Assembly (NCBI GenBank): GCA_020184695.1
Contig: JAANOX010000192.1
Span: 1-64,000, forward strand
Direction of reading: 5' to 3'
DNA length: 64,000 nt
From: Histomonas meleagridis 2922-C6/04-290x
Lineage: Eukaryota; Protista; Parabasalia
Shown in pieces: positions 1 to 64,000 of the stretch. Both the position numbers and the translations under genes were made by a program. Within the stretch, counting starts at the first letter, position 1; each line of letters begins with the position of its first letter. Under the pieces are notes generated by a model, which saw only the letters and a program-made list of their open reading frames with translations, was not told the DNA's origin and did no database searches.

Positions 1-574
1 TTTCCTTAGATATATTTATATATTTAAGGCTTATACATGATAAAAATGCATTGCTTCCAATCGATAACATATTATCTCCAATATAAACTGTTTCTAATTT
101 AGAGCAACCAGAAAATGCACTATTTTGGATGACATTCATTGAATTTGGTAATAAAATAGTTTGTAAATATGAACATCCAACGATAGTTCTATCAATCGTT
201 CTAAGAGAATTTCCAAAATTAATAGATGTTAATTTGACGCAACCATAAAAAGCAAAAGTATCACTTAAAGTAACATTATTTACTACGCTAATAGTCTCTA
301 ATTCGACACATTGGTAAAAAGAACGAGTTCCTACTGTTTCAACATAGCCTAAAATTTCGACAGTATTTAATTTTGGCCATTCAGAAAATGAATTAGATGG
401 AATTGTTGTAACATTTCCACCAATGAAAACATGAATTGATTTATTTCTAAATTGAGAATCAAATTCATTCGGATTAGTGATTTCAAGTGTTCCTGAAAAA
501 GCCTCATATGAAGTAATAAAAAGAGATACTATTTGAAAATGTCTAATGCTTTGACATAATAACAAGGAAACCAT
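1..574 (-). CDS. BspA-like (TpLRR) leucine-rich-repeat surface protein, 5' part; runs off the window start
   Basis: Not in the ORF track. Manual translation from ATG at 574 is open to base 1: MVSLLLCQS...VTTIPSNSFSEWPKLNTVEI...FAFYGCVKLTSINF...IQNSAFSGCSKLETVYIGDNMLSIGSNAFLSCISLKYINI, with repeated AFxxCxxL TpLRR units and a hydrophobic N-terminus. Confidence 0.85.
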   Translation of the reverse strand, partial: MVSLLLCQSIRHFQIVSLFITSYEAFSGTLEITNPNEFDSQFRNKSIHVFIGGNVTTIPSNSFSEWPKLNTVEILGYVETVGTRSFYQCVELETISVVNNVTLSDTFAFYGCVKLTSINFGNSLRTIDRTIVGCSYLQTILLPNSMNVIQNSAFSGCSKLETVYIGDNMLSIGSNAFLSCISLKYINISKE

Positions 575-585
575 CACTTTAATAA

Positions 586-588
<3 letters not shown>

Positions 589-640
<52 letters not shown>
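589..640. repeat. (AT)n microsatellite
   Basis: Perfect AT dinucleotide run of 52 nt. Confidence 0.97.
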
Positions 641-643
<3 letters not shown>

Positions 644-1194
644 TTTACATTAATTGTACATTGATTAATTTGTCTGCCAACAATCGTTACTACTGTGTAA
701 ATATTATTTATTATTGATTTAATCTCTCCAAGTTGTATACATTATTCTGTTATTGAAAATTAACCATATATGTATATATATACATTTAGTGGAAATAATA
801 ACCGGACCTATTGATAACTTTAATATTAAAATTTGTACAGTCATTAAATGAATATATTGGTGCAAAAAAAAGTAGTTCCTATTCCCATCATTAGTCCTAA
901 GAGTAACTGTTTCATATTCATACAAAAACATTTTAAAAATATGCAATATTAAAACCGAACATATGTTCAATTGAGTTTGATGCAATATTAAACTTTAATG
1001 AAGTCGAATCACTCAATTCGATTTCTATGCTTTTTTTCAGAGGTTTATTTCCACAATTATTGATTACTTTTTGAATCTATTTTGATCCCGTCGAATATAA
1101 AGGTTTGAAAAATTTCCTCCTACATCATTGAAAACTCCAATCGTTTTTTGGCGGACAAATAACCGCCATAAATTTTGTTTAACGGTTACACCAA

Positions 1195-2160
1195 ATGGAT
1201 GGAAATCAAAAAATAGATCGATTTGGTTGGTACTCAAGCAATTCTGATCAATATGTAATTCCAGATGAACCAGAAAAGGAATATACACGTGAGATAAAAT
1301 GGATTCAAATGATTTCAAATTGGGAATTATGGATTAAAAATAATCAAAGCGTTATCTCCCGTAGAATCAAGAAAGGGATTCCAGATGCTGTTCGAAGTAA
1401 AGTCTGGGAATTATTAACAGAGGCAAATATTACAAAGCAAAAATTCCAAAATTCATATGAACATTACTTAAAGCTCCCACCACGTGAAGATTACGAAAGA
1501 ATAGAAAGGGATCTCAATCGTACGTTTCCACAGATATCATTTTTTTCAAAACCAGATTTTATTCAAGCACTTCAAAATAATTTGCGAGCATATTGTCAAT
1601 TTTCACCAGATGTAGGTTATTCCCAAGGCATGGCATTTCTCGATGCCATGTTTTTAATGTATTTTGATGAAGAAACATCCTTTTGGGCCTTCAATAATGT
1701 CATGATTGGAAAACGAACCAATCATATCGGCTTTTTCCAAAAAGGAGCTCCTCGTTTAATTGCTTCCACCCACATCTTTGAAGACCTTGTTCGTGAAGAC
1801 TTTCCCTCAGTTATGTCAAATTTTGAAAATCGCAATATCAAATTCCACTTTTTCTGCACGAAATGGTTTCTTCCAGCTTTTTTATCCATGGAGTGGCCAT
1901 CTGAAATGCAGCTCCGCATCTACGACATGTTTCTTTACTACGGACTTCGTTTTCTTTTGTCTTTTGGACTTGTGATAATAAAAGTCCACAAAAGCGAACT
2001 AAAGAAAATGTCGATGGAGGAGCTTCTCCCGTTGCTTCAAAACCCGGACAAGTCGGAGAAGATGGCGGACTGGCCGTCGATATTCTCTAAGCAACTTCCG
2101 AAGGTATTTATACCGAAGAAAAGATACAAAAAATTCTTGAAAAAATATAAAATTCAATGA
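1195..2160 (+). CDS. TBC-domain Rab GTPase-activating protein
   Basis: IERDLNRTFP (R finger) and YSQGM (Q finger) motifs, plus GIPDAVRSKVWELL. Confidence 0.92.
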   Translation: MDGNQKIDRFGWYSSNSDQYVIPDEPEKEYTREIKWIQMISNWELWIKNNQSVISRRIKKGIPDAVRSKVWELLTEANITKQKFQNSYEHYLKLPPREDYERIERDLNRTFPQISFFSKPDFIQALQNNLRAYCQFSPDVGYSQGMAFLDAMFLMYFDEETSFWAFNNVMIGKRTNHIGFFQKGAPRLIASTHIFEDLVREDFPSVMSNFENRNIKFHFFCTKWFLPAFLSMEWPSEMQLRIYDMFLYYGLRFLLSFGLVIIKVHKSELKKMSMEELLPLLQNPDKSEKMADWPSIFSKQLPKVFIPKKRYKKFLKKYKIQ

Positions 2161-2353
2161 AAATGTAAAAAAAAAAGAAAAATTTGTTTGAATAAAACTG
2201 TGTATAAGCGAATTTTTAATGATCATTAAAAGTATTATAGGTAATGTTCTTTATGTTGTTGATTCATACATAAGAAGATAAATTTCGTTTGCGTTACAGT
2301 GCTTTATGACTTATGCGAAGTTTATTTATTAATAAAAATTAGATAACAACTCG

Positions 2354-2355
<2 letters not shown>

Positions 2356-2416
<61 letters not shown>
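2356..2416. repeat. (AT)n microsatellite
   Basis: Perfect AT run. Confidence 0.95.
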
Positions 2417-2419
<3 letters not shown>

Positions 2420-2503
2420 GGAGTGAAAAATTGTCTACCTTGATATCAAGGATGTCTTTCATAGAAGCTTTTTTCAACCTATAAAAAAAGCATGTATATA
2501 CTA

Positions 2504-2504
<1 letters not shown>

Positions 2505-2543
<39 letters not shown>
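2505..2543. repeat. (TA)n microsatellite
   Basis: Perfect TA run. Confidence 0.95.
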
Positions 2544-2546
<3 letters not shown>

Positions 2547-3042
2547 TAAATATGAAATAATAACTTTGTATTTCACTCACAATGACTTTTTAAAGAGTCT
2601 TTTGTTTAAAACATATGTTTTAAACAACTTCCAATTTGATTCTATTTATAAAAGTTAAAATCTCCTTCATTTTAGGCAAAAAATGCCTTCTAGTGCAAGG
2701 ATCATTATATATTTCCCCAAGCAATTCTTCGTAGTTGTATGAAAGTAGACAGTTTTTCACGGTGTCTTTATATATAAGTTCGAATTCATATGAATTAACA
2801 TTAAAAATGTTCATCGAATTTTTTCAAAATACTGCACAAAAAACAAGATGGTTCTTTTTTGCTTCCTTTTAATTATTAGAAGGAATTTCTGAAAATTGAT
2901 CAGATATATAACTCAAAATACACAAGTCGAAATTGAATAAAAAGATATGCCTAAACCCATCATTCAAATTTATCGACTTATTATATGCTTCAAGCAAAAA
3001 TTAATAATTAAAAAATCAAAAGCAATTTTTCAAAATAAAAGT

Positions 3043-3636
3043 TTAATGCTTTCCACAAGCGATAGCTCCAGCACAAATCAATACAATTAATGGCAAAATA
3101 ACAAATGGTATAAAGATTGGTGCATGGAAACAATAGAACACAATCCGATATGTTTTTGTTCTTTTGCATTCATTAGTCAAATATTCATCTAAAGCAGGTA
3201 AAAGCTGAGTTGAATTGGTTATACCATTTTTTCGCCTGAAAGAAAGTGAAGGAAAATAATTATAATAATATATTGCATTGTTTTTTTGAACAAAAGTGGC
3301 ACCATTACAAGATGTTAAATCAGCAAGCAGTATTGTCGTGAGAACAAAATGAACAACGCCAGCAATAAAGAACACCACATAAAATCCAATTGCAGCTCCC
3401 ATAACCCCGCATGCAAGAAATAAAACAACAGTTACATTCGTAACAATGCATATTGTGTCTGTTGCAATAATACCTTTGCTATATTTACTATTATCATTTG
3501 TAATCAATTTATAATAATCATCTCGTTTTATTTCCTGAGTTTCAACATAATATTGTCCTAAGTATCCGACCATAGTTATGATCGTAAGAATCGCTCCTGG
3601 GATTGCATAGCATTGCGCGTCGCTAGAAGACCCCAT
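3043..3636 (-). CDS. Small four-TM membrane protein with tetraspanin-like topology
   Basis: 197-aa ORF with four hydrophobic segments and a Cys-containing loop between TM3 and TM4. No CCG motif, so the family is uncertain. Confidence 0.6.
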   Translation of the reverse strand: MGSSSDAQCYAIPGAILTIITMVGYLGQYYVETQEIKRDDYYKLITNDNSKYSKGIIATDTICIVTNVTVVLFLACGVMGAAIGFYVVFFIAGVVHFVLTTILLADLTSCNGATFVQKNNAIYYYNYFPSLSFRRKNGITNSTQLLPALDEYLTNECKRTKTYRIVFYCFHAPIFIPFVILPLIVLICAGAIACGKH

Positions 3637-3933
3637 TTTTCCTGGGAATTCAATAGATATAACCGTTACGCCATGGCGTGATTGAAAATTTCTATCGAAA
3701 AGGGTTAATTCAGTTCAAATATTGGAACACCCTTTTGACGAAACTTTTTGTATAGCTTTGTAAACAATTCAATTAGCGTTTTTCCCCGCTTTAACGTATT
3801 AAAGGAACTCCCAATTTTTGAAAGAATTTGATCATATCGGTTTTTTGTTTGCTTTTTGATCGTCAGGGAAAAACGATAATTTCATGAAGAAGTTCTTCAG
3901 CAAATATTTATTATAAAATTAATTTATTATTTT

Positions 3934-6471
3934 CTATTTTTTATTTTGCATTGCTTCATTTACAGCGTTCATTACTTTTTCAACAATTTCTTTGTTTGTT
4001 ATTAATATGTCTAATTCTCTTTCAAGAGAATTTGGAATACATTCAATTGCATTACTTTCGACTAAAGCCTCAACAATTGGAATATTTTCAATTTTATCAA
4101 ATGTCCCATTTTCATTAGCGAAATTAAAAATTATTGATGCAAGTAATTTTCCATTTTCGTCATCATTTCTTTCATTACTAGTCAACACATAAGCGCACAA
4201 AGCCAACAAATTATCTTTCTTTTTGATTAAGTTTTCTATCAATTCATCTGTACTCAAAACCCTATCGTCTTCTTCATCGTCGCAAGACACTTTTTGTAAC
4301 TCAAACAATTTGAACTTTTTGTCAATTTCTTTTTGTAATTCATTTTCATCGATAACATAACAACAAATCAAAGCTATTGAGCAAAAAGTCGAAGCCTGAT
4401 CAAGTGTAAATGAGTTATTTTCGATTCCTTCCAATACGGCATTCCATAACAAAGAAATTGCTCTCTTAATTTCAACAGGTTCATCTGATATAGCGTTAAA
4501 AGCTTGAATTAACAAATCGTATTTATCACTAATGAAATCCGAAACTATTTTATGAGTTTTTTGCGAAGAACCAATTTCAATAATATCAGCAACATAATTC
4601 TCATTATATAAACATAACAATATATTTATGATATAATCATCTCCATTCATATCATAATATTCATCGACTTTCTTATAATCGTTTGTAATATGTATATACT
4701 TCGCTAACACTTCATAGATATTATATTTAACTCCAATAACTTCGCATTCATTTGGTAAATATTCGACAAGTTTTAATATGTTTTGGATATGTTCTTCATT
4801 TACTTTAAGTTTTAATGATATTTCACATACTTTTAAGTATTGTTCATGTGGAATCTTATCGGGGTGTTGTAATGATGTGTCAATGATTTCATTAAGTTCG
4901 GGTAATATTAATACTTTCGATGGATATAAATATTGATTCGAATCATAATGTTCAAAACAAATTTGGATTAATGTAATTATTATTTCAAGAGATGAAAAGT
5001 TTTCATGCTCAAAATCTAATTTAACATTAAATAAAAATGAGTTAAGATCATTCTCAGTATTAAACTCAAAGATTTCGCTTTTGTCTTCAAATTGTTTCTT
5101 GAGTTCTCTAAGACATAAATAATTATATGCATTAATTTCAAAGTTATCGATAAGTTCGGGTGAATATAATGTATACATTTGAACAAGAAGTAAATGATCA
5201 TTAAGTGAATCTTCAGTAAAACTCATTAATAAATCATGGTCAAATATTGAAAATGATTCATCTGTAGGATTGGATTCACTTAATATTAAAAATGATTTAT
5301 TACTCTTAAGTTTCTTGAAATAATGAAACGCTTTAGAAATAAGTCGAATTTGTTCTGGTAATAAATGTAACATTTCTTGTGGTGAGAGGACGTTAAGTTC
5401 ATAATAACCGCTTTTGGCACAGCAAACCGAAACAGACCTCTGTGAAAAAGTGGAGGCTGTCATGATGTAGTCATCAAATGAATTAGATACATTAAGACAA
5501 AGAGATTGGACCTTTTCAGTAAAGACAAATACAAGCATTGTATACTTTTCACAAATACAACAGGTGTCTGAATCAACTCCAACTAAAAAGAGATTTGGTG
5601 AATCTGATGTGACTTTTCGTGTGGAAGTAACTGTAGGAGAAGTAATAACATCAGAAATACGAAGTAAAATTAAAAGAGATGAATCTGCTTTTGTAAGAAT
5701 ATAAGTTGTCGTTTGATAAGTGGAAATTGAAATTGGTGAGCCAGATGGAATTGAAACAGAGTTAACATATTCAAGTGTTTCAAGTGAAAAAACAGAAAGG
5801 CGATTCTTGGATACAGAATAAATGTAGTTTTGATCAGAAATGAAAATTTTGGAATCTGATAATCGAGGTTGACGAAATGGATTCACATATAAAAGAGGAT
5901 TAAACTTTTGAACTTCAAGCTCTTGAGAAGATATTTTAAGAAAAGTAGTGCTATTATTTTCTGAGATTATTGCAAAAGTGTCATCTGAAATTGAACCCAT
6001 GCATCTTATTGGTGATTCATTGGGAATATTAAATGCTTCAGGTTCTTCACAATTTGGAACTAAAAAAAGAGAGCCATTTGTAACTTCAAATAAAAGGGAG
6101 ATATTGGAATTTGAAGTTGAAAATGCTGCTTTTCCATTTGGAACAAAGCCAATATTTGGTAGGGCATATAAGCTTTCTTTGAGTGGGAACCAAAACTGTA
6201 TTCCTGTTGAGGAAAATAAAGCAAAAATTAATGAATTTTCATCATAACCTTTAAACGATAAAGCCCACGTAATTTCAGTGGTGCTTCTTGACATTTGTGA
6301 TGCCATATTTAATGCATTTGGAAATTGAATTTGATTCACAATTGTGCAAATAGAATCTTTTTGATTAAAATGAAGAGAATAAAGTGAACCTGTTTTTTGT
6401 GATCTTCCACCTACTTTTATTTCGTCATTAGGAAGAAATGAATAAGGATCTGTGCTCTTCGAAATGAACAT
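3934..6471 (-). CDS. Hypothetical protein, beta-rich N-half and helical C-half (possibly nucleoporin/coat-like)
   Basis: 845-aa open ORF. The architecture is guessed from sequence pattern only. Confidence 0.7.
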   Translation of the reverse strand: MFISKSTDPYSFLPNDEIKVGGRSQKTGSLYSLHFNQKDSICTIVNQIQFPNALNMASQMSRSTTEITWALSFKGYDENSLIFALFSSTGIQFWFPLKESLYALPNIGFVPNGKAAFSTSNSNISLLFEVTNGSLFLVPNCEEPEAFNIPNESPIRCMGSISDDTFAIISENNSTTFLKISSQELEVQKFNPLLYVNPFRQPRLSDSKIFISDQNYIYSVSKNRLSVFSLETLEYVNSVSIPSGSPISISTYQTTTYILTKADSSLLILLRISDVITSPTVTSTRKVTSDSPNLFLVGVDSDTCCICEKYTMLVFVFTEKVQSLCLNVSNSFDDYIMTASTFSQRSVSVCCAKSGYYELNVLSPQEMLHLLPEQIRLISKAFHYFKKLKSNKSFLILSESNPTDESFSIFDHDLLMSFTEDSLNDHLLLVQMYTLYSPELIDNFEINAYNYLCLRELKKQFEDKSEIFEFNTENDLNSFLFNVKLDFEHENFSSLEIIITLIQICFEHYDSNQYLYPSKVLILPELNEIIDTSLQHPDKIPHEQYLKVCEISLKLKVNEEHIQNILKLVEYLPNECEVIGVKYNIYEVLAKYIHITNDYKKVDEYYDMNGDDYIINILLCLYNENYVADIIEIGSSQKTHKIVSDFISDKYDLLIQAFNAISDEPVEIKRAISLLWNAVLEGIENNSFTLDQASTFCSIALICCYVIDENELQKEIDKKFKLFELQKVSCDDEEDDRVLSTDELIENLIKKKDNLLALCAYVLTSNERNDDENGKLLASIIFNFANENGTFDKIENIPIVEALVESNAIECIPNSLERELDILITNKEIVEKVMNAVNEAMQNKK

Positions 6472-6853
6472 GGAAGAACCTATGAAATGTTATGTGAAAA
6501 TGCCTCCAAATAAACGTCTTCGTGCAAAGTTAGAACTTCAAAACCTTCTTATTGTAACAAAATAAATTTATATTTACATAATAAATAAAATATCATAAAA
6601 ATGATATTAAAATTAAATGAGTTCAGTTATTTTACTAGGTATATATGACAAAAAAAAATTAATGCAATTCCAATTTTATTTATTATAATATTAAACAATT
6701 TGGTTTCATTTTTATTTGAAAACGTCTTCAATTTTGATTTCTTATAAAATTTTGAGTTCAAATCTATTTAATCATGAAAAAAAGCAGATCAAATAGGGTG
6801 ATGAAGGAAGTAAAATACTCAAAAAGTGCCTAAACCTACAACCAGCCAGTATT

Positions 6854-9800
6854 ATGGCTGAAATCAAATTTCCAAACGAAGAGGATTTCAGCCATGAACA
6901 AAATGATGAGCTGGTTGTAAAAATAAAGGACTTAAGATCACGAGTTTTGGATTCCTTATTAAAAATACCTTTTTCAGATTATAGCAAATCTATGATTTTA
7001 TTCTTAGAAAAGAAGTTACCAAACATTTGGAAGACAATAATACAAATAGAACGTCCTCCTAGATCCATTATGAATGAAATACAATCAATTTGCCAGCTTA
7101 TCACCAAATTAGCTATTCATACAAATTTAAATCCATATTTAATTGAAGGTTTTATTAAAACTTATGGGCCTGGATTTTCAGGCAACGAATTCCTTGAAAT
7201 TGTTAATGTTTCTGATTCAGAAAAAGAAGAATTATTAAAATTCGATGATAATGAACAAATACTTAGGCAAAAAAAATTTCCTGGAACTTCAGCTATCAGA
7301 TCTCTTACACAGAACATAATAAAATCCGGTATATTTACAAAAGCGGATGATATGTTTATATCACATGAATTAACCACACAGCAACTTATCAAGCTTAATT
7401 CCCTTTTTGACACCATTGCTTTTGTTTTAAATCCCAAATATGTATCCATAATTTTTCCGAGATTAGTTGATTATACATTAACTTCATTAAAGAAAGGATA
7501 TTCTCCAGAACTTGATCCACTCTGTACTTTTATTTCTTCTCATGGGATTTTTCTTAATACAGATCAAATTAATCAATCAATAAAATATTTTTGTATTGCA
7601 CTTAATCATCCTCAATCAACCCAAGAATCGCAAATAACAATAATATCATCATTTTCTCGACTTTTGCCTTTTATTAATACCATTGAAGATGAGAATTTAC
7701 TTAAAACAGCGTTAATGAAACAAGCATCAATACAAACCCAAAGTGAACCGTTAAATCGGCTTTCAAATTCTATCGTTACTTTAACATCAAAATTGCACTT
7801 TTCGAATAAAGATTTGATTTCAATTTTCACAGAAACGAATTTTTCAAGCAGTCAAAAAATTGAATGCGTTACAAAGGCCATTGAATCTATTGATCAACCA
7901 TTAGATCTCGATGAATTAGCTAATGTCATATTACAACGTCAAGACGTTTCACTACGCTTTTATTTTGATTTAATTACACGTGTAAAAGATCCTCAAATTT
8001 CACATCAACTTCTTGACACGGTATTAAATTTTACAGGAGATTCAAGTAATTTAAGTTGTTTAAATGGAGCAAAAGATAGTGAACAATTAACTAATTATGT
8101 CCATGAAATCCTTCAAGGGGATGATTTAATGAAAATATATTGTTTAGGGAAAATCTTTTATTCTATTCCATATTTGAACACAACTAATGAGTATTTAATG
8201 CGTATAATTGAGTTATCTAAAGAACATAATGAGTTAATTCAAGAACTTTTAGAGTTTTCTAATATTCTTGATAATTTTGATTCGATGCCTATTATTATGA
8301 TGTTATTTGAATGTATATTACAACAAGATCCTCAAGATGATTATGTTAATCAACTTTATTTTATATTATCTGAATGGATCGAAAAGAAGTCTGTGATACC
8401 ATCTGAACAAATATTAACAAAATTACTAGAAATCGATTATAAAAATTGTTCTAATTCATTACCATTATTTCTTAATACTTTTTTATTAAGATGTGATGAT
8501 TCATTATATAAACATATTTGTAATGTGTTATTTAAAATATTGAGTGATACAATACCTAAAAAACATTCGAATTGGTTTGTTAACACGATATTTTATTATA
8601 TTCATGATAATACTCAAATGATGAAAAAGTTTGAAACTGAATTAATTAATTATTTAAAAGATTCTGATAAAATTGATAATCTGATTTATATATTATATAA
8701 TGCCGCAATATATGAAGCAGATTTTTATAATATTAAGTCGACTTTTGGTTATATACAAAATTTTAAATTAATAATAAACGAAGTAAAATCCGAAAATTTT
8801 AAACTTTCATTTCATCCATTTCATTCTACACGACGTTTATATTATGCTATCTCTAAACATTTAGGCCGTAAACTCAACACTTTTAATATAGTAGTAACAG
8901 AAGGTACACAAGAAAAGTTATTACAATATTATATGCCATTACCATCGATATTATTTAATCCCATCAAAGTAATTACTTTAAATATTAATGAATTGGAAGA
9001 ACCTCCGCCACATTCAGAAGAAGAAGAAATATTTCCGACGTTTTTAACATTAATATCTAAGAAAGTTTCAATTTTATTCCATTATTTAACAGATATAAAT
9101 GAAACAACAGAAATATTATTTATGATTTTAACATTGTTTCAACCAATTAAACTTAATGCACAATATCCATTACAAAATATATTAATTGGAAATTGTACAT
9201 CTGTTTTAGAGTATGGAGATTCGATTCGTATATTTCCATTTGCTATGTTTTCATATGCATTTACTAACATTAAAAGTCAACCAATTTCAGAAGAAATATT
9301 TAAAGATATAATTAATATAATATCAAATCGAAGTTATGATGTAATTAGTTTATTAATAACTATTTCAACGTTTAAAACATTATTTTCAACATATGAATTC
9401 GATAAAGAAATGATATTTAATTGTTTATTCCAAAACACAAATGAAATATTCCGTAATTCAATCATTCCATATATCTCTAAAACGAATGTTAATATTAATT
9501 CATTTATATCATTAATTGAATTAACAACTAAAAAAGAATTTCGAGCACGAACAAAACAATTTTATATTGCAATTAAATCACTTAATATTACAAACACAGA
9601 AATCTTTATACCATTTTATAAAGATTTACAACAATTTGAGTTTTCACATTATAATGATATTGATGAAACATTTATTGGTTTAATATCATTAATCCCTAAA
9701 ACAGAAGAAACAATTAGCTTAACGATAAATCGATTATTTTCACCACCAACATGTGATAACTTAACAGTACCTTTCATACATACTGAAGAAAGTTGGAATG

Positions 9801-12595
9801 CTGCATTACAATTTTTATTAACGCCAATAACAATCAAATATTTAAATCCATATTTCTTAACTCTTAATTTCCCCGAAACTTTAGTATCACATGATTTCTC
9901 TAATGATTTTACTTATCAAGGAAGAAATGGTATAAAGAATTTAGGTGCGACATGTTATATTAATTCGATAATCCAAATGTTTAATGGGTTAAAATTATTT
10001 TCATTAAAAATGATCTCATTAGAAACAAATGAAATTACTCCATTCATACATCAATTAAGAGATTTATTAGCTAAACTTCGATTTATTCGAGGCAAAAGTT
10101 TATCAATTAAAGAATTTTCTCAAACAATACCAAAGTTTAATTGTAAAGTTCAAGAAGATGTTGAAGAATTCTTTAATATGATTTTAAACAAATTAAATGA
10201 TGATTTACCTTCTAATAAAAATATTACTGATCATTTACGTGGACAATTTACAGTATCAATTCATAAAGATGAAAATTATATTGTCTCAACACATACTGAA
10301 GATTTCTTTTATTTATCATTACAAACACAATATAACTTAAAACTAAAAGAATCATTTCCCGAATATTTTAAAGAAGAAAGAATTGATTATAAAATAGAAG
10401 AAACTGGTGAAAATATATCCGCTTTTAGAAGAACTAGAATTTCACATTGGCCTGATTATTTAGTAATACAATTACAAAGATGGGAATATCCATTAATAAC
10501 TATGGAACGTCAAAAGTTAATAAATGAATTTCAATTCCCTTTACAACTCAAAACCGAAGAACTTCAGAAATTTTCAAACGCCGATACGGACATATTTGAC
10601 TATACTTTAGCAGGAGTTATCGTCCACCAAGGTAATGCTGAACAAGGTCATTATTTTACTATAGTACAAGGAGATGATGATGAATGGTATTTATGTAATG
10701 ATAAATCGATTGAATATTTCGATGTTAATGATATCCCTATATGGTCATTTGGTGGGACATCAGAGAATTTATCAAAATGGTCACCTGACGAAATATCGAC
10801 AGGATATTTATTGTTTTATAAAAAGATTGAGATTGAAGATATTAAACCGAATATACCTAAAGATTTAGAAGAATATTTAAACAAAGAAAATCAAAAGAAT
10901 TGGCCGAATATTATATTTTGTTCAACATCATTTATAACATTTGTACAAAATTTATTAACTAATATTAATCCTAAAACTAATGAATTATTAGAATTTAGTT
11001 ATAATGTATTATTTAAAATAATAATACAAAATAATGATATATTACATCAATGGGTTAAATTCTTTAAAGAAAAGATATTAAACACACAAAACTTATGTAA
11101 GAATTTCTTAAATTATATCATAAATACAATTGATAAAGATTTAATATCAATTTTAATGTTATCCGAAAAGATATGTAATGAAATCACTGATTTAATCACA
11201 AATTGTTTTATATATTTAAATTCTCCAATTCAACCATTGATAATTTTATTAAATAAAATCTTAAAACGTCATCCACAAGAAACATTAGGTAATAATGTAT
11301 TATCATTTTCATATAGTATAATAAACACAGTATTATCTACACCAAACATTAACTTTAATGATGAAGATGATTTATTATATATAATATTAGAGTTCTTATC
11401 GATACCTACACGTGATAACTTAATACTTTCGAGTAAACAATACATTATAACATTTGATAAATTGATGAACATATTAATAAATATAACAAATAATATAAAA
11501 TCAGCAAATAAAATTACAAGATCAGTATTCGATATAAATCGACTAAATAATTATAATGCTATAGCACGTAAATCGGAATCATTTAAGAAATTAGTTGCTT
11601 TAGTAACATCATTAAACATTTCAATTTTCCAAGATTTAACAAATGCTACAAATGCAACGAAAAGTTTATTAACAAATATAAAGTTCATTAATACAGTTCC
11701 GAAAGAGAATGATGAAAATCTTCAAGATAAAGGTTTAATAGTTTTATATAATTCGATAGAAAAACTTTTATTTAATGACTCAAAAGAGATACGAAATAAA
11801 ACTTATATTATAATGTTAGAAATATTAAATAGTGCAATAATCGATAAAAATATTTACACTAAGAAATCATATTTTAATAATATTAATAATAATGAAGTTA
11901 ATACTATTTATATGTACATCGCAAGTTTAATATTACATATGAATGAATTAATCGAAAATGGTTCCGAAGATAATTGTTATGAATATATATCATTATTAAA
12001 AAGAGCTGCAAAGATATCATCGAAATCGATTTTCCCGATTTTCATTGAAATCCAAAAATCGATTCGAATCATTAAAAACGAAAATTTGTTATATGAATTA
12101 ATTGATATCTTTTATAATTGTATTAATGTCCTTCATCAAAACATTGAAATTGATGAAGAAACTGCAACAAAAATTTTGGAATCAAATTATATATCGAAAA
12201 ATAACTTAAAAATTATTTTTGTTTTAAAGGATTTCGCTTCAAATACAAAACTTGTTGCGAATTCCGTCGAATATTTACTGTGTAATGATTTTTGTGTTTC
12301 TGAAAATTATTATAATTTCATCGATCTGATTAGAAATGGTTTAATTGTTCCTTTCGTTAATATCCCCGATAGAGCTTCTTGTTTGGATTCTTTAGCTCTC
12401 GCTTTGGTTTTATGGAATCAATGGGAGGACAAAAGAAACGAATTAAAAGTCTTCATGTTAAGCGCGTTGGAATTGGCAAAGCCTTTTTGTATATATAAGG
12501 AAAATGAAAACGTGAAAAAATGCGTGAGTTTGTTGTCGGAAATTTGTAACCAAGAATTGCAAGTTAAAATAAATGAAATATCTGAAAAACAATAA
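6854..12595 (+). CDS. Large ubiquitin-specific protease (peptidase C19)
   Basis: Cys box GIKNLGATCYINS, QEDVEEF, His box HQGNAEQGHY and WYLCND in a 1913-aa ORF. Confidence 0.93.
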   Translation: MAEIKFPNEEDFSHEQNDELVVKIKDLRSRVLDSLLKIPFSDYSKSMILFLEKKLPNIWKTIIQIERPPRSIMNEIQSICQLITKLAIHTNLNPYLIEGFIKTYGPGFSGNEFLEIVNVSDSEKEELLKFDDNEQILRQKKFPGTSAIRSLTQNIIKSGIFTKADDMFISHELTTQQLIKLNSLFDTIAFVLNPKYVSIIFPRLVDYTLTSLKKGYSPELDPLCTFISSHGIFLNTDQINQSIKYFCIALNHPQSTQESQITIISSFSRLLPFINTIEDENLLKTALMKQASIQTQSEPLNRLSNSIVTLTSKLHFSNKDLISIFTETNFSSSQKIECVTKAIESIDQPLDLDELANVILQRQDVSLRFYFDLITRVKDPQISHQLLDTVLNFTGDSSNLSCLNGAKDSEQLTNYVHEILQGDDLMKIYCLGKIFYSIPYLNTTNEYLMRIIELSKEHNELIQELLEFSNILDNFDSMPIIMMLFECILQQDPQDDYVNQLYFILSEWIEKKSVIPSEQILTKLLEIDYKNCSNSLPLFLNTFLLRCDDSLYKHICNVLFKILSDTIPKKHSNWFVNTIFYYIHDNTQMMKKFETELINYLKDSDKIDNLIYILYNAAIYEADFYNIKSTFGYIQNFKLIINEVKSENFKLSFHPFHSTRRLYYAISKHLGRKLNTFNIVVTEGTQEKLLQYYMPLPSILFNPIKVITLNINELEEPPPHSEEEEIFPTFLTLISKKVSILFHYLTDINETTEILFMILTLFQPIKLNAQYPLQNILIGNCTSVLEYGDSIRIFPFAMFSYAFTNIKSQPISEEIFKDIINIISNRSYDVISLLITISTFKTLFSTYEFDKEMIFNCLFQNTNEIFRNSIIPYISKTNVNINSFISLIELTTKKEFRARTKQFYIAIKSLNITNTEIFIPFYKDLQQFEFSHYNDIDETFIGLISLIPKTEETISLTINRLFSPPTCDNLTVPFIHTEESWNAALQFLLTPITIKYLNPYFLTLNFPETLVSHDFSNDFTYQGRNGIKNLGATCYINSIIQMFNGLKLFSLKMISLETNEITPFIHQLRDLLAKLRFIRGKSLSIKEFSQTIPKFNCKVQEDVEEFFNMILNKLNDDLPSNKNITDHLRGQFTVSIHKDENYIVSTHTEDFFYLSLQTQYNLKLKESFPEYFKEERIDYKIEETGENISAFRRTRISHWPDYLVIQLQRWEYPLITMERQKLINEFQFPLQLKTEELQKFSNADTDIFDYTLAGVIVHQGNAEQGHYFTIVQGDDDEWYLCNDKSIEYFDVNDIPIWSFGGTSENLSKWSPDEISTGYLLFYKKIEIEDIKPNIPKDLEEYLNKENQKNWPNIIFCSTSFITFVQNLLTNINPKTNELLEFSYNVLFKIIIQNNDILHQWVKFFKEKILNTQNLCKNFLNYIINTIDKDLISILMLSEKICNEITDLITNCFIYLNSPIQPLIILLNKILKRHPQETLGNNVLSFSYSIINTVLSTPNINFNDEDDLLYIILEFLSIPTRDNLILSSKQYIITFDKLMNILINITNNIKSANKITRSVFDINRLNNYNAIARKSESFKKLVALVTSLNISIFQDLTNATNATKSLLTNIKFINTVPKENDENLQDKGLIVLYNSIEKLLFNDSKEIRNKTYIIMLEILNSAIIDKNIYTKKSYFNNINNNEVNTIYMYIASLILHMNELIENGSEDNCYEYISLLKRAAKISSKSIFPIFIEIQKSIRIIKNENLLYELIDIFYNCINVLHQNIEIDEETATKILESNYISKNNLKIIFVLKDFASNTKLVANSVEYLLCNDFCVSENYYNFIDLIRNGLIVPFVNIPDRASCLDSLALALVLWNQWEDKRNELKVFMLSALELAKPFCIYKENENVKKCVSLLSEICNQELQVKINEISEKQ

Positions 12596-13731
12596 AAAAT
12601 TTATTTAAATAAATTTGTTTTATGATTATATTTATTGAAATGATTTAATTATTCAAAATATTTGGATGTTATTATATGTTATATTCATTTATGAAGTTCA
12701 GGTAGTAGATAATTTTTGTCCATTCTTCGAAGTTTATGAGTCATAATTAGTCATTCATCCGATGTAGAGATTAAAAGATTTTTTTCATGAAAATTCTTTT
12801 TATTACTTTCAATAATTTATTGATGGTATATACATGTGATATTTTGATATTTGCTGAAATTTATTCCTATTTTGTTTTGAAATAATTTTTATTTGATAAG
12901 TAATTTTTGGATGGATTTGTTGTATGACCATGTACATAGAACTTAAATTTTCAAGAAATTATATAAAATAAGTTTTAAAATATCAAAACCGTCAAAAATT
13001 GAATGCGATATCAGTTATCTCGAAAAATAGATTATCTTGAAAATAATGAATGATTTAAAAACATGAGGTGAGCGGGTCGTTATTTGATACTTCCCCAAAT
13101 GGCATCGGCTTGCATTTCTTGGCTCGTACAAACAAAACTTTAGATATTATAATATTTTTATACCATTGAACAAAAACTGTTTGTTGATAAAAAAAGGTTA
13201 TTTTTATTTTTATAAATCGGGTTAATCGAAAATTTTCGATTTTTAGAATCATATCGTTTTTATGGAAAATATTATTAAATCAATTCAAAATGTTCATCAT
13301 GTTTTCTCAAATATTTGTTTATCATTAATTTATTGCATGGAACAATAATTTTGCATTGGAAACCTTTCAACGGTTTTTTAAACTATTCAAAAACCTTAAA
13401 ATTACTGCGCACTTTCATTGAATTTCCGGTTTACGGGGTGCCCTTTGCTTTCAAAATTTTGTTCGTAAAACAAAAGGCACTTTTTATATGACCGTTTGGT
13501 TTCAAAAACAGAAATTTTTGCAATCGTTTTTTTTTCAGAACTTTCTGAAAAAATTGTATGTATTGATGAACTTTTACAAACACAAATCCCTATACGATAT
13601 ACTATAAAACATAGAAATTTAAGAGGGTTACCAAAATTATTCGGCCAAGCGCGGAGGAACAACATTCGCTATTGAAAATTTTGAGTCAGTTTATCTGAAT
13701 AACCTGAACTCTCTCCATAACAAAAAATAAT

Positions 13732-14169
13732 ATGGAGGAAAATCGCCAACCTAAAAACCTAATCCCCAAAGAGAGGGCCACAAGGCCACAAAAAAGTATC
13801 CCTGGTAACTCGCAGCCATTTCAAGAAAACATTAAATTGAAAAAAACAAAAAGGTTCAGCTCTGATATTCATACAACCAGTCCCAACATGTCTATAAAGC
13901 AAGTAAGAATAACAGTACCAAAGATTCCAAAAGGAAGAAGGATGACAGTAAGTAGTTTGGATTTTCCCACAAAACGCAATAGCCGACCTTCTAGCATAGG
14001 TCAACAAGAATCAAAACAGTTTATAAACAAGGCTAGAAAGTTTTTTGATGCACAAAATAAACCTGCTGCACAAAATACAGAGAAGGAAGAAGAATATACA
14101 GATATCATTGAAACACCCCCAAAGTTCCAGGTATGTATGTCAAATGGGCAAAAGATAATGCTGAGGTAA
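13732..14169 (+). CDS. Hypothetical basic low-complexity protein
   Basis: 145-aa ATG ORF with coding-like base composition. No recognisable domain. Confidence 0.5.
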   Translation: MEENRQPKNLIPKERATRPQKSIPGNSQPFQENIKLKKTKRFSSDIHTTSPNMSIKQVRITVPKIPKGRRMTVSSLDFPTKRNSRPSSIGQQESKQFINKARKFFDAQNKPAAQNTEKEEEYTDIIETPPKFQVCMSNGQKIMLR

Positions 14170-15253
14170 CCCTATATTTTCACAAAAAGAAATATTTGCG
14201 TTCTCATATAAATAAATACTTTGTAGCTTTCCAATACATTTTATATGAAATATGATATTGATTGTTATACTATAAGATAAAAGTCGTGTTTTTGTTCAAT
14301 TTCATTTAGTTTTTGTAACATTCTCTGCATTATTTGAAAATTCATTTGTTATTTTAAATTTTAGTGGTGGCTCATGTTTTTGGAAATGTGTGCTTTATAA
14401 AAATGACGAAAAAAAATTTAAAACTATGTCTGCATTAAAATGATTTTGATATTTAAAAGATCATACATATTTGAAAGTAAGTATAAGTTAATAGTAGCTG
14501 ATGGTAAATAAATATTTACATTAAATTTTAGAACAAATGATTTGATCCTCAATGTATCTTTTTTATAACCTCATATAATTTATTTAAATTAAAACATGTC
14601 AAAAAAAAAACATTAGCAAAGACTTGACCTTAGCTTTGTAGAGATGAAATTGCAAAAATGTGAGTAACATGTTGGCATTGCCATAATATTCTTTTCATAT
14701 ATAGAAAAATCATTCTAAACAACAAATAATGATAATTTTTTCTTTGTATTAGTAATAAAAAATTTCATTATTTTTTGGGTTAAACCATAAATTCGTTTTT
14801 GCATATTGAAATCTTGAATAGAATTTGACAAAAACAAACCTTATTTTAAGGAAATTTTTACACATTTATATGTATTTCAATGACAAAATTTTATTGATTT
14901 GATTAAAAAATATAAAATAGTAATTTTTACACAGTTCTATGTTTTTTGCACTTTTTGAATATAAAAACGATGATTTTTCACTCGTTAACTCTATCGTCTT
15001 GAATAATTTTTTAAATTACGAAAAGATTCCTTCAGGAGAAAAATTAAAAATCTTCATCAATTAAAGATTTATGATGCATCATAGGGATATATCCCTATCT
15101 TTATGAATAAGAATTAATTACAGTTTTATCCACTTGAAACCTCAATTATGTGTATTATTTATGAGAACATATTTCGCATCAATAAAAAAAGAAATTAAAA
15201 CCCGCACTTTTAGCAATTGAATGTAGTTGCTAGAGAATTATCATATGCACTTG

Positions 15254-15832
15254 CTAAACCATGCACATGCTTTGAGATAAATCAGAAAAGTCCATTAATG
15301 ATGGAAAACGTTGTTGTTCTAATGGAGAGTCAAAAAACGAAAACCAATCTTCATCGTGGCTATCAAACATGTTTTCGTTAGCTTTGACTGGGTTATTTGG
15401 AATGACTGATTGAGTTGGAGATTCGGATTCAGACGTTTCAATGGATTCAATTAACACGCTACTTACCTTACTCCAATTCTCGCAAAACCAGCATATTAAA
15501 CAATCACGTGAACGTTTTGCCAATCGATCAACTTGAACATTGATTCTCGGAGATATCCTAAGTGCCGCATCAAGAAGTTGTTTCTTTTGAGGTGGGGCTC
15601 CAAAAATCAATTCCAAGTTATGGAGAATTTGAGGCATCAATGCTTGATTGATTTTCACACGATTTGCTGTCATTACTTGATCTTTTTGCGTCTGTTTTGT
15701 GAGTTCTTTATGTTTTCCTACTCTTGGTATTGTGATTAATTGCCTTTGGTCTGTGTTTAACATTTGCACAATTTTATTTTGAAGACGTTTTTGAACCCAC
15801 AGAAACAATTGACTTTTTGTGATCAGTTTCAA
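15254..15832 (-). CDS. Hypothetical protein with a DRLAKR...CWFCENW motif (possible DNA-binding protein); true start may be a downstream Met
   Basis: Open ORF with the motif VDRLAKRSRDCLICWFCENW followed by an acidic Ser/Pro tail. The ORF track start is TTG. Confidence 0.6.
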   Translation of the reverse strand: MKLITKSQLFLWVQKRLQNKIVQMLNTDQRQLITIPRVGKHKELTKQTQKDQVMTANRVKINQALMPQILHNLELIFGAPPQKKQLLDAALRISPRINVQVDRLAKRSRDCLICWFCENWSKVSSVLIESIETSESESPTQSVIPNNPVKANENMFDSHDEDWFSFFDSPLEQQRFPSLMDFSDLSQSMCMV

Positions 15833-16822
15833 TGAACTTTGTTATGATACAAATTTTGTGTGGAAATTTTCAAAATCTTACGTTTAAACGGTCGCAATGA
15901 AGATTTCGTTGTCATAATGCTTTATATGTTTCATTATTCATTATTTATTTCATATCTTTTGAAGAATGTAATGACGAGAAAAAGATACATTAATAAAAAT
16001 GAATAAATATTGAAAATTAATTCAGAAAATCATATTTGTGAAAAATAAAACAAAAGAATAAAATAGCGGTTGATCTTTAGAAAATTTATCTGAATTGTAA
16101 TTGTCGTAATGTAAAGTTTTGATAGGGACGATCAAAAGTAACTGTAAAATAATTTTTAGCTTTTTCTGCCAACGCCTCCCGCTTCAATGGCTTTTTGCTT
16201 TTTTTTTTTTGTTGAGGAATTTCTGAAAGTTTTTCAATCATTATTGAGAAATAGAAAATGAAGGCGCTATATTTTACCAGTGCAATTAATGATTTTTTGT
16301 GACTTTCAGAACAAATTATGAAATATGTATTCAAAAAAATTGGTTCATCGAATTAACTTATAGGCTAGTATTGCTGATCTAGTTTTATATATTTTTTGAA
16401 TTCCATATTAATATCTCATTCTTTTACTTTATTTAAAGTTTACAAAATTCAATATCAAAACACTTCTCATTATTTTTTAAAATTAAAAAAATGCTCATGC
16501 ATGTCCTAAAAGTAAAAATGCAAAAATAAAAAAAATCAGAAGAAATAAAATATCGAAGAAAATTATTAAATAAAGTTTATGAAATTTTTGAAACTTTTTA
16601 TAATTATAAATTGGATTAAATATGTTTTTCAAAGTTCAAATAATAAAGATTTCATATAAACAATGAAATTTTTCGTGTTTTTAATCATTTTCTATAACTT
16701 TCGTGTTTTTAACCAATATTAAGAAGACACATGTTCTATCTAATTCGAAATTTCGAATTTTTTTTCAAAATTTCGAAATTATTGTTAAAATATAACTAAA
16801 CTTATATATGAGCTTCATTATA

Positions 16823-16825
<3 letters not shown>

Positions 16826-16868
<43 letters not shown>
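16826..16868. repeat. (AT)n microsatellite
   Basis: Perfect AT run. Confidence 0.95.
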
Positions 16869-16870
<2 letters not shown>

Positions 16871-17147
16871 TTATAAATGAAATTACCTGATTTTTAACGA
16901 AAAATTTTATTGATTTCTTCTGAAGGTGCAAAAATAAACGGCTTTTTCTTGCTTCGATAAGTATTTTTTATCATTGATGAACAATAAAAAATGAAGAAGC
17001 TCAAATGATAACAATTTCTAATTTATCACATAAGCGAAATGTTGAATCTCTTATTGTGAGTCATTCAATAAGATAGCTAAATCGAATTGAGGAAAATGTA
17101 AATAAAATAGTGATGTTGAGAAAAGTGACGGCTTTAACGGTTCTAAA

Positions 17148-20100
17148 ATGGAAAAAATTCATGCACGTGCAATCACAAATGAAGGACAAACATATCCCTC
17201 TGCCTACTTTTCATTAAGACACAATGATTTCATGGTTGCAAATATTTTAATTTCAGCTCAATCAAATAATTCAGAATTTTTCAAGATCATGAATGACATT
17301 TATAAAATCGAAAACCCCGAGTTATTCACAGAATGGGGTTTATATTGTTTTATTGCACGCTACTTATCAAATGACAATCATTTTGAAAAAGAAAATGATA
17401 TTTTTTCATATTTATTAAATAGCATAGATGATCCACTAATAGACCAAATCAAACCATATATTTTAAATCCATCTAAGTGTTCCAAAATCACGGCAGAAGA
17501 AAAAACGTAATTTTGGATTTTATCTTCTTTCCTTTCGTGAAACAAATCCAGCGCTTTTTACAATTTTTAAGCCGCAACTACAGCCATTACTTGATGCGAT
17601 CACTCCTACCAACTTAATTACATATGTAGGACTTCCATCATTATCATTTTTTTCAATTGCACCCAAAGACAAAATCATATTTCCAAATTTAAACTTTATT
17701 GAGCTCCGAGAAGTAATGACGGAAACGATTAATACAGAAATACTCGAGACATTTCAAATTGATTTTGTCAGTCAAAATCTTTTCCCAAAAGATTACCAAT
17801 CTGTACCTGCCTCTGAGTTATTATCTCTCATCAACACTTCGATATTAACATCGACACATTTTTTTGACGTTGTATCTAAATGTATTCTTCAATGTTTAAC
17901 TGATTTTGCATTAGATAAACTTCCATATGTATCACGTGTCTGTAACTTAATACCATTTTTAATAGTTGCATATCAGCCAATTATATATAAATCGTTTGAT
18001 AAGTTCCAAAGGTTAATAATGGCCGAATTACCAAAGACATTTGCACAACCAGTACAAATACGTATGCAAAATGATTATAAAATATTACGAAACATAAAAT
18101 TAATAACAAAAAAAGATATTAAAATCGATGATTTATATGAACATTCATTTTTATATTATTTCCAAACCAATTTATTAAACAAAGAAATGTTAAATTATAT
18201 TAATAGTAAATATTTTGTTTATAATGATGAAGAAATACAAAAAGATTCGGATTTCCTTTATTCATATTTTGTATTATTACATTCGATTGAATTATTAATT
18301 GATCAAAATATAACAACAAAAAGTTTTGAAGCGCAAAAAGAAATTATTAAAAAATATATATTTTTAATCAAGAATGAAAATCTTCAAGTTTCATTATACT
18401 TAGATATCTTTTCATTAATATTTTTACAACGAAATAATAATTATCTTTGTAAACCATTTTTAGCTAAATTAATTTTACAGTTCCTTCATTCAATAGGTAA
18501 TCATATACATATTAATTTAGCTATAAAAGCTATAAATTCGAAAGCAAACGCCGAAAATATTTCGGAATATTTCGGTGTTAATCGTATAAATTTATTAAAA
18601 CTTTTATCCGAACGAAAGTTTGAAGAAGCAAATGTATTATCTAAAGCCCAATCTAATTATCGGAAAGATTATGTTCTCATCAAATCAATTAATTCATTAA
18701 TTAATAATAACAGTATATTACTTGAATGTAAAAAATATTCGAATCAACTTAACATTGAAATTGGATTTTCCACTAATTTTTGGAGGGATTCATTAACATA
18801 TATAAAAGATTTTTATCCAGAATTTAATGAATTAATAACAAAACGTTTAAATGAATCGAATAAATATATATTAAATCCATTACAAAATGAAGTTAATGAA
18901 GAAAATGACTTATTAACAAATTTATTTGATATTAATCCAATTGATTTCTTAGAATCGAGACAAAACATTCCGAAACTTAATGAATTCATTAATCAAATTC
19001 GTACATTTTATGAATGTTCAAATCATACGACAATTGAATTTAATATCCAAAACATTATTTCATATTACATTCAAGAGAATAATTTCCATCAAACAAAAAC
19101 ATTAATTGAACAATTTAACATAAACTTATTCGAATATGTCCTTAATCATTTATCATCATTTAATATTAACATCGATTTCATTAATGAATTCCAATCTAAA
19201 TATCCATTAGAATGTCAAATACTTTCTATCACACATCTCAAGAAAGAAGAAGTAAATAAATTAAACTTTAATCCTAAGATCAAAAAATTTAATGAAATTA
19301 ATTTAAATAATGAACCTAATGAAGATGTATTGTTCTTAACTGCTGTTACATCACTCGATAATCCAGCAATATCAATTGACTTTTATGATGACGTAATATA
19401 TCGAATTGATCATAAAAAGTTTTGCGAAGTTTTAGTGGAGAAAATTGATCATATTCAAGAAGAAATCGCATTTTATTTGCTCGACATAGTTGGATATACT
19501 ATAAGTGATGAAAACAAAGAAAAAATTAAGAAAACTCTTTTCTTAAAAGAAGTTTATAAGTTAACAAAAACAAAAGAAAGTATTCCAATAGTGAAATCTC
19601 TTATCGAATTAGAAAGAATCGATTTGCTTACTCAATATATTACATATTTCGATACAAAACAACTTTTATTATATGCATCGAAATTACTCTCGAATAAGAA
19701 ATTGTTATTAAAGGATTTATTGATTAATTTCACTGATTATATAGACGTTTTATATAAGGAAAATGAAGAATTAACTCCAATTTTACTTGAAATTTGTCCA
19801 AAAAATAAGAAAAAATTGTTTTCTGCTTATGTACATTTACCATTAAATATTCGGAAATTATCAAATATTAATGACCATTATACCCTAATTAACGCATTCT
19901 TGTCGGACGTTGATAGTATTTGTTTAATAGATGAAGAACAAAGTTATTTGTTCAATGAAAACGATTTCGTTCAATTCCTTGAAATTATTTCAAAGAAACT
20001 TTCAATCAAGAAGTTTATCGTACATTCAAAAGAACTTTTGAGGCATATTCAAAATTATCAAAAAGCTCAGACTGTAATCGAGTCAAAAATTGAGAGCTAT

Positions 20101-21774
20101 ATTCAATCAATTGAAATCAATTCAAATGAAATTGAATTCAAACATTACAACAAAATGAATTTAATTAACAATTATATTGGTACATATAAAGTTTCTTCAA
20201 ATTTATCAGCAAAAATTAAATGTTTTTTAAATTTGATTTCTTATTTCACATTTAGTTTTTTACATATCCCATATAATTTTCATTCTGATTTAAATTTGTT
20301 ATTAAAAATTTGTTATTTACTCGATATTAATTCTGTTGCTGAAGAATTGATATCATTGTTTAATATTAATTCCATTGATTATGTCTTAAATCGTGCATAT
20401 ATTCCAATGTTATTACATTTACAAAGTGATGTGAGTGAAATATTATATAAATATGAAAACACTCATCAGGGTAATGTGGTAGATATAGCAAAGCTTAATT
20501 TATATGATGGTTTATATCATCAAAAATGTGAATATATTGGATATAATGAAAATGACGCATGCTCATTAAATTCACCATTTTTAGTCCCTTTTTCACATTT
20601 CTCATTGTTTAGTCCAGAAGTTATTAACATTATGATTCAAACTGGTGTTGAATCACTTGCATCTGGTGGCCAACCTTGTAATTTAGCTATATATCAAACC
20701 TTAAAATTCTTTTGCAAGAAGAAGAAAGTGAATTTGCCTGTCGAACAAGAGAAGAATTTGGCCTTTTTCGCAAGGAGATATAGCACTGGCAAATCAAAGA
20801 TTATATTTTCAATGCACTTAGGTGATTTTCAGAACATTTTGCCGTTAATTTTGGTAATTGAGAACCCTAAGGAACGGTTGGAGACGTTTATTTCAGCGGT
20901 TTATACAACGGCTATTTCATCAAATACTTATGGAATAATTGAAGAGAAATTTAAAGAATTCGACCCTGAATTAAAACAAACAAAGCATTTATGGGATGGG
21001 CTATTGGAATATATTGGAAATAAAAGAGTTCCAAATTTCGCAGCACATTTCCATGAATTTCTCGGATTGTTTTCTTACGTTATAACTGATTACAAAGAAT
21101 TGTTTAAGGAAATGAGGGCATTGGATTCAAATTGTTGTTTCGTACTTAATCAAATTATTTTCTTCATTGATAAAGAATTGGAAAATAATCACGACTTAAC
21201 ACAGGTAGAAACATTACAAGCTGAAAAGAGAATCGTTAAGTTGCAGCTTAAAATTATCAATTATTTCATGGAAATGAGAATTGGAGTTCTCCCTCAAAGC
21301 ATTGATTTGATGAATAATGAAAGCGCTCCTGTGTACGCTGGTAGTCTTATCCTTCAGTATTGCCAAAATGACATCAAACGTCGAGATAAATTTATTAATA
21401 AGATATGTGACTTGTTTAATGTCACAAAATCTTCAATGATTGGTCACTTATGTTACATATTAAAGGACCAAAACATTGTTTTCTTACAAGGATTCATAAG
21501 AGAAAAGAAAAAAGATACAGAAAATTATAATATATACTTTTCAAAACTCCTCCAAAACTTGTCACAGTCGCATAATTGGGTTCACATACCAATGATGATT
21601 AATGAGTTTGTTGATTCAGATTATGAAAAAGTTCAATATTATCTTGAATATAATTATAGCGCTGAAGCATTAGCTGTAGCTTCAAACACTAAAGATGAAA
21701 GAGTGAAAGAATTTAAACCATTGATTTCATATAAAGGATCAATTCTTGGCGATGCTTTAGTAAAAGGCCGTTAA
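17148..21774 (+). CDS. Large helical protein with a spastizin/ZFYVE26-like C-terminus; single gene split by a +1 frameshift in an A run at about 17500-17505
   Basis: Removing one A joins ORFs 17148-17510 and 17716-21774 through an open linker (AEEKRNFGFYLLSFRET...), giving 1542 codons. The C-terminal ETFISAVY...DPELKQTKHLW...HEFLG pattern resembles my recollection of the spastizin C-terminus (unverified). Confidence 0.6.
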
Positions 21775-22050
21775 CGACGGGGTGGTCTATTAACCGTTGC
21801 CGATGGCGCCGATTGTTTTTAACAGAAACTTTAGTGAATGTTTTCTATTCAGTTCTTCATTGTCATAAACATTGTCTATGCTATTGTTATGTTTTTAAAC
21901 CGGATTTTAATTAAAAGATTTGCAATCAAAATAAATTATTTTGACATTTAAATACAAATGATTATAATTTTTTCAAGCAATTATTAGTAAGAAAAACAAA
22001 GTATTACATCTGCAGTGTGAATTTTTGGATAGCAAAATATCATTTTTTTT

Positions 22051-22638
22051 ATGGCGGAATCTGACTATTCAATTATTGTTTTTGGGGAATATGGCGTAGG
22101 CAAAGCTTCAATCATAAAACAGTTGACTCTCGGATCTTTTTGTTGTCCTAGCTTTCATGAAATTGAAGTAAATACTTCTCTAAAAGTTGATGATATAATC
22201 ACATCGATAAAAATTATTAGAGCTCATTATAATTTGGATTTCATGCAATTGTGGTACCAAATAATAAAAATGAGTGATGGCTTTATTGTAGTTTACTCAA
22301 TAGATTGCCGCAAGTCTTTCGAAATTGCTGAACAATGGTGTGTTGACATTATCAAAGAAAGTAAACAAAGCAACCCACCAATTGTTGTTTGTGGAAATAA
22401 ATGTGATATAAAAGATAATCGAGCTATCAGTCAATCCGAAGGAGAAGAACTTGCATCAAGATTTGGAGCAAAATTCTTTGAAATCTCTGCAAAAGATAAT
22501 ATCAATATCAATGAAGCATTTTCTTCCCTCGTCAGAATTATGAAAAATATTCCAAACAAAAAATCACACAACAAAAAAGAGGAAGCTGAAGGAGCTACTA
22601 AAGGTAAAAAGCAAAATGAAATTTGCATGACATTTTAA
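22051..22638 (+). CDS. Ras-family small GTPase, divergent
   Basis: GEYGVGK P-loop, NKCD (G4), SAK (G5) and C-terminal CMTF CaaX. The DxxG (G3) motif is absent. Confidence 0.85.
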   Translation: MAESDYSIIVFGEYGVGKASIIKQLTLGSFCCPSFHEIEVNTSLKVDDIITSIKIIRAHYNLDFMQLWYQIIKMSDGFIVVYSIDCRKSFEIAEQWCVDIIKESKQSNPPIVVCGNKCDIKDNRAISQSEGEELASRFGAKFFEISAKDNININEAFSSLVRIMKNIPNKKSHNKKEEAEGATKGKKQNEICMTF

Positions 22639-22948
22639 TATTTTTCAAATGATTATGTTGATTAATATTTTAAAATTAGGAAAATTGTATTCTTTAAGAT
22701 TTAGTTCAATACTTAAAATAAAATATTTGTTGTAACCTAAATAATTTGTTGCTTCTTTTAGAAATTTTATTCTTATCCGTTTTTTTTTACAATTCAACTC
22801 CCTAAAAAGAATTATGTCTTTGTAAGTTTTAAAGATTAATAGTCGAAAGAGTTTCTCATATAGAAAAACAGAAATGAAATTCCTACATATATTTAATCTT
22901 CTTTTATGCTTACTTTTCTGAAACAATTTCCATCGGCAGTTTTAATCG

Positions 22949-23794
22949 TTGAGTGAACGTTTAACCAAATTTTCATTAATTCCGAAAATTACAATGTTTT
23001 TTATTGCGTGTTTTATTTCCTTTTGTATTTTAACAGAAGACGGGAAACAAAGCACTGAATATAATGTTGAAGGTACCACCCTTGATAAAAATAATGAACT
23101 AAATAGATTTAACGAAGATTTACAAACAATGGATCCTAATGTAAAAGAGAAAGTTCTGAAAAAACTTAACAAAAACTTTTTAGCAAACATTTTACAAAAG
23201 GGTAAAATAAATGATCGAAAATTTCTTGATCTACAAGGCTCAAAAGTTGCCGAGTTCTTTGACCAAGGCGATCCTGAATATGAAGCACCTAATCAGTTAA
23301 TTCAAAAAACGCAAACTCACATGCCATCTAGAATTGCCAAGATATCAATACTTTCTGTTAACCCTACAACTCTCCAATCTAGTGGGAATGAAGAGGTTAT
23401 TATTCAGACAAATCATTCACGACTCACACTTATTTTTTGCAAATTTAATGAAAAGATTATTTTTGGAAAATCTCTTGGAAATGGGACAATTCTTTGTAAG
23501 ACACCACCTCTCAAACCAGGCGAAGTTGCTCTAAGTGTTTCACAAGATCAATCTAAGTGGAGCAAAGAAGTTATTTTATCTGTCTTAAATGATGAAAACA
23601 GATTTATGACTTTAATAATTATTTTGTTTGTAGTTGTGATAGTTTCTGTGTTCGGATTATTGTTTGCTAAGTTGGTATGTTGGAGTGAAGGAGGATCAAA
23701 GAAAAGAACAAGAAAAAGGGGAAAACAGCCTAAAAAGCTTTCGAAAAAGAGCAAAGAAAAACTTCGTAGAAGAAAAATACAAAGTGAAATATGA
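22949..23794 (+). CDS. Membrane protein with an IPT/TIG-like domain, C-terminal TM helix and basic tail
   Basis: N-terminal hydrophobic segment, PTTLQSSGNEEVII...CKF...ILCKTPPLKPGEVALSVS, TM segment LIIILFVVVIVSVFGLLF and a Lys/Arg tail. Confidence 0.7.
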   Translation: MSERLTKFSLIPKITMFFIACFISFCILTEDGKQSTEYNVEGTTLDKNNELNRFNEDLQTMDPNVKEKVLKKLNKNFLANILQKGKINDRKFLDLQGSKVAEFFDQGDPEYEAPNQLIQKTQTHMPSRIAKISILSVNPTTLQSSGNEEVIIQTNHSRLTLIFCKFNEKIIFGKSLGNGTILCKTPPLKPGEVALSVSQDQSKWSKEVILSVLNDENRFMTLIIILFVVVIVSVFGLLFAKLVCWSEGGSKKRTRKRGKQPKKLSKKSKEKLRRRKIQSEI

Positions 23795-23941
23795 TTATGT
23801 AAAATTTAACAAACTTATTTTTGTTTTTTTATATGTTAATAACAACAAAAGAAGTTAAAAACAATTTTTTTTTGTGCAAAATGCATTGGCGACCGTTTAC
23901 TTGATAAATTTTTTCGCATAACATTTCAGTGTTTTTGTGTC

Positions 23942-26900
23942 TTGAACTTCCACCCAACTGTTACACCATTATTCCAAGACTGGCTCCACTCAATAGATAA
24001 TATTTTCCAATGCCCTGAAGATTATCCACCAAAAGGAATTCAATTTCCAAATCCCACACAAACTCAAAATTGTCTTTTAACATTTTCATTAAACACTATC
24101 AATCAAGAACAAGATGGTACTATTTGCTTTTGGAAAGAAATTTCAGACACATCAGCAGATTTAAGGAAAACAATAACAAATATGGCACATAAATATTATA
24201 CAGATTTATTTCCTCACATACACCTACGCACATTATTATCACCTTCACAAGGATGGCTCACACTATTTTTTGATCAAGCAAAAATCCGTACACGAGGGAA
24301 TCGTGCTTGTATTCATTATTTTTCAAACGGTGATGCACAAAAATCCGATATTGAAGAATTCGAACGTATTTTTAGTAATATCGATACTCTCAATTGCACA
24401 GCCTTTATCTTTGATTTTGATAATTGTGATGAATTGTATGATCTATTTCAAAATCTTCCACCCGAAACAGATACTTTTGCTTTTTTTGCTTGTTCTAAAG
24501 GTCAAAAGCTTGTGCGAACACCCGATTTACCAAATGATCTTTTTACTTCTTGTATGATAACAACGCCAAGGACTGTTCTTCTTTGGCATTCTTGGCATTA
24601 TTATTGCTTTAAGAACGGACCCCTTAAGCCACTGTCTCCTCTCTTCGTAGAGGAAGAAGAACTTGATTCTGAAGAAGCGAAACAAATCTTTTCACATGTC
24701 AAAACCGTCATCAACAGCACCGTTGAATCGATTGCGATCCAAGTTCTTGATCATGAGACTTTCCTACGCTTTTTTCGTACAGACCAAGTGATTTGTCAAC
24801 TAACAATCAACTTTATAATGGCTTGTAGAGTTCTTTCTTTTTTTAATATAACTCCAGTTTCATTTCCAAGTATTCCAAACTCAATAATACAACATAAACT
24901 TTGGCAAACTCTCGAATTAAGACTTGACGCAGAACTTTATCAACTACAACAACAAGAAATTCCAAATAATATTTCATATACTCATTTCATGGAACAAATT
25001 TTACTTACTATAAGAACTGCAATTGACATTGTATCACCTGAGAATCCATTTGTTCCACAAATATCTTATTTTCCATCAATATTATCTCCGGAATTTCCAC
25101 AACAAATTGTCTCTGAGGCATGTTCCATTTTAGCATTATATCTTGATATATCAACCGAAGCAATTCGGATGGTGCTTTGTTTTCCAATCATAAAACCATT
25201 ATTTCGAATCTTAATAGAAAAACCATTTAATGATTTTGATTATAATCCATTATTTTTTTGTTTATGCAAATTAATGGCATATATCAAAACCTCTAAAGAT
25301 ATTCATGTTGAAAATATCCAGTTATTTTTCGATACAAATATTTTTCCTTTACTTTCATCACAAAATTCAAAGCTCGTTGTCACTTTTTGCGTTTTATTCC
25401 TAAACGGCTCCACGGCGCACGTTAACGAATTTGTTAAATCTAATTGGCGACCGTTTGTTCTAACATTACTTAAAGACAAAGATAAAGACACAAGAATATG
25501 GGCATTATTATTGATATCAATACTTTCACAAAACATAAAATCTGATTTTGAGTCCGATAATATTTTTCAAGAGATATGTCAATTAATTAATTATAATTTA
25601 CCTGAAGAACGTTTAGTATCTATATATTGTTTAACGCAATTTTTAGTAGATTATGAATCTACTTCATTACAAGAGAACATTCTTAATCTTATCTATAACC
25701 AAAAAGAAGACTATTGTTATTTAATACGCTTACAAATCATTTCCACAATTTCGTATTACTTCCATAAACATTTTGAGTTATTCTTCACGCCGACGACCGA
25801 AGTCAGTCAACAACTTCATAAACTAATTGTATTATATCTTAATGATTCACATCCACTTGTTATCAATCGCATGGAAAAACTTATTGAGGCAATATCCACT
25901 TATGAACTTGACGCCATCATTCAGCCTACGTATGTCATCGAGTTCTATTATTCATTACTACTTAAGTCGATCAAACATATATTAATTGAAGCGATTGATT
26001 TACCATATTCATTAACTATAAAAACTAATGAAACTAAAGAAAGAAATAATGAAATTAAACACATGAATAATAATAACAATAATAATAATAACAATAACTT
26101 AAAGTTAACATCGATTTATACACATTCATATGATATTACATCGAATTTCATTACATTGCCAATGAATTCCGAATTTATCTTCGGAGATTCGATGGGTTAT
26201 ATTAACATTAACAATTGGAACAATAACAAAATTTTATTACAATATAAAACAGAACAAAAACTTCCAATTAATTATATTAAATATATAAATAACTTTTCAT
26301 ATCCATTAATATTTACAACTAATTTCAACAATGTTTTATCAAGTTATTCAATTAATAATAATTATGAATTAAAGTTAATGTGTTCATTTGATTTACCAAA
26401 AACAAAAAATAATTTAAAATTCGATGTCGAACAAAATTATGGAAATTTATTGTTTTATGAACCGTTAAATTCAAATTTAATGTTATTCGATTTAAGATCA
26501 ATGAAATTATTACAAGAAATTGAACTCGACGGAACGTTAATTCATTCGGCTTATTGTATTAATTATAGTAATTCATTGATCGGAATTTGTACTGAAAATT
26601 TCTATTTGTTGGATTTGAGAACTAAAGAAAAAGTGATTTCCAAAACTTTACGTGATAAACCTTTCGATTTTAGGGTGGTCGATCCGTTGGAGCCATCGTT
26701 CCATATTTGTATGGAAAATGGAAAAATTAATACTTTCGATATTAGAAGTATAGAGGTGGCAAGAAAGAAATTCGTCCCATCGTTCCAAAATAAAGTCGAT
26801 ATAATGGCTTTCGACTCACATCATAATAAATGTAATTGCGTCATCGGTCATAATTCGGGGTTCGCTTGTATCGACTTGTTAAACCAAAAACAAATGAACT

Positions 26901-27031
26901 TCCCAAACGTAATGAAAAGTAAACAAAGTATTAACGCTGTGGAACAATGTCTGTTCCATTCGTCGGCTTTGTCATTAAATGTATTGAATGGAAAAAGAGA
27001 AATAATTCTTCTCGAGGAACACGAAATTTAG
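23942..27031 (+). CDS. Raptor/KOG1-like protein (RNC domain, HEAT repeats, degenerate WD40)
   Basis: PDLPNDLFTSCMITTP matches the Raptor N-terminal domain motif. DTRIWALLL and ERLVSIYCL HEAT segments and a beta-rich C-terminus follow. No ATG in the first 80 codons. Confidence 0.8.
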   Translation: MNFHPTVTPLFQDWLHSIDNIFQCPEDYPPKGIQFPNPTQTQNCLLTFSLNTINQEQDGTICFWKEISDTSADLRKTITNMAHKYYTDLFPHIHLRTLLSPSQGWLTLFFDQAKIRTRGNRACIHYFSNGDAQKSDIEEFERIFSNIDTLNCTAFIFDFDNCDELYDLFQNLPPETDTFAFFACSKGQKLVRTPDLPNDLFTSCMITTPRTVLLWHSWHYYCFKNGPLKPLSPLFVEEEELDSEEAKQIFSHVKTVINSTVESIAIQVLDHETFLRFFRTDQVICQLTINFIMACRVLSFFNITPVSFPSIPNSIIQHKLWQTLELRLDAELYQLQQQEIPNNISYTHFMEQILLTIRTAIDIVSPENPFVPQISYFPSILSPEFPQQIVSEACSILALYLDISTEAIRMVLCFPIIKPLFRILIEKPFNDFDYNPLFFCLCKLMAYIKTSKDIHVENIQLFFDTNIFPLLSSQNSKLVVTFCVLFLNGSTAHVNEFVKSNWRPFVLTLLKDKDKDTRIWALLLISILSQNIKSDFESDNIFQEICQLINYNLPEERLVSIYCLTQFLVDYESTSLQENILNLIYNQKEDYCYLIRLQIISTISYYFHKHFELFFTPTTEVSQQLHKLIVLYLNDSHPLVINRMEKLIEAISTYELDAIIQPTYVIEFYYSLLLKSIKHILIEAIDLPYSLTIKTNETKERNNEIKHMNNNNNNNNNNNLKLTSIYTHSYDITSNFITLPMNSEFIFGDSMGYININNWNNNKILLQYKTEQKLPINYIKYINNFSYPLIFTTNFNNVLSSYSINNNYELKLMCSFDLPKTKNNLKFDVEQNYGNLLFYEPLNSNLMLFDLRSMKLLQEIELDGTLIHSAYCINYSNSLIGICTENFYLLDLRTKEKVISKTLRDKPFDFRVVDPLEPSFHICMENGKINTFDIRSIEVARKKFVPSFQNKVDIMAFDSHHNKCNCVIGHNSGFACIDLLNQKQMNFPNVMKSKQSINAVEQCLFHSSALSLNVLNGKREIILLEEHEI

Positions 27032-27547
27032 TTTTAGTAAATGTTTATATTAGCGAAATAATGTGTCAAATTGATTTTGTATTATATGCAAAATATTTGT
27101 TCTTGTGGAAATATTTTTACTAAATTATTAGATCACGCCAAACATTCAATTTAAATCTTCAAGTAAATATAATATAGTTACATAAAATCAGACTTGCATT
27201 GCGATTACATCTTCTAAATATTGAATTGAATAACCACAAAAAATATGAATCGTTTTTGCAATTTGTGCTTGGAAACTTCGATTTTAAAATATATATAATT
27301 CTATATTAAAAATAAACTTACATTTTTTCATTCTTTGGGAATGTGAATTTATATATCATACTTCGAACAAACACTTTTGAGTTTTTTAAATATTTACCAC
27401 ATCTGGCAAAAATCCACCATAAAAGAAACTCTGAATAAAATAAATGAACCAAAACTATCGGCAAAGGTTCGTTTGGTCCAAATTTTAATACTAACAAAAA
27501 ATAAAAAAAGCAAAGAGTTGAACTCTTTGCAATTTAAGAAAATTTGT

Positions 27548-27667
27548 TCGGGGGAGCGAGCAAAACTCACCACCCAAGATTAAAGGCAAAGCTTTGTGAA
27601 GTGCAGTTGCACTTTAACCTCCCATAACCTCCCTGCTGACGAGGCTACAGCAAACCAGATAAGTGAT
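27548..27667 (-). ncRNA. Candidate U1 spliceosomal snRNA
   Basis: 49% GC island in an AT-rich convergent intergenic region. Minus strand reads ACUUAUCUGG (U1 5' end ACUUACCUGG with one change), a 7-bp hairpin UUUGCUG/CAGCAGG, a long hairpin with loop containing ACUGCACUUC (U1A site AUUGCACUCC), Sm-like AAUCUUGG and a terminal GC-rich hairpin. Stem-loop III and a clear U1-70K loop are not evident. Confidence 0.6.
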
Positions 27668-27852
27668 CCAAAGCTTTCTGAAATTTAACTTTGTTGACAT
27701 TATTAATTTTTACTGCACAAAAATAAAAAAGTGCGAAAACTGAAAATTGCACAGAAAAGTGAAACTTGAACATTGAAAAAAAATTAAAACAAATTCGACG
27801 AAATACAAATTGTTTAACATAAAAAAAATAGTTTTAGGTCTAACATATTCCT

Positions 27853-29196
27853 CTAATTTTCATTTAGATGATAAACATTTGAAATTGATGTAATAAAATT
27901 TTGCAACATTTCATTTGTTTGAGCTAATTCTGTTATTTCACCTATTAGTTCAATCGGAATAATATCATCTCTGTTATTATCACATATGAAATTTGATATT
28001 CTCATGAAAGTTTTTTCCATCATTTGATATTCTTTTGAGTTTTGGTTATCCAAGTCATCCACAAAATTACTCATTTTATATATCAACAATGGAATCATTA
28101 TATGTTCCAATTGATCAGTATTTGCATAATGAATCATAGCACATGACAATTTCAAAAATTTCATTAAAACAACAAATGAAAACTCATCAACTTTTTGGAT
28201 TAATTCATTAAACAAATCTAACTGAAGAATATAATCAATTGCTAATTCTTTTGTTTGTTTCACATAACAAAAAATCATAATACATAAATATTTATATGTT
28301 TTCATTGTTAGAAATGGTATTTTAGGTTTTACAATTTCTAAAATTTTTGTTTCCCTTACAAAAAAATTGATATCATTACAACATGCACAAACACATTTAG
28401 AAAAATGTATTGCAATTTGCATAAGTTTTTGCGCTTCATTAACATGAGCAAATAATTGTGTAATGTTTTGATTTTGCATTAAAATCGAAACAATAGAAAT
28501 TTGATCAGCACAAAAACAAATTAAAAGTTTAAAACAAAGAAGTTGAAAATGTATATCAAGAGAAGGAAGTATATAAATTAAGTTATTAAAAAAAGGTATC
28601 ATTTGGATTAATAGTATTTTGTAACTGCAAAGTGAAAAACATAAATCAAAAAATGAATCGCAAAGATTTGATGAATGTAAATATGTAATTAAAAAATTGT
28701 TAAAATTTTGATATTCTCGTGGAGTTGTATTAAAAAGACGAAGGAATTCATTGACATACGAAATATGGATCTTAATTATTAAAGAAACAGATTCAATTGC
28801 ATCTGGATTTGGAAAAAATTTATATAGAGTTTGAATCGTGCCTTTAGGAAATTGTGGCTCAAAGTCATCTGGAATCTTTTTTAGGCTAATATTTATTAGG
28901 GTAATATATAGAATTATGATATCATCTGGGGTTGTTGGATCATTTATTATATCAATTATCATTTGAAGATGTTCAGGCGTATAATCCATTGAGCAGCTAA
29001 TTAGAATCTCAAAACAATTTTGAATTGCTTTCGTATCATTTGAATTGATGAAAATATTATTTAAAGATTGAATTAGTTCTGGAGGAGCGCTTGTGCAAAA
29101 ACTATCAAAAACATTGTTTTCATTACATGACCGCCCTTTTATTAATGAATTTTTTCTCAATAAATCCAACTTTTGAGCTTTACCATCTCCTTTCAT
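27853..29196 (-). CDS. Hypothetical helical (ARM-like) protein
   Basis: 447-aa open ORF with an amphipathic helical pattern. Confidence 0.65.
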   Translation of the reverse strand: MKGDGKAQKLDLLRKNSLIKGRSCNENNVFDSFCTSAPPELIQSLNNIFINSNDTKAIQNCFEILISCSMDYTPEHLQMIIDIINDPTTPDDIIILYITLINISLKKIPDDFEPQFPKGTIQTLYKFFPNPDAIESVSLIIKIHISYVNEFLRLFNTTPREYQNFNNFLITYLHSSNLCDSFFDLCFSLCSYKILLIQMIPFFNNLIYILPSLDIHFQLLCFKLLICFCADQISIVSILMQNQNITQLFAHVNEAQKLMQIAIHFSKCVCACCNDINFFVRETKILEIVKPKIPFLTMKTYKYLCIMIFCYVKQTKELAIDYILQLDLFNELIQKVDEFSFVVLMKFLKLSCAMIHYANTDQLEHIMIPLLIYKMSNFVDDLDNQNSKEYQMMEKTFMRISNFICDNNRDDIIPIELIGEITELAQTNEMLQNFITSISNVYHLNEN

Positions 29197-29329
29197 TGAA
29201 ACCGTTAATTAAACCTGAATAAGAAATGCCACATTCGATCGTTTTTGCCTCAATATTGAAGGAAGCTGCTCATTTTACAGAGTTTATTTGGTCGGATTTT
29301 AGAGGCGGACGTTAGAGGTTTATTTTTAG

Positions 29330-29737
29330 TTAAACATGTGTATTTGGTTGAAGATAGACATTTCCCATGCCACTTGTTCTATTCGGTCTTTGAGCCCTTT
29401 GCTCTTCTTTGACTCGTGATTCTTCTTCAAAAATCACTCTAAGAAGTTGCCCATATCTTTCTTTGGATTCTTCAAGCTCTTTGATTCTTGCTTTGCATTC
29501 TGCAATCTGTGCTTCGAGTTCTCGCTTTCTTTCTTCGATTATTTCTAAAGCTGGCTGTTCTGGAGGGAATGGTGATCCATGACGAATAAAGTTATCTCTG
29601 TGCATCATAATTCCTTCAAGCATTTGCCTGAAATCATTGTCACTCATTACAGGATGTTGAACCTTGAATATGATTGGCTTTTTGCTCTTCATTTTTTGAT
29701 CTTTTTCAAATGCACTTTTAAATTCGAAAAGTGTCAA
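29330..29737 (-). CDS. Small hypothetical coiled-coil protein
   Basis: ORF with heptad-like segment ERKRELEAQIAECKARIKELEESKE. The start is probably an internal Met. Confidence 0.65.
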   Translation of the reverse strand: MTLFEFKSAFEKDQKMKSKKPIIFKVQHPVMSDNDFRQMLEGIMMHRDNFIRHGSPFPPEQPALEIIEERKRELEAQIAECKARIKELEESKERYGQLLRVIFEEESRVKEEQRAQRPNRTSGMGNVYLQPNTHV

Positions 29738-30119
29738 ATGGCCGTTTATTAATAACGTAATTTTTCATGTCTTTATAAGCTGTTATAATTTCTGTTTAAA
29801 TAAGCTATATGATATATTTTTTACATGACTCAGGACATTGTCTGCCATGGTGATAAATTGTTTTTATTTTCTTCAAAAATTAAAATGAAAGTTTTTATTT
29901 CATCTTAGTTCTTTCAATACACCAGTGTTACTATTTCTGTGACATTTGGGGTGCTCCACGGCTACAGCAACTGCTCTCACCGGAACACTGCTCATTTTTT
30001 TCCTTTTTGGTGTTCAAAATTTGTTCATCAGTAAATTTTCTCGTTCTTCTATATTCTTATTTTATCTCAATGTCACTTTCCTGTAAAATTGTATACTTTA
30101 CTTAACTCAATATTTTAAC

Positions 30120-32003
30120 GTGTTTGGTATCACAAGTCATATTACCATCGATAATAAAATTTCAAAAAATATTCAGTTATTGCAGCTTATAGAGCAAACA
30201 ATATTTAATTTAAATAATAATAATATTTCAGCATCTGTTGAATCTTTATCAAATAATTATTCAAAAGAATTTCCTTATTCATTTAGTTTTATTATTTATT
30301 CAATTATATACTCATGTTTTACATCAAAGGGTTTTTATAAAATATATTTTGAGTTTTTAGAAAAACTTGAAACTATAGAAATGAAGAATTTCAATAACAC
30401 AAATAACAAAATAACAGAAATTTTTGCAAATTGGTTTTTTCTTCGTAAGCAAGAAGCGAATTACCTTCTTGAAAAGATTGAAAGGCAAAAGAACATTATA
30501 TTTTGTGCATCTTCTGAAAAGTGATGAAATAAATAAATATTTTTTTGATAAATGGAATGTTAAATTAATTGATTATGCAGCATTTTCCGGATCGATTAAA
30601 TGTTTCAGATGTTTGTTAATGAATGGTGCCAATGTAGAAAACACAGGTAAATATGCAGTTGCAGGTAGAAATGAAGAAATCATTCATTTATGTGAACGAA
30701 ATCATTCAATATTTGAAGATGTATCTGAGACAGCAATTGAATTCCATCAAAATGATGTATTTAAATATATTTATGAGAATAAATTAAAAAAAATTGATGA
30801 TATGCAGAAGTTAGGAGAAAAATGTATAATGTTTTATAATTTTGAAATTTTATCATTTCTGAGAGAAAATAGTTTGAAAATCGATAAGAACCTTATCATT
30901 AATTCAATTGAGAGCGGAAATATTTTTGTTCTGCAATATTTTTACCAAATAAATCCTATTCAAGCACGCAACATTCACACAAATGAAATTGTTGCAATCA
31001 AAACAATTAAACTGAAGCATCTCAATAGAACCGAAAAATCAAAAGCCCTCAAAGAAGCTCAGCTTCTTTCCAAACTCCACCATCCAAATATTGTTTCCTA
31101 TAAAGAATCATGGACAAAAAACGAGAAACTTTATATTGTCATGGAGTACATTGAAGGTGGTGATTTAGGCAAAGTCATCAAAAACGCCATGGAACTCTTT
31201 TTCGTGAATCAGAAGTTCTCCATTATTTTGTCCAACTTGTTTCCGTCATTGATTATATTCATTCCAATCATATTCTTCATCGTGATCTTAAACCCGACAA
31301 CATTTTTGTAACCAAGACCAACATGATCAAACTTGGAGATTTTGGGGTAGCTCGATCACTTGACAATACATTTGACATGGCCAATACAGTCATTGGGACA
31401 CCATATTACTTATCCCCAGAGATCTGGGAAGGCAAGCCATATGATTCTCATTCTGATATTTATAGTTTGGGTGTTATTCTTTATGAACTATGCGCACTTA
31501 AAAAACCATATGAAGCGCCTAATGCATTAGCGCTTTGTTCCATTGTAACTAAAGGGGAACACGAGGACATCCCGAACATATATTCTGATGACCTTAAAAA
31601 CCTTGTTAACCGAATGTTATCACTTGATCCACATCAACGTCCAACAGCACGCGAAATAAAACAAATGAAAATAATTACAAAAGGCGCAATTAACATTATC
31701 AACAAGAACCAAACAATAATATCGAAGCAAATTAATTCGCCAAAGCGAAAAAGATTATTGAACTTAAACTTAATGAATAATACAAATGCTAATGAACAAG
31801 AAAATATTCCATTTAATGACTTCATCGACGAAGATGATGAAAACGAAGAAGAAGAAATGGTAATCGAAGACGACTTCATTGAAGATGACTTCATTAAGGA
31901 AGAAGAGGAGGAAGAAGAGGAAATGGACGAGGAGCAGCTGTTCTTGTTGCAGGAAACGTCAAACGCTTTGAGGCAGTCAATCATTATCAGTCCAATGAAA
32001 TAG
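30120..32003 (+). pseudogene. Chimeric locus: deleted DUF3447-type ankyrin-family N-domain fused to a NEK-type kinase lacking its Gly loop; frameshifted
   Basis: LIDYAAFSGSIKCF block, then ARNIHTNEIVAIK, EAQLLSKLHHPNIV. Adding one base at about 31189 restores [23 protein letters not shown] further frameshift and deletion lie near 30500. Confidence 0.75.
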
Positions 32004-32197
32004 AATTTTTGTTTGGTATTTTATGTGTAAATAGATTTGGAATATATGGAATAAAATTAAAAGTAATATTTTGATATGTAATTTCTGTTTAATTCGATGT
32101 CAATAAAAATAAAATTTAATTTCTTTTTTACTTATTTTCATAGGATCAGCATATTGAAAAAGTTCATCACTAATGAAACCGTTTAAATCTCAGGTGT

Positions 32198-32326
32198 TTG
32201 AACAAGTATAAGAGTTCTTTAAGGGATTTAAGACAAGAAGAAATTGATAAAGTCACACACAATTTGAAATATGATGATGTAGTCGAACGACATTTAATTA
32301 ATAATGATGCAGTCTTGTTTAATCAA
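32198..32326 (+). pseudogene. Short fragment resembling an RNA polymerase largest subunit
   Basis: LKYDDVVERHLINNDAVLFN resembles the conserved GDxVERHLxDGDxVLFNRQPSLH block and breaks off before RQPSLH. Confidence 0.5.
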
Positions 32327-32748
32327 CATTTGGATAAAGCGACAGTTATTCGCTTTTGTATTTTTCTTGGAAAAACGATCACCGTCACCGGTGACGGGTA
32401 AAGTTCTGTAAATGAAATATTGAATAGTTTATGATGGAATGGTGAATTGATTGGATGATGTTCACCGAGAATATACATTTCCGGTGAAAAAGTTTCTTTG
32501 AAGAAATCTTACAACACACTATGGAATTTGTTAACTTTAAGCAGAATCCAGAACCTATAGGTGTACGTGTTGTTGAAGGCTGGGCTCTTTCCGACAGTCC
32601 TCTTTCTGCTAAACACTAAAATAAAAACCCTATTTAACAAGATTTTTTGACCGTTTATTATTAAACGTTTTTGTGATTTCAATACTTTAAATGGTCGAAT
32701 ATTTAAATTGAATCATTAAATGCTCAACCAAAATATGCCTTCATAAGA

Positions 32749-32753
32749 TCATT
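32749..32753 (+). promoter_or_regulatory. Initiator (Inr) element TCATT upstream of Hsp70
   Basis: TCATT ends 8 nt before the ATG, matching the trichomonad TCAY(T/A) Inr. Confidence 0.6.
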
Positions 32754-32761
32754 TTTTTATT

Positions 32762-34710
32762 ATGTCAGCTATAGGTATTGATTTAGGTACAACATACAGT
32801 TGTGTCGGTGTTTTCAGACATAATCGTGTTGATATTATAGCAAATGATATGGGTAATCGTACAACACCGTCTTATGTTGCATTTACAGAAGATGAAAGAC
32901 TTGTTGGTGATGCTGCGAAGAACCAAGCAGCCATGAATCCAACAAACACAGTATTTGATGCCAAGCGTATGATTGGCCGTAAGTTTAGTGATCCAGTTGT
33001 TCAAAAAGATATGCAACATTGGCCATTCAAAGTTGTTCGCGGTGAAGCAGATCGTCCAAGAATTCCAAGTCCAATGGAAAGGTGAAACAAAACAATTTTT
33101 ATCCAGAAGAAATCTCAGCTATGGTGTTAGGTAAAAATGAAAGAAATTGCCGAAAGTCAACTTACAGACAAAGTCAAAGATGCAGTTATTACAGTTCCAG
33201 CATATTTCAATGATGGTCAACGTCAAGCCACAAAAAGATGCCGGTGTCATAGCCGGATTAAATGTATTACGTATTATTAATGAGCCAACAGCCGCCGCAA
33301 TTGCATTTTGGTCTTAACGAAAAATCCGATAAAGAGCGTCATGTTCTTATTTTCGATCTTGGCGGCGGTACATTTGATGTTTCATTACTTGATATCGATG
33401 GCGGCATGTTCGAAGTGCGTGCCACAGCAGGCGATACACATCTTGGCGGCGAAGACTTTGATAATCGTATGGTTAATTACTTTGCAGATCGATTCCAGAA
33501 GAAGTTCAAATGCGATTTAAGACAATCGCCACGTGCACTCCGTACATTACGCACAGCATGCGAACGAGCTAAGCGAACATTATCCACAGCCACATCCGCA
33601 TCAATTGTTTGTGATTCATTATATGAAGGCCACGACTTCATGGATAACATTTCACGTGCAATGTTCGAGAACTTAAATGACGAATTATTCAGATCGACGA
33701 TGACACCAGTTGCACAAGTATTAAGGGATGCAAATATGTCGAAGTCAGATGTCACTGATATAGTTTTAGTCGGAGGTTCATCACGTATTCCACGTGTCCA
33801 ACAATTGCTACAAGACTTCTTCAATGGCAAGCAGCCATGCCGTGGCGTTGATCCGGATGAAGCAGTTGCATATGGCGCAGCAGTCCAAGCAGCAATTATC
33901 AAAGGCGATACATCAGATACAGTGAAAGATATTTTGTTGTTAGATGTTGCACCACTTTCATTAGGTATCGAAACAGCTGGCGGAATGATGACAGTGCTCA
34001 TTCCACGTAACACAACAATTCCAGCGAAGAAGTCAAATGTCTTCACGACATTCTCAGATAATCAGCCCGCAGTAACAATCAAAGTTTATGAAGGAGAACG
34101 TTCGCGAACATGCGACAACAACTTACTCGGTACATTCGATTTAACAGGCATTCCGCCAGCACCACGCGGCGTACCACAGATTGAAGTTACATTCGATGTT
34201 AACGCGGATGGTATTATGAACGTTTCAGCACAAGATAAGTCGACAGGTAACGTGAAGAAGATTACGATTAAGAATGAGAAAGGACGTCTTTCACAAGCAG
34301 ATATCGACAAAATGGTTGCAGACGCAGAGAAGTACAAAGCACAAGATGAAGAAGTACGAAAGAAAGTCGAAGCGAAGAACGCACTCGAAGGATACTGCTT
34401 CGGCGTACGCAACTCATTAAATCAAGAACAATTCGCTAACGCATTGTCACAATCAGATAAGGACACAATCAACAGAGAAATCAACGACACGCTCGCATGG
34501 ATCGAGTCTAACCAAGACGCAGACGTCACTACAATCGAAGCAAAGCAGAAGGAGCTCGAAGGCAAACTAATGCCAATTATGCAAGCGGCTTATCAACATG
34601 CAGCAGGCGGCGCACAAGGCGGAATGCCAGGCGCGAACATGCAAGGAGGAAGTGGACCATCAGCAAATAGTGGACATTCATCAGGACCACGTGTTGAAGA
34701 AGTCGATTAA
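32762..34710 (+). CDS. HSP70: Cytosolic Hsp70 (five single-base homopolymer insertions at 33065-33309 in this sequence)
   Basis: [29 protein letters not shown] and C-terminal EEVD. Removing 5 extra bases gives a 647-aa ORF. Confidence 0.95.
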
Positions 34711-35489
34711 ATGAATGAATAAAATGTAATACAATGAATAATTTTATATATTTATTTTATTAAATATTCATTTTAAATTTTAACATTGCAATTGTTTTGG
34801 AATGAAAATGTTATTAATAATTTGGAATTGAAAAATTATCTCTGGTGTTTGTTTTTGGCTATATAAATAAAAAAAATTGTCACATAATTTTAATTATATA
34901 TCAAATAAAAGATTTTAAAAAAAATATTATGCATTTATAGTTAAAATATTTCTCTTAGATTTCATTAAGATATAAATTATAAATTTCTGTGTATGTGTCG
35001 TGATGACACTGTCGTCTAAAATCTATACTAAAATGGATGCTATTAGTATTAGCTAGTAATATTAACGTGTAAAATATCATCTATTGGAATGTAATTCTTT
35101 CAGATCTTAAATATAAATAGGTATCTTTGCTCATATGCATTTGTAAATTATATTTTATATTGATGGAGATAATAGAAAGCTTTTATTATGATAATAAAAA
35201 ATTAATTACATAATTCTATAAAATCAGAAGGATTAAATTATATTATTTTCTTTAATGGCACCAAAATATCCAATACTCCTTTATCTCCTGAGATCTAAAT
35301 TAGCCCATTTTCTATTTCCATTCGAATGGAAGATCTTTTTCTTGAAGCACATTCAAGAATGAATATGATTTGCCTTTCATTTTCAGAAAGTTGATTTAGG
35401 CATTTCATTTATATTTGAATTCAACTTTTATTATCACCATATAAAGCCAATTTTAACAAATCAAGTAACCATTAAATAAGTATTTTTGA

Positions 35490-36350
35490 CATTTCTTGTG
35501 TTTCTGATAATAAAGAACTTTTCAAATACTTAATCAATGAGAAAATTATTGGATGTTTTGAAAAAGAAAAACATTTTATATTTTTATTAAATGTTTATAT
35601 CAATGATTTAATATTTGATAATAATATTTGTTTTCTGATAATATTTGAAAGCTGTTTAAATTATTTGAAACGCCGCTTATATTTGCATCTCTGAAAAATC
35701 ATATAGATATTGTTAGATTTCTTATTAAACAATAAGGGACTGATATTAATGCAAAAATAATTTATTTGCGTTAGTTATAATTTATTATATTTAATTAAGG
35801 TATTAAAAAAATATTTGGAATTTATTAAAAATATTTAATACGGCTCTTGACATGGCATTTTTATGCGATAATACCCAAATTGTTAAGTTACTTCTTAAAC
35901 AAGAATGAATTAATATTAATTCTTAAGATATTTTAATATCTTATTCATTATTTATTTTAACTATTTTTTGTTTTGAAAAAATATTTGGAATTTATATAAA
36001 ATATTTAACACACCACTTATTGTTGCCTGTAAATCTTTTAATGTAAAAGCTGTTAAATTACTTCTTGAGCAAAAAGGAATTGATATTAATGAGTATCTCA
36101 AGATATTAATTTTAAATATTTTATATTTCAAAATAATATTTGGAAATTCATTTGCTTTCAATGTTCAAGATATTTATTTATTTTGTTTAAAGCTTATTTT
36201 AATAATTTTATATTCTAAATTAATATTTGGAAACTTTTAAAATTTTTTGATACGGCACTCGTATATGCAGCGAAATGTGGCTTTGAAGAAATAGTAAAAT
36301 TTCTTCTTGACCATGAAATAAACGATGAAGCTATTGCTAAAAAGGTTGAA
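35490..36350 (+). pseudogene. Decayed ankyrin-repeat array carrying the same inserts
   Basis: ETPLIFAS, NTALDMAF, NTPLIVAC and DTALVYAA repeats start at 35670, 35840, 36010 and 36252, with ATAATATTTGGAA-type inserts. Stops occur inside the ankyrin codons (KQ*G, QE*I). Confidence 0.8.
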
Positions 36351-36646
36351 TTATTTTATTTATTATTCATTTTAATAAATTCAAATTTGTTCATTCAACG
36401 TTTAATCATTTGTTTACAAAATTACTTGTGCTTGATACTACGCTAACAGGAATATGTAATGATAATGGTGCTAATGATTGTTCTCGTTTTATGAATCACA
36501 TATAGTATTAATACATTAATTAGCTGCTTCACGTGTTTTTGTTCCAACAATTTCTGGTAAGAAAACTATTCAACATTTCATCATAATTTTCTGTATTTGT
36601 AATAATATTAAATTAATTTAATAACTAAAATTTATTTCCTTAAAAA

Positions 36647-36710
36647 GACCGTTAAAGTGTAACGGTTTGTATTCATTACCAACGGTTACGACGGTTATGG
36701 TCTTCCCTTT
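36647..36710 (+). promoter_or_regulatory. Four M3 (Myb-like DRCSGTTD) motifs plus M5 (CCTTT) core promoter
   Basis: GACCGTTA 36647, AACGGTTT 36661, AACGGTTA 36681, GACGGTTA 36690 and CCTTT 36706-36710, which ends 4 nt before the ATG. This is the arrangement known from T. vaginalis ribosomal-protein promoters. Confidence 0.75.
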
Positions 36711-36714
36711 TCTC

Positions 36715-37116
36715 ATGCAGATCTTCGTCAAGACACTCACCGGAAAGCATATTACTCTTGAAGTTGAACCAACTGATCGTATTGAAGATGTTAAATCCAA
36801 GATCCAAGATAAGGAAGGTATTCCACCAGATCAACAACGTTTAATTTTTGCAGGTAAGCAATTAGAAGATGGCAACACACTTCAAGATTATTCCATTCAG
36901 AAGGATTCCACACTCCACCTTGTTCTCCGTCTTCGTGGAGGTGGTGGTAAGGATAGCTACGAACCATCACTTCGTCTTCTTGCAGAAAAGACAAATGTTC
37001 AACGTAGAATTTGCCGTAAGTGCTATGCTCGTCTTTCAGCACGTGCTGAACAATGCCGCCATAAGCGTTGTGGCCATTGCAAGAAGATCCGCGCTAAGAA
37101 GGCAGGAAAGGATTAA
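36715..37116 (+). CDS. UBA52: Ubiquitin-60S ribosomal protein eL40 fusion
   Basis: [11 protein letters not shown]...LRLRGG followed by [10 protein letters not shown]...ICRKCYARL...CGH. The true start is MQIF at 36715. Confidence 0.97.
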
Positions 37117-37173
37117 ATACTAAAATTCATTTGAGAGCAATTTTTTCTGTCTTTTTGTTTTTATTCAATTTTT

Positions 37174-38055
37174 ATGGCATTCCACTTTATTCACAAATTT
37201 CCCCTTCCAATGGAGGACTTAAGGAAAAAAATTGCATCATTTAAAACAGATTATAATGATTTTTTGGTCGAATTAACAAGTGTAACAACAGACCTTAGAA
37301 TTGGAAGCTCACCATCACCAAAAAAAATTACTGAAATTTTGAAAAAAGCAAATGAATATATTGAAACAATTGATAATTTAATAGGTTTGTCAATGCAATA
37401 TGCTTCTACAGATTCTGACTTACAAAGTTCATTCATTGAATTAATGGTAAGTTACCGACCAAGATTAGAATGCGAGATGAATCAATTACAATTTGCAAAA
37501 GAACATCCTTCTGCTCCAAACGAAGACCTTTATAATCACGAATTTGATGTATTGACTAATGGTCATGGAGATGAGATTTTAAGAGAAATTTCTCGCGAAA
37601 CAGAAAAAATTAAACGACTTAAAAATGGAGAATCTAATGAACTGTTTGATATACAAGAAAAAATGATGCAACAAGAAAAACAAATTCCAATCAATTTGAA
37701 TTTGACTGTTGATCAACAGATACCAATTCAAAGCGTAGAACAACCTCATCAACCCGAACCAACCGGTTTTCTTGATACTGATGAAGAAGAGGAAGAAGCA
37801 GAAGATTCAAAACCAAATTATAAGGATGATTATGAATTTCCAATTATTCTGGAAGAAGAATTTCTTGTTTCTCTCAAAGAAAAAGCGAAAAATCCGTCAA
37901 GCAAAAGCGAAGAATCTTCTGATTCTGATGTACAAAAAGAAAAACTTCAGAGGGATTTATTAAATTCTTTTTTGGGAATTAATGAAGAAGAGGAAGAAGA
38001 AGAAGAAGAAAAAGAAAAAGATAAAACAACAGAAAGCGAAAGTAAAGAAAATTAA
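37174..38055 (+). CDS. Hypothetical acidic protein
   Basis: 293-aa ATG ORF with a helical N-half and Glu-rich C-half. Confidence 0.7.
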   Translation: MAFHFIHKFPLPMEDLRKKIASFKTDYNDFLVELTSVTTDLRIGSSPSPKKITEILKKANEYIETIDNLIGLSMQYASTDSDLQSSFIELMVSYRPRLECEMNQLQFAKEHPSAPNEDLYNHEFDVLTNGHGDEILREISRETEKIKRLKNGESNELFDIQEKMMQQEKQIPINLNLTVDQQIPIQSVEQPHQPEPTGFLDTDEEEEEAEDSKPNYKDDYEFPIILEEEFLVSLKEKAKNPSSKSEESSDSDVQKEKLQRDLLNSFLGINEEEEEEEEEKEKDKTTESESKEN

Positions 38056-38358
38056 CTACTGTAATTAATTATGGTTCTAATTGAATCTCAACTTTTTTTA
38101 ATTTTCTTTTTATTGCTTTTTATTCAATTTACTTCAAAAACATGAACACAAAATGACATGAAAATTTATATTTTCTATTGTGATTTTGAATGTTCGATGA
38201 AGGAACAACTATATATCCAAACATTAGTTGGTTAACTCAAACTTAGGTAGTGTTTCGTTTTTAAATAGAAGAAGATTTAGTCGAATTTGATTTCAAATCG
38301 ATTATGATTTACAAAAAAAGAAATACTTTAAAAGGGAAGTTTATGTTAACCATGAAAT

Positions 38359-38535
38359 TTACTCTTTGTCTTCCTTCTTCTTGTTTAATCCTGCTTTAGC
38401 ACGCTTGACATTGCGGAGGAATTTGCTATTCATTCCCTTAGTGAACCAAAGTTGAACATTCCTGGCCTTCTTGATTCCATTGCGATGCCATTGGTGGCTT
38501 CTGTTATGTGCTGATGTATTGCTTCTCTTGGCCAT
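38359..38535 (-). CDS. RPL29: 60S ribosomal protein eL29 (58 aa, below the ORF-track cutoff)
   Basis: Manual translation MAKRSNTSAHNRSHQWHRNGIKKARNVQLWFTKGMNSKFLRNVKRAKAGLNKKKEDKE matches the eL29 motifs HN...HRNGIKK...KFLRN. Confidence 0.92.
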   Translation of the reverse strand: MAKRSNTSAHNRSHQWHRNGIKKARNVQLWFTKGMNSKFLRNVKRAKAGLNKKKEDKE

Positions 38536-38541
38536 GTTAAA

Positions 38542-38565
38542 AAAGGACGGCCAATTTTAACCGCC
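38542..38565 (-). promoter_or_regulatory. M3 + M5 core promoter of RPL29
   Basis: Minus strand reads GGCGGTTA...CCTTT-TTTAAC-ATG. Confidence 0.7.
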
Positions 38566-38994
38566 AATAAAACAGTTATCAATTCAATTAATATGTTAGA
38601 GTTCTATCGTCCACGTCGAGCAAAAAGTGACGTTCTGCTTGTGAAGAAGCAAATAAGTTTTATAAATATATGTATTTAGAGAGAACCATCTCAGAATTTT
38701 TTTTTTTGATCAAATAACATTATCTTTCGAAAAAATTGATATTGCAGAAAATAGTTATATTAAATATTCATATGCATATGGAAAAAAGTGGAAAAAAATA
38801 ATAAATTTTTATACGATTCTATAAGAGAAAGGCATCCAAAGGTCCAAGACCAATATTGTAAACGCCAATAACAAATCAATGAAATATGATAATATATCAA
38901 TTCTAAATTCTTCAATATATTTATTTTTGTGGTGAAGATCAGCCAACATTTGAAATAAAGTGTTTTTTTAGAAAGTTACAGCAGATAATGTTGA

Positions 38995-39290
38995 ATGCAT
39001 CATCTATTAATTCATCTTCAAAAGCTTATACAGAAATCATTAAGTTGCTTCTTGCACAAGGAATTGATATTATTGCTAAAGACACTTATTTGTTTTGTTT
39101 AGAATATATTTAATAATATTATATTTCAAATAATATTTGGAAATTGTTTAAAATTATTTAAAACAATACTTATATGTGCAAATAGTCATGCAGAAATAGT
39201 TAAATTACTTTTTGAACAAATAGGGATTTTTATTTGTTTTATTTCATATTAATTTTTAAAATTTCATGTTTTAAAGTGGTATTTGGAAAT
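38995..39290 (+). pseudogene. Orphan two-repeat ankyrin fragment with inserts
   Basis: SSKAYTEIIKLLLAQGIDIIAKDT, then an insert of about 67 nt starting ATTTGT, then KTILICANSHAEIVKLLFEQ and a second, partial insert. Confidence 0.7.
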
Positions 39291-39390
39291 GATGCGCCAA
39301 TAAAGTACGTTAAGAGCAGTTATTTGACAGATTTTGAGTGCAACCAAAAAATAAACGTCAATTGAATTTTTCATGTAAAGTTATTAAAAC

Positions 39391-40239
39391 ATGGCGGGTT
39401 GTTCAAATTGTTCCCGCGCTGGTTATTACATCAAAATGGGTCTTCCTGTACAGCGTTTCCTGAAATTTCCTGCACGAAAAGAAGAAAGGCCATCAGGAAA
39501 GTCTGATTTAAGTTTGCTTTGGGAAAGGTCTCTTGCACCTTCACCAATATCATCACCAATCCCAAAAATTTCAGGAACTTCTAGAGCAGTATCAAATGAT
39601 ATTTTTGCTCTACTGGCAGCAACAAAAAGAGAAGATACCCCAAGAAAGAAATTGTTTTGTCCACAAACATTAATTGTTCCACCAACGCCAAAGAAAATGC
39701 CAGCTCCTGTTTTAGAATTACTTTACAAAAGTGTCTCTATAATGACAAATAGAAGGTTTGATGTTCCAGAAAAAATTTCTCAAAAAATAACATATTCATT
39801 TTTTGGCGGTGAATACCAAGAAGCTGCATGGAATAACTTCAAAACAATTTTGAATTATGCTGAGTGTTCAGTAGTTTCGACACCTACCATGATTTTTTTA
39901 TTTTGTGATGGAGTTGTAAAAGGAAAAGCAATAACAGGAACTGCTCTTAAAAGATTAGAAAGTGCTTCTGACAATCTCCCACTAATTCCTATGGAAGCTG
40001 CGATTAGTATTATTGATGATATTTTTTTGAAAGAAAGATTGAATCTTTTTTCAACAAAAGAATTCCATTATAGTACTGTCATGCCGGTATCTATATCTTA
40101 CTCTGAGTACCACACATCAAATGGTAAGAAATTTAGGACGATTGTTACAGGTCATATTTTCCCATTTGAAATCGATATTATAAATGAAGAGAAAAATAAT
40201 TATGAATCTTTCACAATCCAATCATCTGCGTTTCAATAA
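39391..40239 (+). CDS. Hypothetical protein
   Basis: 282-aa ATG ORF. No domain recognised. Confidence 0.7.
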   Translation: MAGCSNCSRAGYYIKMGLPVQRFLKFPARKEERPSGKSDLSLLWERSLAPSPISSPIPKISGTSRAVSNDIFALLAATKREDTPRKKLFCPQTLIVPPTPKKMPAPVLELLYKSVSIMTNRRFDVPEKISQKITYSFFGGEYQEAAWNNFKTILNYAECSVVSTPTMIFLFCDGVVKGKAITGTALKRLESASDNLPLIPMEAAISIIDDIFLKERLNLFSTKEFHYSTVMPVSISYSEYHTSNGKKFRTIVTGHIFPFEIDIINEEKNNYESFTIQSSAFQ

Positions 40240-40828
40240 ATTGTTTTCGACTGTATAGTATTCATTTGATTCAAAACTGTTGTATGAGTTTTTTAAGCTT
40301 ATAAACCTCCAAAGATAAAGCTAAATGATGTATGAAATATGTTAAAATGAAATATATTTAATGTTTAAAAAAAATCCATCTTTAAACGAAAAAAAAAATT
40401 ATGATTTCTATATAATCTAAGTTTTCATGAAGAGTTAAATTTTTAATAATGATATCATAATATTTAATAATGGTTTTTGGTATTTTCTAACAAACTTCAG
40501 TTGATCAACCTATATATTGTGAAGAACATATTGAGAAATACACATATCTTTAGAAACGCAACATTTCCTTTAAATAAAGATAAATATTTTAGTTGTTGAG
40601 AAATTTTATGTTTGAAAAAGTTTGAGATGGTCATTTAATGTATTTACTCGTTTGAAATTGCGCTTTTGTTAATGCTTTTGTGTAAAATATCTCATAGGAA
40701 TTTGAAATCAATGTTATAATATGTGCAGTACGAACATTATAAAAGCATTTGATCTCAATGGGTTTTTATTATAAAAATATATACACATAAAACTTTTACG
40801 TACATAAATGCAGAACACAAATTTTTGG

Positions 40829-41417
40829 CACAGAAAATGGACACCTCCACAAAGAACCTCAGCGATGAAGGAGGCTTCACGCCATGTCTTGCGATCAAAG
40901 ACGCCATCTAAGGATATCCGCAGCGTCTGAGTTCTCTGACGAAGAAACTAAACTCTGCGAAGTGGAGATAGTTGTCAAGAAGTCGGCGACGAAATGATCT
41001 AATATTGGGCTAACCTCATAGCGAAGCACCCATGCATTGTCTCAATCGAAGATGGTCTTCAAGAAAATGACTATATACATTGGAAAGAACTCAACGCAAC
41101 ACTCGTCAAAAAGGTGCAACTCGTCGGCGATGACCTATACACATCAAACCCAAAGACAATCGAAGGAAAATATTGCAACGCGTTGTTACTTAAGGTAAAC
41201 CAAATCTGTACTATCTCAGATGTTATGTATGCGGCGAAGCTCATGAAATTGACGCCGGACAAAACATAGTATTAAATCATAAATCGCTGATATTGCCGTA
41301 TTGGTGTACAACAAATTAATACCGGATCTACAGCATGTGGAGAATGTATTGAGAAGTACAAATATCTTCTTCAAATTCTACGAATATCTTAAGGAACACG
41401 ATATTCTCGAGGAATAA
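40829..41417 (+). pseudogene. ENO: Enolase pseudogene (C-terminal half with deletions, stops and frameshifts)
   Basis: KNLSDEGGFTPCL, IVSIEDGL, VQLVGDDLYTSN, NALLLKVNQI and C-terminal EYLKEHDILEE*, with internal TAA codons. Confidence 0.9.
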
Positions 41418-41501
41418 AGATAAACGTTTTGATTGATGAGAAATTTTATGTTTATGTAATATTTGAGTTGGCAAATGAAAGCATTTATTAGATACAGTGC
41501 T

Positions 41502-44500
41502 TTATTTAATGTCTTTGCGTTTGTTTTGAGTTGATAAATCAAGTGCTGATTTAAATAATTTAAATAATTTCCAAATATTATTTTGAAATATCAAATTATT
41601 AAAATAAATTTTAAATAAAACAAATAAATATCTTTAGCATTAATATCAATTCCTTCTTGCTTAAGAAGTAATTTAAATATTTTTGTATGACCTTTTTCAG
41701 ATGCCCACATAAGTGCTGTTTTAGATATTTTATATAATTTCCAAATATTATTTTGAAATATCAAATTATTAAAATAAATATCAAATAAAACAAATAAATA
41801 TCTTTAGCATTAATATCAATTCCTTCTTGCTTAAGAAGTAATTTAAATATTTTTGTATGACCTTTTTCAGATGCCCAGGTAAGTGCTGTTACAAATAATT
41901 TAAATAATTTCCATATATTATTTTGAAATATAAAATTATTTAAATAAATATCAAATAAAACAAATAAATATTTTTAGCATTAATATCAATTCCTTTTTGT
42001 TCAAGAAGTAATTTAACTATTTCTATATGACCATTTGAAGATGCAGATATAAGTGATGTATTAAATAATTTAAATGATTTCCAAATATTATTTTGAAATA
42101 TAAAATTATTTAAATAAATATCAAATAAAACAAATAAATATTTTTAGCATTAATGTCAATTCCTTCTTGTTCAAGAAGTAATTTAACTGTTTCTGTATGA
42201 CCATTTATAGATGCCCACATAAGTGCTGTCATAAAAAATTTAAATAATTTCCAAATATTATTTTGAAATATTAAATTATTAAAATAAATATTAAATAAAA
42301 CAAATAAATATTTTTAGCATTAATATCAATTCCTTCTTGTTCAAGAAGTAATTTAACGATTTCGATGTTACCAATTTCAGATGCCCACATAAGTGCTGTT
42401 TCAATTATTTTTAATATTTTCCAAATATTATTTTGCATTTTCAAATTATTTATATAAAAATAAAACAAAGCAAATAAATATTTCCATAATTAATATCAAT
42501 TCCTTCTTGTTCAAGAAGTAATTTAACTATTTCTTCATGACTATCATTAATTGCACCCATAAGTGCTGTTTTACTATATATTTTAAAGAATTTCCAAAAT
42601 TTATTTTGAATGTTCAAACTATTAAAATAAGTTTCAAATAAGACAAATAAATTTTTTCGTTGATATCAATTCCTTCTTGTTCAAGAAGTAATTTAACTAT
42701 TTCTGTATCACCATATGAAGATGCATAAATAAGTGCTGTATTAAATAATTTAAACAATTTCCAAATATTATTTTGATATATCAAATTATTGAAATAAATA
42801 TTAAATAAAACAAATAAATATTTTTAGCATTAATATCAATTCCTTTTTGTTCAAGAAGTAATTTAACTATTTCTATATGACCATTTGAAGATGCACAAAT
42901 AAGTGCTGTATTAAATAATTTAAATAATTTTCAAATATTATTTTGAAATATTAAATTATTAAAATAAATATTAAATAAAACAAACAAATATCTTTAGCAT
43001 TAATATCAATTCCTTCTTGTTCAAGAAGTAAATTAACTATTTCTATATGACCTTTTGAAGTTGCTTTCATAAGTGCTGTATTAAATAATTTATATAATTT
43101 CCAAATATTATTTCGAAATATTATATTGTTAAAAATTATATTAAATTAAACAAACAAATATCTTTAGCATTAATATCAATTCCTTCTTGTTCAAGAAGTA
43201 ATTTAACGATTTCTATATGACCTTTTTCAGATGCTAACGTAAGTGCTGTAGTAAATATTTTAAATAATTTCCAAATATTATTTTGAAATATCAAATTATT
43301 TAAATAAATATCAAATAAAACAAATAAATGGTTTTAGCATTGATGTCTATTCCTTTTTGTTCAAGTAGTAATTTAACTATTTCTATATATCCAAAACCAG
43401 ATGCATTTATAAGTGATGTATAAAATAATTGAAATAATTTCCAAATATTACATTGAAATATCAAAATGTTAGAATAAATCTCAAATTATTGAAATGAATA
43501 TCATTTCCATTAATATCAATTCCTTTTTGCTTTAAAATATATTTGACAAGTTCAATGTTTCCTGAATATGAAGAATATGATAAAATATTTTTTGGGATCT
43601 TATAATTTAATTGAAAATATTCCACTAAAAAGATGTTACCGATCCTTGCTGATTCATTAATAATATCATCGTCAATTTTCATTCCATTTTCAAGTAAGAA
43701 TGAAAAGATTTCATAGTTATGATATAAAATACAAAATTTTCCTAATTTTTCTAAGCTGTACGTTACTTCTAAATTATCCTCATATAACTTATACGCATTA
43801 AAGCCTACAGCTTTACTATCATCACTGTCATCACTTGAATCATTATTACTAGTAGAGCTTTGAAACTGATCATTTTCTTCTAGTTTTTCTAATTTCTTTT
43901 CAAAAATATATTTAAAGATATCATTTTGATGAAATTTTATCGCTGTTTCATATGCACCTTTAAATGATGCATGATTTTGTTCACATAAATGAATGATTTC
44001 TGCATTTCCACTTGCAATTGCATATTTACCTGTATAATAAACATCTGCATCATTCATAAGTAAATATTTAAAACATTTAATTGAACCAAAAAATGCTGCA
44101 TAATCAATTAATGAAACATTCCATAGATTAATAAAATCACATCTTTCATAAATTGATTGCTTAATAAGTTGATTAAACCTAAAATCATTTTGTGATGAAA
44201 TTTTTTGAAGTTTTTCAACATCATCATTCCGGATTATTTCTGCAATTCCAAATGTATTATCTCCTTCTTTTATGAATTGTTTATGAAGTTCCCAATCATT
44301 CTTTGATAGTTTATCATAATTTTCTTGGATTTGCTCGAAATAATTATCTTTTTCTAATTCATTAATTTCTTCTTCAGACATATATTGTATAAAATATGGT
44401 TCGTTTATATCTTTGGTAATTTTTGATTCAATGAAATTATTTTCAATGAAATACTCAAGAATATAAAATGTTTCTTGATCATATTTGTGTTCATCCAAAA

Positions 44501-44855
44501 GAAAACTTGTAAGTGCTTCTAAAATTTTAGGTTTGTTGTTATTCTCTTCATATTGTTCAATTTTTTTTATAAAATCAAAATAAATTTCATAATAATTTAC
44601 TCGCATACTAAAACGTATATATATCATTTGACTAATAACAAGGTTAAATGAGTAAAAATGGTTTCCATCAAATTTAGTGATTAAAGAATTAAACGATTGA
44701 ATAATATTGTCTTCATTCAAGTTGAAAATTATTTGTTTAATGAATACAAGGAATTCCCATTTGTTGTGAATTATTTGTTTCGTCTTTTTTTCTTCCCTTT
44801 GGTTGCTCATTTTGGATTTTTTGGTTTTATAATGTTTGATTTCAAACCATTTCAA
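41502..44855 (-). CDS. DUF3447-type ankyrin-repeat protein, predicted 845 aa only if twelve 68-nt inserts are removed
   Basis: The 464-aa ORF (IIRNDD, LIDYAAFFGSIKCFKYLL) stops inside the first insert. Span 3354 minus 12x68 is 2538 nt, or 846 codons, with no stops in the ankyrin segments. Confidence 0.7.
41541..43580 (-). repeat. Tandem array of 12 units of exactly 170 bp (102-nt ankyrin repeat plus 68-nt insert)
   Basis: The T-A/S-L codon block recurs at plus-strand 41541, 41711, 41881, 42051, 42221, 42391, 42561, 42731, 42901, 43071, 43241 and 43411. Confidence 0.97.
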
Positions 44856-45241
44856 TTTTCAAAATAAACCATTAAAACTCGAATGAATTTTTTGGGAAAT
44901 TCTATACTTTATGAAAAGTGATGTGTTGGCGAACGTTATGCGATCTTTAAAAAACATTTTAACAATATGTAATTCTCTTTAGAGGAATTATTACTAGTAA
45001 AAAATTGAATTTTTACAGTAAGTAACTCATTAAAGGAGTTTTAATGCTGTTCTTTAAAAGAAATTTCAATTATGATATCGGATCTGAGTGAGAAATGAAA
45101 CAATTATTAAAATTGTGGTGTTTTTGAAAAATAGAGAAAGATAACATCAAATATTCCACTCATAAAGAGACAAAATCAATGTAACAAGTTTTCATTGAAA
45201 TAAATTGATTTAGATATTATGAAGTAAATTTGTGGCTTTAT

Positions 45242-45808
45242 TTATAAGGCCAAGTTCATAACGGCCGTGACCAGATCGCCATCAGCATCACGGAGAGCTT
45301 GGACAGCACGAGCACGTGAAACATTGGATTGTTGCATGATAGTATTGATATCTTCTTCCTTGAGTCCTGTAGCATCAACTTCGCCTTCTTGGTCGTCTTC
45401 AACAACTGTAGTAGTTGGTTCTTTTGGAATGGCTTCTTGAGCAGCAGCAGCAGAATTTTTGAGTTGTTCGACAGCCCTTGCACCTGGGTCTTGCATTTGT
45501 GGTTCTCCAAAAACAATATATACATCATCAATAAAGTAAACATCTGGTGATGCAAAAGTCCACATGATTTGTGCACCTTTCCTCATCATAACTGTGGAAA
45601 CCTTTTCGAGTGGTTTGAGGTTATGCTTAAGGAGAGCTTCCTTCATCTTCTTTTCTGCACGAGATACTTTGCGTGGAGCAGCAACTGGTTCTTCAGTCTT
45701 GGTTTCTTCAGTCTTTTCTTCATCCTTGACTTCTTCAACCTTGTCTTCAGGTTTGACTTCTTCAACTTTTGTTTCAGCTGGAGCAGCAGCAGCTTCTTTT
45801 TCAGCCAT
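45242..45808 (-). CDS. NACA: Nascent polypeptide-associated complex subunit alpha
   Basis: SRAEKKMKEAL, SPDVY...YIVFGEP and a C-terminal UBA domain (EEDINTIMQQSNVSRARAVQALRDADGDLVTAVMNL). Confidence 0.95.
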   Translation of the reverse strand: MAEKEAAAAPAETKVEEVKPEDKVEEVKDEEKTEETKTEEPVAAPRKVSRAEKKMKEALLKHNLKPLEKVSTVMMRKGAQIMWTFASPDVYFIDDVYIVFGEPQMQDPGARAVEQLKNSAAAAQEAIPKEPTTTVVEDDQEGEVDATGLKEEDINTIMQQSNVSRARAVQALRDADGDLVTAVMNLAL

Positions 45809-45819
45809 GTGTTAACACA

Positions 45820-45824
45820 AAAGG
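45820..45824 (-). promoter_or_regulatory. M5 (CCTTT) element upstream of NAC-alpha
   Basis: CCTTT ends 11 nt before the ATG on the minus strand. Confidence 0.55.
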
Positions 45825-46346
45825 CTGGCCATCGCCCTCAAAATTACCCTTAGGAGGGCAATTTATGCATGGAAATACCACATGAAAATTACCATAAGCA
45901 CGATCAAAACTGCTTTAAAAATATTGATTGGTTTATAGAAAAGTTGTATTGTTTCATTCTTCCAGTTGAAACAAGTGATTTTTTAAATATTCCTTAATTT
46001 TGTAAACCAAGCTTCCAAGCTTTGCTGTTCTAATAAATTATAATGGTTTGAGATTTAATCTCATAGAAACAATTTGAAATTTTAAAGTATACTTTTCTTC
46101 TGGTTTAATTTAATGATTTAGATTCCAAACAAAAGCTAGGAATTTTTTGTTGTCAACAAGTAAATAAAATTTGACGATTTTAAAAAATTCCAGAAACTGA
46201 AGGGTTCCTAAAAAGGAATCTTTCGAAATATCAAAAGTGACCACTTTTTGGTTAAATTTTTCTTAAACGAACGTTCTCATTTAACCATTTTTTCGATTCA
46301 AAAGCATATGCCATTCAAAATTGAATGAACGATTGGCCAATCAGAG

Positions 46347-47462
46347 ATGAAGAAAAGAAATTCAATATTTTCCGATCCTTTTATTCATCTAATGGATTCA
46401 CTTAGTTCTGAAGATGAAGAAAAGCGCCCCTTAAAACAAATAAATCAGTTTTTAATTCTCCAAAAAATTGGTGAAGGATCTTTCTCCAAAGTTTATTTGG
46501 GTAAAGATATGCAAACAGAAAAACTCTATGCATTAAAAAGATTTAAATTAAAGGAACTCCAACGAGTTGAAGCAGGAATTTCACAGTTGGAAAGAGAAAT
46601 ATCTGCAATGCGAAAAATAAAACATCCAAACATTATAAAGCTCCACTTAGCTCTTCATGTTGAGTCAATAGATGTAGTTTACTTGGTTTTGGATTACGCA
46701 GATTGTGGATCTCTCCAAAATGTTATCGAAACAAATTCTTTAAGTATCGATGAAATTAAGCATATTTTTAACCAAGTTCTTTCGGCTGTTTTATGTTTAC
46801 ATTCAAATGGTATCGTTCATCAAGATATAAAACCATCAAATATATTGATATGTAGTAATGGAAATGTTTTCTTAGCTGACTTCGGGTTAGGGCATAGCTT
46901 TAGGAGTACCGCTATGGTTGTAGGCTCTCCTGGTTATCAGGCTCCAGAAGCATTATATGATTCAGATTGGTATCAAGAAGAGTTGGACCCTGCAAAAGAG
47001 GACATCTGGTCATTAGGCGTTTCAATTTTTCAAACTCTTTTTCATTGCCTTCCATTTACGGGGAGTAATGTTTTTGAGATAATCCAAAATATCAAAAATA
47101 AACCATTGGTCATTCCAGATGGCACAGATCCTTTTATAGTTACTATTCTGAAAGGAATGCTTTGTGTGAACCCTGCCGAAAGAATGTCGATTGAAGAAGT
47201 TCGAAATTCAGATTTTTTTAAACATTCAAAAAAAATCGAAAAATTTCACTTCCAGGCAAACAATACACTAGAAGATTCATCAAAGCGTCCTATACAACAT
47301 TTTGATGCTATTGTATGTGATGATAATTATTCTTTTGCAAGATGCAGTTTGACACCATCTGGCCTTCTTGAATCGCTTGGAATCACTCCACATTCGGGGT
47401 TTGAAGAATCACCATCTCCTAATATTTTATTAGATATTTCACAAAAGATCCACCAAAAATAA
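46347..47462 (+). CDS. Ser/Thr protein kinase (CAMK-like, non-RD)
   Basis: GEGSFSKV, YALK, HQDIKPSN, ADFG and GSPGYQAPE. Confidence 0.93.
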   Translation: MKKRNSIFSDPFIHLMDSLSSEDEEKRPLKQINQFLILQKIGEGSFSKVYLGKDMQTEKLYALKRFKLKELQRVEAGISQLEREISAMRKIKHPNIIKLHLALHVESIDVVYLVLDYADCGSLQNVIETNSLSIDEIKHIFNQVLSAVLCLHSNGIVHQDIKPSNILICSNGNVFLADFGLGHSFRSTAMVVGSPGYQAPEALYDSDWYQEELDPAKEDIWSLGVSIFQTLFHCLPFTGSNVFEIIQNIKNKPLVIPDGTDPFIVTILKGMLCVNPAERMSIEEVRNSDFFKHSKKIEKFHFQANNTLEDSSKRPIQHFDAIVCDDNYSFARCSLTPSGLLESLGITPHSGFEESPSPNILLDISQKIHQK

Positions 47463-47577
47463 ATCTTGTTTTCATGAATAAACGGTTTCTTAACGTACAT
47501 TATTGTTTAAAAGAACGTTTAATAAGGGCACCCCAACTCAAATTGACTATATTTGTTTGACCAAATAAATTACCAAA

Positions 47578-49770
47578 ATGATATTTTTTATTTTTGCATT
47601 TTTATCCAAATCTTCTTTCATTGCTTTTGATATAGGAACAGAAACAATCAAAGCAGCTGTAATGCGCTCCGGGAGAAGTATTGAAATTGTTTTAAATGAA
47701 CAATCAAAACGAAAAACTCCAGCACTTGTTTCATTAGAATCAAATCACAAGATATCATCAGAAAATGTAAGAAACATAAGTATACGTATCGGTGTTTCTG
47801 CATCTTCTGTATTAAATAGAAATAGCAGTTCTGTTATTCGCAATTTTCCAGATATACTTGGTAAAAGCTTAACGCCAGAACTCCAAGAACATCTTAATAA
47901 GAGGTTATTAGATTTTAAAATGGATGACACTAAAATTAATGGAATTGAACCTCATATCGCATTAGCACTAATTCTTTCTCAATATGTAAAATATGCACAA
48001 CACCAACTTCAAGAACATATAGATGATGCCATCATAGCTGTTCCATCTTTTTTCACTAATGTTCAAAGATCAAGAATCTCATTATCAGCCAAACTTGCTG
48101 GTTTAAATCTTATTAAAATAATTGACCAGCGGCATGCATTAGCGCTTGTTTATGCCATCGAAAAAACGAGCTTTTTTACTCGCGAGCCACGGAATGTTGC
48201 CATTATAGACTTTGGACATGGTTCTCTCAATGTTAATGGATATAAGTTCAGCTCCAAAGTCATTGCACATAAAGGCCACAATCCAAAGCCAGTCCCTAAA
48301 ATCGAAGACATTAATTACGACTGGGACGATACTATCGGCGGCATCAACTTTGATGTCAAAATCTCTCGTTACTTATCAGAGGTTTACTCCGTCCCGATGA
48401 CGTCACAACTGCTTCAAGATTCTCAGCGACTGAAACATGCGCTTACACTTAATGATAAAGCGAACATAAGCATGGATTCAATAGGGAAACGAATCATTTT
48501 CACACGCGCACAATTTAATGAAATATGTCGTCCATTATTTGAGCATATTAAGAATTTCTTATTAGCAGTTAATCAAAGCTACGATTCAATTGAGCTAGTA
48601 GGAGGAGCATCGCGTATTCCTTTCTTTAATGATATAGTTTCAAGTGTATTCGGTAATATATCACATTCTTTAAATGCTGATGAATCAATAGTTGTTGGAA
48701 CAGCATATTCTGCAGCTATGTCATCCGGTTCATTTAAGTTAATGGATATTAATTATAACCCAACAAGTTCACATTCCGCAAATTTAACAACTGCAACAAA
48801 AACTTTTCGATTGTTTTCGAAAGGTTCTTCACTTTCTAAGTTGAAAACAGCTAGAATTGATACAGATAATGTTTCTAAAGTATTGCTTTCTTATGATTCA
48901 AAGATACCAATTGGTTGTAACCCAATAATTGGTGAATGGGAAATAATGGAAAAGGATTTTCCAAATGTTTCACGGATTGCGCTTTCATTTGGCTTTAATG
49001 CAAAATCAAAAATCATTTTGTCAAAAAGTATTCTCCACATCAAAAACGTTTTTGATGGAGAAATCAGTCAAAAACAGTTAAAAGTGCAAAGAACGTTAAA
49101 ACCGTTACAAATTGATAGTAACGAAAAAGAATTTGAAAGAAAATTGGTTAACGCTATTGAATCCAACGAAAAAAGAATTGAAAAAATTGCCAAAGCACGA
49201 AACAACTTGGAATCGATCGTTTTTGAATTGAAAAATTCAATAAATAACGATCAGATATGGCAAAAAGTGACATCGGAATCAGAAAAATTGAATTTGACAG
49301 AGACCGTTAAGAAATCGGAAGAATTCCTTGAAACTCATCATGACTTCGAAAATGAAACAATATTAAACTTAAAGGCGAAAGAAATCGAAGAAGAAATTAA
49401 ACCAATAAGATTCAGAGTCCAAGAAAGTCGAACAAGAGAAACATCATGTCAAGAACTCCAAAAATTACTTGATGAAATGCAAGATGCCGTGCTTAAGAAG
49501 TGGCCAAAGATGAACTTGCACGTTCCAAGGCAACAAAAGAAAGCTATTTTGAATCATGTGAAATTGACAAAAGATTGGCTAAACAGAAAAATGGAAGAAC
49601 AGAACGAACTTGACCCATGGGACGAACCTGCTTTGAAAACTGGCGATATAACAATAAGAATCAAAAAACTTGGAGAAGCATTTCGAAATCTTGAAGATGC
49701 AGTAAAGAATAGAAAGGCAAAGGGAAGCAGCGGTAACTCAGATGAAAACGAATACGGAGCTGATCTTTGA
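47578..49770 (+). CDS. ER Hsp70-superfamily chaperone (Grp170/HYOU1-like)
   Basis: Signal peptide, AFDIGTETIKAA, EQSKRKTP, LVGGASRIP, ARNNLESIVF and C-terminal GADL (possible ER-retrieval variant). Confidence 0.85.
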   Translation: MIFFIFAFLSKSSFIAFDIGTETIKAAVMRSGRSIEIVLNEQSKRKTPALVSLESNHKISSENVRNISIRIGVSASSVLNRNSSSVIRNFPDILGKSLTPELQEHLNKRLLDFKMDDTKINGIEPHIALALILSQYVKYAQHQLQEHIDDAIIAVPSFFTNVQRSRISLSAKLAGLNLIKIIDQRHALALVYAIEKTSFFTREPRNVAIIDFGHGSLNVNGYKFSSKVIAHKGHNPKPVPKIEDINYDWDDTIGGINFDVKISRYLSEVYSVPMTSQLLQDSQRLKHALTLNDKANISMDSIGKRIIFTRAQFNEICRPLFEHIKNFLLAVNQSYDSIELVGGASRIPFFNDIVSSVFGNISHSLNADESIVVGTAYSAAMSSGSFKLMDINYNPTSSHSANLTTATKTFRLFSKGSSLSKLKTARIDTDNVSKVLLSYDSKIPIGCNPIIGEWEIMEKDFPNVSRIALSFGFNAKSKIILSKSILHIKNVFDGEISQKQLKVQRTLKPLQIDSNEKEFERKLVNAIESNEKRIEKIAKARNNLESIVFELKNSINNDQIWQKVTSESEKLNLTETVKKSEEFLETHHDFENETILNLKAKEIEEEIKPIRFRVQESRTRETSCQELQKLLDEMQDAVLKKWPKMNLHVPRQQKKAILNHVKLTKDWLNRKMEEQNELDPWDEPALKTGDITIRIKKLGEAFRNLEDAVKNRKAKGSSGNSDENEYGADL

Positions 49771-50533
49771 TTGTGGTTTTCAAAGATTATTCTGATAATA
49801 ATTTCCAAAGCCTAAAATAGAACTGTCGTTTGACACCAAATAGAATAAAATTATCTTGTTGTTCTCATTATTTTAATCCTTAAAAAATATATGGTAAAGA
49901 TTAATAATAACATTTAATTAATATTCTTATATCTATATAAGACAAAAACTTTGTAAATCTCTATTTAGATATAAAAACGACAATAAAAATATTGGGTGGA
50001 TGCGACCAAATTTTTCTTTCATTTTTCAAGTAAAATTGTAAGCTTTCATACATCCAGCTGACCATGGTCTATATTATCATTGAATAGAACTCTATACTAA
50101 AAAAAAGCTTTTTATTGATGAACGCTCATCATTTTAGGAAAACAACAAGAAAAATGTGATAAGCTTTTACATATTCAAAAATGCGTTAATTATATACAAT
50201 AAATTAAAGTTATTTTCATAATAATTTACTTTTTGTTCAAACTTAATTTATCACAGATAAAAGCAGAACTACTCAAGACGCACACTTATTTGAAATTGAA
50301 ATATCTTTCTTTTGATTTTTGAAAAAATATTGCATTTTTACCATAATATCTCCAAATTTCCAATATTATCTTTAATATAATTTATCATTTACTTTTAGTG
50401 TTTATGATTTGGATAAATTGGATTTATTCTAATAATCATATAATAGAAGAAACATAAAATTTTCTAAATAACAAAAATGTTTGTATTTATTTAATTAATA
50501 AACAAATTATAATTGTTCTTAAAATATGTTTAT

Positions 50534-51760
50534 TTATATCTGACTGATAAATTTTTCTTCTTTGAAATCGTCTGCAAATGGATCTTCTTCAATATTTGAG
50601 TTATTAATACCAACCGAAAAGGTATTATCTATTTCATTAATTTTATCGTTATTTTCATCTGAAATATTCATTTCTTCTTCATTTTGTTTCCGCTTCTTAT
50701 TTTGATATTTAATCATAAATATTATGATTATCATTATAAATACAATAATTATTACAATTACAATAACAATTATAATGATAATTAATGTATTATTATCATT
50801 AGTGTTTATTATTACATCTTCGATATAAGAAATATAAAAGAAATTAGAATAATAAGTAAAATATTCTGGATAATATATTATAATTGTATAATTATAATAT
50901 ATAAAATCGACATAAATATATTTAGTTTCAGATTCAATGAAAGTAACTGAATAAGATTTTAAGAAAGTATAATAATAAATTGATAAAGTTTTTATAAACG
51001 ATAAAGAATAAGTTAAAGTATAAGTGTTAACGAAAGTAAAATTCATCGAAAATGTATTAACATAAGTATTTGAATCAAAATTATTTTTTGATTTCGTAAA
51101 TGTATTCGATTTGATAAACGTATTACTAATTGTGAATGTATTTAATTTGGTAAATGTATTTGAGTCAGTGGATGTGCGTGTTGGCGGGAGACATTCGTCA
51201 AGTGTTGTTCCCTTAGTAATTTCCATATTTCCAAATGTTTCATTTTGATATGTTTCTATCGTCATAACTCTTGTTGCTTTTATATTAACATATGCATTAT
51301 TTTGTATTTCTGGTGAAATTTCTCCATTAAAATGAATACATTGAAGTGATGTACAATTAACAAATGCACATGAATTAATATATTGAACATTTTCACCAAT
51401 AAAAATTCTTTCTAAATTATTACAACTTGCAAAAGAATAATTCATAATAGAAATGACTGAATTAGGAATTGTAAATGTTTTACTTTTCATATTCGGATAA
51501 CTAATAATTTGTGTAATTTCTTTATTATATAAAACGCCATCGTTTTCATAATTCGAATATCCAATGTTTTCTTCTGAAACATTAATAAATTGAAGTTTCG
51601 TACTTTCTAAAAATGGATTTCCAATCGAATAAACTGAACTTGGTATATAAATATTCACAAGGTTTTTACATCCTTTGAATGCATCTGAGCCAATATTTCG
51701 TACGCCTTCATATAATGTTATCGTTTCCTGGGTTCTAGAACTATATGAATTAATTGAAGA
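50534..51760 (-). pseudogene. BspA-like LRR membrane protein, apparently 5'-truncated
   Basis: The frame is open from 51760 with no ATG before the first LRRs (IGSDAFKGCKNLVNIYIPSSV). It continues with an SNTF-repeat stalk, a TM helix and the tail EEDPFADDFKEE. Confidence 0.7.
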
Positions 51761-51866
51761 TTAACTTTCTTTTTTTAACCTTGGATTTGCTTATAATCTT
51801 TTTTAATTAATTATTTATTCAATAATACCAAGTTTTTTATAAATAGCTTTCATGCATTTTTTTTTA

Positions 51867-54174
51867 TTATCTTTTTCTTCTTGATTTATTATTACTAATG
51901 TACTTCGGGGATACTTGTCTTCTTATTAAACCAACTATTTCTCTATAACCATTTCTAGACGCAAACATAAGTGCTGTCCAAAATAATTTAAATAATTTCC
52001 AAATATTATTTTGAAATAAAAAATTATTAAAATAAATATCAAATAAAACAAATAAATAGTTTTAGCATTAATGTCAATTCCTTTTTGTTCAAGAAGGAAT
52101 TTAACTGTTTCTGTATGACCATTTCTAGATGCACAAATAAGTGCTGTATTAAATATTTTTTATCATTTCCAAATATTATATTTAAATCTTAAATTATTTA
52201 AATAAATATCAAATAAAACAAATAAATATCTTTAGCATTAATATCAATTCCTTCTTGTTCAAGAAGTATTTTAACTATTTCTATATGACCATTTTCAGAT
52301 GCAAAAATAAGTGATATTTGAAATAATTTAAATTATTTCCAAATATTATTTTGATATATCAAATTATTGAAATAAATATTAAATAAAACAAATAAATATT
52401 TTTAGCATTAATATCAATTCCTTCTTGTTCAAGAAGTAATTTAACGATTTCGATGTTACCAATTTCAGATGCAAAAATAAGTGCTGTTTTATTATATATT
52501 TTAAATAATTTCCAAATATTATTTTGAAATATAAAATTATTAAAATATATATTATATAAATCAAATAAATACTTTTAATATTTATATCAATTCCTTCTTG
52601 TTCAAGAAGTAGTTTAACTATTTCTATATGACCAATTAAAGATGCTCTAATAAGTGCTGTGTTAAATAATTGAAATAATTTCCAAATATTTTTTAAAAAT
52701 CCAAAATTATTAAAATAAATAATATCTTGAGCATTAATATCAATTCCTTCTTGTTCAAGAAGTAATTTAACTATTTCTGTATGTCCATTTTCAGATGCAA
52801 AAATAAGTGCTGTTTTAAATAATTTAAATTATTTTCAAATATTATTTTGAAAAATTGATATTAAATAAAACAAATAAATATCTTTAGTATTAATATCAAT
52901 TCCATCTTGCCCAAGAAGTAAATTAACTATTTCTATATTACCATTTTCAGATGCTTTCATAAGTTCCTTATTAAATGATTTAAATAATTTCCAAATATAA
53001 TTTTGAAATATCAAATTATTTTAATAAAACTCAAACAAATTCTTCAAACATTTTGTTTTAAGTCAATATATTTATGTTTTATAAGGTAATTAAACAGTTC
53101 TTTATTACCAGAAAAACTTGAAATCTCTGAAAAATTTATTTGTTTTGATATTTTATCTTGAAAATATTGGAAAACAAATAAATTCCCATTAATGATTGAT
53201 GCAATAAGAATCAATTGATCAGCTTGCATTCCTTCTTCTTCTAAAAATGAAAGAATATTATAATTGTCATACAAAACACATTTCTTCCCTAAAAATTGTA
53301 AATTATTATTAATATCCTTATGATTTTCATCCAAATAATAAAATATATCATTTTGATGTAATTCAATTGCTGCTTCATATGCACCTTTAAAAGATGAATG
53401 ATTTTGCTCACATAAATGAACTATTTCAATATTTCCACCTGCAACTGCATATTTACCTGTATTTAATACATTTGAATTATTCATAAGTAAATATTTAAAA
53501 CATTTAATTGATCCAAAAAATGCTGCATAATCAATTAATGTAACATTACTTTGGTTAATAAATGAACATCTTTCATAAAGTGATGGTTCAATTGTTTGAT
53601 TAAAATCAAAATTTGTTTGTGATGATATCTCTTGAAGTTTTTCTATTTCATCATTTCGTATTATTTTTGCAATTGTATTCGGATTAACTCCTTCTTTAAT
53701 TAATTGCTTATGGAGTTCAATATTATTCTCTTTAAGTTCTTCTGTTTGCTTGTTAATATTTTCTTTTTCTGGGAAATAATGCATAAAATATGAATTCTTT
53801 TTAGTTTGGATAATTTTTGGTTCAATTAATTCATCTTCAATCATTTTTTCTAGAAGATAATTTGATTCTTGACTATCAGTTGATAATAATATTTGTGTGA
53901 AGATGTTGATGATATTATAACTTGACTTTGCTTCAATTGTTTGTAAATACTTGAAACATAATTTTTCATAGCCACGTGATACAAAATATGAATAAATAAT
54001 TCGACAAATGATATGTAGAAAAGAATATTGAAATTCTAAACAAATGTAATTTAATGAAGATTCAACTAATTGATCAATATTATATTCATTTAAATCAAAT
54101 ATAATTTTTTCTAAATCTTGTAATATTTGAAGATTTCCTTTGTAAGTTGTTGTGTGACTTTGACTTCCCCCCAT
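51867..54174 (-). CDS. Second DUF3447-type ankyrin-repeat gene interrupted by seven inserts; may be intact or decaying
   Basis: The 376-aa ORF ends at TGA 53044-53046 and is followed by 7 ankyrin repeats and a terminal exon ending SRRKR*. Confidence 0.6.
51969..53130 (-). repeat. Ankyrin-plus-insert tandem array (unit lengths 170, 170, 170, 173, 153, 156, 167)
   Basis: TAL-equivalent blocks at 51969, 52139, 52309, 52479, 52652, 52805 and 52961. Confidence 0.95.
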
Positions 54175-55269
54175 ACGGAGAAAAACTTAGAAATTTGGAA
54201 TAATGTTTTAGGGTACCCCAAATTAACGGTGTTCAAATTGAATTGTGCACAATAACAAAAAGTTAATTCAATTCAAATTTCAGAATAAATTTTTTCATAA
54301 GTTTACATCAAATTTGCTCTGAAACGCCAACTTGAAGTGAGATAAGTTAGCTTATAATTTTTTCAATTTAAAATCAATTCGATGTCAATTATCATTTTTT
54401 TTTAAGTTTTGCCAAAAAATTACAAGGTAAATTAAATCGAAAATGCTTCTTTCCTAATTGATATAAAAATGAATTCTCAATTATGATGAATAAAACATTT
54501 TCTGATTTACGAATGTATCCAGGATTTTCTCGTTTTTTGATGATATACAATGCTAATTTGCTTCATAGCAAAAGTTCTTAAGAACATTAACCAAACTATA
54601 AAAAGATGAATGTGCATTATTGCTAATTGATGTGACTATATCAAAATATTTTCTGAATGTGTAGTCACAATAACACCTGAAGGAATTTTAATTTTGAACA
54701 ATTTCAAATGCATAATGAGCAATCATAAAATGATTTTGTCAGAATCATTCGAATTCAAATGAATGTCTATTGATAATATTTGTTACTTCAGAGACGAAAT
54801 CTCAGTGATTTCGTTACTTAATGTTTACTTATACAATAAAAATGAAAAAATAAAATCAATTTTTCTTTTTGCGTAAGAAAATATCTAATCAATTTAACTA
54901 TTGATTAAATAGTGATAACTGTATGAAATAAAGCATATTCACAACTATCAGCTTCCATTAAGATATCTGGATCATTTTATTATCAATCTTACATGTTCGA
55001 TTAAATACTAAAGAAGTTCTGTCGAATATAATTCATAATTACTTCATTCATGTCAATACATAACATCTCATAAAAACGTTAAACAAAGATATCATATCGA
55101 TAAAATTTTATTGCAGGAGTAAAAGGTCTTCGAAAATAATTTTTATAATCTTTAACACTATCCATAAAATCATCACAAAATAATTTGATTTCCTCAAGCA
55201 ATAGCAAAATTTCCCTGATATCCCGAAAATTCACCTTCTTTAGATATTGATTATAATCGAATAGATCCA

Positions 55270-55450
55270 AAAAATACTGTACAATTAATTAATGAAACAT
55301 TCCGTTGAATAATAAATCAATATATTTCATAAATTGATGGTTTAATTGTTTGATTACATTTAAAATTAGTTTGTGCTAATATTTTAATTTCGAATTATAA
55401 TTGCGCTTTCATTTGGATTAACTCTTTCGTTAATTATTTTCTTATGAAGT
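55270..55450 (-). pseudogene. Fragment of a DUF3447-type N-terminal domain
   Basis: LAQTNFKCNQTIKPSIYEIY*FIIQRNVSLI aligns with SQTNFDFNQTIEPSLYERCSFINQSNVTLI of the neighbouring gene. Confidence 0.7.
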
Positions 55451-55851
55451 TCAAAATTTGCTCAGATCCTAATGGTGATGTATGTTTTTCTATAAAGTCA
55501 ATAGAGCTATAATTTAGTGATTTTGTTTTCTGTCATAAGATAAACACACGAATCATTTTATATTACTCACAATCAAAATTGAAATTCGGTAAAAAAAATT
55601 ATCTGTAAATTTAAAAACGCGTAATAAAGATTATAGAAAGTCTTAAAGAAATTACAATTTCATATGAACAATATAAAATCTTATTGAAAGTTGGTATCAA
55701 CCTAAAACGGCTTTTCATCATTCACAACTCTTTGAAGATTTTATTTATAACAGATAAACCTTCTGATCAAATCTAAAATTTAAACAGTTATTTTTTAACA
55801 ATTTTGTCTCAAAATATTGAATACATTTGAGCGCGATCTCAAGCATAAAAC

Positions 55852-58800
55852 ATGAAAAGATTTTGCCGTCTTTCGATGCCTCTTGATTCAATTAAGAATA
55901 TATCTTCTATATATTTTCAAGATGATTTTTGTTTTAGTTTTGGAGACAAAAAAGTATACTGTAATAAATTTATTGCTGATTTGATTTCACCAGAAGTTGA
56001 AAGCATTCATCGTTCTGATCAAACAGTCAATAACTTCGAAGTTGACTATGAAGGTAGTGATGGTGATATGCAACTTCTTTTATCAATGTTCACTAAAAAT
56101 CATGCTGATATTCCCTCAGACAAAGTAAATGACATATTTGATCTTTGTCTTGCATTAGGGAATGCAACACTGGCGAGGCAATTACGTGGATTTATGAAAG
56201 ATAATACAAAAGAAAACGAAGTATCAAAATCAGATTTATTTATTATAACAGTTCAAACATTATTAGAGCGGACATTTAAATTTGAAGTTTCACCAACTGA
56301 CACCGTTCGTACCTTAAAAGAAAAGCTTCATGAACGGGAAGGATTTCCAATTGATTCCCAACGACTTTTATTTAAAGGCCGCGAAATCGATAACTGTTAT
56401 ACATTTGACGAATGCCAAATCAAAGCGAATTCGTTGGTCAACTTATTTTTCCGTAATTCATCACCAACCCATTCGAATGGGCAAATTCAAATATCCATAA
56501 AATCATTAAAAGGACAAATCATAAAGATGAAAGTTATAATGGATGATACAGTTAGTAAATTAAAAGAACAAATTTCATCGATAGATGGAGTACCGATTGA
56601 AAACCAAAAACTTTTTTATCGTGACACTGAATTAGATAACACTAAAACCTTAAAATTCTATAGAATCAGACGAAATGCGGAAGTTCAATTTCAATTTTCA
56701 TATAATGGAACTCCGAAACAAATAATATTTACTAATCCATTTGATATAAACATAAATTCAACATATGATAACAAAACAAATACATATAAAATGAATGTTA
56801 AATCTAATGATACGATTCAACACTTAAAACAACAAATATGTAAAACAACAAATATTTCGACTGAACTACAAGAACTTATATTTTATGAATTTCATTTAGA
56901 TGACACTAAAATAATCGGTGACTATGGTATTGAACCTGAGTCAACGATTATTTTAAACAAAGCAAAAGGAATTAAAGTTATAGTTGTATTTTTATCTGGA
57001 AAAAATGAATATGAAGTTACATTAAGAGATAAAGTCCGAAGTTTAAAGGAAAAAGTATCTAAGAAAACACAAATTCCAATCGAAAAACTTCGCCTTATTT
57101 ATAATGGGGATATAATGATTGATGGAGAAGCATTAAAATTTTATCAAATTCAAAATGGTTCAATTATTCAAGCGTCACAAAAAGTTGATAAATCATTAAA
57201 TAAAGACATTATTAAAATAAAAATTAAAACATCAGATGATGAACATTATGATTTAGAAGTATCAAAAAATGATACAATACAAAGTTTAAAGGAAAAAATT
57301 AATAAAATAGCAAAAATTCCATTTGAATTTCAACGACTTCTTTATAAGCAATGTCAATTAGAAGATAAAAACAAAATAAATGATTATGATATTTCACCTA
57401 ATTCTGTTGTTATTGTATATAATGATAATAAACAACAAGTTACATTAACAAATGGAAAACCATTTATAATCGAAATTAAAACTATCGAAGGAGAAGTTTA
57501 TGAATTTGAAGTTACAGCAAATGATACAATACAAAGTTTAAAAGAACAAATAAAACAAAAAACAGATTTTCCAATTGAAGCACAACGTCTTATATATGAT
57601 GAAAAAGAATTAGAAGATTCAGATAGACTTAAAGATTATTATATACTATCGTATTCAACAATTTATCTATTAATTCCACTTGAAATGATGAAAATGAAAA
57701 CATTTAAAATAAATGTTAAAACGTTAACTCCTTCTTCAATTAAAGAAACATATGAATTTGAAGTTACATTTGATGAAACAATACAAAGTCTTAAAGAAAA
57801 AATATGCCAAAGAACAGAAATTTCAATAGAAAGACAACGACTAATTTATATATTAAAAGAATTAGAAAATTCACATACACTTATTGATTATCATATTTTC
57901 CCTAATTCTGAATTAATATTAGACGTATTAAAGATAAATAATAATTATAATCCAACCGAAAAACAAGATAAACCAATTCATTTGTATCTTAAAACACTTC
58001 AAGGAAGTTTTTATGAAAAGACTGTTCAACCAAATGATACAATACAAAGCTTGAAAATTAAAATGAATCAAACAAACAAATATTTCATTAATAATGGAAT
58101 AGCTATGAATAATACAGATACATTTAAAGATTATCATTTAAGTGATATGATATTTATATTAGATGATCCAAATGAAGATATCCCAATTAAAATAGATTAT
58201 GCACACAAGAAGAAATTTGTGATTAACGTTAAAATCGTAGATACAGTTTTAAATTTAAAGCAAAAAATTTCACAAATTGAACATATTCCTGTTGAACAAC
58301 AATGTTTATTCATGAATGATTTAATTTTGAAAGATTCTCGATTTCTTTGCAATTTTATTCAAGCTGAAACAGAAATATTTTTAATTCAACAAAAAGAATA
58401 TTTATTATTATCACATTCAACAAATACAAATTCATTTCCTATATATATAAAAACATTATGTGGATGTATTTTACCATTTGAAGTATCATCAAATGATACT
58501 GTCGAAGACTTAAAACAAAAAATTTCTTTATGTACTTCAATTCCATCTGATCAAATGCGAGTTATTTATGCAGGTAAATCTTTAGGAGATTATGAAACTT
58601 TTGGTGATTGTAATGTTACAAATGGCTCATTAATTCATTTTGTGACAAGACTTAGAGGTGGTAAACCAGTAATTTATATATATCCTAAAGAGAAAATGGA
58701 TGTAAATGTTAAAGTTAACATCAAAGGTGACTTTACTTGTACATATCCAAAGTATAATAATGAAACAGGTTGGAATGTGAACGTGAATGAAAATGGTATT

Positions 58801-59238
58801 ATGACTAACAAAGATAATCCAAACTCTATCGAATATGATAGTTTGTTCTGGGAATGTTTGTTTGATGATAATGAATTTAAGTTTGATGAAGGTTTTGTTG
58901 TGTCAAAAGATGACGCGGAAATGTTTTTGGAAGAGAAGTTATATTATTTGGGACTGAGGGGTAAAGAATTAATTAGTTTCATTCAGTTTTGGCTGCCGCA
59001 AATACAAAGAAGTGATTACACAATGGTTAAGTTCTTAAGTGAAGAATATGAAAACGTGGCACAACTCGAAGTGACGCCGAAGCCGGACTGCGTAATTAGA
59101 GTGTTCATGATAATGAAAAACTTAAGGAATAATAATAAAGTAGTGGAATTACCGGTGCAGAACTTGGAGAAGTTACATAAAGAACGTAATGGATATTCAG
59201 TGATCGAATGGGGCGGCTCAATACTGTACGATGTTTAG
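55852..59238 (+). CDS. BTB-like N-domain, ten divergent ubiquitin-like domains and a C-terminal KPVIY-type domain
   Basis: Ten UBL units with DTI/VxxLKxKI and QRLIY motifs. The last ends TRLRGG and is followed directly by KPVIYIYP...FLEEKL...FIQFWLP...PKPDCVIRVFM...EWGG. Confidence 0.88.
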   Translation: MKRFCRLSMPLDSIKNISSIYFQDDFCFSFGDKKVYCNKFIADLISPEVESIHRSDQTVNNFEVDYEGSDGDMQLLLSMFTKNHADIPSDKVNDIFDLCLALGNATLARQLRGFMKDNTKENEVSKSDLFIITVQTLLERTFKFEVSPTDTVRTLKEKLHEREGFPIDSQRLLFKGREIDNCYTFDECQIKANSLVNLFFRNSSPTHSNGQIQISIKSLKGQIIKMKVIMDDTVSKLKEQISSIDGVPIENQKLFYRDTELDNTKTLKFYRIRRNAEVQFQFSYNGTPKQIIFTNPFDININSTYDNKTNTYKMNVKSNDTIQHLKQQICKTTNISTELQELIFYEFHLDDTKIIGDYGIEPESTIILNKAKGIKVIVVFLSGKNEYEVTLRDKVRSLKEKVSKKTQIPIEKLRLIYNGDIMIDGEALKFYQIQNGSIIQASQKVDKSLNKDIIKIKIKTSDDEHYDLEVSKNDTIQSLKEKINKIAKIPFEFQRLLYKQCQLEDKNKINDYDISPNSVVIVYNDNKQQVTLTNGKPFIIEIKTIEGEVYEFEVTANDTIQSLKEQIKQKTDFPIEAQRLIYDEKELEDSDRLKDYYILSYSTIYLLIPLEMMKMKTFKINVKTLTPSSIKETYEFEVTFDETIQSLKEKICQRTEISIERQRLIYILKELENSHTLIDYHIFPNSELILDVLKINNNYNPTEKQDKPIHLYLKTLQGSFYEKTVQPNDTIQSLKIKMNQTNKYFINNGIAMNNTDTFKDYHLSDMIFILDDPNEDIPIKIDYAHKKKFVINVKIVDTVLNLKQKISQIEHIPVEQQCLFMNDLILKDSRFLCNFIQAETEIFLIQQKEYLLLSHSTNTNSFPIYIKTLCGCILPFEVSSNDTVEDLKQKISLCTSIPSDQMRVIYAGKSLGDYETFGDCNVTNGSLIHFVTRLRGGKPVIYIYPKEKMDVNVKVNIKGDFTCTYPKYNNETGWNVNVNENGIMTNKDNPNSIEYDSLFWECLFDDNEFKFDEGFVVSKDDAEMFLEEKLYYLGLRGKELISFIQFWLPQIQRSDYTMVKFLSEEYENVAQLEVTPKPDCVIRVFMIMKNLRNNNKVVELPVQNLEKLHKERNGYSVIEWGGSILYDV

Positions 59239-59644
59239 ATCAGGTTTCTTTCTGTTCTCTCCGATTTGTAAAAAGAGAATTTAACGGATTTAGTGGCATT
59301 TGAGTTGATTTTGATCGTATTTTTTTCTTCTTGTAAATTTAAATATGACAAATTTGTCACTTCATTTGATATCAAAAATAACCGTAATAATAGGTTATTG
59401 AATGGTTGTAAAATAACATTTTGAAAGGCACAAACCGTCGTCATAAAATGAGTATTTTTGAACCAAAATATCCGAATTTATTACAGGATGGTGAGTACCT
59501 TATGTGTAATTTGGAGGGGTTCAACTGGAGAGGCTGAAGGCCTTCTACCACAACTCCTCTATTATTTTCGCACAGAAGACGGCTCATTGCAATGATTAAA
59601 TTGGAGCATATCGTAGCGGTTTTTTGAATGCTTCTCAACCCAAA

Positions 59645-61228
59645 ATGATTGATGTTTATGTTTCTTCAGCATGTAACCTTCCAAGCGCTGATTCAAATGG
59701 ATTCTCTGATCCGTACGTAGAGCTGTGGTCAGATGAAACTTGGGCTTCCCAGTACCTTGGAAAAATGTATTACGGTAAAAATAAATATCAAAGCAAGACC
59801 TTAGATCCTGTTTGGGATGCAGAATTTTCCAAACCCTTTCAAATCCCCTTTGTTTTATCCAGCTATTTAGGATTTAAAATTTATGATCATGATACATTTA
59901 CATTTGATGATTATCTTGGTTATGCCAAAATTAAACTTACACCCGAATCCTGCAATAAAGTTCTCACTTTACCAGTAGAAACTTCTCACGCTACTAAAGG
60001 CCCACCATCACTTACCATCAAATATTGTCCTCCAACCACTAACTTCCCTACAGATCCAAATTACAAGAAATACCAAAACATTTATTCATATATTACGTAC
60101 ACGCCAACAGATCCAAGTTATTCTTCTATTTTTCTTGATGCATATATTATCGAATTTTCAACCTCTCTTTTATGTTATCCACTTACATTTCATCTTAGCT
60201 TCTATAAGACGTCCAAGCTTGCCCATGAACCACATCTTGGTCCAAGTGGTTTAACCGATGTCTTTCGATTTAATATCAAGAAATTCGACATATGTGTTTA
60301 CAGTGACAAATGTCTTATATTTTTTGTTGTTACCGCCAAAGATTATTCAGGCGAAGTTACACTTAATTATCTCGGCGCTCCAAAAGAGCATCGAAATTTT
60401 CATGGAAACAAGAAACTCAAAAATCCGGAGAAATATAAAATCATAAACACATCTACAATTCATGTAAATGCAAATGAGCTCCAAGTTTTCCCACTCGCTT
60501 TAGGTTATACCAAAAAGAATTTAACATTTGAAGAAATCCAATTTCAGCCAGCACAAACTATTCAACAACTTCTTTCTCAAGTTTGTTCATATTATTCATC
60601 GAATAAAAGATGTTCATTACGATTAGAAATGACGCCCAATATTCCAATCACATTATCAACCGCATGTCGAATGCATCAAATCGAAATGCCGAAAAGGATT
60701 TGCATCAGTACATCGCCGTGGGCATCCACTGCCTGTTACTGTAAAGTATATACATATAAACAAAGTGAATGCAAATTTGTCGCAATCGAAAAATTTTGGG
60801 CACGACATACGAAAAATGAAAACGAATCAATTGTATTAGCAGGAAGTTATAAGGAAAGATCAAGAAAACTTTTGATTGATTTGGAAAGATTACCAAACGA
60901 AGCGCAGCTGATTCCGATATATGCAACATCGTTTTCAACGATTGATGATGACGGAAATATAACTATATACGAGTTGGCAAACATTCGCGGCGTGTCGATA
61001 AGAATATTGGACGAAAAAGATGGATACGAATTGTTGGATTGTATACCGCCGAAAAAAACTTCGGTCTTGATATTGGCCGTGCTAATGAGAAACAAGTTCG
61101 GAATGTGGAACTTGTACAGCTGTATGAAGCCCGCTTTTTTGGACCCCGATTTCTGTGACGGCTTTATCGATGAATTCGTAAATGACCAGAAACTGATTTC
61201 TTGTTTAATGGAAATGGATGAAATATAA
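59645..61228 (+). CDS. C2-domain protein
   Basis: NLPSADSNGFSDPYV, KTLDPVWD and KIYDHDTFTFDDYLG. First ATG at 59645. Confidence 0.85.
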   Translation: MIDVYVSSACNLPSADSNGFSDPYVELWSDETWASQYLGKMYYGKNKYQSKTLDPVWDAEFSKPFQIPFVLSSYLGFKIYDHDTFTFDDYLGYAKIKLTPESCNKVLTLPVETSHATKGPPSLTIKYCPPTTNFPTDPNYKKYQNIYSYITYTPTDPSYSSIFLDAYIIEFSTSLLCYPLTFHLSFYKTSKLAHEPHLGPSGLTDVFRFNIKKFDICVYSDKCLIFFVVTAKDYSGEVTLNYLGAPKEHRNFHGNKKLKNPEKYKIINTSTIHVNANELQVFPLALGYTKKNLTFEEIQFQPAQTIQQLLSQVCSYYSSNKRCSLRLEMTPNIPITLSTACRMHQIEMPKRICISTSPWASTACYCKVYTYKQSECKFVAIEKFWARHTKNENESIVLAGSYKERSRKLLIDLERLPNEAQLIPIYATSFSTIDDDGNITIYELANIRGVSIRILDEKDGYELLDCIPPKKTSVLILAVLMRNKFGMWNLYSCMKPAFLDPDFCDGFIDEFVNDQKLISCLMEMDEI

Positions 61229-61679
61229 ATAAAAAAATTGTCACTTTTGATCAAAAGTGATATTAAATTTGGGATTACTAAATGAGATAAATTTTGTTTT
61301 GCTTGTGTGTGTTTTATTTTTTTGGAAATGAATCCTTTTTGAGTCTAATAGTTCAAATAAATCTTTTATTAATGCTTGTTAAAATATTAGACACACTTAA
61401 TATTGAAAGCAGCATCATGATTTGGAAACAGCTAGAAATTAATAACTTTGGTGGTAAACAATATTCTTTACATGAAATAGAAATATGTTAAATCATTATG
61501 TAAGACATAATAATGTGAATCTAGTAGACCTACAAATCGTTTAAAGATAATTATTAATGGATTGATTAAGGCGCGGCGGTTAACCGTTTTCATTCAAAAT
61601 TTTCTGGCAAACGATGATTGAATGAAGTGATTTGAATAGCATTCAATTGATAACCGCTTATTGCACCCTGTTCACAAAA

Positions 61680-62795
61680 ATGTTTTTTTGGAGAAGTTCA
61701 AACATACCTTATACAGAACCTATTGAGAAACTTTCACTCAACATGCTCAATCTTTTAAGTAATGACTCAGAAAATACTGTAGTCTCTCCTTATTCTGCAT
61801 TTGCAACTTTGATAATGGTTTCATCCATTTTCTCGGAACCTACTCGTAAGCAAATTCTTCACTCGCTTAATATGTCGGAAAGACATAGTGTTAATAATTT
61901 ACTTACATCTCTTAAAAATTTGATGGAAACAATTGAACAAAAATCATCAGGAAGTATTGTAGAAGGTGCTAACTCGCTTTGGCCCAACAAAAAACAAGAT
62001 GTTGACATGAAAGTTTATGAACCATTGGTCAAATTTCTTAAAATCAATGTGACACCAGTTGAATTCCCACAACCTGGTTGTGACATCATCAATAGTTACG
62101 TTGCCAATCATACGCATGATCTTATCCAAAATATCATTACCACTGAAAATGTACCCGAATCTACCGAAAATGTAATTGTTAATGCAATTTACTTTAATGC
62201 CAAATGGAAACAACCATTCGATGATAAAAGTACTAGTGATGAACAATTCACTCTTTTTGACGGTTCTAATGTCACCACGAAATTAATGTACAAAAGAGAC
62301 AAATTTGAATATGGAGAAGATTCGGAAGCGAAAGTGTTATCCATACCTTATGTCAATGACTTTTCGATGGTTGTTATTCTTCCAAATAATAATAACATTG
62401 ATTCTTTCCGTGCATTAAAGCAATCTCTTCTTAACGGTAAATATCAGGAATACATTAAATTGTTGGAAACACAAAATGTTACTGTTAAGTTCCCAAAGTT
62501 TGAACACAGATGGGGAACTCAATCATTACGTAATATGTTGGAGCAAATTGGAATTAGAAATATCTTCGACTCAAAGCTTGAAGAGAAATACGTCGATGAT
62601 GTATTGCAACAAGTCGTAATTATTGTTGATGAAGAAAAAACTGAAGCTGCTGCTGTGACTGTCACTACTTTGAAACCAGCAACGTACTTAATCCCTATGA
62701 ACCCAAAGACTTTCTATTGCGATCATCCATTCTTCTATTTCTTAAGGCATAAGGATGGCACAATCTTATTCGCTGGTGAATATGTTCACCCATAA
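61680..62795 (+). CDS. Serpin
   Basis: VVSPYS, NAIYFNAKWKQPF, PKF, DEEKTEAAAVT hinge and FYCDHPFFYFL. First ATG at 61680. Confidence 0.95.
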   Translation: MFFWRSSNIPYTEPIEKLSLNMLNLLSNDSENTVVSPYSAFATLIMVSSIFSEPTRKQILHSLNMSERHSVNNLLTSLKNLMETIEQKSSGSIVEGANSLWPNKKQDVDMKVYEPLVKFLKINVTPVEFPQPGCDIINSYVANHTHDLIQNIITTENVPESTENVIVNAIYFNAKWKQPFDDKSTSDEQFTLFDGSNVTTKLMYKRDKFEYGEDSEAKVLSIPYVNDFSMVVILPNNNNIDSFRALKQSLLNGKYQEYIKLLETQNVTVKFPKFEHRWGTQSLRNMLEQIGIRNIFDSKLEEKYVDDVLQQVVIIVDEEKTEAAAVTVTTLKPATYLIPMNPKTFYCDHPFFYFLRHKDGTILFAGEYVHP

Positions 62796-63239
62796 ATAAA
62801 AAGATAATGAACATTAAAATACGATCGTTTTTCTTTAAATTCCATTATAACAATTAACTTTATAATTATATATTATAGGTTTTACATTAGACGGAAGTCC
62901 TTTTTGTTTCACTCTGTATCAACAGCCACTAATTACTTTAACATTTTTCTAAAGTTAAAATACAACATTTTTCATTCTTCTTCTAAATATAACAGCTCAA
63001 AATTATATATGGAATGTTTTGTATGACTTGTTCCTCATTTGCATCACCAACTAAATTAAACCCAATTTGCAAAAAGAATCAAATGTTCGCCAACAGATAA
63101 TTTCGCGATGTTTTATACTGTTTCAAATTCTATTAACGATAATCGATTTTCAGAACAATAATACTCTGAATTCCCTATCGGCGTTCACTGATTTTTGATG
63201 TTATAAAATATATTTTTTACTAAACAATATAAAATGGCA

Positions 63240-64000
63240 TCACTCATTGCAGAACGCGTATTGCGCCGACTCCTCAATGAACTTAAACATCACTTCGTCT
63301 CCTTTCAGTGTCACTTTGACTTGATTTCCATCAAATTCAGCATCGACAATGTAAACTCTTCCTCCATAAAATGCGAAAGCCAAACACATTTCTCCATCTC
63401 TTTTAGCCACTACACAAATTTTCCTTTTCTTTAATTCCTTTTCTGCTGCGAAACCCGAATTATTCATTTTAAATGTATAAACATATTCACAATCTTTCCA
63501 AATCTTCAAATAATCTTTTCTTTTCATTTCGATATCCACAGTAATTTGATGGAAGTCGATAAAATCGGAGAAATAGACAATTCCCAATGAAGTTCTTAAA
63601 GCGAAATCCAAATAAACAGCACTTGTATTTGGGTCAATTTCACCAGCAAAATTAAAGGGCACCCTAACCTCCAGTTGACCGTTAGGCTCTAAAAATTCTG
63701 GAAAATTTAACGCTGAAGACACATCAAACTTTGATGCATTATTCTTCACTGCCAATGCGAAGTTACACAACTTCACTTCGGATGTGCTAATGATTTGCAA
63801 GTAATAACATTCCGGATCCCAATAACCATTTAGTTGTAAGAATGTAATGTTATTTCTAATTGGTAAAGGTTTCCAATTTTTGGTTTCAATTGATATCCCA
63901 TCGATTTTATGTTTGGTTTGATGATTATTAAATGAAGAAGGGATTATATGTAAAACACCAGAAGTAGTGCCCATGTTTTGTAATAATTCGATCAATATAT
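63240..64000 (-). CDS. AP-complex beta-adaptin, C-terminal appendage; gene starts beyond the window end
   Basis: FALAVKNN, LDFALRTSLGIVYF and MKRKDYLKIWKD resemble the beta-appendage subdomains. The frame is open to the window edge. Confidence 0.7.
   Translation of the reverse strand, partial: ILIELLQNMGTTSGVLHIIPSSFNNHQTKHKIDGISIETKNWKPLPIRNNITFLQLNGYWDPECYYLQIISTSEVKLCNFALAVKNNASKFDVSSALNFPEFLEPNGQLEVRVPFNFAGEIDPNTSAVYLDFALRTSLGIVYFSDFIDFHQITVDIEMKRKDYLKIWKDCEYVYTFKMNNSGFAAEKELKKRKICVVAKRDGEMCLAFAFYGGRVYIVDAEFDGNQVKVTLKGDEVMFKFIEESAQYAFCNE

Follow-up and report, generated by a model that had tools for sequence, protein, structure and literature searches.

In the duplex between the U1 snRNA and a 5′ splice site, C8 of the RNA pairs with the +1 G of the intron; a U at this position can wobble-pair with the G of GU introns or form an A-U pair where the intron starts with A. 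In the same phylum as Histomonas meleagridis, the U1 snRNA of Trichomonas vaginalis, described by Simoes-Barbosa et al. (2008, RNA 14:1617), is reportedly conserved in structure and is said to be transcribed by Pol II and to lack a cap. The T. vaginalis RNA is stated to keep ACUUAC (Roy and Bowser, bioRxiv 10.1101/2022.06.08.495308) and has UGCAUAU in the U1A loop, where the eukaryotic consensus is UGCACUC (Hudson et al. 2012, PMC3510501); the validated introns of this species are GT-AG in 63 out of 63 cases (PMC12316389). In the metamonad Giardia lamblia, a divergent U1 missed by standard searches begins directly with ACUUAC, keeps C8, and lacks stem-loop IV and the U1-70K site, while the +1 base of the introns is G, A, or C (PMC3510501). 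Strict pairing at +1 is therefore not required in this related, intron-poor lineage. Altered recognition hexamers are known from Entamoeba and Mastigamoeba, whose U1 sequences ACAAAC and ACGUAC differ at the bases that read +3/+4 and restore Watson-Crick pairing to the consensus splice site of the species (Roy and Bowser 2022, bioRxiv 10.1101/2022.06.08.495308). For H. meleagridis, no snRNA is described in the literature we searched: the genome paper, which gives a GC content of 28.7%, makes no mention of snRNAs (PMC8529796), and the search otherwise returned only unrelated chicken miRNA papers. The U1 recognition sequence is among the most conserved RNA motifs of eukaryotes, and a U at the position that reads +1 would extend the few known changes at U1 5′ ends (Entamoeba, Mastigamoeba, and Physarum). 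The candidate described here also bears on how 5′ splice sites are defined in intron-poor protists.

We analyzed a 64-kb stretch of H. meleagridis DNA, referred to below as the window. Its DUF3447/ankyrin protein has paralogues in H. meleagridis, and the next named relatives belong to Tritrichomonas. The candidate U1 element lies on the minus strand, from 27664 down to about 27509, and corresponds to an RNA of about 158 nt (156-160 nt). It has 49-50% GC inside a spacer of 22-28% GC; the spacer is 820 nt long and separates two convergent genes:

23942-27031, plus strand: Raptor homologue (PF14538 in its relatives).
27853-29196, minus strand: 447-aa protein with no Pfam family.

No credible ORF overlapping the element was found. 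The original prediction had pointed to a GC island at 27548-27667, and its 49% GC was confirmed; the mean of the whole window is 28.3% (sd 7.5%). 120-nt windows of equal GC richness make up 0.4% of the window and lie mostly within coding genes. This 120-nt span covers the 5′ three quarters of the element as we now delimit it and misses the Sm-like site and stem-loop IV (27545-27510).

Read 5′ to 3′ on the minus strand from window position 27667, the sequence runs AUC ACUUAUCUGG UUUG. The candidate 5′ start, ACUUAUCUGG, is the canonical U1 5′ end except for a C-to-U change at position 8 (window 27659), so that the U1-like 5′ end noticed at the outset holds up on the minus strand. At the DNA level, the reverse complement of 27655-27664 is ACTTATCTGG, with GGATC directly before it. 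The 64 kb contain this decamer once without mismatch; of the five copies with one mismatch, some are unrelated and the others fall in sense-strand ankyrin coding sequence. Two DNA runs contain all sampled 31-mers of 26000-29000, and the region is thus consistent with read data. The homopolymer frameshifts that the assembly carries elsewhere, in an HSP70 gene, are indels and not substitutions like the C8-to-U change.

To compare the locus with known RNA families, we used a narrow Rfam scan of 27495-27672 (178 nt on 2 strands against 4227 families), a narrowing that loosens the Infernal filters. U1 (RF00003) was the top family, with 22.5 bits and E = 4e-4, and the alignment was global, placing model positions 1-166 on window 27509-27666 of the minus strand. 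The score is far below the gathering score of 69.5; scaled linearly to one family over the 43-Mb genome, by our own arithmetic and not by a tool, the E-value is about 0.02. A whole-window Rfam scan at gathering thresholds did not list U1, and a permissive scan of 27350-27850 (501 nt) gave ten chance matches with U1 absent, in both cases because the Infernal filters dropped it. The lack of a covariance-model match, which the original prediction had named as grounds for giving it up, was thus what routine scans appeared to show, and it was overturned when the proposed Infernal search with RF00003 was confined to the locus and matched over the full length. As controls, the other 50% GC island of the window (40790-41110) and a GC-rich decoy from a metagenome (L020), which starts with AUACUUAUCUGG, were put through the same permissive scan, and neither had a family match. 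Along the U1 alignment, the order is ACUUA-CUGG, helix H, stem-loops I-III, the return of helix H, CAAAUUUUCUUA against CAUAAUUUgUGg, and stem-loop IV. At the 5′ end, the consensus AUACUUACCUGG and the candidate show one difference, the C-to-U change at model position 8, placed with high posterior probability.

The minimum free energy (MFE) fold of the 168-nt RNA 27664-27497 was computed with no U1 prior and reached -55 kcal/mol (z = -3.76), and none of 200 shuffled sequences folded as well. Nine free 5′ bases are followed by a 5-bp helix (GUUUG/CGAAC) that closes a junction of three branches; AAAUUUUCUUAAAUU, single-stranded over 15 nt, then leads to a 9-bp hairpin and U7. This is the architecture of U1, with its free 5′ arm, four-way junction, single-stranded AAAUUUUCU, and terminal hairpin, and the helices agree between the MFE fold and the structure of the RF00003 covariance model (CM). 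The parts of the candidate RNA, in 5′ to 3′ order, are as follows:

27656..27664, minus strand: single-stranded 5′ arm ACUUAUCUG for 5′ splice-site recognition, unpaired in the MFE fold.
27651..27655, minus strand: 5′ strand of helix H, GUUUG, pairing with 27546-27550 and closing the four-way junction (MFE and CM).
27622..27650, minus strand: stem-loop I, with a 10-bp stem and the 9-nt loop GUCAGCAGG at 27632-27640 (MFE and CM).
27576..27621, minus strand: stem-loop II, with a 10-bp basal stem and a distal part containing ACUGCACUUC at 27598-27607 (MFE and CM).
27551..27575, minus strand: stem-loop III, 3 + 7 bp with several G-U pairs (MFE and CM).
27546..27550, minus strand: 3′ strand of helix H, CGAAC (MFE and CM).
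27531..27545, minus strand: single strand with the Sm-like site AAUUUUCU (CM, and unpaired in the MFE fold).
27510..27530, minus strand: stem-loop IV, GCAAAGAGU UCA ACUCUUUGC, 9 bp (MFE and CM).
27497..27509, minus strand: U7 A U5 run after stem-loop IV, likely the 3′ end or termination region.

The RNA probably ends in, or just before, the U-run at 27509-27503; at about 158 nt, it is slightly shorter than the 166 positions of the RF00003 model. Features in common with RF00003 U1 are the 5′ sequence ACUUA-CUGG, helix H, and stem-loops I-IV, together with a UGCACUU loop that belongs to stem-loop II and a single-stranded, U-rich stretch that precedes stem-loop IV. The 5′ arm of the candidate is identical to Rfam U1 positions 3-11 at eight of nine bases, C8 being the mismatch, and corresponds to the U1 5′ end ACUUACCUG that is complementary to 5′ splice sites; unlike the model, it probably starts with ACUUA, without the leading AU. 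The four-way junction, formed by helix H around stem-loops I, II, and III, is present in both the MFE and CM structures. A further difference lies in stem-loop I, where GUCAGCAGG occupies the site of the U1-70K loop and is a partial match (aligned as G-UCA--A-GG) that has UCA, A, and G in common with the consensus GAUCAaGAAG of the AUCACGAAG type. In stem-loop II, ACUGCACUUC takes the place of the U1A-binding loop AUUGCACUcc. The covariance model sets A-UGCACUU against the consensus CAUUGCACUu here, and the predicted U1A-type loop ACUGCACUU (27599-27607) agrees with AUUGCAC at six of seven positions. Stem-loop III is the weakest helix and has a low posterior probability in the CM alignment. 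For the Sm-like strand, the posterior probability of the alignment to the consensus CAUAAUUUgUGgUAG is high; compared with sites of the AAUUUGUGG type, the Sm-like AAAUUUUCUU is single-stranded and in the canonical position but is without the usual 3′ G.

Set beside the individual systems, the candidate has ACUUAU and UGCACUU, against the ACUUAC and UGCAUAU reported for T. vaginalis. It resembles the Giardia RNA in being a divergent metamonad U1 that standard searches miss, and differs from it in having a stem-loop IV (PMC3510501). With the Entamoeba and Mastigamoeba RNAs it has in common an intron-poor protist host and an altered base in the hexamer that recognizes the 5′ splice site; unlike theirs, the change in Histomonas is at the base that reads +1 and weakens pairing to GU introns.

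To gauge how often such an arrangement arises by chance, we scanned metagenome sequences for the motifs ACTTATCTGG, TGCACT, and AATTTT at U1-like spacing. The 59 hits (49 distinct sequences), none of which looked parabasalid, are in line with what chance should give by a rough estimate, between tens and about a hundred. The U1 topology of a free 5′ arm, a three-branch junction, and a terminal hairpin was found in one of the 49 distinct sequences, that of L005/L012, which Rfam identifies as a true U1 (108 bits), and in none of the 48 remaining motif-matched decoys. Five of the hits considered as U1 (L020, L006, L010, L040, and L044) were rejected by Rfam, in which L006, L040, and L020 were scanned, or by their fold. 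An AT-rich element, conserved over about 190 nt and starting with ACTTATCTGG, is common to L006, L010, L040, and L044; it occurs in two variants and is not U1.

Because of the CM alignment, the independent MFE fold, the 0 of 48 decoys, and the negative controls, we hold with good confidence that the element is a U1 homologue. More specifically, on the strength of sequence and structure modeling, 27664 to about 27509 on the minus strand is very likely a divergent U1 spliceosomal snRNA gene of H. meleagridis. The proposal that this is a U1 thus stands on an end-to-end top match to RF00003 and a U1 layout in the MFE fold, but with a score below the gathering threshold. It is probably a previously undescribed gene of a known family with one notable base change in the recognition sequence, and probably an ordinary housekeeping RNA gene in which a single base is of interest. 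Such an RNA would be expected to bind Sm proteins and U1-specific proteins and to recognize, by base pairing, the 5′ splice sites of the few GU-AG introns, with a G-U wobble presumably taking the place of the G(+1)-C8 pair.

We then considered how the locus might be transcribed. The initiator consensus of trichomonads, known from T. vaginalis, is TCA(+1)YW. TCACT at 27666-27662 matches this initiator, with A27664 as +1, in which case the RNA would start with ACUUAU at A27664, much as the Giardia RNA starts with ACUUAC (PMC3510501). TCAYW occurs at 0.8% of window positions, and no enrichment upstream of ORFs was evident in the small sample that this window offers, so the match counts as weak support. 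Four sequencing runs containing this DNA were guessed to be RNA runs, and the contigs of two of them (X3 and X4), plus two others, were aligned to the window. In X3 as well as X4, the contig on the Raptor side stops where stem-loop IV has its foot (27509). The contig of the 447-aa gene stops at 27794 or 27858. As the contigs of the neighboring mRNAs stop before the element (27509 and 27794), it lies outside the UTRs of both neighbors. The stretch 27510-27793 is uncovered by the contigs of these probable RNA runs, which are probably poly(A)-selected libraries; the gap fits a nonpolyadenylated small RNA lost from such libraries, and a silent locus fits equally.

The same coverage gap is what would be seen if the element were a variant or pseudogene copy of U1, silent or minor in the manner of U1 variant genes in animals and plants, with a working C8 U1 elsewhere in the genome. 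A precedent for such a copy comes from the plant-like metagenome U1 (L005 1284-1447 and L012 2612-2775), the 5′ AUACUUAUCUGG of which is identical to that of the candidate and includes the C8-to-U change. That RNA is, unlike the candidate, near-consensus in all other respects and GC-rich, and is presumably one of a multigene family, many U1 copies being expected there; its U8 indicates that such copies arise naturally as variants. A decaying copy is, however, difficult to reconcile with helices and protein-binding motifs that are all intact and free of signs of decay, or with a GC island that is sharply preserved within an AT-rich spacer. We therefore regard a variant copy as unlikely, although it is the strongest of the alternatives to a divergent U1 gene.

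A second alternative is that the element is no U1: its GC-rich structure could have arisen by chance, or it could encode a small RNA of another kind whose U1-like starting decamer is a coincidence. The covariance score below threshold would be in keeping with this, as would an element that is without a homologue and without evidence of expression; moreover, the U1-like 5′ end was the reason for choosing the locus, by eye, and such a choice makes the significance look greater than it is. Against these points, the CM match extends over the full length, the topology of the MFE fold matches independently, and the U1A-type loop, the Sm-like site, and stem-loop IV are all correctly placed. Neither the 48 motif-matched decoys, in their topology, nor the motif-matched and GC-matched controls, in the Rfam scan, resembled U1, and we consider a non-U1 origin very improbable. 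Support from synteny was also sought and not obtained: in a relative, the closest Raptor-bearing contig (L001) is without a U1-like 5′ end, and the downstream gene is unrelated.

For a divergent U1 gene, the simplest reading of U8 is a tolerated change, and in an intron-poor lineage, it would most likely have been close to neutral. The original prediction had also allowed that U8 might be a general trait of parabasalids; if T. vaginalis keeps ACUUAC, as Roy and Bowser state (bioRxiv 10.1101/2022.06.08.495308), it is not. U8 could also pair with a +1 A, and we found no evidence that such pairing is used. Intron motifs of the T. vaginalis type are absent from the window, which is without a validated intron. 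Two gene splits that might have been taken for introns, in an HSP70 gene and in a kinase gene, were rejected, both being frameshifts.

The original prediction further tied U8 to the inserts of the ankyrin arrays. The idea would be that U8 co-evolved with noncanonical introns: the ankyrin inserts of about 68 nt would be spliceosomal, and their +1 A or G would be read by U8. A further-reaching version would make the candidate the sole U1 of Histomonas, with a relaxed or altered reading of +1 that accepts intervening sequences starting with A or G, such as the fixed-length ankyrin inserts. If true, the +1-reading base of U1 would have co-evolved with non-GU introns of a new class, and this in a lineage regarded as nearly intron-free. 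Each of the two arrays has A/G-TTTGTTT after the coding sequence ...AAA GAT ATT T; the first base of the insert is thus A or G, and U pairs with both. A precedent also exists in Entamoeba, where the U1 sequence ACAAAC goes with GUUUGU (bioRxiv 10.1101/2022.06.08.495308).

The pairing itself does not bear this out. Between UUU|RUUUGU and the 5′ end of the candidate, five of nine positions pair (+1, +2, +5, and +6, with -3 as a wobble), and the longest run is 2. Of all 9-mers in the window, 23% equal or exceed this pairing, and runs of 2 or more are seen in 63%. A canonical C8 U1 pairs equally well with the GUUUGU copies. The exon bases -1 to -3 (UUU) do not form Watson-Crick pairs, and U5 and U6 are still U, which leaves +3 U and +4 U mismatched; these are exactly the bases that Entamoeba has altered. 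Nor, judging from Giardia, is a matching U1 base necessary, since its +1 varies among G, A, and C with a canonical U1 (PMC3510501). The boundaries of the inserts are putative, and a search for spliced ankyrin products with the first exon returned matches that are paralogues, so that no RNA evidence of insert removal was obtained. Copies of ACTTATCTGG that differ by one base within the ankyrin array were likewise rejected as a link to the inserts: ACA GCA CTT ATG TGG encodes TALMW, and these copies are identical, not complementary, to the U1 5′ end.

Comparison with a relative points the same way. A DNA metagenome scaffold from ENA (L061) reads into the inserts of its ankyrin gene, which occupy the same place but start differently, with AUGUAUUU and GUUUUUCA. 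The link between U8 and the ankyrin inserts is therefore unsupported, and we consider co-evolution of the two very improbable, as we do the version with U8 as the sole U1, reading A- and G-starting inserts. The candidate, as a divergent U1, does provide a concrete probe for whether the ankyrin inserts are spliceosomal. As to the arrays themselves, the proteins P0011, P0015, and P0022 from ENA contigs, among them L061 (1580-1932), are 40-49% identical and so come from a Histomonas relative; they share the architecture of the ankyrin genes. In these proteins and in L061, the inserts follow INxKD, and one insert of P0022 is in frame and translated (KIYFNDFIFQNNIWGFLKLFK).

Beyond the locus itself, a usable U1 sequence offers a seed for finding parabasalid snRNAs missed by standard Rfam scans, whose default filters hid this candidate.

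Several further features of the window were recorded. The contig of the Raptor gene in the probable RNA runs extends 478 nt beyond the stop codon (27032-27509), which could represent read-through, a transcript missing from the annotation, or a long 3′ UTR, and the hairpin at 27510-27530 may terminate transcription from either direction. The motif TAACGGTT lies just upstream of two start codons, at 1155-1195 (ORF 1195-2160) and at 29197-29237 (ORF 27853-29196), and presumably resembles the M3 promoter element of trichomonads. A second island of about 50% GC, at 40826-41100, lies between ORF 39391-40239 and the ankyrin array; it holds no ORF of at least 70 aa and gave no Rfam match even in a narrow permissive scan. 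The HSP70 gene mentioned above is cytosolic in type and occupies 32762-34710 on the plus strand (PF00012, E = 4.5e-157 for the last 482 aa). About five frames are used between 33060 and 33320, with breaks at A or T homopolymers that seem to be one base too long, and these breaks are either local assembly errors or the mark of a very young pseudogene, not introns. At 30424-32003 on the plus strand, a gene for a DUF3447 and protein-kinase protein has a frameshift near 31200-31310, after which HRDLKPDN...DFG continues in a second frame. Within this gene, and especially at 30600-30820, coverage by contigs of the probable RNA runs is unusual: it reaches 13,000-39,000x over 30425-30818, with hundreds of the contigs 90-95% alike, indicating a large and highly represented multicopy family.
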